NCBI GenBank assembly: GCA_036128775.1
Contig: JAYYPZ010000116.1
Span: 1-50,555, forward strand
Source of the DNA: Bacteroidota bacterium
GTDB taxonomy: Bacteria > Bacteroidota > Bacteroidia > Chitinophagales > UBA8649
Length of the DNA: 50,555 bases
Reading direction: 5' to 3'
In this document: positions 1 through 50,555 of the stretch, piece by piece
How the letters are laid out: each line of letters starts with the position of its first letter
Position numbering within the stretch: the first letter of the stretch is position 1
Position numbers and translations under genes: made by a program
The notes under the pieces: generated by a model
Told to the model about the DNA's origin: nothing
The model's input: the letters and a program-made list of their open reading frames with translations, nothing else
Database searches by the model: none

Positions 1-47
1 CTCAATGAGTATTGACCTCATATGAGCCAGCGACCATGTATTTTAAA

Positions 48-829
48 CTAGCGCTTCCTTACTATTCTAAACATAGCGTAACGACCCTGGTCGTCTTCAA
101 GACGTAAGGTGTAGGTTCCTGAGGCAACATTCATGGTTGGATCAATGCGATCGACTCCATTGTACTGCTGGCTGTAAATCGTTTGACCAATCATATCATA
201 CATCACTAAGCGAATCGATCCGTAATATTGCCCAAGCTCTAAATGCAGCTCATCGGCAAATGGGTTTGGATAGAGATAAACCTCAGAAGGTAAGGTGCTT
301 TCTAAGATTCCAACTCCTGATCCTTGTTGACTTACACAAGCACTGGTATCCGTACAGCCGTTGGCCGTTATTATTACAGCGTACAACCCTGTTTCAACAG
401 GAGAATACGACTGGTTGGTTTCTCCAGGGATTGGCGCATTATGGTTGTTACAGTCAATCCACTGATAGGTTTGCTTACAAAGCTGTTTTCAAAGATGTCA
501 TTGATACAGGTTAAGTACCCACCACTTTGACGGCAAATTAACTCTCCTTGAGTCCAAGAGGTAAAGGAGTTATAGACGTAGTATAGGTGCCCATTGTGTA
601 CTCCGCCATAGGTAAAACCTGGTATTGCAGACCCTAAGGGGGCTGGATTGGGAGTGATGTTCATATCACACATCGTGGGCGGCGTGTAATCCAAGGACAA
701 CGTCGTCGACTCACCAAGGCACAATCCGGTATCGGTTGCTGTAATGCCTGGAATATTCTGACAGGGTTGCGCCAAAACACAATGAAAGCAAAGCAAGCCC
801 ATTAGGGCTAAAAAAGGGCGCAAAAACAT
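48..829 (-). pseudogene. Disrupted T9SS cargo gene: signal peptide plus the start of a C-type lectin-like domain, joined out of frame at about 470 to a 'TYQWIDC' module and type A CTD
   Basis: The 829-472 frame gives a signal peptide and HLYYVYNSFTSWTQGELICRQSGGYLTCINDIFENSFVS (first half of a C-type lectin). From 470 another frame reads TYQWIDCNNHNAPIPGETNQSYSPVETGLYAVIITANGCTDTSAC...YPNPF...GTYTLRL...RIVRKR. Confidence 0.7.
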
Positions 830-872
830 GAAAAGGTTGTTGGTGGTTAGTTATGCGTTGAACGCAAGGTAA

Positions 873-1397
873 CTACTTCTTTTCAAAGTCTTTGTAAAGA
901 AGGCTTGGCTGGATGCCTTGATTTCGTTGATACTTGCCACTGGCATACAAATCATAGTCTCCTTCGATCGCATGGTAGTATATCTGACATATCTCTACAC
1001 CAGCATAGATTCGGATGGGCTGAACGCAGAAGATTTCGAGGGTCCAAAACCCATCAAAGCCCACATCGCCAAATCCCGCAGTTACGTGGATAAATAGACC
1101 CAATCGTCCGATAGAAGACCTTCCTTCAAGCATAGGCACCCAAGCATCCGTCTTCGTACGCTCAATAGTACGGCCTAGATAGAGTTTGTGGGGCTCAAGG
1201 AGTAATCCCTCTTCAGGAATCGTTACCGGTTCGGTAGGATTGGGCGTCTTCATGTCCAACTGATTGTTGGAATACACCATTAAGTCGTGATGTAGTCTTA
1301 AGTTGTAACTATTCGGATTGAGTTGATCAGGACTATATGGATCAATATGAATGGTCTTCCCGATTTCTTGTTGGATAGCTTTTCCCGATAATATCAT
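873..1397 (-). CDS. dcd: dCTP deaminase
   Basis: MILS start; QLNPNSYNLRL, EGRSSIGRLG, TAGFGDVGF, TLEI and ICQI motifs; C-terminal YxxGKYQ. Confidence 0.9.
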   Translation of the reverse strand: MILSGKAIQQEIGKTIHIDPYSPDQLNPNSYNLRLHHDLMVYSNNQLDMKTPNPTEPVTIPEEGLLLEPHKLYLGRTIERTKTDAWVPMLEGRSSIGRLGLFIHVTAGFGDVGFDGFWTLEIFCVQPIRIYAGVEICQIYYHAIEGDYDLYASGKYQRNQGIQPSLLYKDFEKK

Positions 1398-1406
1398 GGT
1401 GTAAAC

Positions 1407-3107
1407 TTAAGGTGTAATTAGGTATTCTACATTGACATAAAACTCGTCACTTCCCCATCTAAAAGTATTCCAGTGCTTGTTTTTGACGGTAAACTCCTGC
1501 CACTCACCTGTGGGTTGAAGACGCACACTTCCCTTCTTCGACTCATAAGAAAACGGCATATCAAAGTCCGTATCTACATTATCCCATTTATAGCGTACAA
1601 TCCGCTTTCTACCTTTTTGCTGAACATCTACTAATAGCGTTGGAATCGCGGACTTCTTTAAATAGTGCTCAAAGGTTGGTCGTAAGGACTTGCCGGTTTC
1701 GCGTTCAAAAAAGTCAATAACTTCATCGGCATCGGTTTCACTGAGGTAAAATTCCTTTTCTACCATCTTTTTTATCACAGTCCACCAAAGGTTATCGTCA
1801 TTAACTACGTGGCGAAGGGTATTCAGCATTAAGCTTCCTTTGGAATACATATCACTTGCGCCCTCATTATTGACGTCATACACTCCTTGGATGGGCTCAA
1901 GGTTGTCGATGTATGGTATTTTGGCATTGATGTAGTCAATGGCCACATCATAGCCATGCAGACACTCCACATACATAGACTCCGAATAGGTGCAAAAGCC
2001 CTCGTGGATCCAAAGATCAGCCATGTCTTTACAGCTTACTGAATTCCCATACCACTCATGACCTGTTTCATGGATAATGATGTAATCGAAGTCAAGACCA
2101 ATCATGGAATAATCGCTTCCTCTATATCCTGGCAAATAGTCATTACCATAAGCGATAGCTCCTTGATGTTCCATACCCAAGTAAGGCGTCTCTACCAAAG
2201 CAAAGCCGTCGTCCATAAAGGGATACTTCCCAAGGTATTGATCAAAGCATTCCAGCATAGGCTTGACTTGTCCGAAATGTTCTTTGGCTTTGACTTCATT
2301 ATATGATAAGACATAGTAGTCTAGCGCAAGCTCGTCTCCATCCGGATAGGCATACTCATCTTCGATATGCACGTAGTCTCCAATATTCAAGGTTACGTTG
2401 TAGTTGTTAATCGGATAGGATGTTGCGTAGGTAGTAGAACGCCGACCATCGCCATAAAAGATGTCCTCTACTAAATTGCCATTACCGACAAAGGTTATCT
2501 CTTCAGGATAGGTAACACGAACGCTTATGCTATCGGGCTCGTCGCTCAAATGATCCTTATTGGGCCACCAAAGACTCGCACCTATTCCTTCGCAGGAAAC
2601 CCCAAGCCAGGGAAGACCGTTGTCATCCTCTGACCAGGTAAACCCTCCATCCCAAGGGGCATTCTTCGCAACAATGGGCTTACCGCGATAACTTATGTAA
2701 AACACGTGGTCTTTACTTGGCTGAACGACGTGAGGAAAGGAGACAAAAAAGGCATTTCCCTCGCGCTCAAAGGCCATAGCATGACTATGCCCGTGGCCTG
2801 GTGATTCATAGAGCACATCAACTAATTCCATATTCTCAAACAAATCGAGTTGCATGCGCTTCGTCGGCTCGACAATGTCAAAGGTCATTTTGACTGCTCC
2901 ATCAAGGTATTGTTTATCAAAGTTTAAATCCAGATCCAAGGCATAATGGCGGACATTAAAGCAGGTTCGTTCGGGTCGAAGCGCTCCCCTCAATGAATCT
3001 TGTCGCGTAAAGCGTTCGGGTTTTCCATCAAGTAATTGGCCGTGTGCTATGGCTGAAAGAAGTAAAAACGCCATAAAAAGTCCTTTTTGATGGAATGATT
3101 TAAACAT
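1407..3107 (-). CDS. M1 family zinc aminopeptidase (secreted)
   Basis: Signal peptide; GMEHQ (GAMEN-like) and HETGHEW...HEGF zinc motif; DMYSKG catalytic Tyr. Confidence 0.9.
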   Translation of the reverse strand: MFKSFHQKGLFMAFLLLSAIAHGQLLDGKPERFTRQDSLRGALRPERTCFNVRHYALDLDLNFDKQYLDGAVKMTFDIVEPTKRMQLDLFENMELVDVLYESPGHGHSHAMAFEREGNAFFVSFPHVVQPSKDHVFYISYRGKPIVAKNAPWDGGFTWSEDDNGLPWLGVSCEGIGASLWWPNKDHLSDEPDSISVRVTYPEEITFVGNGNLVEDIFYGDGRRSTTYATSYPINNYNVTLNIGDYVHIEDEYAYPDGDELALDYYVLSYNEVKAKEHFGQVKPMLECFDQYLGKYPFMDDGFALVETPYLGMEHQGAIAYGNDYLPGYRGSDYSMIGLDFDYIIIHETGHEWYGNSVSCKDMADLWIHEGFCTYSESMYVECLHGYDVAIDYINAKIPYIDNLEPIQGVYDVNNEGASDMYSKGSLMLNTLRHVVNDDNLWWTVIKKMVEKEFYLSETDADEVIDFFERETGKSLRPTFEHYLKKSAIPTLLVDVQQKGRKRIVRYKWDNVDTDFDMPFSYESKKGSVRLQPTGEWQEFTVKNKHWNTFRWGSDEFYVNVEYLITP

Positions 3108-3159
3108 AGTGCAAAGTTTAGCGTCTGAAAATAAGTAATGGTGAACGCATATTCCTTAG

Positions 3160-4788
<1,629 letters not shown>

Positions 4789-4815
4789 TCTTTAATTTCA
4801 CGAAAAATTTATTCT

Positions 4816-6819
4816 ATGGATTCTTCTCGCATGCAATCAATTGGTTTGATTCTTTTGATGGGGCTTGGTTTCTTACTTGTACTTCAAATGAATGAGAAGG
4901 AACTTGAAGAAAACGAAAAACAAGCAGAAAAACAGGAAGAAGTACCTGCAACAGAGGAAGTAGCTGAAGAAGCCAGCAATACGTTAAGTCTTGTAGATAC
5001 CATGATCAATGACACCCTCATGGTGACTTTAGGAGATGATGAGCCGATAAGCTTTCATAATGCGGATTCCCTTGTGGGTGAAGATTTATCCAACTGGGCA
5101 GATTCCATCATAGACTCCCTATCAGCAGATTATCAAGCCTCATCAGTTACAGAAATGACATCATCTGAAGGTGTTGTTCAAGAAAAGGAGGAAGTAGTAT
5201 TTGAAGAGTCCTTTGCTGTCATCGAAAATGATGACCTCCGTGTTACCGTATCCTCAAAAGGTGGGCAAATAGACAACGTTGTTCTTAAGAATTATACAAA
5301 CCATCTTGGGAAACCTGTTCAAATTAGCAATGATCAATCGCGCTTTCGCTTTTCAATCGATACGAAGACCTTAGGCGAGTTTTCCACCAACGATGCGCCT
5401 TTCGAGCTCTCCGTCAGTGAAGACTCGTTATCCATTACAGCTAAGGCGATTATGCCAAAAGAAGCCAATAACGGAGGATTTACTATGGTCTTCCAACTTT
5501 CACCAACAGGCTATACGGTACAGCACAACGTCTTGTTTGATAATGGCGATAATGAGTTGTATGCCACCGATAACTTGAGAATGGACTGGCAACAGGTCAT
5601 GTTGAGTCAGGAAAAAGATATTTCTGAAGAACGTCGCCGTTCCTGGTTGTTATACAAAGAAAAGGACGAGAGCATGGAGCTTGTCAGCGATGGAGATACC
5701 GAAGACATGGAGTTTTCCTACGATTGGCTCAGCGCTAAACAACAGTTTTTCAATGTCACCCTGCGAGGAAGTAAAGGAACATCTTTTAAGGATGGAGAAC
5801 TCTCTCTTGACATTCCGGAAGCTGATGAGTCCATTGTAAAGGTGGTCACATTTGAAAACATTCAACTTGACTTTAGACGGGGAGCTGACTCTGTGGCATA
5901 CAATTTCGAATGGATTTTTGCACCGAATGACTATAGCTTAATGATGGGATATGGTCAAGATATGGAGCGGATTACTCGCCCAAAATTCTGGTTTGTCAAC
6001 TGGATGTTCAACTTCATTTTAGACCGCTTATTCACACCATTATTCGCATGGTTAGAGGGCATGAATCTAGGCTATGGACTGATCATTTTCATTATGACCG
6101 TGCTGATCAAAATGGCCCTGAGCCCATTGACCTTCAAAAGTTATCAGTCACAGGCTAAAATGCGCGTTCTAAAGCCTGAAATGGATGCCATAAAGGAAAA
6201 GTACGAAGGGGACCAGTCCAAGATTAGTCAGGCAACGATGGAGTTATATCGAAGAACTGGAGTAAATCCGATGAGTGGATGCTTGCCCATGGTCGTTCAA
6301 ATGCCATTTTTACTCGCGATGTTCTACTTCTTCCCTTCAGCAATCGAGCTTCGCGGGGAGAGTTTCTTATGGGCGAATGACCTTTCTACCTACGATGACT
6401 TGATTCAGTTTCCATTTACTATTCTTGGAAGTTCACACCTAAGTTTATTTACCCTCCTCTTTTCATTAAGTAGTTTGGGGACAGCCTGGGTTAATCTAAA
6501 GACCCAAGGCAATAACATGCAAGCTGGCATGGAGTTTATGAAGTATCTACCCTTCATCTTCCCTATTGTTATGCTCTTTATTTTCAATAGTTTTCCTGCA
6601 GGACTTACCTACTACTATTTCTTAAGTACCACGTTCACCTTAATTCAGCAATTAGTGATTAAACAATTCTTTGTGGACGAGGATAAGATCAGAGCACAGC
6701 TGATTGCTAAAAAAGCTAAGCCGCGTAAAAAAGGCGGATTCTGGGATCGCCTTCAAGAAGCGCAGAAGAAGCAAATGGAGGAGATGGAAAAGAAGAATAA
6801 AAAGGGTAAGAAAAAGTAA
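4816..6819 (+). CDS. yidC: Membrane protein insertase YidC
   Basis: N-terminal TM, periplasmic domain (SSKGG), GVNPMSGCLP, LWANDLS, GLTYYY; pyrG-yidC adjacency is typical of Bacteroidota. Confidence 0.95.
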   Translation: MDSSRMQSIGLILLMGLGFLLVLQMNEKELEENEKQAEKQEEVPATEEVAEEASNTLSLVDTMINDTLMVTLGDDEPISFHNADSLVGEDLSNWADSIIDSLSADYQASSVTEMTSSEGVVQEKEEVVFEESFAVIENDDLRVTVSSKGGQIDNVVLKNYTNHLGKPVQISNDQSRFRFSIDTKTLGEFSTNDAPFELSVSEDSLSITAKAIMPKEANNGGFTMVFQLSPTGYTVQHNVLFDNGDNELYATDNLRMDWQQVMLSQEKDISEERRRSWLLYKEKDESMELVSDGDTEDMEFSYDWLSAKQQFFNVTLRGSKGTSFKDGELSLDIPEADESIVKVVTFENIQLDFRRGADSVAYNFEWIFAPNDYSLMMGYGQDMERITRPKFWFVNWMFNFILDRLFTPLFAWLEGMNLGYGLIIFIMTVLIKMALSPLTFKSYQSQAKMRVLKPEMDAIKEKYEGDQSKISQATMELYRRTGVNPMSGCLPMVVQMPFLLAMFYFFPSAIELRGESFLWANDLSTYDDLIQFPFTILGSSHLSLFTLLFSLSSLGTAWVNLKTQGNNMQAGMEFMKYLPFIFPIVMLFIFNSFPAGLTYYYFLSTTFTLIQQLVIKQFFVDEDKIRAQLIAKKAKPRKKGGFWDRLQEAQKKQMEEMEKKNKKGKKK

Positions 6820-6903
6820 GCACTCTCCCACTTCTGGTTTTTGACGTAAAATATGCCCAAGAATTCTTACCTTCATGGGCACAAGATTAATTGAATATAT
6901 ATT

Positions 6904-9687
6904 ATGGCACGATTTCATTATTTACTTGTAGCACTCTTGATTGGGGCTACTAGTGTTTTCGCTCAACGAACTCAAGTGGGGGGAACACTCTATGACTTAC
7001 AAACAAACAACTCACTATGTCGACGCGTTGCGACTACTCCCTCAGGTGAGATAGTGATTACCTATACGCGTAGTATGGAAGCTAGTGCTGCCCCGAACTA
7101 TCGTGGAGCAGGCTACAACTATTTCGACGGAACGTCTTGGTCTGAAACTGATTTCACCAACTTCGTTCGTCCAGGCATCGACCGTACAGGTTGGCCGAAT
7201 GTTTTAATCACACCTTCAGGTCGTGAAATGATTGTTTCTCACTTTGCTTCGGCTACTACAGTTCCTGAAGGAATTGAGGTGATCTATCGTGATCTTGGTT
7301 CAGGATCTGCATGGACTGCAGCCAACAGCATCAACGGAAACCAAGCTGTCTTGCAATCGAACGCAGATGCTACATGGGCTCGTGCCGTATCAAGAGGTGA
7401 TTCCATTATGATTATCAACTCTGTTTTCGGAGATGGTGTTCAATTTAATGGTGTAGATGCTGGAATCATGATGTTCCGCTCGTTAGACGGCGGTGCAACA
7501 TGGACAGGGCCAGATGTTATCCAAGGCATTGATGCAACAAACTTCACTTCAATCGGTGGTGATTCATATGCTATTGATATGAATGAAAACGGAACGGTTG
7601 CTATTGTTTGCGGTAAGTTCCAAACACAACTCTTTAAGTCAAATGACTTTGGAGATACATGGTCAAGAACGGTTGTAAACCCATTCCCAGTTCCATTATA
7701 CTCTGGTGCTGCTAATGAAACATTTGTAGATACACAGACTGTTTCTGATGAGTCTTTTGCAGTTCTTGTAGACAACAACGACATAGCCCACGTCTGGTAT
7801 GGCCAGCAGGTTGTTTTAGATGATGATCCAGCAGAAGGATGGAGCTACTTCCCTCTTGATATTGGTATTCGCTATTGGAATGAGAATATGGGAACTGCAC
7901 CTGAGCTTTTACCTTTCTCAGGCTTAAACCATGAGCCAGTAAATGGAAATTGTGATGTTCTTGTTTCATCTGCTTACACAGGAGGAAACGCACCTGATGC
8001 CTATTTCCAGGCATACTCTTCTTGCCCTCAGGCAGGTATCGATCAAAATGGTAATATCTACGTAGTATTCTCTTCTATTCGATCTGCCATAATCGATAGC
8101 TTAGGAAACGTTACCAATGTTGATGACGATAACTTCTTATACACAGACATTTTCATCCACAAGTCTGAAGACGGTGGTATGTCTTGGATTGGTCCAGTAA
8201 ATGTTTCTGACGCTCCTAATGCAGAATCATACTATCCATCTATCCCACGTACCATCTACGGAAACCAAGTGGACGTGATTTACCAAGAAGATGCTGATCC
8301 AGGAACAATCGTTCAAGATCAGTTAGGAGGTGACTTTACTTTCGATACAAACTACATTTGGCACGATCCTATCGCAATCAGCGATATTGTTAATCCATTC
8401 TTCAATGTATCGATTCCTCAACTAGATACAGCGTCTATTCTTCAAGATGCTTCAGGTACAACTTCATACGTTGATGCAGGTATTACTACAGATTCTTGTG
8501 CGATTGCTGAGATTATAGATACAATTAACGGCGTTGATGTAACTACGTTAGGCACATACAACTACACTTATGTAATGGTTACTGTTACCGGTGATACAGT
8601 TGAAGTTGACCGAATCGTAACGGTAATCGGCGCAGACAACACTGCTCCTGCTATTGTACTAAACGGAAATGCTACAATTGAAATTGAAGCTTGCGACACC
8701 TACGTTGATCCAGGCTTCCTAGCTTACGATAACCTTGCACCATTTGATTTAACATCAAGTGTTACTGTGGATGCTTCAGCTGTGAATACTGCAGCACTAG
8801 GTTCTTACACCGTGACTTATACAGTTGCCGATGCTGCAGGAAACACAGGAACTGCAACACGAACTGTTGTAGTAGTTGACAACACAGCTCCTGTTATCAC
8901 AATTTCGGGAGATGCTACTACGTATCACTACTTAGGTACAGCATATACAGATGGTGGTGCTACAGCGAACGATCCATGTTTCGGCCCTGTAAGTAACTTA
9001 ACAGCGAGTGGAGCAGGTGCTGTTGACGGTAACACTGCAGGTCAGTACGTAGTGACTTATGAAGCAACTGATGACAATGGAAATACTGCTGTTGCCCAGC
9101 GTATTGTTATTGTTGGACGTGAGCCTGTTGCTGACTTCAATGCTCTACAAATCGAGCCTGGTCGTTACGCAATGGACGAGAATTGTGACTTTACACCTAA
9201 CCGATGGGATTGGGAGTATAGTGATGGTCTTACTGAAACACGTACAAACTCATCTATCTTTAATCACCAGTGGACTTATGTTCCTGAGAATGATGCTTAC
9301 TTAGCTTGCTTAACGGCTAGCAATAACTTCAACCAGATATTCTCTCTACCTGCTGATAAGATTTGCAAAGACTTAACCAATGGATCTGAGATTTCTGAAT
9401 CTGAATTCTTTATTGCGAATCCAGTAACTTCTATTGAAGATGCTAACCTTGCTGATGCGTTAATGATTCAGCCTAACCCAACAAATGGAGTAATTACTCT
9501 ATCTGTTAACGGCGTATCAATCAATGCTACAGTAAACGTGATTGACTTACAAGGTAATGTAGTTGCTTCTCGTGCCCTTGAAGGCAACTCAGTTACTTTT
9601 GATCTTAGCAACATTGCTAAAGGAATCTACGTAATGCAGATTATTGCTGACAACGCTCAAGCTACTCAGCGATTCATCGTTGAATAA
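6904..9687 (+). CDS. T9SS-secreted surface protein: Asp-box (BNR) propeller, DUF5011-like Ig repeats, PKD-like domain, type A CTD
   Basis: Signal peptide; SLDGGATW/SNDFGDTW/SEDGGMSW Asp-boxes; DNTAP.I...G...Y.D.G...G.Y.VTY...D..GN...R.V.V repeats; QPNPTNG...KGIYVM C-terminus. Confidence 0.8.
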   Translation: MARFHYLLVALLIGATSVFAQRTQVGGTLYDLQTNNSLCRRVATTPSGEIVITYTRSMEASAAPNYRGAGYNYFDGTSWSETDFTNFVRPGIDRTGWPNVLITPSGREMIVSHFASATTVPEGIEVIYRDLGSGSAWTAANSINGNQAVLQSNADATWARAVSRGDSIMIINSVFGDGVQFNGVDAGIMMFRSLDGGATWTGPDVIQGIDATNFTSIGGDSYAIDMNENGTVAIVCGKFQTQLFKSNDFGDTWSRTVVNPFPVPLYSGAANETFVDTQTVSDESFAVLVDNNDIAHVWYGQQVVLDDDPAEGWSYFPLDIGIRYWNENMGTAPELLPFSGLNHEPVNGNCDVLVSSAYTGGNAPDAYFQAYSSCPQAGIDQNGNIYVVFSSIRSAIIDSLGNVTNVDDDNFLYTDIFIHKSEDGGMSWIGPVNVSDAPNAESYYPSIPRTIYGNQVDVIYQEDADPGTIVQDQLGGDFTFDTNYIWHDPIAISDIVNPFFNVSIPQLDTASILQDASGTTSYVDAGITTDSCAIAEIIDTINGVDVTTLGTYNYTYVMVTVTGDTVEVDRIVTVIGADNTAPAIVLNGNATIEIEACDTYVDPGFLAYDNLAPFDLTSSVTVDASAVNTAALGSYTVTYTVADAAGNTGTATRTVVVVDNTAPVITISGDATTYHYLGTAYTDGGATANDPCFGPVSNLTASGAGAVDGNTAGQYVVTYEATDDNGNTAVAQRIVIVGREPVADFNALQIEPGRYAMDENCDFTPNRWDWEYSDGLTETRTNSSIFNHQWTYVPENDAYLACLTASNNFNQIFSLPADKICKDLTNGSEISESEFFIANPVTSIEDANLADALMIQPNPTNGVITLSVNGVSINATVNVIDLQGNVVASRALEGNSVTFDLSNIAKGIYVMQIIADNAQATQRFIVE

Positions 9688-9708
9688 TCATTAGTCATAC
9701 GTAACAAC

Positions 9709-9743
9709 AAAGAGGCGGCTACCTTCGGGTGGCCGCTTTTTTT
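9709..9743 (+). terminator. Rho-independent terminator
   Basis: GCGGCTACC-TTCG-GGTGGCCGC stem with cUUCGg loop, followed by T7. Confidence 0.85.
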
Positions 9744-11216
9744 ATGCCCCAAACTTTTCTTCTACCATTTCATCTGTTGCTATATCTCATCGGCAGTGTT
9801 ATTCCAATCACACTGCCTTCCTCATGGTGGGTGTTGCTCATTGGGCTTGCAACATGTCTGTTTATTCATCAAAAAGTAGTCTTCAGCATCTTGTTATTCG
9901 TTCTCCTTCCCTTATGGAGCAAATCAGGCAGTTCCTCAAACCACAATCACCTACCCAAGAATAACAGCAGCTATTATCTGCACGCTGTTGTACAAGAGAG
10001 CACAGAAAGTCATCAAGGCAATCGATATATCATAGATGTATGGGAATACAGCACGGGTAACTCGAGAGTCAATGCGACTTTCCAGCTGGATTGGAAGCCC
10101 AAAGACAGGATAAATCTATCTACTGGTGATCGTCTTCACTTGCAAGGCAAGTTCTTTGCCTATTCCACAGAAAGCCTATACGAATCATCTTATGAGGCCT
10201 ATCGATTGAGACAAGGTGTTGTAGGTAGCCTTTCTCCTTACGCTAAACTAGTTGACCAGAAACCAAGTCAATACGAACTACCTCCTGCCCAACAGATTAA
10301 AACCTATATATGGAAGAGGCCGACCATTGAATCCTATCAAGACGAGATTGGAGTAATTGAAGCACTGCTTACCGGCGTGCGCTCTACGATTCCTCAAGAC
10401 ATTCTTAAGCTATATCAATCCACAGGCACTATTCATATTATGAGTATTTCTGGATTGCATGTCGGCCTTCTCATGGCATTACTGATTCCCTTCCGACCCA
10501 AGGCTTCAAACAACATTCGATGGATATGGGCTCTTCTAAGTCTTTTATGTCTAGTTCTATTTGCGATCTACTTTGGCAGTAAGCCCTCTGTTATACGCGC
10601 CACGTTTATGGGAGGTATATTGATCCTATCCAAGGCCATTGCGCGCTCCTTTCCCATGTGGAATGCGCTTTTTTTAGCTGCCGCAACTCAATCTGCCCTT
10701 GATCCAAACGTCCTCTATGATGTGGGCTTTCAATTGTCATTTGGCGCAGTACTAGGCATTGTACTATTTATGCCAAAGTTTTTAATCTATGCTCCAAAAA
10801 ACATCTTGCTCAAAGGTCTATATAGCCTATTCATTCTATCGGTAAGTGCCCAACTCTTTACGTGGCCGATTCTTCTTTCATCGTTTGGCTTCTTTTCTTG
10901 GATAAGTCCATTGACCAATCTCTTTATTGTTCCTTTTCTACCCTTCCATATCATTCTCAACATCGCCTATTATCTGTTCACCGCTGAATGGATTCGAATC
11001 CCTTCCGTAGTGCTTTTACAAGGGCAACACAAGATCCTCTACGGCTTTAGTCAATGGACATGGGGGCAATGTGTTGCAGGAGACGAAAAGTTCAGTCTAG
11101 TATACACTTGCTGCGTAGCGTTGATGATTAATTTAGGTCTTTGGGGCCTACTCCAGCGTTCTATCCGTATTTTCATAATAGGAATTATTGGATTTACCTT
11201 ACTACTATGGCTCTAG
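9744..11216 (+). CDS. comEC: ComEC/Rec2 family competence membrane protein
   Basis: GTIHIMSISGLHVG, PSVIRATFM, DVGFQLSF motifs and multiple TM segments. Start moved to the ATG at 9744, after the terminator. Confidence 0.85.
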   Translation: MPQTFLLPFHLLLYLIGSVIPITLPSSWWVLLIGLATCLFIHQKVVFSILLFVLLPLWSKSGSSSNHNHLPKNNSSYYLHAVVQESTESHQGNRYIIDVWEYSTGNSRVNATFQLDWKPKDRINLSTGDRLHLQGKFFAYSTESLYESSYEAYRLRQGVVGSLSPYAKLVDQKPSQYELPPAQQIKTYIWKRPTIESYQDEIGVIEALLTGVRSTIPQDILKLYQSTGTIHIMSISGLHVGLLMALLIPFRPKASNNIRWIWALLSLLCLVLFAIYFGSKPSVIRATFMGGILILSKAIARSFPMWNALFLAAATQSALDPNVLYDVGFQLSFGAVLGIVLFMPKFLIYAPKNILLKGLYSLFILSVSAQLFTWPILLSSFGFFSWISPLTNLFIVPFLPFHIILNIAYYLFTAEWIRIPSVVLLQGQHKILYGFSQWTWGQCVAGDEKFSLVYTCCVALMINLGLWGLLQRSIRIFIIGIIGFTLLLWL

Positions 11217-11995
11217 GACAGTATCATTACCTCAAAACCTCAAGACAGGATCGAATACTAACCGTTCGTTTAAATCGACCAGACAAACGCAATGCCTTTC
11301 ATCCTGATTTAGTCAAAGAGATTACGGATGTCTACACTAATTGTTCAGTAGATACTTCTTTAAGGGCCGTCATTTTAGAAGCCGAGGGCGAGGTGTTTAG
11401 CGCAGGGGCTGATTTGGAGTATCTGCGATCTCTCAAGGATAACGACTATAACACCAATCTCGAAGATTCTCAAGCGATTCGAGCTATGTTTGAAGCGATC
11501 TACACCTGCCCATTGCTTACCATTGCTAAAGTAGAGGGGCATGCCATTGCCGGTGGTGCTGGATTAGCGACAGCCTGTGATCGATTGTATATCACTGAGG
11601 AAGCCAAAATCGGCTACAGCGAGGTTTCTATCGGTTTTGTACCAGCCATTGTTATGGTATTTCTATTGCGGAAGGTTACAGGAAACGTAGCCCACGAACT
11701 CCTCACCAGTGGCCGATTGTTTACTGCTGAAAAACTGGAAGCCATGGGACTTGTCTATCAAGTATGTACAAAGGATAACATATCCGCTACCATCGAAAAG
11801 CACACTTCAACTTGGATGAAGAAGGTCAGCGGTATGGCCTATTCTTCGACCAAGGCATTGATGCAAGAAGTGCAAAGTCACTCTATCCAAGCGGGTCTTG
11901 AAATGGCCGAAGAAATCAATGCTAGAGCCCGCCAATTTGAAGACTGCCAGCAGGGCATCCAGGCTTTTTTAGATAAACAATCGATCGAATGGTAA
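11207..11995 (+). CDS. Enoyl-CoA hydratase/isomerase (methylglutaconyl-CoA hydratase-like)
   Basis: LNRPDKRNA, FSAGADL, GHAIAGGAGL, SEVSIGFVPA; ATG at 11207 overlaps the comEC end. Confidence 0.88.
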   Translation: MALGQYHYLKTSRQDRILTVRLNRPDKRNAFHPDLVKEITDVYTNCSVDTSLRAVILEAEGEVFSAGADLEYLRSLKDNDYNTNLEDSQAIRAMFEAIYTCPLLTIAKVEGHAIAGGAGLATACDRLYITEEAKIGYSEVSIGFVPAIVMVFLLRKVTGNVAHELLTSGRLFTAEKLEAMGLVYQVCTKDNISATIEKHTSTWMKKVSGMAYSSTKALMQEVQSHSIQAGLEMAEEINARARQFEDCQQGIQAFLDKQSIEW

Positions 11996-12891
11996 ATCGC
12001 TTTACCTCTTCATTAATCCACTGGCCCTCTATCCTTGTTTTGATTACAATCCTATTGGGCAATTGCTTTACCGCCCATAGTCAGTCGCTCAGCAAGTATA
12101 GATCCCATAGTGTTGACGTCAATGGTATTGAGCGAGATTATTTTATCTACGTTCCTGAAACAAAGTCGGGCTACTTTGACCTGCCTTTGGTATTGAATTT
12201 TCATGGTTACGGCTTATCCGCCCAAGACCAGATTGAGCGTTCGGACATGAGTGCTTTAGCTCAAAAGGAGCACTTTGTGGTTGTCTATCCCCAAGGAAGT
12301 CATCTCAATGGAAAAAGACATTGGCGCGTTGGATCCTATACAAGAGCTAGCCGTGCAGAAGATATCGCCTTTGTAGAAGAGCTTATTGATCATCTATCGG
12401 AAGAACTTCCAATAGACAAAGACAAGGTCTATGCTTGCGGATTTTCCAACGGAGGATATTTCAGCTTGCGCCTGGCCTGTACACGGCCAGACTTAGTCGC
12501 TGCGGCGGCTTCCGTTGGCGGCACGATGAGTCAAGAAAACTATGATGGCTGTCTAACTAGCCGCGGTGTACCCGTATTTCTTATCAATGGAAGTCAGGAT
12601 GCCATTGTACCATTACAAGGAAAGTCAGCTAAAGGATATATGCCCATTAAGACCGTAATTCAAAAATGGTGTAGGAAAAATGACTGTAACTACCGAAGTA
12701 ACCAAACCTTTACCTTGGACTGCGCCGAACAAAACAATGTCGAAAGAATACGTTATCTCGACGGCAATGGCACACTTCGAGTACAACAAGATGTTGTTCA
12801 AGGAGGAGGCCATGAATGGCTGGATGTCGAGGGGTGTGGTTATAACGCTTCTCGCCAGGTATGGCTGTTTCTAAGGCGATTTAGCAAATAG
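11989..12891 (+). CDS. Secreted PHB-depolymerase/LpqC family esterase
   Basis: PLVLNFHG, VVYPQG, GFSNGG nucleophile elbow, GGGHEW. Confidence 0.85.
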   Translation: MVNRFTSSLIHWPSILVLITILLGNCFTAHSQSLSKYRSHSVDVNGIERDYFIYVPETKSGYFDLPLVLNFHGYGLSAQDQIERSDMSALAQKEHFVVVYPQGSHLNGKRHWRVGSYTRASRAEDIAFVEELIDHLSEELPIDKDKVYACGFSNGGYFSLRLACTRPDLVAAAASVGGTMSQENYDGCLTSRGVPVFLINGSQDAIVPLQGKSAKGYMPIKTVIQKWCRKNDCNYRSNQTFTLDCAEQNNVERIRYLDGNGTLRVQQDVVQGGGHEWLDVEGCGYNASRQVWLFLRRFSK

Positions 12892-12895
12892 TAGA

Positions 12896-13198
12896 CTAAA
12901 GCTTATTTATAGCTCGTTCTACTGCCTTCCATGATCCACCGTTAATCACATCAAGACCAGCATCATGTAATATTGATCTTGCTTGCTCACTTCGTGCACC
13001 TGACCGACAACAGGTGATCACGGGCTTACCAGATGCTTTGATTTCCTCTGTTCTACTCTCTAGCGTATTTAAGGGGATGTTTTTAGCCCCTAAGGCACTC
13101 CCCGTGTCAAACTCTGCACCCGAACGAACGTCAATGACGATTGCCCCAGATTTCAAATAGCTTGAAAGCTTTTTATTGCCAAATAGAAAAGTAAACAT
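12896..13198 (-). CDS. Single-domain rhodanese
   Basis: IDVRS..EF, AKNIPL, CCRSGARS active-site loop, NGGSW. Start set at ATG 13198. Confidence 0.85.
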   Translation of the reverse strand: MFTFLFGNKKLSSYLKSGAIVIDVRSGAEFDTGSALGAKNIPLNTLESRTEEIKASGKPVITCCRSGARSEQARSILHDAGLDVINGGSWKAVERAINKL

Positions 13199-13353
13199 CT
13201 TGTTATTGCTTAAATCGAAGATTATAGATTCTAAATGTAATGGCAAATCATCATATTCTAGATGTCATACACCAACATTCACGAGAGTTTTCAACGCTTA
13301 CAAGCCCAAAAGAAGGCAAATATTATCTAGATTTAAGTCATAAATAACCAAAT

Positions 13354-14340
13354 ATGAAAGCCTTATATACTCTACTTTTTTCTGTTACTCTTATTTCTCT
13401 CCATGCACAAAGTATCACAGATCCTAACCTTCCTGCGGAGGGTAAGGTGATGAACTTTGATCAAATTGATGATACCATCGCTGTTAGCAGTGTAGGTCCA
13501 TGGGACTTCTCGACAATAAATCCTACGGCTTCTTACACGATGTCTATGTTTCCTATCGACTCCTCAGCCAATGGTTTCGCCTATCCAGCAGCAACTCACG
13601 TACTGGTTAGTGCGACGGGAGAGTTTTTTATGGGGTATGATCAAAATGGCATTACTAATCACGGAAGAATTTCTTCGGGTTTTACAGGTTTTACCACGAA
13701 TTATTCTTCTCCATTAACGCTAATTCCATTTCCTTTTGATGCGAATACCGTGCACGTGGATAGTGTTTCTTCAACGGCTACAGTTGGAGTAGTCCCCATT
13801 TCAGCTGGATTTACCGATAAGGCAGAAGTGACAGGAATCGCAGCAGGTGAAGTAACCATGCCGAATGGAAATACCTACCAGAATGCTGTAGTGGCCAGAG
13901 CCAAACGAACGCAGGTTGCAGGCCCCTCTCCTACGGGAAGCTTTCTCAGAATTGAAGAAAACTCTACTATTTTCTGGTTGCAAGGCTACCCATTACCTGT
14001 AATAGAAGTGCTTCATGTCTTCCAAGATGACAGCTTAATCTTCCAACGATCTCTTTTTCTACGTGAGGATAGCGTAATCCAACCTCCAGTAGGTATAGCT
14101 TCTCTTGAGAATATGTCGATTGAGCTTTTTCCTAATCCTGTAGGAAACACGCTAAAAATCAACACGGAGCACGCAGCCTCTCTAAGCTTGTATAACACAA
14201 AAGGTGACCTCGTTATTGCTAGTGAAGTTGCGGCTGGTTCCACCTCGATAGAAGTATCCAACTTGACGAACGGTATATACATTTACCACATCGTAGACGA
14301 CAAAGGCAATGTTTCCATGAATCAACTTCTAAAGGAGTAA
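13354..14340 (+). CDS. T9SS type A CTD protein of unknown function
   Basis: Signal peptide, WDFS motif, LFPNPVGN...GIYIY C-terminal domain. Confidence 0.8.
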   Translation: MKALYTLLFSVTLISLHAQSITDPNLPAEGKVMNFDQIDDTIAVSSVGPWDFSTINPTASYTMSMFPIDSSANGFAYPAATHVLVSATGEFFMGYDQNGITNHGRISSGFTGFTTNYSSPLTLIPFPFDANTVHVDSVSSTATVGVVPISAGFTDKAEVTGIAAGEVTMPNGNTYQNAVVARAKRTQVAGPSPTGSFLRIEENSTIFWLQGYPLPVIEVLHVFQDDSLIFQRSLFLREDSVIQPPVGIASLENMSIELFPNPVGNTLKINTEHAASLSLYNTKGDLVIASEVAAGSTSIEVSNLTNGIYIYHIVDDKGNVSMNQLLKE

Positions 14341-14368
14341 GATTTTACCAAGAATATATTGGGCCTAC

Positions 14369-14545
14369 CTACTGTTTAACAAACTGTAGGTAGTGCTCTT
14401 TATCCCCTAAGATCTTTACAACGTATATCCTCTGAGTTAAGGATGCCACATCTATAGCCTCATCCGAATTGGATAGATTGCCTTCGATATAGGTAGACCC
14501 TTTAAGATCCTGTATTGCGTAATATATATCTGTGCTACTGCGGGC
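14369..14545 (-). pseudogene. Orphan 3' fragment of a T9SS type A CTD
   Basis: Reads YYAIQDLKGSTYIEG...IDVASLTQRIYVVKI...QFVKQ* with no N-terminal domain or signal peptide; abuts the stop codon of the CDF gene. Confidence 0.65.
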
Positions 14546-14563
14546 AGACAAATCGACCAATGA

Positions 14564-15355
14564 TTATCTCGCCAGCTTAAGTATTCTAAATGCTCCTCGA
14601 AGAACGATTACAAAGACTACAGAACCAACGATTAGGTCTGGAAGTCTGTCTGATAAAACACTCACCAGTATACCCGCCAGAATAACTCCCGCATTAATAA
14701 TGATGTCGTTGCTTGTGAAAATCATGCTCGCTTTCATGTGGGCTTCTTCTGATTTTGATTTCTGTAATAGAAATAGACACAACCAGTTCGCAATTAGAGC
14801 AAACACTGATACGGTTATCATGGTGAGGTAGTCAGGCATGTCATCCTCAAAGAAATATCGTCTAAAGACCTCTGTGATTCCAATTAGAGCCAGAAGTACT
14901 TGAACATACCCACTGAACTTAGCTATTCGTTTCTTCTTTGCTACGACAGCACCAACGGCAAAAAGACTGAGGCCATAGACAAAAGAATCGGACAGCATGT
15001 CCAGACTATCAGCAACCAACCCCATTGAGTTAGATATCAATCCAAAGGTCATTTCCAGAACGAAAAAGACGAAATTAATGATGAGTACTTGCCAAAGCAG
15101 CTTGGACTGAAGCTTGTTATCACTTTCAACTTTCTCATCCGTATCTTCCGTTTTCACCAGCTCTGTATCCAGAGCCAGTGAGTCAAGAGAACCCAGAATG
15201 TCTTGGTCGCTTTCGTCATGGTAGACAGTAAGCTCTCTGTCCTCTATCTTGAAGTCAAGCTTTATGATTGTCTCATGACCACCAAGCTTCATACGAATGA
15301 GATTCTCCTCAGAAGGACAATCCATTTTCTTGATATGAAAGAGGCTTTTTTTCAC
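14564..15355 (-). CDS. Cation diffusion facilitator (CzcD-like) with N-terminal HMA-like domain
   Basis: GTG start VKKSLFHIKKMDCPSEE; SMGLVADSLDM, HMKASMIFTSND, PDLIVG motifs. The ORF-track extension through the tRNAs was discarded. Confidence 0.85.
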   Translation of the reverse strand: MKKSLFHIKKMDCPSEENLIRMKLGGHETIIKLDFKIEDRELTVYHDESDQDILGSLDSLALDTELVKTEDTDEKVESDNKLQSKLLWQVLIINFVFFVLEMTFGLISNSMGLVADSLDMLSDSFVYGLSLFAVGAVVAKKKRIAKFSGYVQVLLALIGITEVFRRYFFEDDMPDYLTMITVSVFALIANWLCLFLLQKSKSEEAHMKASMIFTSNDIIINAGVILAGILVSVLSDRLPDLIVGSVVFVIVLRGAFRILKLAR

Positions 15356-15456
15356 TGTTGCAAAATTACCGAGAACAGTTGAACCACTAAAACACAGTTG
15401 TGATAAAGGATTGAGAGAATTTAGTACCATTGCCCCAATTTGATCCAAAACCAACA

Positions 15457-15490
15457 AAAAAGCCCCGTATCCAATGATACAGGGCTTTTT
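15457..15490 (-). terminator. Terminator downstream of tRNA-Leu
   Basis: AAAAAGCCCCGTATC-CAAT-GATACAGGGCTTTTT; A and T tracts on both sides suggest it is bidirectional. Confidence 0.8.
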
Positions 15491-15500
15491 ATTTTGAGTG

Positions 15501-15585
15501 TACCCGGGACGGGACTTGAACCCGTACGGCCGCGATGGCCACTGGATTTTAAGTCCAGCGTGTCTACCAATTCCACCACCCGGGC
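15501..15585 (-). tRNA. tRNA-Leu(TAA)
   Basis: GCCCGGGTGGTGGAATTGGTAGACACG-CTGGA CT TAA AA TCCAG, long variable arm, GGGTTCAAGTCCC...CCCGGGTA. Confidence 0.97.
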
Positions 15586-15667
15586 CAATCATTGTACACG
15601 TTTCATTGAATGATACATTAAGCAACATAAAGAGAAATGTGTACAATCCTTGAGGAGAGATCGAATG

Positions 15668-15740
<73 letters not shown>

Positions 15741-15762
15741 TTTTCCCCCGAAATCGGGCTTA

Positions 15763-15770
15763 CAAAAATA
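15763..15770 (-). promoter_or_regulatory. Bacteroidota -7 promoter element for the tRNA-Gly/Leu operon
   Basis: TATTTTTG matches TAnnTTTG, 22 bp upstream of tRNA-Gly. Confidence 0.65.
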
Positions 15771-15789
15771 GAAATCTTTTCAAGAAATC

Positions 15790-16788
15790 CTAAAGTTTTC
15801 CATTTTCTTGATAGTAGGCAATCGTTGGGCCTATACCTTGCTGAAATGGATAGTCATGACGATATCCTAATGCACGTATTTTATCATCATTACATACCCA
15901 AGCAGACTGCACCCCTTCGCGCGCTTTTTCAATATCTAGCACAGAGCGTCGGCTTCGAAATCGATTCATAAGTCCCGATATACGGCCTACTAGATAGAGC
16001 ACCATATGAGGTATAGTTAGCGTGATATACTTTTTATTCAGCGTTTGACCTGTTGCCTTGGCAATCTCTGTCCAAGAAATGGCGGCATCACTGTAGGCAT
16101 AATACACTCCTTCGGCGTCATCATGTTCAGCAAGGAGCATAAGTGCCTTGCATAAATCCCTAACATAAATGAGGCTAACATGCTTTTCTTGTCGCCCAAC
16201 TTTTGGGAATAGACCTTGTCCTATACTCTTAAAGAAGGCATACATTTCTGTATCTCTTGGGCCATAGACTATTGGCGCTCTCAAAAGAGCAATTGGGCAT
16301 AAATCGGCATGTTGCTCGACATAGGCCTGTGTCATGGATTCCATTTCCATCTTACTTCTGCCGTAGGTAGACACGGGTGATGATGGGTCGGATTCCTTGT
16401 GTGGTGTCTCAAGCGACGTGGGCGCTCCAGCTGCGATACTACTTGTGACAATAATCTTTTTGGGAGGATTCTTGCATAGTTTTACCCCATCATAGACTCC
16501 TTGGGTAAGCGCAACATTACCTTGATAGTATCCATCGTAGTCTTTAGCGTTGGTTACGCCGGCAATATGAAATACATAGTCACATCCTTCAAATACCTCT
16601 GATAATGTACTAGGGTCTTTTAACCCGATACGGTGACATTGTATATCAAGATGGTCAATCCATGCTGTTGAGCTTGTCGAACGAATGATACCATGTACCT
16701 CATATCCTGATTCTAACGCAAATTCCGCAAGATGACTCCCTACAAATCCATTGATCCCAGTAATGGCAATTTTTGGCTTTGTTTTCAT
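15790..16788 (-). CDS. NAD(P)-dependent epimerase/dehydratase (extended SDR); candidate ceramide/3-keto-sphingoid reductase
   Basis: TGINGFVG Rossmann motif, HIAG, TSSIAA, YGRSK, VYGPRD; divergent from the spt-like gene. Confidence 0.8.
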   Translation of the reverse strand: MKTKPKIAITGINGFVGSHLAEFALESGYEVHGIIRSTSSTAWIDHLDIQCHRIGLKDPSTLSEVFEGCDYVFHIAGVTNAKDYDGYYQGNVALTQGVYDGVKLCKNPPKKIIVTSSIAAGAPTSLETPHKESDPSSPVSTYGRSKMEMESMTQAYVEQHADLCPIALLRAPIVYGPRDTEMYAFFKSIGQGLFPKVGRQEKHVSLIYVRDLCKALMLLAEHDDAEGVYYAYSDAAISWTEIAKATGQTLNKKYITLTIPHMVLYLVGRISGLMNRFRSRRSVLDIEKAREGVQSAWVCNDDKIRALGYRHDYPFQQGIGPTIAYYQENGKL

Positions 16789-16895
16789 GCCTTGAATGTA
16801 AGGATTTACTCATTATCCACGATTCTTACTACAATCCTTAGGTTGCAAGTGATAACAATCCTTAAATTCAGGCTATAATCAAGAAGACCAAGATT

Positions 16896-18107
16896 ATGGG
16901 AGTATTTGACAAGTGTTACAATTTCAACCGATCCGACGACATGAAGAGTCGCGGAGTCTACCCTTACTTCAGAGAGATTCAAGACAGTGAAGGGCCCGTT
17001 GTAACCATGGAAGGCAGATCCGTCATCATGGCCGGATCAAACAATTATCTCGGCCTTACCACCCATCCTCATGTAAAAGAAGCAGCCATTAAAGCAATTG
17101 AGAAGTACGGTACAAGCTGTTCTGGATCTCGCTTTCTCACGGGCACTATAGACCTTCATAATGAAATGGAGCATCGCATTGCGAAGTTCATGGGCAAAGA
17201 AGCTGCCTTACTTTTTTCCACAGGATTTCAGGCTGGACAAGGAGTTATCGCCCCATTGATGGCACGCGGAGAACATATTCTGAGCGACCGTGATAATCAT
17301 GCGAGCATTGTTGCAGGAAACATGCTTGCCTCTTCAATCAATATTAAAGTCGTTCGATATAAGCATAATGATCTAGAAGACATTGAGCGCAGGTTAAAAG
17401 CAATTCCACTCGAAGAAAACAAGATCATTGCGACAGATGGAGTATTCTCCACCTTTGGTACCGTAGCTCACTTGGATAAAATAACAGAACTTGCCAAGCA
17501 ATACAATGCACAAATTCTTGTCGATGATGCCCATGCCTTTGGAGTCATTGGCGACGGAGGTCGAGGAACAGCCCACAAGTTTGGGGTTCAAGATGATGTT
17601 GATCTCGTTGTTTGTACATTCTCCAAAACGCTCGCCAGTATTGGTGGCTTTGTCGTGGGCGAAGAGCGTGTAATCAATTATTTAAAACATAAAAGTCCAG
17701 CACTTATATTTAGTGCATCCCCTACTCCAGCTTCGGTGGCCTCAGCCATTGCTGCTCTTGATGTATTGGAAAAAGAGCCGGAACGCGTAGAAAAGCTCGC
17801 GTGGAACGCCAACTATGTGCGTGAAGGACTCAAGAAATCAGGATTTAATGTAATGGATGGTGAGACAGCCATCGTACCGATTATTATCGGAGATGACGAG
17901 AAATGTTTCTCTATCTGGCGAATGCTCTACGATGAAGGCATTTTCGTCAACGCCTTTATATCTCCTGCAACCCCTCCTGGAATGGCAATGCTTAGAACGA
18001 GCTATATGGCAACACATGAGGAGGAACATCTTGCAAAAATTGTTACCGTGTTTGAAAAGCTTGGAAAAAAACTTGGGCTGCTCGACGGGGTAAATACCGC
18101 TCACTAA
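16896..18107 (+). CDS. spt: Alpha-oxoamine synthase, serine palmitoyltransferase-like
   Basis: YPYFR, GSNNYLGL, SGSRFLTGT, NHASI, DDAH, TFSK (PLP Lys), LRTSYMATH. The YPYFR and RTSYMATH segments look more like bacterial Spt than BioF. Confidence 0.78.
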   Translation: MGVFDKCYNFNRSDDMKSRGVYPYFREIQDSEGPVVTMEGRSVIMAGSNNYLGLTTHPHVKEAAIKAIEKYGTSCSGSRFLTGTIDLHNEMEHRIAKFMGKEAALLFSTGFQAGQGVIAPLMARGEHILSDRDNHASIVAGNMLASSINIKVVRYKHNDLEDIERRLKAIPLEENKIIATDGVFSTFGTVAHLDKITELAKQYNAQILVDDAHAFGVIGDGGRGTAHKFGVQDDVDLVVCTFSKTLASIGGFVVGEERVINYLKHKSPALIFSASPTPASVASAIAALDVLEKEPERVEKLAWNANYVREGLKKSGFNVMDGETAIVPIIIGDDEKCFSIWRMLYDEGIFVNAFISPATPPGMAMLRTSYMATHEEEHLAKIVTVFEKLGKKLGLLDGVNTAH

Positions 18108-18119
18108 AACAACATCACT

Positions 18120-19445
18120 ATGGCAAAACAGCGTCAATTTCATTACGTACGTCAAGCCAATGGTAAAGAATGGTTTGAAGCTGACCAGAAACTCATCTTT
18201 GATAGTCATGATTTCTTAGCCCTTGATCGCTTTAAAGAAGATCTGGTGCTCATTGCAATACAGGTTAAACTTCTTCCGCGAATCAGCGAGGTGCTTGAAC
18301 AGCTCGGTCTCGACAGCAGCTTAGACTACTTTCAGAGTGAGTGCCGAGAAGTCATTTCCGTCCCAGAGAAGCATATTAACGAAAAGACAGGAAAAGGAAA
18401 TCTATCGTTTCAAGTCTACTTTAAGAATGTTCCTGAGTCCATGGCATCTATTAATGAAGGTGCATGCGTAGTGGTTGCATTACATCCATTGGACGAAGTA
18501 TCGGACTCAGGAGGAAAATCCTATCGCTTGGCCGGCTATGTGCACGCTAATCGTTTTCATTTCCGCGACCATACAGACAACTCCATCCAAGAGGGCTATT
18601 ACTACAATCTCCTAAGAATCTCATCCTACACTTCGAAAGAAGGTCGAAACATATACCGTCAATGCGGTATGTTTTCCTCCATTTTTGCCATTTTAAGCAA
18701 GATGTGTGATCTCAACGGGATTTCATGTACTTATGCTAATTTTGGCCGTGAAAATCGAGGCATGCAGCGCTCGATCAAGATTCTGACCGATCGCTTGAAT
18801 AAAGGATATGATCGTTATCCTGTGGATAGCTACACCCACATCAATTGGCTTTTTCGAAGACGAAGCCAAGCGAAATATCTCGTAAACATTAGTCAAGATG
18901 AAGCGGCACTTAAATCCTTCTACAACGAATCAATGGCTATACGTGAGAAGTATCTTTTCAACCAATATCCGAGGTTTGAAGATTTCAAGAAGATGCTTGA
19001 TCAAGTGTTAGCCTATTCTAAGTCAAGTGGTGTTTATTCCTATGTCGATAAGGACGGAGTAACGCGTGCATCTTGTTTAGCAATGAATTGGGGAGACTAT
19101 TTCGACATGACCTTAGATAATCCAAAAGGCTTGTTCAAGCTCATTGCGAAGTTGAAGCTCACGGATAAAATTCTTTTCCCTGTCCACAACATAGGTGAAC
19201 TTGACTACGTAAAAAAGTTGTGGCAAGGCTTGGCCTATAAGTTTGAAAAGGAAGAGAAGGTACATATCACACTGCTCAATACAATGGATGGTGATCCCTA
19301 TAAGTCTCTCAAGAAGAGCCCATTACACGATCCTTTTGTCTATTTTTCTATTAACAATACACAGGAAGAATACGATCGATTTAAGAAGGCTTCGACCTTA
19401 GAAGATGGTACATGTCCAGTCTTTATGGAAACACCACTTCTCTAA
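18120..19445 (+). CDS. Hypothetical protein, probable tandem-GNAT N-acyltransferase
   Basis: 441-aa ORF 12 bp after spt; YYNLLRI...YRQCGMFSSIF (motif A-like) and ANFGRENRGM (motif B-like). Confidence 0.55.
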   Translation: MAKQRQFHYVRQANGKEWFEADQKLIFDSHDFLALDRFKEDLVLIAIQVKLLPRISEVLEQLGLDSSLDYFQSECREVISVPEKHINEKTGKGNLSFQVYFKNVPESMASINEGACVVVALHPLDEVSDSGGKSYRLAGYVHANRFHFRDHTDNSIQEGYYYNLLRISSYTSKEGRNIYRQCGMFSSIFAILSKMCDLNGISCTYANFGRENRGMQRSIKILTDRLNKGYDRYPVDSYTHINWLFRRRSQAKYLVNISQDEAALKSFYNESMAIREKYLFNQYPRFEDFKKMLDQVLAYSKSSGVYSYVDKDGVTRASCLAMNWGDYFDMTLDNPKGLFKLIAKLKLTDKILFPVHNIGELDYVKKLWQGLAYKFEKEEKVHITLLNTMDGDPYKSLKKSPLHDPFVYFSINNTQEEYDRFKKASTLEDGTCPVFMETPLL

Positions 19446-19482
19446 GTATTACCAGTAATTTTTAACTTTTTGACCCCCTTAT

Positions 19483-19496
19483 CAAACAAACGTTTG
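19483..19496. promoter_or_regulatory. Palindromic operator upstream of the beta-oxidation operon (TetR-like)
   Basis: CAAACAAACGTTTG: CAAAC-N4-GTTTG, containing the perfect palindrome CAAACGTTTG. Confidence 0.55.
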
Positions 19497-19539
19497 GTAA
19501 AGTTGACTTCATGGGTTATTTTTAGAAAAACCCCGAACC

Positions 19540-21324
19540 ATGAAACAAGGTGGAAGTTGGCTTGCCCAACGTATTGCTGAAGGCGACGTTTTTGTCCCAG
19601 AAGAATTTTCCGAAGAACAACAAATGATACGAGACTCTGTTATTGAGTTTTGTGTCAAAGAAATTCAAGAGCCCATTAAAAAACGTGGGCGAGAACTCTC
19701 GGCATCTAAAGACCTTCCAGAAATCGTCGCTCTACTAGAAAAGGCTGGTGAATACGGATTCTGTGGTGTATCGATTGCTGAGCAGTATGGGGGAATGGAT
19801 CTCGACTTTAACACAGGCGTTCTTTTTGCCGAAGCTAATGCTCAAGGCTTTTCATTTGCCACTACCCTAGGCTGTCAAACATCTATTGGTTCGTTACCCA
19901 TTGTCTTTTATGGCAGTGAAGAGCAAAAAGCTAAATACCTACCAGGCATTGCCTCGGGTCAACTAAAAGCAAGCTATTGCTTAACAGAGCCTGGAGCAGG
20001 TTCAGATGCGAATAGCGGTAAAACCACAGCACAACTTACGGAAGATGGTAATTCATACGTTATCAACGGACAAAAAATGTGGATCACCAATGGTGGATTT
20101 GCCGACGTATTTATTGTTTTTGCTAAAATTGATAATGACAAGAATCTTTCTGCTTTTATCGTAGAAAAGAGTTACCCTGGCCTTTCCACGGGAGCGGAGG
20201 AAGAAAAACTAGGTATCAAAGGATCTTCTACGGTTCAGGTATTCTTCAATGATTGCCTTGTACCCAAAGAGAATTTGTTAGGCGAACGTGGAGGAGGATT
20301 TAAGATGGCACTCAATATCTTAAATACAGGACGCATGAAGCTGGCTGCTGGGGGAATTGGAGGATCAAAGTTTGCCCACACCAAAGCCATTGAATATGCG
20401 AACCAACGAGTACAATTTCGCGAACCCATTGCCAACTTTGGTGCGATAAAGCACAAGCTTGGTGAAATCGCGGTAAAAACATGGATGCATGAGTCTGCGC
20501 TGTACAGAACAGGGAAGCAAATTGATATAAAGACTCAAGAGTTGGTAGCACAAGGACAATCTGCCTCTGAGGCTAAAATCAATGCCGTACGAGAATATGC
20601 TATTGAAGCGGCTTTACTCAAATTTACCTGTAGTGAGGTAATGGACTATTCCATTGATGAAGCATTACAGATCTATGGAGGTATGGGATATGCTGTAGAA
20701 ACGGGCATTGAAATGGGATACCGCGATTCCCGTATTCTTCGAATCTACGAGGGTACCAACGAAATCAACCGCATGTTGTCACAGGCTGAACTCGGTCGAC
20801 GTATCGCAAAAACAAAAGAGCTTAGTTTACGACCAGCGACTAAAATGGTCCGAGACCACATCATTAAGCGAATCTTCTTTAGAGGGGCTGATGATGAAGC
20901 CACAGCGGTATTTAACCTCAAAGTTGCCTTTCTCTATCTATCAGGTGTTGTAGGACGCTCTATGGGTAAAGAACTGGTGCGAGAACAAGAGATAGTGATG
21001 AATATGGCCGATATGATGGCCGTAGCCTTTGTTGCGGAATCAGGTTGGTTGCGTTATAACAAACTTAAAGAACAACAATTGGTCAATCAAGAAACGCTTG
21101 ACATCCTTTTTAAAGTAAATCAAGTCTATCTATTTAACGCATTAACCTCAGCACAACAATGGGGTAAAGAAATCATTTATGCCTTTACGGAAAACAACCC
21201 AAGACAACGTAAGCGCATGATGGCAAGACTTAATGCATTGACTACGCGCTATGCAGTTAATGCCAAAAATCTACGTCGTGACATCGCGGAGTATAGCTGT
21301 GCCAAAGGAAGCTATCCATTTTAA
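19540..21324 (+). CDS. Acyl-CoA dehydrogenase (long, about 600-aa type)
   Basis: CLTEPGAGSDA, NGQKMWITNG, KLGIKGSST, QIYGGMG, RIYEGTNEINR. Confidence 0.93.
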   Translation: MKQGGSWLAQRIAEGDVFVPEEFSEEQQMIRDSVIEFCVKEIQEPIKKRGRELSASKDLPEIVALLEKAGEYGFCGVSIAEQYGGMDLDFNTGVLFAEANAQGFSFATTLGCQTSIGSLPIVFYGSEEQKAKYLPGIASGQLKASYCLTEPGAGSDANSGKTTAQLTEDGNSYVINGQKMWITNGGFADVFIVFAKIDNDKNLSAFIVEKSYPGLSTGAEEEKLGIKGSSTVQVFFNDCLVPKENLLGERGGGFKMALNILNTGRMKLAAGGIGGSKFAHTKAIEYANQRVQFREPIANFGAIKHKLGEIAVKTWMHESALYRTGKQIDIKTQELVAQGQSASEAKINAVREYAIEAALLKFTCSEVMDYSIDEALQIYGGMGYAVETGIEMGYRDSRILRIYEGTNEINRMLSQAELGRRIAKTKELSLRPATKMVRDHIIKRIFFRGADDEATAVFNLKVAFLYLSGVVGRSMGKELVREQEIVMNMADMMAVAFVAESGWLRYNKLKEQQLVNQETLDILFKVNQVYLFNALTSAQQWGKEIIYAFTENNPRQRKRMMARLNALTTRYAVNAKNLRRDIAEYSCAKGSYPF

Positions 21325-21341
21325 CTCAAAAACTTATACCT

Positions 21342-22625
21342 ATGGAAAAGATTGTACTAATTGATGGCATGCGAACGCCATTTATGCGAGCTGGTACAAC
21401 CTACATGGATACCATGTCCTATGAATTAGGTCAATTCGCCATTAAAGGATTACTCACAAAAACAGGGATAGATCCTGCCATTGTAGATCAAGTTATTCTT
21501 GGCACCGTCATTTCAAATCTTAAAACGTCCAATGTTGCTCGTGAAGCAGCCTTATCTGGGGGTTTACAAGAGACGACGCCCTGTCACACAGTTACTATGG
21601 CTTGTATATCGGCTAATCGTGCTATTTCCACGGCTGTTGCCGAGATGCTTGCTGGACAATACGAGGTAGCCATAGCTGGCGGAGTAGACTGTACAAGTGA
21701 TACTCCCATCACCTTTCGTAAGGCGATGCAAAAGAAACTCTTTAAAGCCCAAAAGATTAAGTCTATGGGAGATAGCCTAAAGTTCTTAGCCAGTCTAAAG
21801 TTTAAGGATTTTATGCCTGAGCGTCCTCGAGTTGCAGAATACTCCACCAATCGGGTTATGGGACAGGATTGTGATATTATGGCTGCCCGCTTTGAAGTTA
21901 GCCGCTCAGCCCAAGATGAGTTTGCCGTTCGATCGCATCATTTAGCGGAGAAAGCTTGGCAGGACGGTCATTTGGGAAAAGAGGTGGTGGAAGTAGCCCT
22001 TGCCCCCAAATTTCGCTCAGAGCACAAAGACAATGGAATACGCGGAAACTCAAGTATTGAAAAGGTAGGCAAGCTCAGACCGGCCTTTGACAAAAAGTAT
22101 GGCACGCTCACTGCCGCCAATTCCAGTTTCTTAACCGATGGAGGGGCTGTATGCCTTCTTATGACAGAGCGCAAAGCCAAGGAACTCGGACTACCAATTA
22201 AAGCTGAAATTGTAGACTACGTATTTACCGGACAATCGCCCGAAGATGAATTGTTACTAGGCCCAGCATATGCTACCGCCAAGATCTTGCAAAAAACAGG
22301 CATGAAGCTAGAAGACTTTGATGTTATCGAGTTTCACGAGGCCTTTGCAGGACAGATTTTATCTAATCTCAGGGTTTTAGAAGACCCTAAGTATTCCGAA
22401 GGCTTGCTTGGATGGAAAGGCGCAGTCGGTGCGGTAAATATGGACAAGTTTAATCTGTGGGGAGGCTCTTTATCCATTGGTCACCCATTTGGTGCTACTG
22501 GAGCTCGTCTTCTTACGACTTCAGCCAATCGACTTATTCACGAAGATGGACAATATGGACTGATTGCAGCGTGTGCAGCAGGAGCCCATGGACATGCCAT
22601 GATTGTTAAACGATACGCCCAATAA
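21342..22625 (+). CDS. fadI: 3-ketoacyl-CoA thiolase, trifunctional-enzyme beta-subunit type
   Basis: TMACIS catalytic Cys, NSSFLTDGG, HEAFA, GGSLSIGHPFGATG, CAAG. Confidence 0.88.
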   Translation: MEKIVLIDGMRTPFMRAGTTYMDTMSYELGQFAIKGLLTKTGIDPAIVDQVILGTVISNLKTSNVAREAALSGGLQETTPCHTVTMACISANRAISTAVAEMLAGQYEVAIAGGVDCTSDTPITFRKAMQKKLFKAQKIKSMGDSLKFLASLKFKDFMPERPRVAEYSTNRVMGQDCDIMAARFEVSRSAQDEFAVRSHHLAEKAWQDGHLGKEVVEVALAPKFRSEHKDNGIRGNSSIEKVGKLRPAFDKKYGTLTAANSSFLTDGGAVCLLMTERKAKELGLPIKAEIVDYVFTGQSPEDELLLGPAYATAKILQKTGMKLEDFDVIEFHEAFAGQILSNLRVLEDPKYSEGLLGWKGAVGAVNMDKFNLWGGSLSIGHPFGATGARLLTTSANRLIHEDGQYGLIAACAAGAHGHAMIVKRYAQ

Positions 22626-22627
22626 TT

Positions 22628-24781
22628 ATGACTGCTACACCACGATCAAGAGATACGTTCCTACGTATAGTAAAAGAGAATGGCATCGCTACCCTATGGC
22701 TTGACCATCAAGAAGAGAAAATGAATGTCGTTTCTCCCGATATGATGGAAGCCTTGGAATCTGTTTTCGTCGAATTGGAAACCGATGATAGTATACAAGG
22801 TGCTGTAATCATTTCTGCAAAAAAAGACTTTATTGCAGGCGCAGATATTAAATCCTTTGCTATTGAGAAGAAAGGAGATTTCGAACCCATCCAGCGACGC
22901 GGCCATGAAGGGCTTGCACGACTTGAAAACAGCAAAAAGCCTATTGTAGCAGCCATTCATGGTACAGCCTACGGCCTGGGCGTTGAGCTACCCCTCGCCT
23001 GCCATGCGCGTGTGGCAACTAACCACCCATCTACAAAGCTCGCACTTCCCGAAGTCAAGCTTGGATTGCTACCCGGAGGAGGCGGTACTCAGCGTCTTCC
23101 GCGATTAGTGGGTATTCAAAAGGCATTAGACATGATGCTCACGGGAAAAAACATCTTTGCTCGACCCGCTCAAAAAATGGGGTTAGTGGATGTGCTTACC
23201 GACCATCATAAACTCCATACAGTAGCCGTTCAACTTTGCCAAAAGATGGTTGAGGGAAAGTGGCAGCGTAAAAAAGTAAAGAAGTCCCTAATCAATCGAT
23301 TCTTAGATAATACCTCACTTGGTCAACGAATTGTTGTTTCGCAGGCCAAGAAAATGTCAGCTAAACAAACGCAAGGGAATTACCCAGCCGTCCCTGCTAT
23401 CATTGATTGCGCGGAGACAGGGCTAAAGAAGGGCTTACCTGCTGGTTATAATAAAGAGCTCGAACATTTTGAAGCCCTGATGCTTACTCCTGAGAGTGCG
23501 GCATTACGGTACCTCTTTTTTGCTATGTCAGCCAACAAGAAGAATCCTTACAGTGCATCTTTCTCAAAGCTTAATACGCTAGGAATGATTGGTGCTGGAT
23601 TTATGGGAGCGGGAATTGCCGAGGTGAGCATCAATAAAGGAATCGATGTTTTGCTCAAAGACATTGCCCCTGAAGGTATTGAAAAGGCTCGCCAAGGAAT
23701 CTACAAAGGAATAAAAAAGAAGTTATCAAGAAGAGCCATTCGTAAAATAGATGCAGAAGCCACTATGGGGAGGCTCCGTGGTAAATTGGATTACACCGAC
23801 TTCGAGCATTGCGATATCATTATTGAAGCGGTACTTGAGACCATGGATCTCAAAAAGAGAATTATCGATGATATTCAAGCGCACGGTAATCCAGACGTCG
23901 TTATTGCCTCCAATACCTCTTCCCTATCGCTAACTGAAATGGCGAACCATGCTAAACGTCCAGAAAAGGTGATTGGTATGCATTACTTCTCCCCTGTTCC
24001 TAAAATGCCACTACTAGAGATGGTCAAGACGGATAAAACGTCAGAAGAAACCATAGCGGCCTGTTATGATTTCGGCGTACGGCAGGGTAAAACGGTTATC
24101 GTAGTTAATGATGGACCTGGATTTTATGTAAACCGCATCTTAGCGCCGTATCTCAATGAATGTTTGCTCATGATTGACGAAGGGATTAAAATCGATGTAA
24201 TCGATAAGACCTTTAAGAAGCTTGGCTTTCCTGTTGGCCCGATTTCATTGTTAGATGAAGTGGGACTTGATATCGCAGCCCATGTTGCGCAGTCTGCTGA
24301 AGAGGCGTTGATGAAAGAACGCGAGGGATTTGTGGCTAGTGATTCGACAAAGCGCATGTATGAGGCTGGACGACTTGGAAAGAAAAACGGCCAAGGATTC
24401 TATTCGTACAAAGAGGTCAAGGGTCGCATGAAAAAGACCGGAGTAGATCCAAAAGCCTACGATTTCTTCAAAGGAAATGGCGACAAGCAACTTGAACGAA
24501 GTGTAATCGAAGACCGTGCTCTATTGCTTATGATTAACGAAGCAGTTATGTGCCTTGAGGAAGGCATTATTGGTTCAGCAGACGATGGAAACATTGGAGC
24601 TGTGTTTGGTATCGGTTTTCTGCCCTTCTTCGCTGGACCGTTTCGATACATTGACCATTTTGGAGCTCAGAATATCGTGGAACGAATGCGTTCTTTGGAA
24701 GCCCAATATGGCCCGAAGTTTACTCCTCGTCCTATGCTCGTGGAGTATGCTGAGCAGGAGAAGGAGTTTATGGCCTCGTAG
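22628..24781 (+). CDS. fadJ: Fatty-acid oxidation complex alpha subunit (enoyl-CoA hydratase/3-hydroxyacyl-CoA dehydrogenase)
   Basis: FIAGADI, LPEVKLGLLPGGGGTQRLPR, GAGFMGAGIA, SNTSSL, GMHYFSPV, GFYVNRIL. Confidence 0.9.
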   Translation: MTATPRSRDTFLRIVKENGIATLWLDHQEEKMNVVSPDMMEALESVFVELETDDSIQGAVIISAKKDFIAGADIKSFAIEKKGDFEPIQRRGHEGLARLENSKKPIVAAIHGTAYGLGVELPLACHARVATNHPSTKLALPEVKLGLLPGGGGTQRLPRLVGIQKALDMMLTGKNIFARPAQKMGLVDVLTDHHKLHTVAVQLCQKMVEGKWQRKKVKKSLINRFLDNTSLGQRIVVSQAKKMSAKQTQGNYPAVPAIIDCAETGLKKGLPAGYNKELEHFEALMLTPESAALRYLFFAMSANKKNPYSASFSKLNTLGMIGAGFMGAGIAEVSINKGIDVLLKDIAPEGIEKARQGIYKGIKKKLSRRAIRKIDAEATMGRLRGKLDYTDFEHCDIIIEAVLETMDLKKRIIDDIQAHGNPDVVIASNTSSLSLTEMANHAKRPEKVIGMHYFSPVPKMPLLEMVKTDKTSEETIAACYDFGVRQGKTVIVVNDGPGFYVNRILAPYLNECLLMIDEGIKIDVIDKTFKKLGFPVGPISLLDEVGLDIAAHVAQSAEEALMKEREGFVASDSTKRMYEAGRLGKKNGQGFYSYKEVKGRMKKTGVDPKAYDFFKGNGDKQLERSVIEDRALLLMINEAVMCLEEGIIGSADDGNIGAVFGIGFLPFFAGPFRYIDHFGAQNIVERMRSLEAQYGPKFTPRPMLVEYAEQEKEFMAS

Positions 24782-24931
24782 TATATAATGGCTTTTGTTT
24801 TGGGATAGGCCCACCACATCCCGCCTCCCTACGGGGAAGTTCCCATTTACTTTTGACAATGTCAATAGCAAATGACTATTCAGTATTCTTAAGTGTGTAT
24901 CTGTCTGTATGGAGGAGTATCCTAATCCTCT

Positions 24932-25465
24932 CTATTGCGGACAACCGAGCACGATAGGTGCTGTCGTCACAACATTGGATAAGTTTCCCGAGCGATCTTT
25001 GATATATACATCAAAAACAACCGTATCCTGGGCTTGACCAAAAAGAGGCTTACAGGTCAACCCATTAACAAAGAGATCGACTTCCCCAGAGATTGCCTTG
25101 ATATCCCCACTTGGCGTAAGATTAGGCAGGTTCAGTAACACGTAGCAACTATCTCTTTGATCGATTAAAACCACGTCGTAAAACGGATCATTGATACAAG
25201 CAGAATCGGTTGTATAATCACAAAAATTGCCATCTGCACGACAGAAAGGACTTTCCCCTTCTGGCGTTCCTACATCGCCATCACCATCCTGTAAGGTCAG
25301 ATAAAGAGTCACATCATTGTCGACGCCATCAAACGAAACCTCACCAACGTTTAGGAAGCTAATCTCGGGTTCTGGTGGATAGTTGGGATCATTATCATAA
25401 CAAGAGGCTAATCCGAGCAATAAACTCAGTGTAACAGCCACAATTCTTGTTTGTAAGGAATGCAT
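24932..25465 (-). CDS. Hypothetical lipoprotein
   Basis: Lipobox LASC, YPPEPEI, DGDGDVG, IKDRSGNLSN pattern of a common Bacteroidota lipoprotein family. Confidence 0.75.
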   Translation of the reverse strand: MHSLQTRIVAVTLSLLLGLASCYDNDPNYPPEPEISFLNVGEVSFDGVDNDVTLYLTLQDGDGDVGTPEGESPFCRADGNFCDYTTDSACINDPFYDVVLIDQRDSCYVLLNLPNLTPSGDIKAISGEVDLFVNGLTCKPLFGQAQDTVVFDVYIKDRSGNLSNVVTTAPIVLGCPQ

Positions 25466-25512
25466 ACCTGCAATTTACATATTCTTGACTTAGTTCGCTT
25501 TACCTTTATTCC

Positions 25513-26463
25513 ATGAATAAGGAGGTTATTCTTCAACTTTTTAGAAAACAGGCAAGTCAACCTGGCATCTACAAAGATTTTGTAGAACAGCTAGGCATCA
25601 ATGTAGATACTGTCATGGAAGTAGAAGCTATACCTTTTATGCCCGTACAGTTTTTCAAGAACCATGCAATTCATCCAAAGGGCATAACTTCCTTTGACAA
25701 GGTCTTTGAAAGCAGTGGCACAAGCCAATCCACTACGAGCAAGCACTATGTTGCGCATCTCACGCATCATAGAGACCAATGTTTATCGATTTTCAAAGAA
25801 TGCTTCGGTGCCTTAGAGCAATTTCACTTTTTCTCCTACCTCCCCTCCTACTATGCCAATCCCAATTCATCCCTCTTGTACATGGTAGAGTATTTTATGG
25901 AAGGAGCACACCAGACGAAGCATCATTACGACGACTTAAGCGTGTTAAATGCTGATGTAAAGAAAGTCCTGAATGAAAAGGAAAAACAACCCTTTATAAT
26001 TGGGGTCACCTATGCATTACTTGATTGGGCTGAGCAAAATCCAATAGATCTTAAGCACAGCATTCTTGTGGAAACAGGGGGAATGAAAGGACGACGAGAT
26101 CCTATGCATCGAGAAGAATTACACCAAACCCTGCGCAATGCCTTCTCCATTGATTCTATTTACTCTGAATATGGCATGACCGAGTGTATGGGGCAAGCGT
26201 GGTCAACAGATGGTCAAGGCAATTTTGAGGTTAACGCTCAATTTCAGGTCTATATACGTCCAATAAATCAACTGTACACACATGCTAAGCTCGGACAGCG
26301 AGGCGTTATACAAATCGTAGACCTCGGCAATGACAAGTCGTGTGGTGTAAGTTTCTTAGAAACGGAAGATATCGGTGAGATGATTAATGATCGTTGTTTT
26401 AAGGTACATGGTCGAGCCGATGGCTCTGAAGCAAGAGGGTGCAACTTAATGATGGAAGAATAA
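25513..26463 (+). CDS. LuxE-like acyl-protein synthetase/acyl transferase
   Basis: IPFMPVQFFK, FESSGT, SSLLYMV, ETGGMKGRR, SEYGMTE, GRADGSEARGCN. Confidence 0.85.
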   Translation: MNKEVILQLFRKQASQPGIYKDFVEQLGINVDTVMEVEAIPFMPVQFFKNHAIHPKGITSFDKVFESSGTSQSTTSKHYVAHLTHHRDQCLSIFKECFGALEQFHFFSYLPSYYANPNSSLLYMVEYFMEGAHQTKHHYDDLSVLNADVKKVLNEKEKQPFIIGVTYALLDWAEQNPIDLKHSILVETGGMKGRRDPMHREELHQTLRNAFSIDSIYSEYGMTECMGQAWSTDGQGNFEVNAQFQVYIRPINQLYTHAKLGQRGVIQIVDLGNDKSCGVSFLETEDIGEMINDRCFKVHGRADGSEARGCNLMMEE

Positions 26464-26495
26464 CAAATACTAGTCAGAATCAATATCTTGGCCTT

Positions 26496-27278
26496 ATGGA
26501 AGACAACCTACCACTAATTCTTATCACTAATGATGATGGCATAACCGCTCCAGGTATTCGAACCTTAGTGGAGTGTGTTATGCACTTAGGACGCGTTGTA
26601 GTTGTTGCTCCTGACTCACCGCAATCAGGAATGAGTCATGCTGTTACGTTCACTAAGCCTCTATATCTTAAGACCTCTAATGAGTTTAAAGATCTTAATA
26701 TCGAAGCCTACGCCTGTTCAGGAACACCTGCTGATTGCGTAAAATTGGCTAAGGATCAAATCTTTCACAGAACACCCGATTTTTGCTTTTCTGGAATCAA
26801 TCATGGTTCCAATGCCTCGGTAAACATTCTTTACTCAGGTACGATGAGCGCTGCAACTGAGGCCGCTATTGAAGGCATACCCTCTATTGGTTTTTCGCTA
26901 TGCGATCATAGCTGGGACGCCAACTTTAACGCGTCAAGATCAATCATAACGCATTTAGCTGAAAATCTTGTTGAACACAGTCTTCCAGACTATACCTTGC
27001 TTAACGTCAACATTCCAAAAGGATCGGAAGTCAAGGGCATGAAAGTCTGCAGACAAGCAAGAGCTAAATGGGTCGAGCGATATGATAAACGAACTGATCC
27101 TTATGGCAGAACTTATTTTTGGCTTACTGGCGAGTTTGTAAATCTGGATAACGATGGGGGGACTGATGAAGATTATCTTGCTGAAGGATATGCATCCATT
27201 GTGCCAGTTCAATTTGACTTAACCTCCAAAAAGGGTGCTGATTTTATAAACAAACATTGGTTATGGAACGAAGATTAA
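26496..27278 (+). CDS. surE: 5'/3'-nucleotidase SurE
   Basis: ITNDDG, APDSPQSG, SGTPADCV, SGINHGSN, YSGT. Start set at ATG 26496. Confidence 0.95.
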   Translation: MEDNLPLILITNDDGITAPGIRTLVECVMHLGRVVVVAPDSPQSGMSHAVTFTKPLYLKTSNEFKDLNIEAYACSGTPADCVKLAKDQIFHRTPDFCFSGINHGSNASVNILYSGTMSAATEAAIEGIPSIGFSLCDHSWDANFNASRSIITHLAENLVEHSLPDYTLLNVNIPKGSEVKGMKVCRQARAKWVERYDKRTDPYGRTYFWLTGEFVNLDNDGGTDEDYLAEGYASIVPVQFDLTSKKGADFINKHWLWNED

Positions 27279-27589
27279 ACTGGTCAAAAGAACATTTTAT
27301 AGGCTTTGCAATGGGCTTAATTCTACCCTTAATAGGTAGTTACTTGTTCTACACCTTTGGTTGGGGATCGCCAACGCAAAGAGCATTCAAAACTGCACTA
27401 AGTTCTAATTTGCTTCAAGGAATGGACAGGGTCTTAGCCTATGCCTATTTTGTAAAGTTTGGTGTAGTGACCAACATCATACCCTTCTTGATCTTAAACC
27501 AATTGAAAAAAGATCGAATGATGGCTGGTATGATTGGTGCTACACTTATATATGGTGTTGTAATCATCTACTTGATTCTAAGCCAGTAA
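27263..27589 (+). CDS. Small membrane protein (3 TM) between surE and lpxB
   Basis: Hydrophobic segments; overlaps surE and abuts lpxB. Confidence 0.7.
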   Translation: MERRLNWSKEHFIGFAMGLILPLIGSYLFYTFGWGSPTQRAFKTALSSNLLQGMDRVLAYAYFVKFGVVTNIIPFLILNQLKKDRMMAGMIGATLIYGVVIIYLILSQ

Positions 27590-28696
27590 ATGAGACTCTT
27601 TATTCTTGCAGGAGAAGCTTCAGGTGATTTACATGGCAGTCACTTAATGCAAAGCATATATGCAAAGGCTCCTTCTACCGAGATTATGTTTTGGGGAGGG
27701 GATTTGATGACTAATGCAGGTGGAACCTGTGCCATGCACATTCGAAATACCTCGTTTATGGGATTTGTCGAGGTCGTTAAAAATCTTCGAACCATCGGAA
27801 AGTTATTTCGTCTTGCCAAACAGCAAATCAAGGACTTTCAACCCGACGAACTTATTCTTATTGACTATCCAGGATTTAATCTACGCATGGCGAAGTGGGC
27901 TAAGGCGCAAGGGATTCGTGTTACCTATTACATCGCTCCCCAAGTCTGGGCGTGGAAAGAAAATCGGGTAAAAAAGCTAAAGCAGTACACCGACAAACTT
28001 ATTGTTATTCTACCCTTTGAAAAGGAATACTTCAGTCGCCACGGAATCGATGCAGAATACCATGGACACCCGTTGATGGACAACCTTAAACTGCGCGAAA
28101 AGGAGGAGAATTCATTGGCCAACAACCCATCTTTTGTTGACAAACCCATCCTAGCTATTCTACCAGGAAGTCGTAATCAGGAGATTACTAAGATTCTACC
28201 CGTATTTATAGAAGCAGCTGACCAGTTAAATCAATACAAGGTCGTCATAGCGGGTGTTAAGCACTTAGGAGAAGATGTTTATCAAGCTGGCGGCTATAAT
28301 CCAAAACGACATACCTTATTGTACAATCGAACTTATTCTATACTTAATGAGGCCAAGGTTGCCTTAGTAGCTAGTGGGACAGCTACACTTGAAGCGGCCA
28401 TACTCAATACGCCAATGATCGTAGGCTATAAGGGTAATCCTATCTCCTATTGGATTGGAAAACAGCTCGTCAAGGTATCCTATATCTCCTTGGTCAATCT
28501 TATTGCTGATGAAGAAGTAGTTCCTGAGCGCATTCAGCATAACCTGACCCCCTCTCAGATTCTATCTGACCTTAAATCATTGACCGAAGGCCCTGCATCC
28601 ATTCACCAACAAGAGAAGTTTGCCAAGATTTGCGATATGCTCGGAATAGAGGGAGTATCCGATGCCATTGCACAAAGCATCCTAAGCCATAAGTAG
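27590..28696 (+). CDS. lpxB: Lipid-A-disaccharide synthase
   Basis: AGEASGDLHG, IDYPGFN, PQVWAW, LPGSR, ASGTATLE. Confidence 0.97.
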   Translation: MRLFILAGEASGDLHGSHLMQSIYAKAPSTEIMFWGGDLMTNAGGTCAMHIRNTSFMGFVEVVKNLRTIGKLFRLAKQQIKDFQPDELILIDYPGFNLRMAKWAKAQGIRVTYYIAPQVWAWKENRVKKLKQYTDKLIVILPFEKEYFSRHGIDAEYHGHPLMDNLKLREKEENSLANNPSFVDKPILAILPGSRNQEITKILPVFIEAADQLNQYKVVIAGVKHLGEDVYQAGGYNPKRHTLLYNRTYSILNEAKVALVASGTATLEAAILNTPMIVGYKGNPISYWIGKQLVKVSYISLVNLIADEEVVPERIQHNLTPSQILSDLKSLTEGPASIHQQEKFAKICDMLGIEGVSDAIAQSILSHK

Positions 28697-28726
28697 ATTA
28701 TACTCCTATCAATGTCTAGAGTATAT

Positions 28727-28734
28727 TATATTTG
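28727..28734 (+). promoter_or_regulatory. -7 promoter element of tRNA-Ala
   Basis: TATATTTG, 9 bp before the tRNA 5' end. Confidence 0.7.
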
Positions 28735-28743
28735 AGGCCTATT

Positions 28744-28820
28744 GGGGGTATAGCTCAGTTGGCTAGAGCGTTTGACTGGCAGTCAAAAGGCCGGCGGTTC
28801 GAATCCGCCTATCTCCACCA
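28744..28820 (+). tRNA. tRNA-Ala(GGC)
   Basis: GGGGGTATAGCTCAGTTGGCTAGAGCG-TTTGA CT GGC AG TCAAA-...GGTTCGAATCC...TATCTCCACCA; G3-U70 pair; CCA encoded. Confidence 0.97.
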
Positions 28821-28855
28821 AAAAGAAACCCACTCTTTTAAGTGGGTTTCTTTTT
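28821..28855. terminator. Bidirectional terminator after tRNA-Ala
   Basis: AAAAGAAACCCACT-CTTTTA-AGTGGGTTTCTTTTT. Confidence 0.88.
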
Positions 28856-29891
28856 ATTCAAGAATTATTTTTTGCTCCACTGATCCATCATCGTAGATAT
28901 AAATAAGAGGTTGATTTTTTAATCCTTTAGACTCTCTACCCCATATATCGATTACTTGAATCAGTTGTTTGTTTAAATTATGTTCGCTAACTATAGCTGT
29001 AGGACTTATTAAGCCATTAATGTCATATTTTGAAAAAAACTTCCATATCTCTAACGAGGCATTGATATCATAATTTGTAATACCATCATTACTATTGGGA
29101 AGAGCGCTACCAGGCCAAGTATGACCTCCATTAATAATCTTAAGATGCTCAACTCCTACTCCATTTACACCATTCGTCCAATTGTAATGTTCAACGGTGC
29201 TACCATCCATTAAATTGCTATTTGCAATCTGCGTGAAAACAACTTGAGTATCACATTGATTATAATTTACCCAATAAGATATAATACTAGGAATAGATTC
29301 GAAACCTGGCTTGCCATAGTAAATTGAGCTACTATCAGCAACTCCATGAATATGTAAAACAGGGGTTGCGTGAGTAGGGTTACAACTATTCAACATATAA
29401 GAAATGTATGATCCGGCAACAGGTGCTATAGCTGCTATTTTATCTGAAAGCTCACAGGCTAATCTATAACTCATATAAGCTCCATTTGACATACCTGTGC
29501 TATATACCCTATCAGAATCGATATTGTACTCTAGAGACAAACTATCTAGTAGTGATGAAATAAAATCAATATCATTAATTGAAGTTCCCATTTGACCTAC
29601 ATTCCAATGTGTTTCTCCTGAACTATTTAACAAACCTTGAGGATGAACAATAATAAAATTTGCTGTATCAGCTATTAATCTGAAATCAGCACGCCACATT
29701 GCAAGAGCAGAATTACCTGTTAATCCATGAAAGTTAAAAACTAACGGAGTAGGTTGTGAAGGATTATAAATTTCTGGGATATAGGCTGTATAGCTTCTAT
29801 ATAAATTATCATGAATGATACTGTCATTTATTGTTTGTTGCCCATAGATAAAATGAGAAAAAAAAAGAAAGATTGGAAGTAACCATTTCAT
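28854..29891 (-). CDS. Secreted PHB-depolymerase/LpqC family esterase with short atypical T9SS-like tail
   Basis: PLVFNFHG, GMSNGA, NGGHTWPG; tail IDIWGRES...QPLIYIYDDGSVEQKIILE; AT-rich. Confidence 0.85.
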   Translation of the reverse strand: MKWLLPIFLFFSHFIYGQQTINDSIIHDNLYRSYTAYIPEIYNPSQPTPLVFNFHGLTGNSALAMWRADFRLIADTANFIIVHPQGLLNSSGETHWNVGQMGTSINDIDFISSLLDSLSLEYNIDSDRVYSTGMSNGAYMSYRLACELSDKIAAIAPVAGSYISYMLNSCNPTHATPVLHIHGVADSSSIYYGKPGFESIPSIISYWVNYNQCDTQVVFTQIANSNLMDGSTVEHYNWTNGVNGVGVEHLKIINGGHTWPGSALPNSNDGITNYDINASLEIWKFFSKYDINGLISPTAIVSEHNLNKQLIQVIDIWGRESKGLKNQPLIYIYDDGSVEQKIILE

Positions 29892-29940
29892 TCAGCAAGA
29901 ATAATCAATAAATTGCAAAAACAGTTGGAAATAAGGATGC

Positions 29941-30354
29941 CTAGGTCCAGCGACCATAAGGTGTTCCACTGGGAAATACGTCCTCTTTCCAGTATAAGGC
30001 ATCCTCAACCAAGCAGTTGACCGGATTTCCCTCATGAATAGCCGAGTCATTAACGAGCTGAGCGCTTACAAGGAGTGTGTCCGTTAATGGAATATCAAAT
30101 TGAAAGGTGAAAGACTGCTCATCAGTTAAGATGTCTTGGGAAATGACATTTCCCTGTTTATCAGATATGATCCATTCGATGACATTAGAGGTTCTAGGCC
30201 ACGTGAGATAATGTCCAGGATGGTATAAACTGACCATATTGGTATCCGAAACATTTACCAACAATCCCATTTGATCGCATGGAACGGTGGTAACCACCTG
30301 AGCCTCTAGCGTAAGACCAAGGAATACAATGAGTACAGGTAAAATGTTCTTCAT
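29941..30354 (-). CDS. Secreted hypothetical protein, possibly 3'-truncated
   Basis: Signal peptide MKNILPVLIVFLGLTLEAQ; ends abruptly at YGRWT* with no sorting domain. Confidence 0.6.
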   Translation of the reverse strand: MKNILPVLIVFLGLTLEAQVVTTVPCDQMGLLVNVSDTNMVSLYHPGHYLTWPRTSNVIEWIISDKQGNVISQDILTDEQSFTFQFDIPLTDTLLVSAQLVNDSAIHEGNPVNCLVEDALYWKEDVFPSGTPYGRWT

Positions 30355-30367
30355 AGTGATTTTGTAC

Positions 30368-31228
30368 CTACACCTGGTTAGGATGCCATATGGTTTTCGT
30401 TTCCTGAAACCTTTCAATGTAATACGGAGACTGTCCCGTATCCTCGTTCCAATTTGTCCCCCTGTTAATTCGTACTCTTTTCAAATTCTCTACTGAAACC
30501 TTTTCAAGTTCTTGTATTTCTTCATCATGTTCTCCGCAATACGAGACAGCATTTACATCCATATGAGAGGCAAAATGATGAATCAGCTCTTTTCTTGTTC
30601 CTGTTAAAATATTCACGACGCCGTGAGGCACATCTGATGTGTTTAAGACTTCAGCAAAAGAAATACTGACCATCGGATTGTTTTCAGACGATAAAACGAC
30701 ACATGTATTGCCTCCAACAATGATTGGCGCAATCGTAGACACCAACCCTAACAATGCACTTTCATTCGAGGAGATTACGGAAACAACTCCCATAGGCTCC
30801 AATACAGAAAAATTAAAATGATGAGATGCCACCGGGTTAACTGAACTAAATATCTGTTGGAATTTGTCGCTCCAGCCAGCATAGTATATCAAGCGATCTA
30901 TACTTTGTTCCACCTCATCTTTTGCCTTTTGTTTTGACAAGCCCGTCATCATTAACTCATCGATGAATTGCGATTTCCGACCTTCTAACATCTCTGCCAC
31001 TCGATATAGAATCTGGCCCTTATTTAATGCAGAAGCACTTTGCCAAGATTTCTGTGCTTTTCTCGCCGCAACTACTGCATTTCTAAAGTCCTTTCTTGAA
31101 GAAAGACACATGTTCGCCAACAATTTTCCATTGTTGTCTTCGACCTTAAAATATCTTCCGGATTCCGTTCTTGGGAACTTACCTCCGATAAAGATTTTAT
31201 ATGTTTTTAATACATCTAATCTTTCCAT
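30368..31228 (-). CDS. Short aldehyde dehydrogenase-family protein lacking the catalytic domain
   Basis: KTYKIFIGGKFPRTESGR, GQILYRVAEMLEGR, GVVNILTG, NLKRV; no ELGG or catalytic Cys; 286 aa. Confidence 0.85.
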   Translation of the reverse strand: MERLDVLKTYKIFIGGKFPRTESGRYFKVEDNNGKLLANMCLSSRKDFRNAVVAARKAQKSWQSASALNKGQILYRVAEMLEGRKSQFIDELMMTGLSKQKAKDEVEQSIDRLIYYAGWSDKFQQIFSSVNPVASHHFNFSVLEPMGVVSVISSNESALLGLVSTIAPIIVGGNTCVVLSSENNPMVSISFAEVLNTSDVPHGVVNILTGTRKELIHHFASHMDVNAVSYCGEHDEEIQELEKVSVENLKRVRINRGTNWNEDTGQSPYYIERFQETKTIWHPNQV

Positions 31229-32682
31229 TATTCAACATTTAAATAAGAGATTAAACCATGTAGCCCGCCTTCTCTGCCAAACCCACTCTCTTTATATCCT
31301 CCAAAAGGAGAAGTCGAGTCAAACTTGTTATATGTGTTGGCCCAAACTACTCCTGCATTTAATTCTTGTGTAAGCTTAAATATTTTAGCTCCTTTCTCCG
31401 TCCAAACCCCAGCTGACAAACCAAAGGGTGTATTGTTTGCCTTCTCAATGACCTCATCAATTGTGCGAAACGTCTGAATGGCCAAAACGGGACCAAATAT
31501 CTCTTCCTGAACGATGGTATGCGATTGAGAAACATTTAGAAACAATGTTGGCGGACACCAGTTTCCTTTACTTGGAAGATTGCAAGCGGGCTGATAAATC
31601 TCACCGCCTTCTTCCTTACCTACTTTGATGTACTTATTAATTGTTTCTAATTGCTCCTTGGAATTGATCGCTCCAATGTCCGTGTTCTTGTCTAACGGGT
31701 CGCCAACAATTAAAGAAGACATTCTGTCTTTTAACTTATCAATTACACTACCCGCAACACTTTCTTGTACAAACAATCGCGATCCTGCACAACAGACATG
31801 TCCTTGGTTAAAAAAGATAGCATTGATAATTCCTTCAACTGCTTGGTCTATCGCCGCATCTTCGAAAATGATGTTCGCCCCTTTACCCCCAAGTTCGAGC
31901 GTCGATTTCTTTTGAGTCCCTACAATACTGTTTTGAATCAACTTACCGACCTGAGTAGAACCGGTAAAGGCAATTTTATCAATATCCGGATGGTTGACGA
32001 TCTCTGATCCTGTTTTCCCTGCTCCTGTTACAATATTCACTACTCCCTTAGGAAGACCGCTCTCCTGAATAACTTCAGCAAGCTTAAGCGCTGTCAAAGA
32101 AGTCGTCTCAGCCGGTTTTAAGACAACTGTATTACCACAAGCAATAGCTGGAGCAATTTTCCATGCTGCCATCAAAAGAGGAAAGTTCCAAGGGATAATC
32201 TGACCTGCAACGCCTATAGGTTTTGGGGTTTTGTTTGGAAAAGCATATTCCAATTTATCCGCCCAGCCGGCATAATAGAAGAAATGACTTGCCGCTAGAG
32301 GAATATCAACATCTCTCGATTCTCGAATAGGCTTGCCTCCATCAATACTTTCGATTATCGCAAACTCTTTTGCTCTCTCTTGAATCATTCGAGCAATTCG
32401 AAAAATGTATTTTGCTCTTTCTTTTGGCTCGATTTTCGACCAACTTGTAAACGCCTTTCTGGCCGATGCTACGGCTAAGTCCACATCTTTCTTGTTCGCC
32501 TCTGAAATACTTGCAATAACCTCTCCTGTGGCTGGGTTTATCGACTTAAAGTATTTCTTAGAATCTGGCTTTATGAATTCTCCATTTATGAATAAGTCAT
32601 ATTGTTCTTTTAACACAATGTGATCTGTATTCTCTGGAGCACTAGCATAACTCCAACTGCTATTTTGACTTGTCTCACTCAT
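31228..32682 (-). CDS. Aldehyde dehydrogenase
   Basis: PWNFPL, LKPAE, FTGST, LELGGK, NQGHVCCAGSR, EEIFGP, PFGGYKESG. Confidence 0.95.
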   Translation of the reverse strand: MSETSQNSSWSYASAPENTDHIVLKEQYDLFINGEFIKPDSKKYFKSINPATGEVIASISEANKKDVDLAVASARKAFTSWSKIEPKERAKYIFRIARMIQERAKEFAIIESIDGGKPIRESRDVDIPLAASHFFYYAGWADKLEYAFPNKTPKPIGVAGQIIPWNFPLLMAAWKIAPAIACGNTVVLKPAETTSLTALKLAEVIQESGLPKGVVNIVTGAGKTGSEIVNHPDIDKIAFTGSTQVGKLIQNSIVGTQKKSTLELGGKGANIIFEDAAIDQAVEGIINAIFFNQGHVCCAGSRLFVQESVAGSVIDKLKDRMSSLIVGDPLDKNTDIGAINSKEQLETINKYIKVGKEEGGEIYQPACNLPSKGNWCPPTLFLNVSQSHTIVQEEIFGPVLAIQTFRTIDEVIEKANNTPFGLSAGVWTEKGAKIFKLTQELNAGVVWANTYNKFDSTSPFGGYKESGFGREGGLHGLISYLNVE

Positions 32683-32684
32683 AA

Positions 32685-33584
32685 CTAGTCTTTTGAAAAA
32701 TAATCTACTGATTGATAAATTCCACTTTCTTGCTTCTCAAGTTGCATCAGAACATCATTGGCTAAACTACTTGCGCCAAACCTAAACAAATCTTTGTTCA
32801 TCCACTCATCCCCCAACGTTTCATTGAGCATCACCAGGTATTGTAAGGCAATTTTAGCTGTGGAAATACCTCCTGCGGGTTTCATCCCTATTTTTATACC
32901 TGTCGCCTTATGGTAATCCTTGATCGCATTTAACATAACGAAGGTTACCGGCATGGTTGATGCAGGACTAATCTTTCCAGTAGAAGTTTTGATAAAGTCC
33001 GCTCCGGCATACATCGCAATATCACTAGCCTTTCGAACATTATCTAATGTATCCAACTCGCCTGTTTCTAAAATGACCTTTAAATGGGCTTTACCACAGA
33101 CTTCTTTAACGGCTGCAATTTCGTCATAGACAAAATTGTATTCCCCAGACAAAAACTTTCCTCTTGAAATGACCATATCGACCTCATCAGCACCTTCCTC
33201 TACAGCAAACTTGGTATCTGAAAGTTTTACTTCAAGTGTGGATTGACCGCTTGGGAATGCTGTGGATACCGAAGCGACATTAATACCGCTTCCTTCAAGT
33301 TCCTTTTTAGCAACTCGTACAAAATTTGGATAGACGCAGACCGCGGCAACATTAGGTAGGCCTTCCAAAGAGCTGTGTAAATGACCTGCCTTATAACACA
33401 AGCGTTTTACTTTCTCTTCAGTGTCCTTCCCTTCTAGTGTCGTCAAATCGATCATGCTTAACGCAAGGTGCAGCCCCTGCTTCTTTGCTGCATTCTTTAT
33501 GCTTCTTTTGCAAAAACGATTCACTCGTTCTTCTACACCCAACTTGTCAATCGCAGGGATTTTTGATAAATCTGGAAAACTCAA
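32685..33584 (-). CDS. deoC: Deoxyribose-phosphate aldolase (long type)
   Basis: IDLTTLEG, AAVCVYP, EVDMVI, LKVILETGEL, FIKTSTGK, KPAGGI, RFGASSL; TTG start. Confidence 0.95.
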   Translation of the reverse strand: MSFPDLSKIPAIDKLGVEERVNRFCKRSIKNAAKKQGLHLALSMIDLTTLEGKDTEEKVKRLCYKAGHLHSSLEGLPNVAAVCVYPNFVRVAKKELEGSGINVASVSTAFPSGQSTLEVKLSDTKFAVEEGADEVDMVISRGKFLSGEYNFVYDEIAAVKEVCGKAHLKVILETGELDTLDNVRKASDIAMYAGADFIKTSTGKISPASTMPVTFVMLNAIKDYHKATGIKIGMKPAGGISTAKIALQYLVMLNETLGDEWMNKDLFRFGASSLANDVLMQLEKQESGIYQSVDYFSKD

Positions 33585-33607
33585 ATCAATCTAATTTTTA
33601 TACGATA

Positions 33608-33615
33608 CAAATATA
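33608..33615 (-). promoter_or_regulatory. -7 promoter element of the deoC operon
   Basis: TATATTTG on the minus strand, 23 bp upstream of the deoC start. Confidence 0.6.
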
Positions 33616-33677
33616 AAATTCCATTTAAGGAGGATTCTGCCATTCCGCTACAAACTCATCTGTTTCAGAGCAAAAAC

Positions 33678-34865
33678 TTACTTAAGAACCACTTTTTGCT
33701 CTGCTGACCCATTTTCGTAGATATAAATCAATGGTTGACTTACAGGTGTAGATTCCCTTCCATAAAAATCAACAACACGTAAGAGCCTCTTTGGATATAA
33801 TGGGTTTTCCAAGTTGGTCGCCGTCGTATCACAGTTTGGCAAACTCCCCACAGATTCAAAAAGCTGCCCATCCGATACTGACCAATTTTCCCAAGTTCCT
33901 CCATATCCGTTATCCCATGTATTAAGGTCAAAGGAATTCTCACCATTGGATGTCCCTTTTACTTTGTAAACCGTTAAAGCCAAACCCAATTTGTCCCATG
34001 TCAACGGAACATTAGCCGATACAGTTTCTGGAATGTTGTCTACTACCTCACAATTCCTTTGTATGAAGTACGCATTGTCATCATAGGTCGGGAATCCACC
34101 ATATATATGGGCCATTCCTGTATTGTCGATACACACAGCCGTATACTCATCACAGGCAATTCCTTTAGCATCTGATCCATAGTCCGTAAGCATCCTCGCC
34201 AAAAACACTACATGTCTGCCTTTTCTATCAGGGGCATCATAGTGAGTATCTGTAATCACATCGCGCAATACATCCACCTCTAGAAACCGAGCCGAATCGA
34301 TAGTAACGTTACTATCAAAGGGATTATCTAAGGCAGTAGATGAAGTAACCGTGCCATTTTGAGCCGAAAAATAGTATTCTCCCATAATGGCCATACCTGC
34401 ACTTGTTCCACCAAGTACAACATTTCGAGTACGTACAACTTGTCGTATTAAGCTATCGATAGCTGTATTTCTCCAATAGGATACATAGTTCCATTGATCT
34501 CCTCCCGCAAACCAAATAGCTTCTGCCTGTAAGATTCTTGTATGGATATACGAATCGCTTGAAGCATTAGCATTGTTAAAGACTATACTTTCCACTGAAT
34601 TCACATTTACTCCCAAGTCATTATAGAGATATTGATTATAGCCATCTGAACCACTTGCTCTCAACACTAAGACGTCTCCTCCATTGGCTTGTTCTAAAAA
34701 CCATTGCATGGCGTTATCATCCTCTGTAGCCCCTCCCATTAGGCAAACCCCACCCAAGGGTGAAGTAACCGTATCTTCTGTTGAACCAGTAAAATATGAG
34801 GTGTAGTCCTGGCTACTAGCCGTAACTACCAAAAGAGAGAAAACTATTGTGAAAAGCTTTTGCAT
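33678..34865 (-). CDS. Secreted cyanophycinase-like peptidase (S51) with short atypical T9SS-like tail
   Basis: LMGG, AGGDQW, GTSAG (nucleophile Ser), DTHY...RKGRH, DEYTA; tail VDFYGRES...QPLIYIYENGSAEQKVVLK. Start could also be 34880. Confidence 0.82.
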   Translation of the reverse strand: MQKLFTIVFSLLVVTASSQDYTSYFTGSTEDTVTSPLGGVCLMGGATEDDNAMQWFLEQANGGDVLVLRASGSDGYNQYLYNDLGVNVNSVESIVFNNANASSDSYIHTRILQAEAIWFAGGDQWNYVSYWRNTAIDSLIRQVVRTRNVVLGGTSAGMAIMGEYYFSAQNGTVTSSTALDNPFDSNVTIDSARFLEVDVLRDVITDTHYDAPDRKGRHVVFLARMLTDYGSDAKGIACDEYTAVCIDNTGMAHIYGGFPTYDDNAYFIQRNCEVVDNIPETVSANVPLTWDKLGLALTVYKVKGTSNGENSFDLNTWDNGYGGTWENWSVSDGQLFESVGSLPNCDTTATNLENPLYPKRLLRVVDFYGRESTPVSQPLIYIYENGSAEQKVVLK

Positions 34866-34951
34866 GGTAATGTTGTTCATAGTTTGGCACAAGTCCTATC
34901 CGTAATGAAAGGTAACGGATATAATCTCAACTAATGAGTGTTATGCACTCT

Positions 34952-35896
34952 TTATTCAAGAACTGACTGGCCATCTGTTTTACAATCAAACTCCGTACTC
35001 GTAATCCCAAGAAAATCAAGTACAGTCGGAGCAATATCGGTCATATTGCTTTCATTATTTACTTTAAATGGTAAGGATGGATGTTCGGCAATAAAGATGG
35101 TTTCTCGGATGTGGATGTTGTTATAATCACCATGACCATCACCATCACCACCATGATCAGACACAACGATACATAACCAATTTTCACCAGCCAATCTTTT
35201 AGAATCAATAATACCTACCAAGCTGTCTACATACGAATCAAGAATACTAAGCGACGCTCTATATTCCGAGATATTGGAAGAAAATCCAAAACTATGCCCC
35301 GCAGCATCAAGCTGATCAAAATGCAGAAACAGAACATCTGCACTGAGGGGATCATTGTTTAAAAGCAAGTTGCTAGCTTCTTGCAAGACCAGGGAGTCAT
35401 TAAGTTGACTATTTATACTGAAGTCAACATCTTGAGATAAGGCATATTGGTTGATCGGAAGCCAGTTTACAATAGAGCTTGTATTCAATGAATCTGCATG
35501 ACGCTCTATATAGTTAAAAAGTGTTGGAAAGACATGAAAGCCCCTTCCATCAAAACTGTTGTCGGTAACATTATGCTTATCGTAATGCACCCCTGTCAGT
35601 ATACTCGACCAATTGGGACCACTGTAGGTATCTTCTTCCGTAAGATGCGATAGGTTGACGTAGGCATTTCTTTGCGAAAGCGCATAGAGAAACGGTGTAG
35701 TCTCCTGTGTCAACGCATCACTTCGAAACCCATCAATACCTATGATAATCACCTTGTTATTAAGTTTTGAGCTATCGATCATCACAGAATGCTCTAAGGC
35801 ATCACATTCAGAAGAAACAGCGTCATTCTCACAGTGGTAGAATGACAATACCGATAGCATTAAAAGGCATAAGTAATCGATGGAAAGCTTTTTCAT
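34952..35896 (-). CDS. Alkaline phosphatase superfamily / nucleotide pyrophosphatase-type protein (probable lipoprotein)
   Basis: IGIDGFRSD, TYSGPNWSSILTG, DQLDAAGH, SDHGG, DIAPTVLDFLG. Confidence 0.85.
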   Translation of the reverse strand: MKKLSIDYLCLLMLSVLSFYHCENDAVSSECDALEHSVMIDSSKLNNKVIIIGIDGFRSDALTQETTPFLYALSQRNAYVNLSHLTEEDTYSGPNWSSILTGVHYDKHNVTDNSFDGRGFHVFPTLFNYIERHADSLNTSSIVNWLPINQYALSQDVDFSINSQLNDSLVLQEASNLLLNNDPLSADVLFLHFDQLDAAGHSFGFSSNISEYRASLSILDSYVDSLVGIIDSKRLAGENWLCIVVSDHGGDGDGHGDYNNIHIRETIFIAEHPSLPFKVNNESNMTDIAPTVLDFLGITSTEFDCKTDGQSVLE

Positions 35897-35987
35897 AAAG
35901 GAAAGGATTGGTCTAAAGATAGCTTTTAGAGACGGAGACATATACTATGTTGTATTATTTTAAGCGTTAGAACAGACGATTATTCCT

Positions 35988-36722
35988 ATGAAACCTATTC
36001 ACCTTCTTTTACTTGCACTACTGACCCTCGCTGTACAATGCAGTACGGATGATGATACAAACAACGGGAACGAAGGAGACTATGAGAGCTATCGGTATCC
36101 TCTGTGGACAGGGCTAATCGACTTAGGCTATAGCGTGGATTTTGTTGGAGATCAAGTGGATGAGGGAAGCTATGCTGATTATAATGGCCAACCCTTTGAC
36201 CGTGATCATGCAGGTATTGGAGGAATTGAGACAAGTGGGGTGCTCGAGCGACTCGATGAGATTGTAGCAGCCTCGGCTACACCAGATATCATCTTACTTG
36301 GCATTGGAGGAAACGATTTAACCGATGGTCAACAACCAGTTTCTACAGTGGTCGACAACATTGAGGTAATCATTATGGAATTGCGAGCAAGCTATCCAGA
36401 CGTTGAATTTTTGGTGGAACGGATTGCCCCAGCATCCGAATCTTTTATGACAGCAGAACTCAGCGACACCCTCCAATCTTTTTACCAAGAACTCGAAAGT
36501 CTTGTTACCAATCTATCCACTCCTCAGTCAGAAGTTGTGTTGGTTGATATGTCTACAGACTTTATCGAAAACTACTTTGCAGATGCTACGCATTACAATC
36601 AAGAAGGGGCAACATTTGTTGCAAATCAATATAAAGACGCTATTGTCCAGTTGATTCCTGCACCTCAGTCGATTACGCTTCTGCCGATTGGAGACTCTCG
36701 AGTAGAAGGCGCGCGATACTAA
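35988..36722 (+). CDS. SGNH/GDSL hydrolase lipoprotein, circularly permuted
   Basis: Lipobox AVQC; block II (HAGIGG), III (GIGGND) and V (DATHYN) come first; block I ITLLPIGDSRVEG is at the extreme C-terminus. Confidence 0.8.
   Translation: MKPIHLLLLALLTLAVQCSTDDDTNNGNEGDYESYRYPLWTGLIDLGYSVDFVGDQVDEGSYADYNGQPFDRDHAGIGGIETSGVLERLDEIVAASATPDIILLGIGGNDLTDGQQPVSTVVDNIEVIIMELRASYPDVEFLVERIAPASESFMTAELSDTLQSFYQELESLVTNLSTPQSEVVLVDMSTDFIENYFADATHYNQEGATFVANQYKDAIVQLIPAPQSITLLPIGDSRVEGARY
36459..36509 (+). repeat. Copy 1 of a 51-bp direct repeat (inside the SGNH gene)
   Basis: CTCAGCGACACCCTCCAATCTTTTTACCAAGAACTCGAAAGTCTTGTTACC; 48/51 identical to 37922-37972. Confidence 0.9.
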
Positions 36723-36731
36723 AGACAGTCT

Positions 36732-37880
36732 TTACTCTAAGAGGTAGGGCAAGGTCACATCACCCTCGTTGTGCAATACCTTAACGAAGTAGAGCCCTGT
36801 TGGTTGAACCATAGAAAGCGCTAGATTTCTTCCTTGGCCTACCTCAGAAGCCACTTGCTTACCCAAAAGATTATACACTTCTATTTGAAGGATGGACTGA
36901 GTGGAATGTACTGTAAAGGTTCCATTACTTGGATTAGGCTGCAAGGAAACTTTAGGTAAAGTAAGCGACGAAATCGAAGTAGATATAGTATCACATTCAA
37001 TCAAACCATTCATATTATATTTTGAAACAAAATTCCATACCTCAGATGTGGCATTAATATCTTGATTTGTAAAAGGTGAAAGTGGAGAAGGCCAATCATG
37101 TCCTCCGCCAGTTATTTTTAATTCTTCAACCGAAACACAGCCATCACCGTTGATCCATGAATAACGTTCAACAGAGCTTCCATCTGCTGTATTTATATCA
37201 GGAATTGGAGTTATAATTGGCAGGGCATCAGTATTATTATTGACTGCCCAAAAACTATCGATGGCAGCTACTGAGAAATATCCCCAACCATTTTGATCAT
37301 CGTATGGGTGAGTCCCATCCTCTGTTCCATTAATACTTTGTACAGCCGTTGGATGGTAAATATCACAAGATGAGAATGCGCCGAAAAAGGCCGCGCCAGC
37401 TACAGATGAAATTGCTGTTATTTTGTTATTTAACTGACATGCAAGTTCATATGAAAACATCCCACCAAGAGAATATCCACAAGCATAAATTCTCTCGGTA
37501 TCAATACTGTAATTAGTACTAATATCATCAATTAGAGCTTCAACAAAAAATATATCCTTGTGATCTGTTGGATCTTTGTGCAACCAATTTGTAGAATTTC
37601 CATCATTTGGGTCTTCTAGTGCCTGCGGATAAACAAGAATAAATCCAGCAGTATCTGAAATAGATCTAAAGTCTGCTTCATTATTCATAAAATCGTCAGC
37701 AAAACCAGAGCCTCCATGAAATGCTAACAATACGGGCACCGGGTTGTTTACGGAATAGCTTTGGGGTATATAGATTATATATTCTCTGTCATTGCCATCG
37801 TAGTTGATACTTTCCAAAGACTGTTGTTGTGAGAGCCCGATTAATGGAACAAACAACATTATGTTTATCATTCTTCTCAT
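36732..37880 (-). CDS. Secreted PHB-depolymerase/LpqC family esterase with T9SS type A CTD
   Basis: PVLLAFHGG, LVYPQ, GYSLGG, GGGHDWP; QPNPSNG...TGLYFVKV tail. Confidence 0.85.
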   Translation of the reverse strand: MRRMINIMLFVPLIGLSQQQSLESINYDGNDREYIIYIPQSYSVNNPVPVLLAFHGGSGFADDFMNNEADFRSISDTAGFILVYPQALEDPNDGNSTNWLHKDPTDHKDIFFVEALIDDISTNYSIDTERIYACGYSLGGMFSYELACQLNNKITAISSVAGAAFFGAFSSCDIYHPTAVQSINGTEDGTHPYDDQNGWGYFSVAAIDSFWAVNNNTDALPIITPIPDINTADGSSVERYSWINGDGCVSVEELKITGGGHDWPSPLSPFTNQDINATSEVWNFVSKYNMNGLIECDTISTSISSLTLPKVSLQPNPSNGTFTVHSTQSILQIEVYNLLGKQVASEVGQGRNLALSMVQPTGLYFVKVLHNEGDVTLPYLLE

Positions 37881-37921
37881 AAATGAAGTTTTTGTACTTC
37901 TCTAAAATAAAAAAAAAGGCT

Positions 37922-37972
37922 CTGAGCGACACCCTTCAATCCTTTTACCAAGAACTCGAAAGTCTTGTTACC
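37922..37972 (+). repeat. Copy 2 of the 51-bp direct repeat (remnant of a divergent SGNH allele)
   Basis: CTGAGCGACACCCTTCAATCCTTTTACCAAGAACTCGAAAGTCTTGTTACC; three differences from copy 1, all synonymous in the SGNH frame. Confidence 0.9.
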
Positions 37973-38061
37973 GTGACAGGCATATTCAACGCCAGATTCT
38001 GAGCAGAAGCCAGTGAGAAAAACGCTGAAAAAACAAAAAATAGTAAGGATTTGAAAGTCAT
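37945..38061 (-). pseudogene. Truncated secreted-protein gene (signal peptide plus start of an F5/8-type-C/CBM32-like domain)
   Basis: MTFKSLLFFVFSAFFSLASAQNLALNMPVTV, then runs into the antisense SGNH fragment and stops (TRLSSSW*). Confidence 0.7.
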
Positions 38062-38161
38062 GGGTCGTTTTCTAGGCGAAGGGAAGATATTATCTTTTTC
38101 CAATTGATATGATCATCTGAGCCGATAGTTTCCCTGTGTACGAAGTAATTCTTCAATAAAT

Positions 38162-38169
38162 TACATTTG
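38162..38169 (+). promoter_or_regulatory. Candidate -7 promoter element for the nitroreductase
   Basis: TACATTTG matches TAnnTTTG. Confidence 0.45.
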
Positions 38170-38260
38170 ACTTAAGTCAACCACATGAAGGCAAATTCCT
38201 TTAAACTCTTCTGATTAACCATTGTTATCTGAAAGACAATCCTTACAAATTGCAAACACT

Positions 38261-38887
38261 ATGACTGATTTCTTTAATGCCCTTCACAAACGACATGCTA
38301 CAAAGCATTTTGACGCAGCACTAACTGTTGATGCAAAGGATATTGAAAGAATAAAGGAAAGTGTTCGGCTAAGTCCCTCAAGTTACAACCTAATGCCTTG
38401 CAGAGTTATTGATGTGCAAGACAAAGAAGTTCGCCGCGAACTAAAGGCAGCTTCCTTCAATCAAGGCCAGATAACGGATGCCTCTCATCTCTTTGTGTTT
38501 TGCTCGTTAAATGAATTATCCTCAGAATATATCCAACGAATCAACCATTTACGTGAGGAGATAGAAGGAAAGGAAAAAGATCATTACAAAGGGTATGTTG
38601 AGTTCTTACAAGACATGACAGGAAAGAAGTCTCAGGATGAGCTCGTGCATTGGAATGCCAAACAAACCTACATAGCGCTTGGCTTTGCTATGATGGCCTG
38701 CGCCAGTCTATCCATCGATTCATGTCCTATTGAAGGATTTGATGCAGTTAAGTACAGCGAAATTCTTAAACTATCCGACAAAGGTCTAACACCAAATGTG
38801 GTTCTTGCCATTGGGTATGCTCAGGACGAGGGGCAACGACATCCTAAAATTCGATTGGACACTTCAGATTTTTTTCTTGACATCTAA
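38261..38887 (+). CDS. NAD(P)H-dependent nitroreductase (NfsB-like)
   Basis: RHATKHFD, LSPSSYNL, NQGQITDASHL, KQTYIALG, DSCPIEGFD, AIGY, KIRL. Confidence 0.9.
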   Translation: MTDFFNALHKRHATKHFDAALTVDAKDIERIKESVRLSPSSYNLMPCRVIDVQDKEVRRELKAASFNQGQITDASHLFVFCSLNELSSEYIQRINHLREEIEGKEKDHYKGYVEFLQDMTGKKSQDELVHWNAKQTYIALGFAMMACASLSIDSCPIEGFDAVKYSEILKLSDKGLTPNVVLAIGYAQDEGQRHPKIRLDTSDFFLDI

Positions 38888-38941
38888 ATCCGAGAATTCT
38901 CATTTTATCAAACCAAGGGCAGTACCTTACGATAAATCCTT

Positions 38942-40129
38942 TTGATGATACGAGTTGATTTAAAACCTGATCTCGAAAAAAGCTTACCCAAATTAGGCCA
39001 CAGCGAATTTGAATTCCTGTTTCATCATTCCCTCGCTGGCTATTGGGATTGGGATGTTGTATCCGGCGAAACCTATATGAGCCCCTCATTTAAAGCTATG
39101 TTTGGCTATCAACCTGAAGAGCTTGAAAATCATATCAATACCGTCTTCAGTCTTTTACTTGAAGAGGATCATGCATGTGCCAATGAGGCGATCGGCGCCC
39201 ATATGGAATCCCAAGGTAAAATACCCTACCAAGAAGTCCTGCGCTTTAGACACAAGGATGGATCTACCGTTTATGTGAATTGTAATGGTCGAGTCGTAAG
39301 CTGGAGCGATGAGGGCAAACCCCTCCGGATGATTGGAACCCATGCAGATATCACAGAGTCTAAGACCAATGAGCAACGAGCTCAAATGCAAGCGCGCAGA
39401 TCACAGACTCTTTTTGAAGAATTGCGTAAACAAAAATCAAAAAATGTAGCGCTAGAGCAATTTACCGCTATTGCATCCCATGATCTTAAGGAACCGTTAC
39501 GCACCATGGGTAGCTACGCAAGCCTATTACTCTCCAATGCTGATGAGGCGAACAGCACGATGAGTCAGGAACGGCGTTTGCAATCCCTTGAATTTATTGC
39601 AAGTGCCTCTAAGCGCATGACTGCAATGATTGACACCCTACTTGACTACAGTAAAATTGGTAAGGGTTCTCAGAAGTCTGAAGTCAATCTAAATGAGATT
39701 GTACAGCATGTTACTCATGATTTAGCCAACCAGATTCAACAAGCAAAGGCACAAGTTACATGTAAGGAATTGCCTACCATTCAAGGTTATGGAGTTGAGT
39801 TGGGACAGCTTTTTCAAAATCTTATCAATAATGCGATAAAGTACACCGACCCCTCTGTGCCACCTATTATAGAGATTTCCTGTACCACCGACGAAAACTC
39901 TGTCTACCAAACCTTTGATGTCAAGGACAATGGACTCGGAATTCCTGAAGACAAAATCGAGAATGTTTTTGAGTTGTATTCAAGAGCGCACATTGACCAT
40001 GGTTTCGAGGGACAAGGTATTGGCCTTGCGCGATGCAAGAAGATCGTAGAACTCCATGATGGAAAAATCGAAGCACTCCCTAACCCGACAGGAGGATCAA
40101 TATTTCGCTTCACCATCCTTAGCACGTAG
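38942..40129 (+). CDS. Cytoplasmic PAS-domain sensor histidine kinase
   Basis: GYWDWD...RHKDG...MIGTHADIT PAS; ASHDLKEPLR H-box; QNLINNAIKY, DNGLGI, GQGIGL. Confidence 0.9.
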   Translation: MMIRVDLKPDLEKSLPKLGHSEFEFLFHHSLAGYWDWDVVSGETYMSPSFKAMFGYQPEELENHINTVFSLLLEEDHACANEAIGAHMESQGKIPYQEVLRFRHKDGSTVYVNCNGRVVSWSDEGKPLRMIGTHADITESKTNEQRAQMQARRSQTLFEELRKQKSKNVALEQFTAIASHDLKEPLRTMGSYASLLLSNADEANSTMSQERRLQSLEFIASASKRMTAMIDTLLDYSKIGKGSQKSEVNLNEIVQHVTHDLANQIQQAKAQVTCKELPTIQGYGVELGQLFQNLINNAIKYTDPSVPPIIEISCTTDENSVYQTFDVKDNGLGIPEDKIENVFELYSRAHIDHGFEGQGIGLARCKKIVELHDGKIEALPNPTGGSIFRFTILST

Positions 40130-40131
40130 TT

Positions 40132-40872
40132 GTGATTTATGTAGGCATTGACTTAGCTTGGACAAATACAAGACCAAGTGGCCTCTGTATTCTCAATGAT
40201 TCAGGACAAATTATCTTCTGGGAAACCGCTCTAATAGGGAACAAAGATGTCGTTGACATCATTCAGAAGTATGATGATGGAACACTGCAAATCGCCATTG
40301 ATGCGCCATTGGTCGTACCCAATGAAAATGGATCGAGACCTTGCGATAGGCTTTTTCGAAAACATAGAGTACACGGCCATGCATTAGGAATCTTTGTCTC
40401 CAACCGTGCCTTTCTAAATAAGACCTATGGGATGATTCGCGGTGAACTCTTAACCCAAACGTTACTTGATCACTTTGCTCAATGCAGCCTAACAGCAAAT
40501 CCTAAAAACAAAGCGTCTTGGATTATAGAGACCTTCCCTACCGCATTGGTTTACGGACTTTTCCCTGAGCTCACCCCAATCGACCATAAAATCAAGAGTA
40601 AGAAGCCTTACGCGCACTATCAACGTGATATGAGAAGATTGCTGAGTTCCATTGAAAATATCTTGAAAGAACTTAAGAATCCCTCCTCTATCATTGAGCA
40701 GGTTGAAAAGTGGAGAACAGAAATCAACAAGAAGAGTCATAAACATATTGAGGATGCTATTGATGGTTTCCTCTGTGCGTATGGTTTATACTTAATGGAT
40801 AACGGTCAAGCAGAGGTTGTATCGTTTGGTGATGAGGAAAATGGATTTATCGTGCATGCAGAGAAGAGGTAG
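40132..40872 (+). CDS. DUF429 family predicted nuclease (RNase H-like fold)
   Basis: YVGIDLAW, AIDAPLVV..G.R..D, IETFP, EDAIDG..CAY, GFIV. Confidence 0.8.
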   Translation: MIYVGIDLAWTNTRPSGLCILNDSGQIIFWETALIGNKDVVDIIQKYDDGTLQIAIDAPLVVPNENGSRPCDRLFRKHRVHGHALGIFVSNRAFLNKTYGMIRGELLTQTLLDHFAQCSLTANPKNKASWIIETFPTALVYGLFPELTPIDHKIKSKKPYAHYQRDMRRLLSSIENILKELKNPSSIIEQVEKWRTEINKKSHKHIEDAIDGFLCAYGLYLMDNGQAEVVSFGDEENGFIVHAEKR

Positions 40873-41060
40873 CTAGGTCGGACTTGTGATTGGTCGAGGA
40901 ATTTGTAGCTCTTGTGTTTAACATGCTCCTTACTCTAAGTGAGGTGGGGCCTCCCCCACCCACTCCACCCACCAATCTACCACCCCTTCCAATTTTGAGA
41001 ATCAATAAAAGAGCAAAGAGCAGGTTCCAATGAGCTAGCCCCTACATCAGTTAGAATTAC

Positions 41061-42569
41061 TTAACGAAGAGCATCCTGCCGAATCAAGTCAAACAAATGG
41101 GAGACGGTAACGACTTCTGTCGATTCATTCAATTTATTAATGCATTGCTCCACCTCCTCCTTGCCATACGACCAAACATGCACAGGAATTAAGGAAAAAG
41201 ACGGTCCTTCTTCACTTCTCGCTAAGCGATTTAGTCGCCGGGCTAATTGAGATGGCGTATTAAAACCACCCCAAAGGTTACTGTATCCATGGACAACCGG
41301 CTTGCCATACCGAAATTCGATCATACCCTCGCCTTTGGAATAGTTTTCATAATAGTAGAAAACAAGTCCTTCAATTGTTTCATGTTGCAACAGGCTGTCT
41401 ATACAAGGGCAATAAGGATCATTTCCAATAACGTTAAGAATTGTAAGCCCCATAGATTCCATTTCCATAGTTGTCTTTTCAACGTAGGCCTTGCACGATG
41501 GCAATACCTCAGGGAATACGTAAGCCCATCCACTTGGGGCTGCAATACAATCCATATCCTCTGTACCATTGTGCCAATTCTTGACTTTTGCACCAATAAA
41601 TGGCACATAGGAGGCTATAGATGGCGCAATAGTCCATGATAAGGGGTAGTTCTCTGAACGTCCGTTGTCTAGATATCTACCTTGGTAGATTAAATCATTT
41701 AAAATAAACTGAAGGTTATCTCCATCAGACATAAGAAAAGCTATATAGTCCTTTGTTGTATCTAAGGATTTCGTTTCTGTAGCCACCGGGTTATCGATGG
41801 AATTAAAGTCTGAAGGATATAATGCATCCAAGACCGACAAGTTTAACGCCCAATCCGCTGGAATTACCCCTACATCATACGAAGAAGCCATCCCGATCAA
41901 TTCACTTTCATGATAGCGACTCCATCCCAATGCTGCGGCTCCAGGATTTAATGCAGTAAACAACGTATCCATTAGTGGGTCCTCTAAATCCACTTCGTAG
42001 TAAAAAAGATTATCTCTAACCGCAAGATCAATCAGAAAGTGGGAGGATTTTTGAGGTTGAATTATAATACCCTCTTTTGATATGGAATCCTTTAACTCAA
42101 TCCAAACATCTGCCATAGACATTGTTCGGCAGTCCTTCACTAAAGGCAATCCTGCTTCAATAGCCACAGATTCCAACAATTCTGAAATAATGATGGAATG
42201 CAAGGGTCCAGCAAAACATGTGGCAGCATAGGAAGAATATGGCTTATCGCTATACAGAATGTATCCTTCTATTTGATCTTGAAATTCGTTTACCAAACCC
42301 ATTGGATAAAATAGATAACTTGAGTCCAAGGAAACAACTTCTTGTGACAGCATATCATGCAGCATTGACTCTACGCTTCTGCCACTCATCGAAAAGATTA
42401 TGGACGGATCATCCTTGGCCAAGAGACCTTGTAGACTCGCTATGGTCGAGGTTTCATCCTTGGACATGGTGGTCTCTTCGACGAGATATAGCGTTGACGG
42501 CAACTGGGCGAGACCAGATTGACTAAATAGAAGCAAGAAGCAATAAACAAGAATGCTAGGTCTAGCCAT
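41061..42569 (-). CDS. GxGYxYP family putative glycoside hydrolase
   Basis: SLQGL, IPADWALNLSVL, FLMSDGDNLQF, SWTIAPS, APSGWAYVFP, VHVWS. Confidence 0.75.
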   Translation of the reverse strand: MARPSILVYCFLLLFSQSGLAQLPSTLYLVEETTMSKDETSTIASLQGLLAKDDPSIIFSMSGRSVESMLHDMLSQEVVSLDSSYLFYPMGLVNEFQDQIEGYILYSDKPYSSYAATCFAGPLHSIIISELLESVAIEAGLPLVKDCRTMSMADVWIELKDSISKEGIIIQPQKSSHFLIDLAVRDNLFYYEVDLEDPLMDTLFTALNPGAAALGWSRYHESELIGMASSYDVGVIPADWALNLSVLDALYPSDFNSIDNPVATETKSLDTTKDYIAFLMSDGDNLQFILNDLIYQGRYLDNGRSENYPLSWTIAPSIASYVPFIGAKVKNWHNGTEDMDCIAAPSGWAYVFPEVLPSCKAYVEKTTMEMESMGLTILNVIGNDPYCPCIDSLLQHETIEGLVFYYYENYSKGEGMIEFRYGKPVVHGYSNLWGGFNTPSQLARRLNRLARSEEGPSFSLIPVHVWSYGKEEVEQCINKLNESTEVVTVSHLFDLIRQDALR

Positions 42570-42570
42570 G

Positions 42571-45141
42571 TTAGAAATCAATACGGAACCTCAAGTTTAC
42601 CCTGCGATTGGTAAGGTAGTTTGGCACGGCAAACTGTCCTAAGCCACCATTTCGAACATCAAGCCCTCTTACCCATAAATAGGATACTGCATTTTCAATA
42701 CCGAAAAGATTAAGCACCTCAAGACTAAGCCATGCATTTTTGATTGCCTTTTTTGCAATACCACGCTTTTTAACGCGCTGTTCGCGGTCATAGAGCCTTG
42801 CGCTAAATCCAATATCAAAGCGCTTATAGGTGGAAATACGGAAGACATCATTGTAGCGCTCGCCGTCCGGTGGTCCAAAGGGGAGCCCAGTGGCCACCAC
42901 AAGATTCATTTGAACTCTAAAAAATGGATACCTTGGAATGTAGTCTTGGAAACTCAGCGAAAAGGAAACCCTGCGATCTGTTGGCCTTGGAATAAATCCA
43001 GGATAAACCGTTGAAGTATCTGCCACAGTGATATCCTCAACAATTACACCATCCTCCTCTACATATTCCTTGTAATAATCAATAACCGTATAGCTATCGC
43101 CATTTATATCCTCCCGAGCATGCATATATCCCAACGTAACCCAACTTTCTAAGCCTTCAGCCAGCTGACCCGCTAATCGCAAATCAAGTCCTGCTGTATA
43201 GCCCCGTGCCTTGTTTTCCCCGAAATACCGAATCAATACATTATCAAACTCATAGGGCACAAGATCCCACATGTATTTGTAATAGGCTTCTGTAGTAAAC
43301 GCAAAATCTCGATCATCCCATGCTTTGAATCGATAGTCTAATCCCCATATGGCATGCACTGACTTTTGTGCCAATAGATTAGTATTGACTACACCTTGGA
43401 GGTTTCGCATCTCCCTGTAAAAAGGCGGTTGTGCATAGAGACCGGCTGCCCATGAGATTTTAAGCGTACGTCCGAGGCTATCTTTTCGCAAGGTAGGTTG
43501 TAGCTGAAACTGCGCTCGCGGACTAACCACTAACTCTTTGTTTACACTCCACCACTGACCTCTACACCCCAGTAACAAACTCGGATTAGCCCTTCCTTTT
43601 CCCTCCCAGCGATGCTGTACAAAGGCGGTTAATCGATGGCTTGATAAATCAACCGTAGAACGCAATTGGCTGTAGAGTAAGACAGAATCCACTGAGTACG
43701 GCAAGCTGTACCCTACACTATCCTGTCTCCCCCACTCACTAAGTCGATCTTGAATATTTTCATTCTTGTACGTTAATCCCCATCGAAGTGTTTGATTTGT
43801 CCAATAGGCATTTCCGCGATAGGCCGTCGAAAAAATCTCTGTATTGAGCTGGTTTCTTGCCCAATCATGGAATGTACCAGAACCCAGCGACAACCTTATT
43901 TCCCCTACATTCGACTGACTAGGATCGGTCTCGACCTCTCCCAATAAATAATCTCCAATCAAGTCAAAGGATTCATTTTCACGCATCGCATAATGACTTA
44001 CCATCCACTTCATATTGAGACGTGGTTTGGGATTATAAATTAAAGCAAGCCCATTCATCACATTTTGATACCGATCGTTTTCCTGCCCCGAATAATAGAC
44101 TTGGAACCTATTTTGCTGGTTGAACAAACCAAAATCGGTAACCCTATCTGTTGGCACAAAATAGAAACGATTTTTAGCGTACTGCCCTATCCACTCCAAT
44201 CGCCACTTAGGCTGTAACAAAGCACTAACGTAGTATTGAACGTCCGTGAATGAAGGGCTATATTGTCCATTTGTATTGGTTGATCCGAGGAGATATTGGG
44301 AGTTTTTATGGCGTATTCCAACACTCCACGCTAGTCGATGATTCAACCCAACATCCTGCACCATCAATGAACCACCAAGAAGACTGGTTTCAGCACTTGA
44401 ACGAAAGGCATTGGGTCTGTTGTATGTAACATCTAACACGGAAGCCATTTTATCTCCATATTTCGGAGCAAAACCACCTGCAGAAAAACTCACCTCGCGC
44501 ACCATATCTACATTTACAAAACTGAGTCCCTCCTGCTGCCCCGATCGAATAAGAAACGGTCGATACACTTCGAAATCATTGACATATACAAGGTTTTCAT
44601 CAAAATTTCCTCCACGAATGCTGTACGCCGTACTTAACTCATTATTCTTACTAAAACCTAATTCGCCCCTTAAAAAGTCAGAAACATCTGGAAAAGGATT
44701 GGGCAGTGATCGCTTCGACCCAATATCGATTATCGTGGTACTCACATCGGTGACCCCTTTTTCTCCTTGATCTCCTTCGATGACTACCGTGTCAATATTG
44801 GCTGCATTTTCTCCATAGGTTATTGATATAGCATCTAAGGCTGTGACGCCATTCCATTCCCACGTCGTATCACCTTCAAAAAGACTTTGTAACATGAGGA
44901 CTAATCGGTTAGGCTTTTCTGGTAGATCTAAACGAAAGACTCCTTGATTATCGGTAAATGTGGTGTTTGTAGTGTGCCTAGGGGCAGCAACAAGAATATC
45001 AGAAAGCGGCTTGCCATCATAAGCTTTGACCTCTCCTTCTATCGTGAATTGTCCATAAGACTCAATAGCCCCAAACAATGCTAAGCAGCCAAAGAATATG
45101 ACTGTACAAAGACTCATATCACCTCGGATATGACATCTCAT
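42571..45141 (-). CDS. TonB-dependent receptor-like outer-membrane protein
   Basis: NNELST.YSIRGGNFDENLVYVND, SGQQEGLSF, AGGFAPKYGDKMASVLD plug; beta-barrel ending in F. ATGA overlap with rpe; alternative start 45117. Confidence 0.88.
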   Translation of the reverse strand: MRCHIRGDMSLCTVIFFGCLALFGAIESYGQFTIEGEVKAYDGKPLSDILVAAPRHTTNTTFTDNQGVFRLDLPEKPNRLVLMLQSLFEGDTTWEWNGVTALDAISITYGENAANIDTVVIEGDQGEKGVTDVSTTIIDIGSKRSLPNPFPDVSDFLRGELGFSKNNELSTAYSIRGGNFDENLVYVNDFEVYRPFLIRSGQQEGLSFVNVDMVREVSFSAGGFAPKYGDKMASVLDVTYNRPNAFRSSAETSLLGGSLMVQDVGLNHRLAWSVGIRHKNSQYLLGSTNTNGQYSPSFTDVQYYVSALLQPKWRLEWIGQYAKNRFYFVPTDRVTDFGLFNQQNRFQVYYSGQENDRYQNVMNGLALIYNPKPRLNMKWMVSHYAMRENESFDLIGDYLLGEVETDPSQSNVGEIRLSLGSGTFHDWARNQLNTEIFSTAYRGNAYWTNQTLRWGLTYKNENIQDRLSEWGRQDSVGYSLPYSVDSVLLYSQLRSTVDLSSHRLTAFVQHRWEGKGRANPSLLLGCRGQWWSVNKELVVSPRAQFQLQPTLRKDSLGRTLKISWAAGLYAQPPFYREMRNLQGVVNTNLLAQKSVHAIWGLDYRFKAWDDRDFAFTTEAYYKYMWDLVPYEFDNVLIRYFGENKARGYTAGLDLRLAGQLAEGLESWVTLGYMHAREDINGDSYTVIDYYKEYVEEDGVIVEDITVADTSTVYPGFIPRPTDRRVSFSLSFQDYIPRYPFFRVQMNLVVATGLPFGPPDGERYNDVFRISTYKRFDIGFSARLYDREQRVKKRGIAKKAIKNAWLSLEVLNLFGIENAVSYLWVRGLDVRNGGLGQFAVPNYLTNRRVNLRFRIDF

Positions 45142-45791
45142 GTAGATGATTTTAGCTTAGCGATGGTCTCTTGAGGATTAGTTGACTTAAAAACGGCACT
45201 ACCCGCAACCAAATTGTCTGCTCCAGCAGATTTTAAACGCGCACAGTTCTCCAAATTGACACCGCCATCTACTTGTATGGTGAAGTTTAACGCCAGCGAA
45301 TCTCGTATTGAAGAAGCTTGAGCCACTTTTTTATCCGTGTCTTCAATAAATTGTTGACCACCGAATCCTGGGTTTACGGACATAAGAAGTAGATAGTCTA
45401 TCGAAGGCAGAAGTTCCTTTACTGCATCCAAGGAGGTTTGTGGATTAAGGGCAAGGCCTGCTTTCATACCCAACCGCTGAATTTCTGCAAGATCCCTATG
45501 CAGATGGTAATTTCCCTCAAAATGGATACTAAGACCTTGTGCGCCCGCCTCCTTTAACATGGAGAAATAACGGTTTGGTTGCTCAATCATTAAATGAACG
45601 TCAATGAATTTTGTGCAATAGGCCGAAACGGCTTTTAAGACAGGAAAGCCAAAAGATATATTCGGAACAAAGACACCATCCATCACGTCTACGTGGACCC
45701 ATTCAGCCTCTGAAGAGTTAATAATATCAAGGCTTTGCTGTAGGTTGAGGAAGTTACCTGCTAAGATTGAGGGGGAAATAACTACTGACAT
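45138..45791 (-). CDS. rpe: Ribulose-phosphate 3-epimerase
   Basis: SPSIL, HVDVMDGVFVPNISFG, DVHLMI, MSVNPGFGGQ, VDGGV. Confidence 0.97.
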   Translation of the reverse strand: MSVVISPSILAGNFLNLQQSLDIINSSEAEWVHVDVMDGVFVPNISFGFPVLKAVSAYCTKFIDVHLMIEQPNRYFSMLKEAGAQGLSIHFEGNYHLHRDLAEIQRLGMKAGLALNPQTSLDAVKELLPSIDYLLLMSVNPGFGGQQFIEDTDKKVAQASSIRDSLALNFTIQVDGGVNLENCARLKSAGADNLVAGSAVFKSTNPQETIAKLKSST

Positions 45792-46188
45792 AGCTTAAAG
45801 GTAAGACTACGTCGCTACGATTTAATCATGTTCAAGGAAAAATCAATGCACATTAATACAAATCATTCATTTCATGTTGGGTTTTTCGTCGATGAAGAGA
45901 CAATTGCTTTACCAATGTATTCTGAGCATTAACCTCAATACCCGCATTCTGCTGAGGTAGACGCCTTGAAAATTGTGAGACCCCACTCGCTAGTCTTGAT
46001 AAATTCTTTGATTTACCAGTCTCTAGATTTTGAAATACACTTTTTCCAATAACGCCTATCATTTTTCATGGTTTTCAATGGATGCAGGACGATACCCTAT
46101 TTCGGAAATACGTTAAATTCTCCTAATAGGTTACATCTAGGATAATATTTTTTTCCTCGTAGCAGTTAAAAGGTAAATGTGACGTCTT

Positions 46189-46794
46189 ATGAAAACAAGA
46201 AGATCCCTTTATTCCGCATTGTTTACAGTTCTTATGTTTTTAGTGTCCATAAGTCAAGGGCAAATTGAAGGAATAAGCCCCCTTTGGACCCAAGAGGAGT
46301 TGCGAACTGCCAATACAACAAAGGAGGCACGAACCTATATGCACTCTTCAGAAAGAGACATTATCACCGTGCTCAACTTAGCACGACTCTATCCTCAACG
46401 ATTTGTGGAACTTGAGCTAACCATAGAGAAAGAAGACTATGACTATGAGTACAAACGCTCGTTAATCAACCATATGCTTTCAATGGAGCCCATTCGCGCT
46501 GTCAAGCCAAATCAATCGATGTATCAGCTTGCTCGATGTTGGGCTAAAGAATCAGGTGAACTCGGACTAACTGGTCATGAGCGTATCCAATGTAACGATG
46601 GTTTTTGGGCTGAGTGTTGCTCTTATGGACACGACAACGCCTTAGGAATTGTCCTTCAATTACTAATAGATTACGATGTTCCATCTCTTGGCCACAGAAT
46701 GGTCTGCTTGTCAGATGATTACACAGGTGTTGGTGCAACCATTAACAATCATTCCGTATGGGGCTATGTCAGCGTCTTAGATTTTTATCCTTGA
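46189..46794 (+). CDS. Secreted CAP/SCP-like domain protein
   Basis: Signal peptide; NLARLYP, AECCSYG, LLIDYDVPSLGHR, VGA...H. Confidence 0.75.
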   Translation: MKTRRSLYSALFTVLMFLVSISQGQIEGISPLWTQEELRTANTTKEARTYMHSSERDIITVLNLARLYPQRFVELELTIEKEDYDYEYKRSLINHMLSMEPIRAVKPNQSMYQLARCWAKESGELGLTGHERIQCNDGFWAECCSYGHDNALGIVLQLLIDYDVPSLGHRMVCLSDDYTGVGATINNHSVWGYVSVLDFYP

Positions 46795-46812
46795 CATAAC
46801 TAACTCAAAAGA

Positions 46813-48957
46813 CTACTCTTCAGATCCCTCGTCTTTGGCTGGAGCAGGCAATAATACTTTACGAGATAACTTGAATCGACCTTTGTTGTCGATACCCACA
46901 AGTTTTACCTGCACTTTATCGCCTTTTGAGAACCCTGCATCTTCCATTTTTTCTATGCGAGCATGAGAAATTTCAGAAATATGAAGAAGTCCCTCTTTGC
47001 TCGGCAAGAACTCAACGAACATACCGTAGTCCATAATAGACTTAACCGTTGCTTCGTATTCCTCACCTACCTCTGGAGTTGCCGTGATTTGCTTGATTTT
47101 CTGGAAGGCCTGATCAACAGCATCCCCTGTAGGACCAAAGATTTCAACCTCTCCAACATTGTCCACTTCCTCGATGCTGATGGTTGTACCCGTAACAGCC
47201 TGCATCTCTTGGATGACTTTACCGCCGCTACCAATTACAGCACCAATGAACTCCTTGTCGATAGAGAATCGCATAAGTCTTGGAGCATTGGGCTTCATCT
47301 CCTCTCTTGGCGTCTCAAGCGTCTTGGCCATTTCTCCTAGAATGTGAAGTCGACCATCTTTAGCTTGCTTTAGTGCCTGCTCAAGAATGTCATATGGCAG
47401 ACCGTCTATTTTGATATCCATCTGTACAGCTGTAATACCATCCTTAGTACCCGCTACTTTGAAGTCCATATCACCTAAGAAATCTTCATCTCCAAGAATA
47501 TCAGACAGTACCGCAGAGCGATTTGTCTCCGCATCCGTGATAAGTCCCATGGCAATGCCTGCAACAGGCTTCTCCAACTGAACACCGGCGTCCATCATAG
47601 CTAAACTTCCTGCACAAACCGTGGCCATAGAAGAAGAACCATTAGATTCTAGAATATCTGAAACCACTCGAATAGTGTATGGATTTTCAGGAGAAATCAT
47701 TCCTTTAAGCGCTCTAAAGGCAAGATTACCGTGTCCGATTTCTCGACGAGAAGTACTTCTTGGCATTCTTGCTTCACCTGTTGAGAATGCAGGGAAGTTA
47801 TAATGGAGTAAGAACGCACTTGTTCCTTGTACAAAAGCTCCATCAATCATTTGCTCATCACGCGCCGCACCAAGAGTACAGGTAGTCAATGATTGAGTCT
47901 CCCCTCTTGTAAAGATTGCCGAACCATGGGCTCCAGGAAGATAGTTTACCTCCGACCAAATCGGGCGAATTTCATCAAGATCACGCCCGTCGAGTCGCTT
48001 GCGTGTATCGAGAACCGCATCGCGGACCGCTTTTTTCTGAGTTGCCTTGAAATATCGGGCAATCATAGGCTTATTTTCTTCATAAACCTCTTCGCCTAAT
48101 TTTTCGATAAGCTCCTTTTTCATTGCATCTAATCGTTCACCACGAATGGATTTATTGGCAATACCCTCCTTAGCCATAGCTGAAGCAGGAGCGTATACTA
48201 CCTCTTTCACTGTCGCAAGAATGGCTTCGTCATCAACCTCGTGGCTATAATCACGCTTAGTTTGTGCCTTTTCAATGTTAGATGCTAATGCATTTTGAGC
48301 GTCTATTTGACGTTTGATTACTTCATGAGCCGTTTTAATAGCCTCAAGCATCTCTTCTTCACTGATTTCAAACATTTCGCCCTCGACCATTACAATACTG
48401 TCTGATGTTCCGGCAATCACCATTTCCAAATCAGCCTCGTCCAATTGAGAAATGGTAGGATTAATAACAAATGCTCCATCAATACGGGCAACGCGCACCT
48501 CACTAACAGGTCCATTAAATGGAATATCAGATACTGAAATTGCAGCAGAAGCTGCCAAACAAGCTAAGGCATCTGGCATGTTTTCACCGTCAGAAGAAAT
48601 CATTTGAATCTGAATAACCGTATTCGCGTGGTAATCATCTGGGAAAAGCGGTCGTAACGCTCGATCTACCAGACGGCAGGTTAAAATTTCGCTTTCGCTA
48701 GGACGCGCTTCGCGCTTAAAGAATCCACCGGGGAATCGCCCAGCTCCCGCATACATCTCACGGTAATCTACCATAAGAGGTAGAAAGTCTATGCCATCGT
48801 CGGCATTTTTATCGGATACGACCGTAGCCATAACCATTGTATCTCCTAAACGAACCACTACAGATCCGTCGGCTTGTTTCGCAAGTTTCCCTGTCTCGAG
48901 CGTCACATTACGCCCGTCTCCCAAGTCCATGACTTGAGTAAAATGCTGATAATTCAT
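46813..48957 (-). CDS. pnp: Polyribonucleotide nucleotidyltransferase
   Basis: [51 protein letters not shown]; KH and S1 domains. Confidence 0.98.
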
Positions 48958-48985
48958 CGTAAAAAAATTGGTGATTTAGCGACTA

Positions 48986-49258
48986 TTAGTGTCGTAAACC
49001 GAGTTGTTTAATGATTGAACGGTATCGCTCAATGTCTTTGTCCCGCAAATAAGAAAGAAGATGACGGCGCTTAGCAACAAGACGCGTTAGTGAGCGTATA
49101 TTGCTAAAGTCTTTGCGGTTCCGCTTAGCATGTTCTGTTAAGTGCTTGATGCGGTGTGTAAAAATGGCAATTTGTGCCTCAGTCGAGCCGGTATTGGCCT
49201 CGTCGCCACCAAATTCTTTAATGATGGCCTTTTTCGTTTCAATTGTTAATTTCTCCAT
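48986..49258 (-). CDS. rpsO: 30S ribosomal protein S15
   Basis: NTGSTEAQIAIFTHRI..LTEH, LLSYL, RYRSIIKQLGLR; upstream of pnp. Confidence 0.97.
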   Translation of the reverse strand: MEKLTIETKKAIIKEFGGDEANTGSTEAQIAIFTHRIKHLTEHAKRNRKDFSNIRSLTRLVAKRRHLLSYLRDKDIERYRSIIKQLGLRH

Positions 49259-49278
49259 AATGTCGTATAAACGGACGG

Positions 49279-49286
49279 CAAAGATA
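49279..49286 (-). promoter_or_regulatory. -7 promoter element of rpsO-pnp
   Basis: TATCTTTG, 20 bp upstream of the rpsO ATG. Confidence 0.7.
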
Positions 49287-49391
49287 ACTTATTAATCCTT
49301 ACTAAACGAATATTCCTGTAAAGTTAAATTGTCCAGATTCATTTGACATAAATTCATTGATTATTAGCTTTAATCAAAACCCTATTTCATC

Positions 49392-50240
49392 GTGAGAAAA
49401 TCTAGACCCAATAGAAACCTTTTGAGCCTTTTTCTGTGCTCGTTTTTCCTTTGTACCGGAACAGCTGATTTATGGGCTCAAAAAACAAGAACGTTCCCAG
49501 ATGGCTCAACGTATACGGGTGAGTTAAAAAAGAGAAAGCCCAACGGAGTCGGTTTCCTAACAAAAGCGAATGGAGAAACTTACGAAGGCAGTTTTGCCTA
49601 TGGTGTATTCGATGGGAAAGGCACCTATACATGGTTGGACGGCAGCTACTACACCGGAGACTACGTTAATGGCAAGCAAGAAGGCCAAGGTCAACAGTTC
49701 TGGCCCAATGGCGATCACTACACAGGATCGTTTCTAGCCGATGAGCAACACGGTGAAGGGAGTTATGTTTGGTCAGATGGATCAGTCTACACCGGATCTT
49801 TTGTACAAGGTGCGATTGATGGACATGGAGAGCAACGTGAGCCTAATGGGCAGATCTACATAGGACAGTTTAAGGATGGGGAGTTTCATGGAAAAGGACA
49901 ATTGTCATGGCCCGAAGGAGACCTATACATCGGCCATTTTAATAAAGGCGCTATAGACAGCTTTGGACACTTTGATTTTGCCAATGGCTTTGTCTATGAA
50001 GGAATGCTCAAAGAGGGACAGTTTCATGGCATAGGAGAACTTACCATGGCAAACGGTGACATCTACAAAGGATCTTTTGTAGACGGTAAAAAATCAGGTT
50101 TTGGGCGCTACACTTGGAACAATGGAACAGTTTACGTAGGACACTTTGAAAACAACCTATACCACGGCGAAGGTGCAATGACCTTTCCCGATGGCTTCAA
50201 ACGAGAGGGACTTTGGGAATTCGGAGAGTTGTTACCTTAA
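49392..50240 (+). CDS. Secreted MORN-repeat protein
   Basis: Signal peptide followed by about 10-11 23-aa YxGxF..G..xGxG repeats. Confidence 0.9.
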   Translation: MRKSRPNRNLLSLFLCSFFLCTGTADLWAQKTRTFPDGSTYTGELKKRKPNGVGFLTKANGETYEGSFAYGVFDGKGTYTWLDGSYYTGDYVNGKQEGQGQQFWPNGDHYTGSFLADEQHGEGSYVWSDGSVYTGSFVQGAIDGHGEQREPNGQIYIGQFKDGEFHGKGQLSWPEGDLYIGHFNKGAIDSFGHFDFANGFVYEGMLKEGQFHGIGELTMANGDIYKGSFVDGKKSGFGRYTWNNGTVYVGHFENNLYHGEGAMTFPDGFKREGLWEFGELLP

Positions 50241-50278
50241 CGTCTATCTAACTACAATAAATGTAGAAGGCAATCGAA

Positions 50279-50554
50279 CTATCGAATCAGCGTAACATTC
50301 CCTCGATAAACAGCCTGTTCAGCAGTTTCATCCTTTGTCTTGATTAGAGTTACATACCATGTATATACCCCTAGAGGTGCTGCTTTTCCTTGGCGCATAC
50401 CATCCCATCCATCGAGAGGATCACTCGTCTCGAAGACAGGATTACCCCACCTGTCAAACACTTGAAACAGGTACGCATCATATCCGAAAGGACAATCTTG
50501 CTTAACCATAAAGAGGTCGTTAACCCCATCATTGTTGGGAGAGAATGCAGTCGG
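50279..50554 (-). CDS. C-terminal end of a T9SS type B (gliding-motility-associated CTD) protein, truncated by the window edge
   Basis: PTAFSPNNDGVND...FDRWG..VF...GWDG...GVY...GNVTLIR. Confidence 0.9.
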   Translation of the reverse strand, partial: PTAFSPNNDGVNDLFMVKQDCPFGYDAYLFQVFDRWGNPVFETSDPLDGWDGMRQGKAAPLGVYTWYVTLIKTKDETAEQAVYRGNVTLIR

Positions 50555-50555
50555 C

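Follow-up and report, generated by a model that had tools for sequence, protein, structure and literature searches.

The chain of an ordinary SGNH/GDSL enzyme opens with strand beta1 and the GDS loop that carries the nucleophile. In one gene of the window, by which we mean the whole 50,555-nucleotide stretch of Bacteroidota DNA analysed here, this element stands at the opposite end of the reading frame, which raises the question of whether the encoded protein is a natural circular permutant or a product of misassembly or decay. Our analysis indicates that the gene very probably encodes a genuine circular permutant, natural and conserved, of a CE3-like serine esterase of the SGNH/GDSL type.

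A reading frame with the nucleophile block at its end

The open reading frame was found where it had first been noted, on the forward strand at 35988..36722, with an ATG start and 244 codons for amino acids (Table 1). The stop-to-stop frame around it amounts to only 252 residues, so that there is no concealed N-terminal extension. We refer to the product as P0001 and to its lineage as genus g1. The original prediction had placed all catalytic blocks in one intact frame with the first strand at the chain end, and this holds for the 244-residue protein; the coordinates it gave for DATH (36582-36593), GDS (36690-36698, G235-D-S237) and the C-terminal peptide (36672-36719) were all correct. HAGIGG occupies residues 74-79 and GIGGND residues 105-110, and the chain closes with I229..Y244 (ITLLPIGDSRVEGARY), which includes Ser237. 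The order of the blocks is thus II-III-V-I (G-N-H-S) instead of the I-II-III-V of the SGNH superfamily.

Table 1. Features of the gene and of its product, P0001, with positions in the window
Feature	Position	Strand	Remark
Whole gene, permuted SGNH/GDSL (CE3-like) putative hydrolase, 244 aa	35988..36722 incl. stop codon	+	
Putative signal peptide to Cys18 (codon 36039-36041), presumed lipidation site	35988..36041	+	Cys18 invariant; lipidation putative
Acidic tether STDDDTNNGNEG, residues 19-30, new mature N-terminus	36042..36077	+	Likeness to Bacteroidota lipoprotein export signal
Fold core, residues 31-222: helix alpha1 (YESYRY..), strands beta2-beta5, last helix 205-222	36078..36653	+	AF2 model
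DFVG...FDRD loop, residues 51-73	36138..36206	+	Fits CE3 calcium-loop motif DFVGXnDXD
Block II HAGIGG, residues 74-79, oxyanion-hole Gly region	36207..36224	+	H74, G76, G78, G79 invariant
Block III GGND, residues 107-110, with Asn109	36306..36317	+	G107, G108, D110 invariant
Block V DATH, D199 and H202	36582..36593	+	D199, H202 both invariant
Linker IPAPQ, residues 223-227, from old C-terminal helix to relocated strand	36654..36668	+	DSSP H205-222, E228-235
Relocated beta1 and block I SITLLPIGDSRVEGARY, residues 228-244	36669..36719	+	Ser237 nucleophile codon 36696-36698

Two Pfam GDSL models matched P0001 above their cut-offs (PF13472, 46 bits; PF00657, 45.6 bits), and the Pfam scan returned nothing besides them at E <= 1. 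The matches start only at profile position 16 (PF13472) and 26 (PF00657), which places block I elsewhere than at the N-terminus; in three canonical relatives the GDSL match starts at profile position 1-2. NCBIfam gave AxeC2 as its sole match, below threshold (E 0.13; 11.1 bits, where the cut-off is 500). The gene is solitary, with one divergent and one convergent neighbour. Genes near it encode a phosphodiesterase, an S51 peptidase, a T9SS esterase and a nitroreductase, a set that does not amount to a polysaccharide utilisation locus.

A misassembly, named beforehand as a possible source of the unusual order, is ruled out by the same order in homologues and other genomes together with bridging contigs from other sequencing runs. 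Contigs X5 (36284-36823) and X16 (36250-36905) span the helix, the linker, the strand and the stop codon without an indel or joint. For X4, one of two DNA runs, no contig among those listed lies over 36623-36660, and this gap is uninformative either way. RNA-library contigs cover 36002-36719 (X15, with both flanks uncovered) and 35946-36905 (X16); because DNA can occur in such libraries, they are at most a weak hint of transcription.

The gene is under purifying selection. Whole-gene pN/pS within the genus is 0.07-0.20, and in each of the 6 within-genus pairs the differences in codons 227-244 are all synonymous (1-5, with 0 nonsynonymous). Of the 25 variant places listed within the frame, to which 30 further places would have to be added, a count by hand puts 22 at third codon positions.

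Recurrence and origin of the permuted order

Homologues with the same order had been suggested as a check, and they proved numerous. In the first homologue search, the GDS strand was C-terminal in 98 of 121 sequences (120 matches listed plus the query, with five misses of the regular expression settled by eye from the printed positions), N-terminal in 23 and at both ends in none; the 23 relatives with an N-terminal strand have identities of about 40-47%. Permuted proteins also make up 14 of the best 150 cluster representatives (50% identity clusters), down to 33% identity to the query, and the order was present in 19 of 80 genome loci, all 19 of them carrying Bacteroidota MAG or single-cell titles and belonging to uncultured marine Bacteroidota. 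Recurrence in 98/121 sequences and 19/80 loci excludes chance. The cut point is fixed: of 107 permuted sequences, 103 end seven residues past the Ser, and 104 have a distance of 35 from His to Ser.

Conservation was assessed in two alignments, A1 (23 sequences) and A2 (99 sequences; mean column identity 67%). Cys18 is invariant in both; N109 is constant in A1 and almost constant in A2. The triad and oxyanion residues (G235-D-S237, G76, G107-G-N109-D and D199-A-T-H202) are invariant or at least 90% conserved. Within the relocated strand and its loop, conservation in A2 is at least 90% at L232, P233, G235, D236, S237, R238, V239, E240, G241 and R243. Of the loop residues, G54, D58, F70 and D71 are invariant in A1 and D51 nearly so (at least 90%); the third loop Asp varies between D and N among relatives.

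The original prediction had also held that in this subfamily 'I.PLGDS..EG' lies just ahead of 'SYRY.LW'. Canonical relatives indeed read ..ILPLGDSRVEGNRP(D/N)(Y/F)ESYRY.., with a spacing of 11 from the Ser to S(YR) in 43 of 47, and the mature part of P0001 after Cys18 opens at ..GDYESYRYPLW, as had been proposed.

As to how the order came about, a single origin by tandem duplication, or by fusion of two domains, appears most likely; the first strand would then have been lost together with everything past the first strand of the second copy, and the permuted form would later have spread among marine Bacteroidota. P0001 residues 23-237 are colinear with residues 139-358 of the two-domain protein P0131, a stretch that spans the junction of its domains (32% identity, E 4e-30); this colinearity fits a duplication followed by truncation. 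In this alignment, P0001 corresponds to core 1, the linker and the first strand of domain 2. The two-domain SGNH-SGNH proteins P0131, P0179, P0235 and P0271 have a spacing from block V to the next block I of 35-39, compared with 33 in P0001 by the same measure. Unlike P0001, however, they are duplicated in full and have both active sites complete, and they are of the 'GDSITQ/GNSITQ' type, share only about 30-34% identity and are not sister to the permuted clade in trees.

Direct intermediates were also sought. Among 353 domain matches with at least 80% coverage, no protein of the form strand-core-strand-stop was found. Six of the 353 were flagged with a strand on both sides; P0131, P0179 and P0235 are true two-domain proteins, and P0241, P0197 and P0249 were judged from their printed flanks to be false positives of the regular expression. 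No two-domain protein of the GDSRVEG subfamily was found in the homologue and domain searches. A search for longer homologues returned one protein, P0122, a canonical SGNH domain fused to a beta-lactamase domain, which is no tandem form.

Trees were computed with FastTree (203 rows) and IQ-TREE (81 rows, comprising all 26 permuted representatives and the 55 nearest of 177 non-permuted sequences). Rows with domain coverage below 90%, with less than 100 bits or at least 80% identical to a retained row were dropped, and the IQ-TREE core alignment (81 rows, 194 columns) excluded the strand columns. Neither FastTree nor the free IQ-TREE search alone yields one permuted clade. A single origin is not demonstrated, since the free tree puts P0001 among canonical sequences and needs three order changes. 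A tree constrained to hold the 26 permuted rows together nevertheless reached a log-likelihood 8.17 above that of the free tree (p-AU 0.632). Because the constrained tree scores higher, the free search must have missed it, and we do not read the non-clade result as polyphyly.

These trees bear directly on the alternative that the order arose more than once or reverted, either because g1 acquired the permutation separately from the large Flavobacteriales-type clade, with the cut at the same structurally permitted point, or because a permuted core was overwritten by recombination with a canonical paralogue. In the free IQ-TREE, P0001 groups with eight canonical sequences (support 98/88), and the permuted rows form one clade in 0 of 200 bootstrap trees; P0123 lies outside the main permuted clade with both programs. 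The sequence 'LLGIGGNDLTDGQQ' is common to P0001 and the canonical Saprospiraceae-type proteins P0100, P0104 and P0106, while other permuted proteins read 'LLCIGGNDLL.G', and the identity of P0001 to its best canonical matches (44-47%) approaches that to other permuted matches (45-50%). Adjacent canonical paralogues in loci L040 and L059 could have served as raw material for recombination. Against this stand the higher likelihood of the constrained tree, the FastTree topology, in which 24 of the 26 permuted rows including P0001 form one pure clade, and the long branch of P0001 (1.05). Moreover, P0001, P0123 and the main clade are alike in having seven residues past the Ser and a His-to-Ser spacing of 35. 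We therefore regard repeated origin or reversion as unlikely, and a single origin as the preferred reading.

Predicted fold, location and activity

The AF2 model of P0001 (mean pLDDT 81.9, pTM 0.80; below 50 for residues 12-30) has a fold of three layers (alpha/beta/alpha) with five parallel strands, assigned by DSSP to residues 49-52, 101-105, 140-145, 183-187 and 228-235. Foldseek returned 38 matches at E <= 0.001, nearly all SGNH hydrolases with one AAA ATPase as the exception, and the best were 5B5S (E 5.9e-10), 5B5L and 2VPT; 198 structure chains reached Z >= 8 against the model. The nearest solved relatives are thus CE3 acetyl esterases, namely TcAE206 (5B5S/5B5L) and Clostridium thermocellum CtCes3-1 (2VPT), which are the best fold matches (Z 19.9, 19.7 and 17.8). 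VIA-align to 5B5L gave Z 19.9 and an rmsd of 2.3 over 186 residues (model 32-227, chain 14-207). A PDB profile search also ranked 5B5S (E 2.4e-19) and 2VPT (E 1.4e-17) first, with the next family at E 1e-07. The match to 2VPT is split: profile positions 227-242 align with chain 3-18 (..KIMPVGDSCTEG), and positions 23-219 with chain 14-194. Such a two-piece match is a signature of permutation.

We further predicted the complex of residues 31-214 with residues 215-244 supplied as a separate piece, in three runs and with three controls. The score was 0.95 compared with 0.01 for the best control; this mark is reached by 116 of 157 solved complexes and by 2 of 215 mismatched pairs, counts that serve here only as a rough guide because the alignment was custom-made. 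The three runs share at least 99% of contacts, with a partner pLDDT of at least 90. The contacts of lowest error are those of residues 230-234 with 99-105 and 51-53, and the interface also takes in 74-80, 107-109 and 201-203, that is, blocks II and III and the His202 segment. The C-terminal strand is accordingly predicted to lie between beta2 and beta3, in the beta1 slot, consistent with the original prediction of a place in the central sheet, although these docking results may partly echo the programs' memory of solved canonical SGNH folds.

In the proposed arrangement, a 17-residue beta1/GDS piece would have been shifted to the C-terminus behind a 5-residue linker, and the chain would have been opened seven residues past the Ser, within the Glu-to-Arg loop that borders the active-site pocket of CE3. 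The strand in the beta1 slot would join Ser237 with His202/Asp199, Gly76 and Asn109, and catalysis would proceed as in other SGNH esterases, through a Ser-His-Asp triad and an oxyanion hole. The lipid tether would depart from the active-site face of the fold.

The new termini and the short 5-residue linker at the edge of the fold could also allow the C-terminal strand to be donated to a neighbouring subunit in a strand-swapped dimer or oligomer. Strand swapping is common where a terminal strand is loosely tethered, and the split-chain prediction docks the piece in trans. In the single-chain AF2 model, however, the strand is intramolecular, with pLDDT values of 96 and 80 for the 10-residue blocks 221-230 and 231-240. 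In a flavodoxin-like fold, the last helix finishes next to where beta1 starts, so that a 5-residue linker is enough for an intramolecular strand. A swapped assembly is hence very improbable, and we continue with the strand completing its own sheet.

P0001 combines a putative signal peptide, an invariant Cys and an acidic stretch, and for this reason the mature protein is most likely lipid-anchored. The residue at position -1 to Cys18 is Gln, which is unusual for a lipobox. Surface-exposed lipoproteins of Bacteroidota are expected to carry, at +2 to +6 from the Cys, a polar or Lys residue and at least two Asp/Glu. From the Cys onward, P0001 reads C-S-T-D-D-D, and C-K-K-G-D-D/E-D is found in 53 of 107 permuted homologues. 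Export signals of Bacteroidota lipoproteins include K-(D/E)2, SDDDD and SDDFE, as given in the accessible part of PMC5080379, and P0001 is probably exposed on the cell surface.

The putative esterase most likely acts on acetyl esters of oligo- or polysaccharides. In several loci, permuted homologues have glycoside hydrolase genes next to them: GH92 in L017, L020 and L023, GH3 in L020, GH5 with CBM6/35 in L009 and GH16 in L002. The protein might instead be an O-acyltransferase acting on a cell-surface polymer, in the manner of OatA's SGNH domains or of the permuted AlgX/AlgJ/PatB1. According to the accessible sections of PMC9487903, the SaOatA C-domain is structurally closest to CtCes3-1 and TcAE206, and the other permuted SGNH-like families described in the sources available in part are transferases. 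Yet no AT3 or MBOAT partner occurred among the ORFs scanned in the window or among 33 neighbouring ORFs selected in 11 of the 19 permuted loci. In contrast to AlgX/PatB1, P0001 has the canonical Asn in block III and the canonical DxxH in block V, and the neighbours in other genomes are glycoside hydrolases. We give a transferase function little credence and favour hydrolysis.

It is scarcely credible, finally, that P0001 is what remains of a tandem pair, catalytically dead or in decay, with the GDS strand as a leftover beside an incomplete active site: the Pfam models do match without block I, and the architecture resembles a segment cut out of a tandem repeat, but the C-terminal strand is among the best-conserved parts of the 99 sequences and changes only synonymously within the genus, the architecture persists in 19 species-level genomes and at identities as low as 33%, the triad and oxyanion residues are all invariant or nearly so, and a sheet without this strand would miss its central beta1.

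Implications and comparison with known systems

The permuted protein offers a clean natural example of circular permutation within one of the largest superfamilies of esterases. Permuted sequences number more than 100, and close canonical and tandem-domain relatives are also to hand. The route of duplication and truncation is therefore directly testable, and so is the influence that the connectivity of the chain has on folding, on stability and on the active-site pocket. Because the Pfam GDSL models miss block I, automatic annotation could call the catalytic serine absent, and carbohydrate esterase surveys of marine Bacteroidota may miscount such proteins. Protein engineers permute esterases and lipases to change access to the active site; here a cut point beside the nucleophile, evidently tolerated, occurs naturally. 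The enzyme may also bear on the cell-surface deacetylation of algal or other glycans by marine Bacteroidota with small genomes.

Tentatively, and with more doubt than confidence, these observations can be joined into one reading: the permuted proteins would be the first described natural G-N-H-S clade of SGNH hydrolases, with the nucleophile seven residues from the C-terminus, and the permutation would be adaptive, not neutral. The argument for adaptation is that the permutation opens the Glu-to-Arg loop limiting the CE3 pocket and brings the lipid tether round from the sheet's far side to the active-site face. If this is true, the enzyme faces the cell surface and could handle bulkier or surface-held acetylated glycans, and the clade is young enough for permuted and canonical forms to be 40-47% identical, a natural before-and-after pair. 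In a bolder version, the same cut would have been attained more than once.

Regarding precedent, we found no description of the G-N-H-S order in the literature on permuted SGNH/GDSL proteins, as far as its openly accessible main texts go, and the order is absent from the accessible parts of PMC9487903, PMC5697884, PMC3779223, PMC5408684 and PMC2848206.

Among the closest counterparts of P0001 are canonical 'GDSRVEG' SGNH hydrolases of marine Bacteroidota, presumed lipoproteins (for example P0100, P0104, P0116 of Lacinutrix, P0117 of Oceanihabitans, and L037 and L040 of Aquimarina), which share 37-47% core identity, the invariant Cys of the putative lipobox and the same block sequences. In these relatives, 'LPLGDSRVEG.RP' and '.YESYRY' are contiguous, whereas in P0001 the same pieces are split. 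Their strand is N-terminal, with a tether from Cys to Ser of mostly about 18-34 residues that enters at the start of beta1, in contrast to entry at alpha1 in the permuted form. Some come from isolates in culture; the 19 permuted genome loci, by contrast, all belong to MAGs or single-cell genomes.

CE3 enzymes (TcAE206, CtCes3-1) have blocks II, III and V and the DFVG..DXD calcium-loop motif in common with P0001, and their strand with GDS..EG, KIMPVGDSCTEG, resembles LLPIGDSRVEG of P0001. The accessible part of PMC9487903 gives DFVGXnDXD as the CE3 calcium-binding loop motif and GXSXT as block I, and describes two esterase domains in tandem in CtCes3. P0001 carries the former as D51-F-V-G54 ... 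D71-R-D73, but its block I reads G-D-S-R-V, a departure from GXSXT; across the permuted set, conservation of Val239 is at least 90%. Identity between CE3 and P0001 is only about 21-26%, block I of P0001 is C-terminal with the Glu-to-Arg active-site loop cut open, and P0001 has a putative lipoprotein signal in place of the dockerin or CBM1 of CE3 enzymes.

AlgX/AlgJ (AlgX_N-like), WssI and PatB1 (DHHW) are, like P0001, natural SGNH permutations that keep the triad geometry, as described in the accessible parts of PMC9487903 and PMC5697884. These sources place their cut between blocks III and V, giving the order H-S-G-N, in contrast to the cut just past block I that yields G-N-H-S in P0001. The same texts report diverged motifs in these families (GTSYS/KDS, Tyr for the block III Asn, and DXH/DHHW), whereas P0001 keeps the canonical GDS, the canonical Asn in block III and the canonical DxxH, which sets it apart from the AlgX_N-like and DHHW types. 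AlgX/AlgJ, WssI and PatB1 are old families separate from true SGNH hydrolases, with 11-15% identity to SpOatA-C in the accessible part of PMC5697884; the canonical relatives of P0001 are still about 40-47% identical.

Block order in P0001 and its relatives

P0001, the product of an open reading frame that the original prediction had read as a naturally circularly permuted SGNH/GDSL hydrolase, carries the SGNH motif blocks in the order II-III-V-I instead of the canonical I-II-III-V. The coordinates proposed for the frame, DATH and GDS are all correct, and every catalytic element is present in a single intact frame, with the first strand moved to the end, as had been claimed; all of these elements are conserved. 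Because the surrounding open frame comprises only 252 codons, no N-terminal extension is hidden upstream.

Features of P0001 and of neighbouring open reading frames in the window
Feature	Position	Strand	Remark
Open reading frame of P0001	35988-36722	+	intact, ATG start, 244 residues
Signal sequence			hydrophobic, ends at Cys18, followed by acidic stretch STDDDTNNGNEG
DYESYRYPLW			directly after the acidic stretch
DFVG...FDRD			first core element
HAGIGG			block II, second core element
GIGGND			block III, third core element
DATH	36582-36593	+	block V, fourth core element
IPAPQ			short linker, then C-terminal end SITLLPIGDSRVEGARY
GDS	36690-36698	+	block I, within the C-terminal end
Aldehyde dehydrogenase	30368-31228	-
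Aldehyde dehydrogenase	31228-32682	-
Alpha/beta esterase (Esterase_PHB)	36732-37880	-	382 aa, T9SS tail
GxGYxYP putative glycoside hydrolase	41061-42581	-	adjoins the next frame
Weak TonB-dependent receptor plug match	42571-45141	-	856 aa

Pfam matches of P0001 begin only at profile position 16 (PF13472) and 26 (PF00657), so that block I goes unseen by these models. Three further permuted proteins behave alike (18-39 and 39-66, respectively), while in a control scan of three canonical relatives the match begins at position 1-2. Members bear nonspecific public names, for instance 'GDSL-type esterase/lipase family protein'.

A first homologue search (149 proteins at E <= 0.001 among 2032 candidates) listed 120 proteins. 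With the query included, a motif script called 97 of the 121 sequences permuted, 19 canonical and 5 unclear; the last were assigned from positions, P0084 (LPWGDS) as permuted and P0111, P0114, P0116 and P0117 as canonical. The final tally of 98 permuted and 23 canonical sequences provides the same-order homologues that the original prediction had called for as a check, and none of the 121 carries the strand at both ends. In a 23-sequence alignment, canonical relatives run from Cys through a linker into ..ISILPLGDSRVEGNRP(D/N)(Y/F)ESYRYELW.. and have their C-terminus after the last helix, whereas permuted relatives pass from Cys through a short acidic linker to (G)YESYRYELW.. and carry ..ILPLGDSRVEGARP beyond the last helix. 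The canonical rows bear out the claim that the block I strand directly precedes SYRY.LW in this subfamily. The distance from Ser to S(YR) is 11 in 43/47 canonical proteins; among 107 permuted proteins, 7 residues follow Ser in 103, the other end resuming with x-Y-E-S, and 104 have a His-to-Ser distance of 35. Judged by these spacings, the permutation cost no loop residue. Searching a library clustered at 50% identity gave 3483 matches at E <= 0.001 (59 at E <= 1e-30), with 14 permuted proteins among the best 150, at identities to the query down to 33%. On these comparisons, the permuted order is a conserved family feature and not an accident.

Four permuted proteins, P0129 (254 aa), P0132 (283 aa), P0157 and P0144, extend 1-10 residues past the usual end (..EGNRPNAPDDLVLEL, ..GNRKKAKVN), and the C-terminal cut is thus not absolutely fixed. 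Within the canonical order, a large subfamily reads 'LGASRVEG' for 'LGDSRVEG', with the GDS Asp replaced by Ala and Ser kept (loci L026, L027, L032, L043, L044, L046, L052-L054, L056, L057, L061, L065, L067, L070, L072, L075-L078, L080 and L081; proteins P0151, P0165, P0166, P0170, P0172-P0175 and others). Canonical-order members also occur joined to further domains, one case being P0122 (716 aa) with its beta-lactamase-family domain, and within very long proteins outside Bacteroidota; P0142, P0151 and P0162 (800-812 aa) and a 1417-aa frame at locus L048 of a Chloroflexota MAG belong to this set.

Predicted fold, selection and assembly

An AlphaFold2 model built from a 99-row alignment (mean pLDDT 81.9, pTM 0.80) contains five strands (49-52, 101-105, 140-145, 183-187 and 228-235). 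By 10-residue blocks, pLDDT is 96 for residues 221-230 and 80 for 231-240, and low confidence is confined to the signal peptide, the tether and the last four residues. The best Foldseek matches in the PDB are the acetyl esterases of carbohydrate esterase family 3 (CE3) 5B5S/5B5L (TcAE206; E 5.9e-10, 26% identity) and 2VPT (CtCes3 of Clostridium thermocellum). Alignment to 5B5L with VIA-align (Z 19.9, rmsd 2.3 Å over 186 residues) pairs model residues 32-227 with chain residues 14-207, that is, all but the template's first strand with Ser10. In a profile search of PDB sequences, CtCes3 aligned in two pieces, profile 227-242 to chain 3-18 (SKTIKIMPVGDSCTEG) and profile 23-219 to chain 14-194, which is the textbook signature of permutation.

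Docking of the C-terminal strand was assessed by split-chain prediction of residues 31-214 with residues 215-244. The pair scored 0.95 vs 0.01 for the best of 3 controls, a mark reached by 116/157 solved complexes and 2/215 mismatched pairs; these counts are approximate here since a custom alignment was used. Contacts agreed to at least 99% between runs, with partner pLDDT of at least 90, and likeness to solved SGNH folds may have aided the result. The lowest-error contacts join 230-234 to 99-105 (beta3) and 51-53 (beta2). As the strand order of the SGNH sheet is 2-1-3-4-5, these predicted contacts place the relocated strand in the beta1 slot, in keeping with the predicted docking into the central sheet. 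The modelled interface also holds 74-80 (block II), 107-109 (block III), 201-203 (His202) and 31-36 (the new N-terminal segment).

Contigs of four sequencing runs were aligned to the window, and two bridge the junction: one of DNA run X5 (36284-36823) extends from the last helix across the linker, the strand and the stop codon into the beginning of the next gene, and one of RNA library X16 (36250-36905) covers the same region. Neither indels nor joints nor loose ends were reported; DNA run X4, which has no listed contig across 36623-36660, is uninformative either way. Fourteen DNA runs contain at least half of the window's sampled words (7 marine/seawater studies, 2 possibly the window's source). 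Misassembly, which the original prediction had named as fatal to it, was therefore rejected.

Decay of the displaced strand was likewise rejected. In the 99-sequence alignment (mean column identity 67%; one canonical row, P0098, included), conservation reaches at least 90% at each of L232, P233, G235, D236, S237, R238, V239, E240, G241 and R243. Pairwise comparison of the gene in the window and in three genomes of the same genus (91-97% protein identity) gave pN/pS of 0.07-0.20 over its whole length, and codons 227-244 show 0 nonsynonymous and 1-5 synonymous differences in 6/6 pairs. By hand count, third codon positions make up 22/25 listed variant places in the frame (30 further places are unlisted). 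Together, the bridging contigs and codon-level data exclude both explanations as far as the data reach, and P0001 is very probably a genuine, selected and foldable circular permutant.

Distribution and origin of the permuted order

Across prokaryotes, sampled at one genome per species, 241 relatives turned up. Among the best 80 loci, 19 are permuted, labelled Chitinophagales, Saprospiraceae, Lewinella, Sphingobacteriales, Crocinitomicaceae, Cryomorphaceae, Vicingaceae and Flavobacteriales; every one of these loci comes from a MAG or a single-cell genome, and the cultured isolates Lacinutrix, Aquimarina and Oceanihabitans have canonical forms only. The gene occurs in 4/5 other genomes of the window's genus (1 copy cut by a contig end), and searches of 10 other family genomes and 25 order genomes gave three weak hits and no close homologue. 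Such a patchy distribution suggests either that the gene spread laterally between marine Bacteroidota or that it was lost many times.

P0131, a two-domain relative of 571 aa, is colinear over its residues 139-358 with P0001 23-237 (32% identity, E 4e-30); in P0131 this part takes in core 1, the linker between the domains and the first strand of the second domain. Further two-domain relatives are P0179, P0235 and P0271; the spacing from block V to the next block I is 35-39 in such proteins vs 33 in P0001 by the same measure. CtCes3 is described as having two esterase domains in tandem (PMC9487903). Pairs of neighbouring canonical paralogues, head to tail in one orientation, occur at L059 (3050-3832 and 3833-4612, open frames directly abutting) and L040 (2459-3259 and 3956-4714), possible raw material for fusion. 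Colinearity, tandem relatives and adjacent paralogues fit the classical route, in which a duplication or fusion came first and the chain then lost its first strand together with all that lay beyond the second copy's first strand. The longer-homologue search and the flank check of domain matches revealed no direct intermediate.

Trees were built from core columns only. FastTree (203 rows) placed 24/26 permuted rows, P0001 among them, in one pure clade, whereas a careful IQ-TREE run (81 rows) put the long-branched P0001 among 8 canonical rows (98/88), requiring 3 changes. Constraining all permuted rows together gave a log-likelihood 8.17 above the free IQ-TREE tree (p-AU 0.632). The trees alone are not decisive; since cut point and linker length are also identical, a single origin is favoured.

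Proposed function and comparison with known systems

By fold and motifs P0001 is a CE3-like SGNH esterase, with a block order other than the family's defining one. The mechanism would be that of ordinary SGNH enzymes, with His202 and Asp199 activating the nucleophile Ser237, and an oxyanion hole formed by the backbone amides of Ser237 and Gly76 and the side chain of Asn109. P0001 contains the calcium-loop motif of CE3, DFVGXnDXD (D51-F-V-G54 ... D71-R-D73), while block I reads GDSRV instead of the GXSXT of CE3. Among characterised enzymes, CE3 acetyl esterases come closest; their reported substrates are p-nitrophenyl acetate, naphthyl acetate and acetylated xylan or oligosaccharides of it (PMC9487903). 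P0001 is probably active as an acetyl esterase.

The chain break lies in the loop from the post-nucleophile Glu to the Arg starting alpha1 (E240-G-A-R-Y and ..D-Y-E-S-Y-R36). This loop borders the pocket in CtCes3-1 (Glu47-Arg58) and TcAE206 (Glu13-Arg18), where pocket volume and Ser access are attributed to it (PMC9487903). Permutation would open the loop and shift the membrane tether from the beta1 start, on the far side from the active site, to the alpha1 start on the active-site side. Permuted and canonical relatives alike show no variation at Cys18; the residues following it, C-S-T-D-D-D in P0001 and C-K-K-G-D-D/E-D in 53/107 permuted sequences, resemble the signals K-(D/E)2, SDDDD and SDDFE, described as sending Bacteroidetes lipoproteins to the cell surface (PMC5080379). 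We infer that P0001 is lipidated and surface-exposed; that it acts there on acetylated glycans is about as likely as not.

Permuted homologues elsewhere adjoin GH92 genes (L017, L020, L023), GH3 (L020) and, at L009, a T9SS-tailed GH5 carrying CBM6/CBM35; L005 has CBM6/35, also T9SS-tailed, and L002 has two T9SS-tailed GH16 genes. The window gene stands alone between one divergent and one convergent neighbour, near a type I phosphodiesterase, an S51 peptidase, the T9SS-tailed alpha/beta esterase and a nitroreductase. The downstream gene differs between the window and L002, from two species of one genus: in L002 it is a 597-aa GH16 with F5/8 type C domain and T9SS tail (3977-5767, minus strand), followed by a second such gene. 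The two upstream frames have matching lengths in the window and L002 (329 and 404 aa), a synteny judged from lengths and Pfam only. One of the window's adjacent aldehyde dehydrogenase frames is full length (484 aa); the other (286 aa, matching only profile 11-237 of 461) may be a truncated duplicate. Some 4 kb away from the esterase, the GxGYxYP and TonB-plug pair may form a small unit for glycan uptake.

In the mostly open-access literature searched, no description of a G-N-H-S SGNH clade was found. This clean natural permutation with its nucleophile at the C-terminus thus appears undescribed and is of use for protein-evolution studies and annotation; circular permutation itself is well known. 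In the SGNH fold it is described for AlgX/AlgJ and PatB1, which have the order H-S-G-N and altered motifs and are classed apart from true SGNH hydrolases (PMC9487903, PMC5697884); WssI is reported to be a further H-S-G-N permuted SGNH-like protein. Unlike AlgX/AlgJ and PatB1, the present clade is cut just after block I, giving G-N-H-S, keeps all canonical motifs intact and is still 40-47% identical to its canonical-order relatives.
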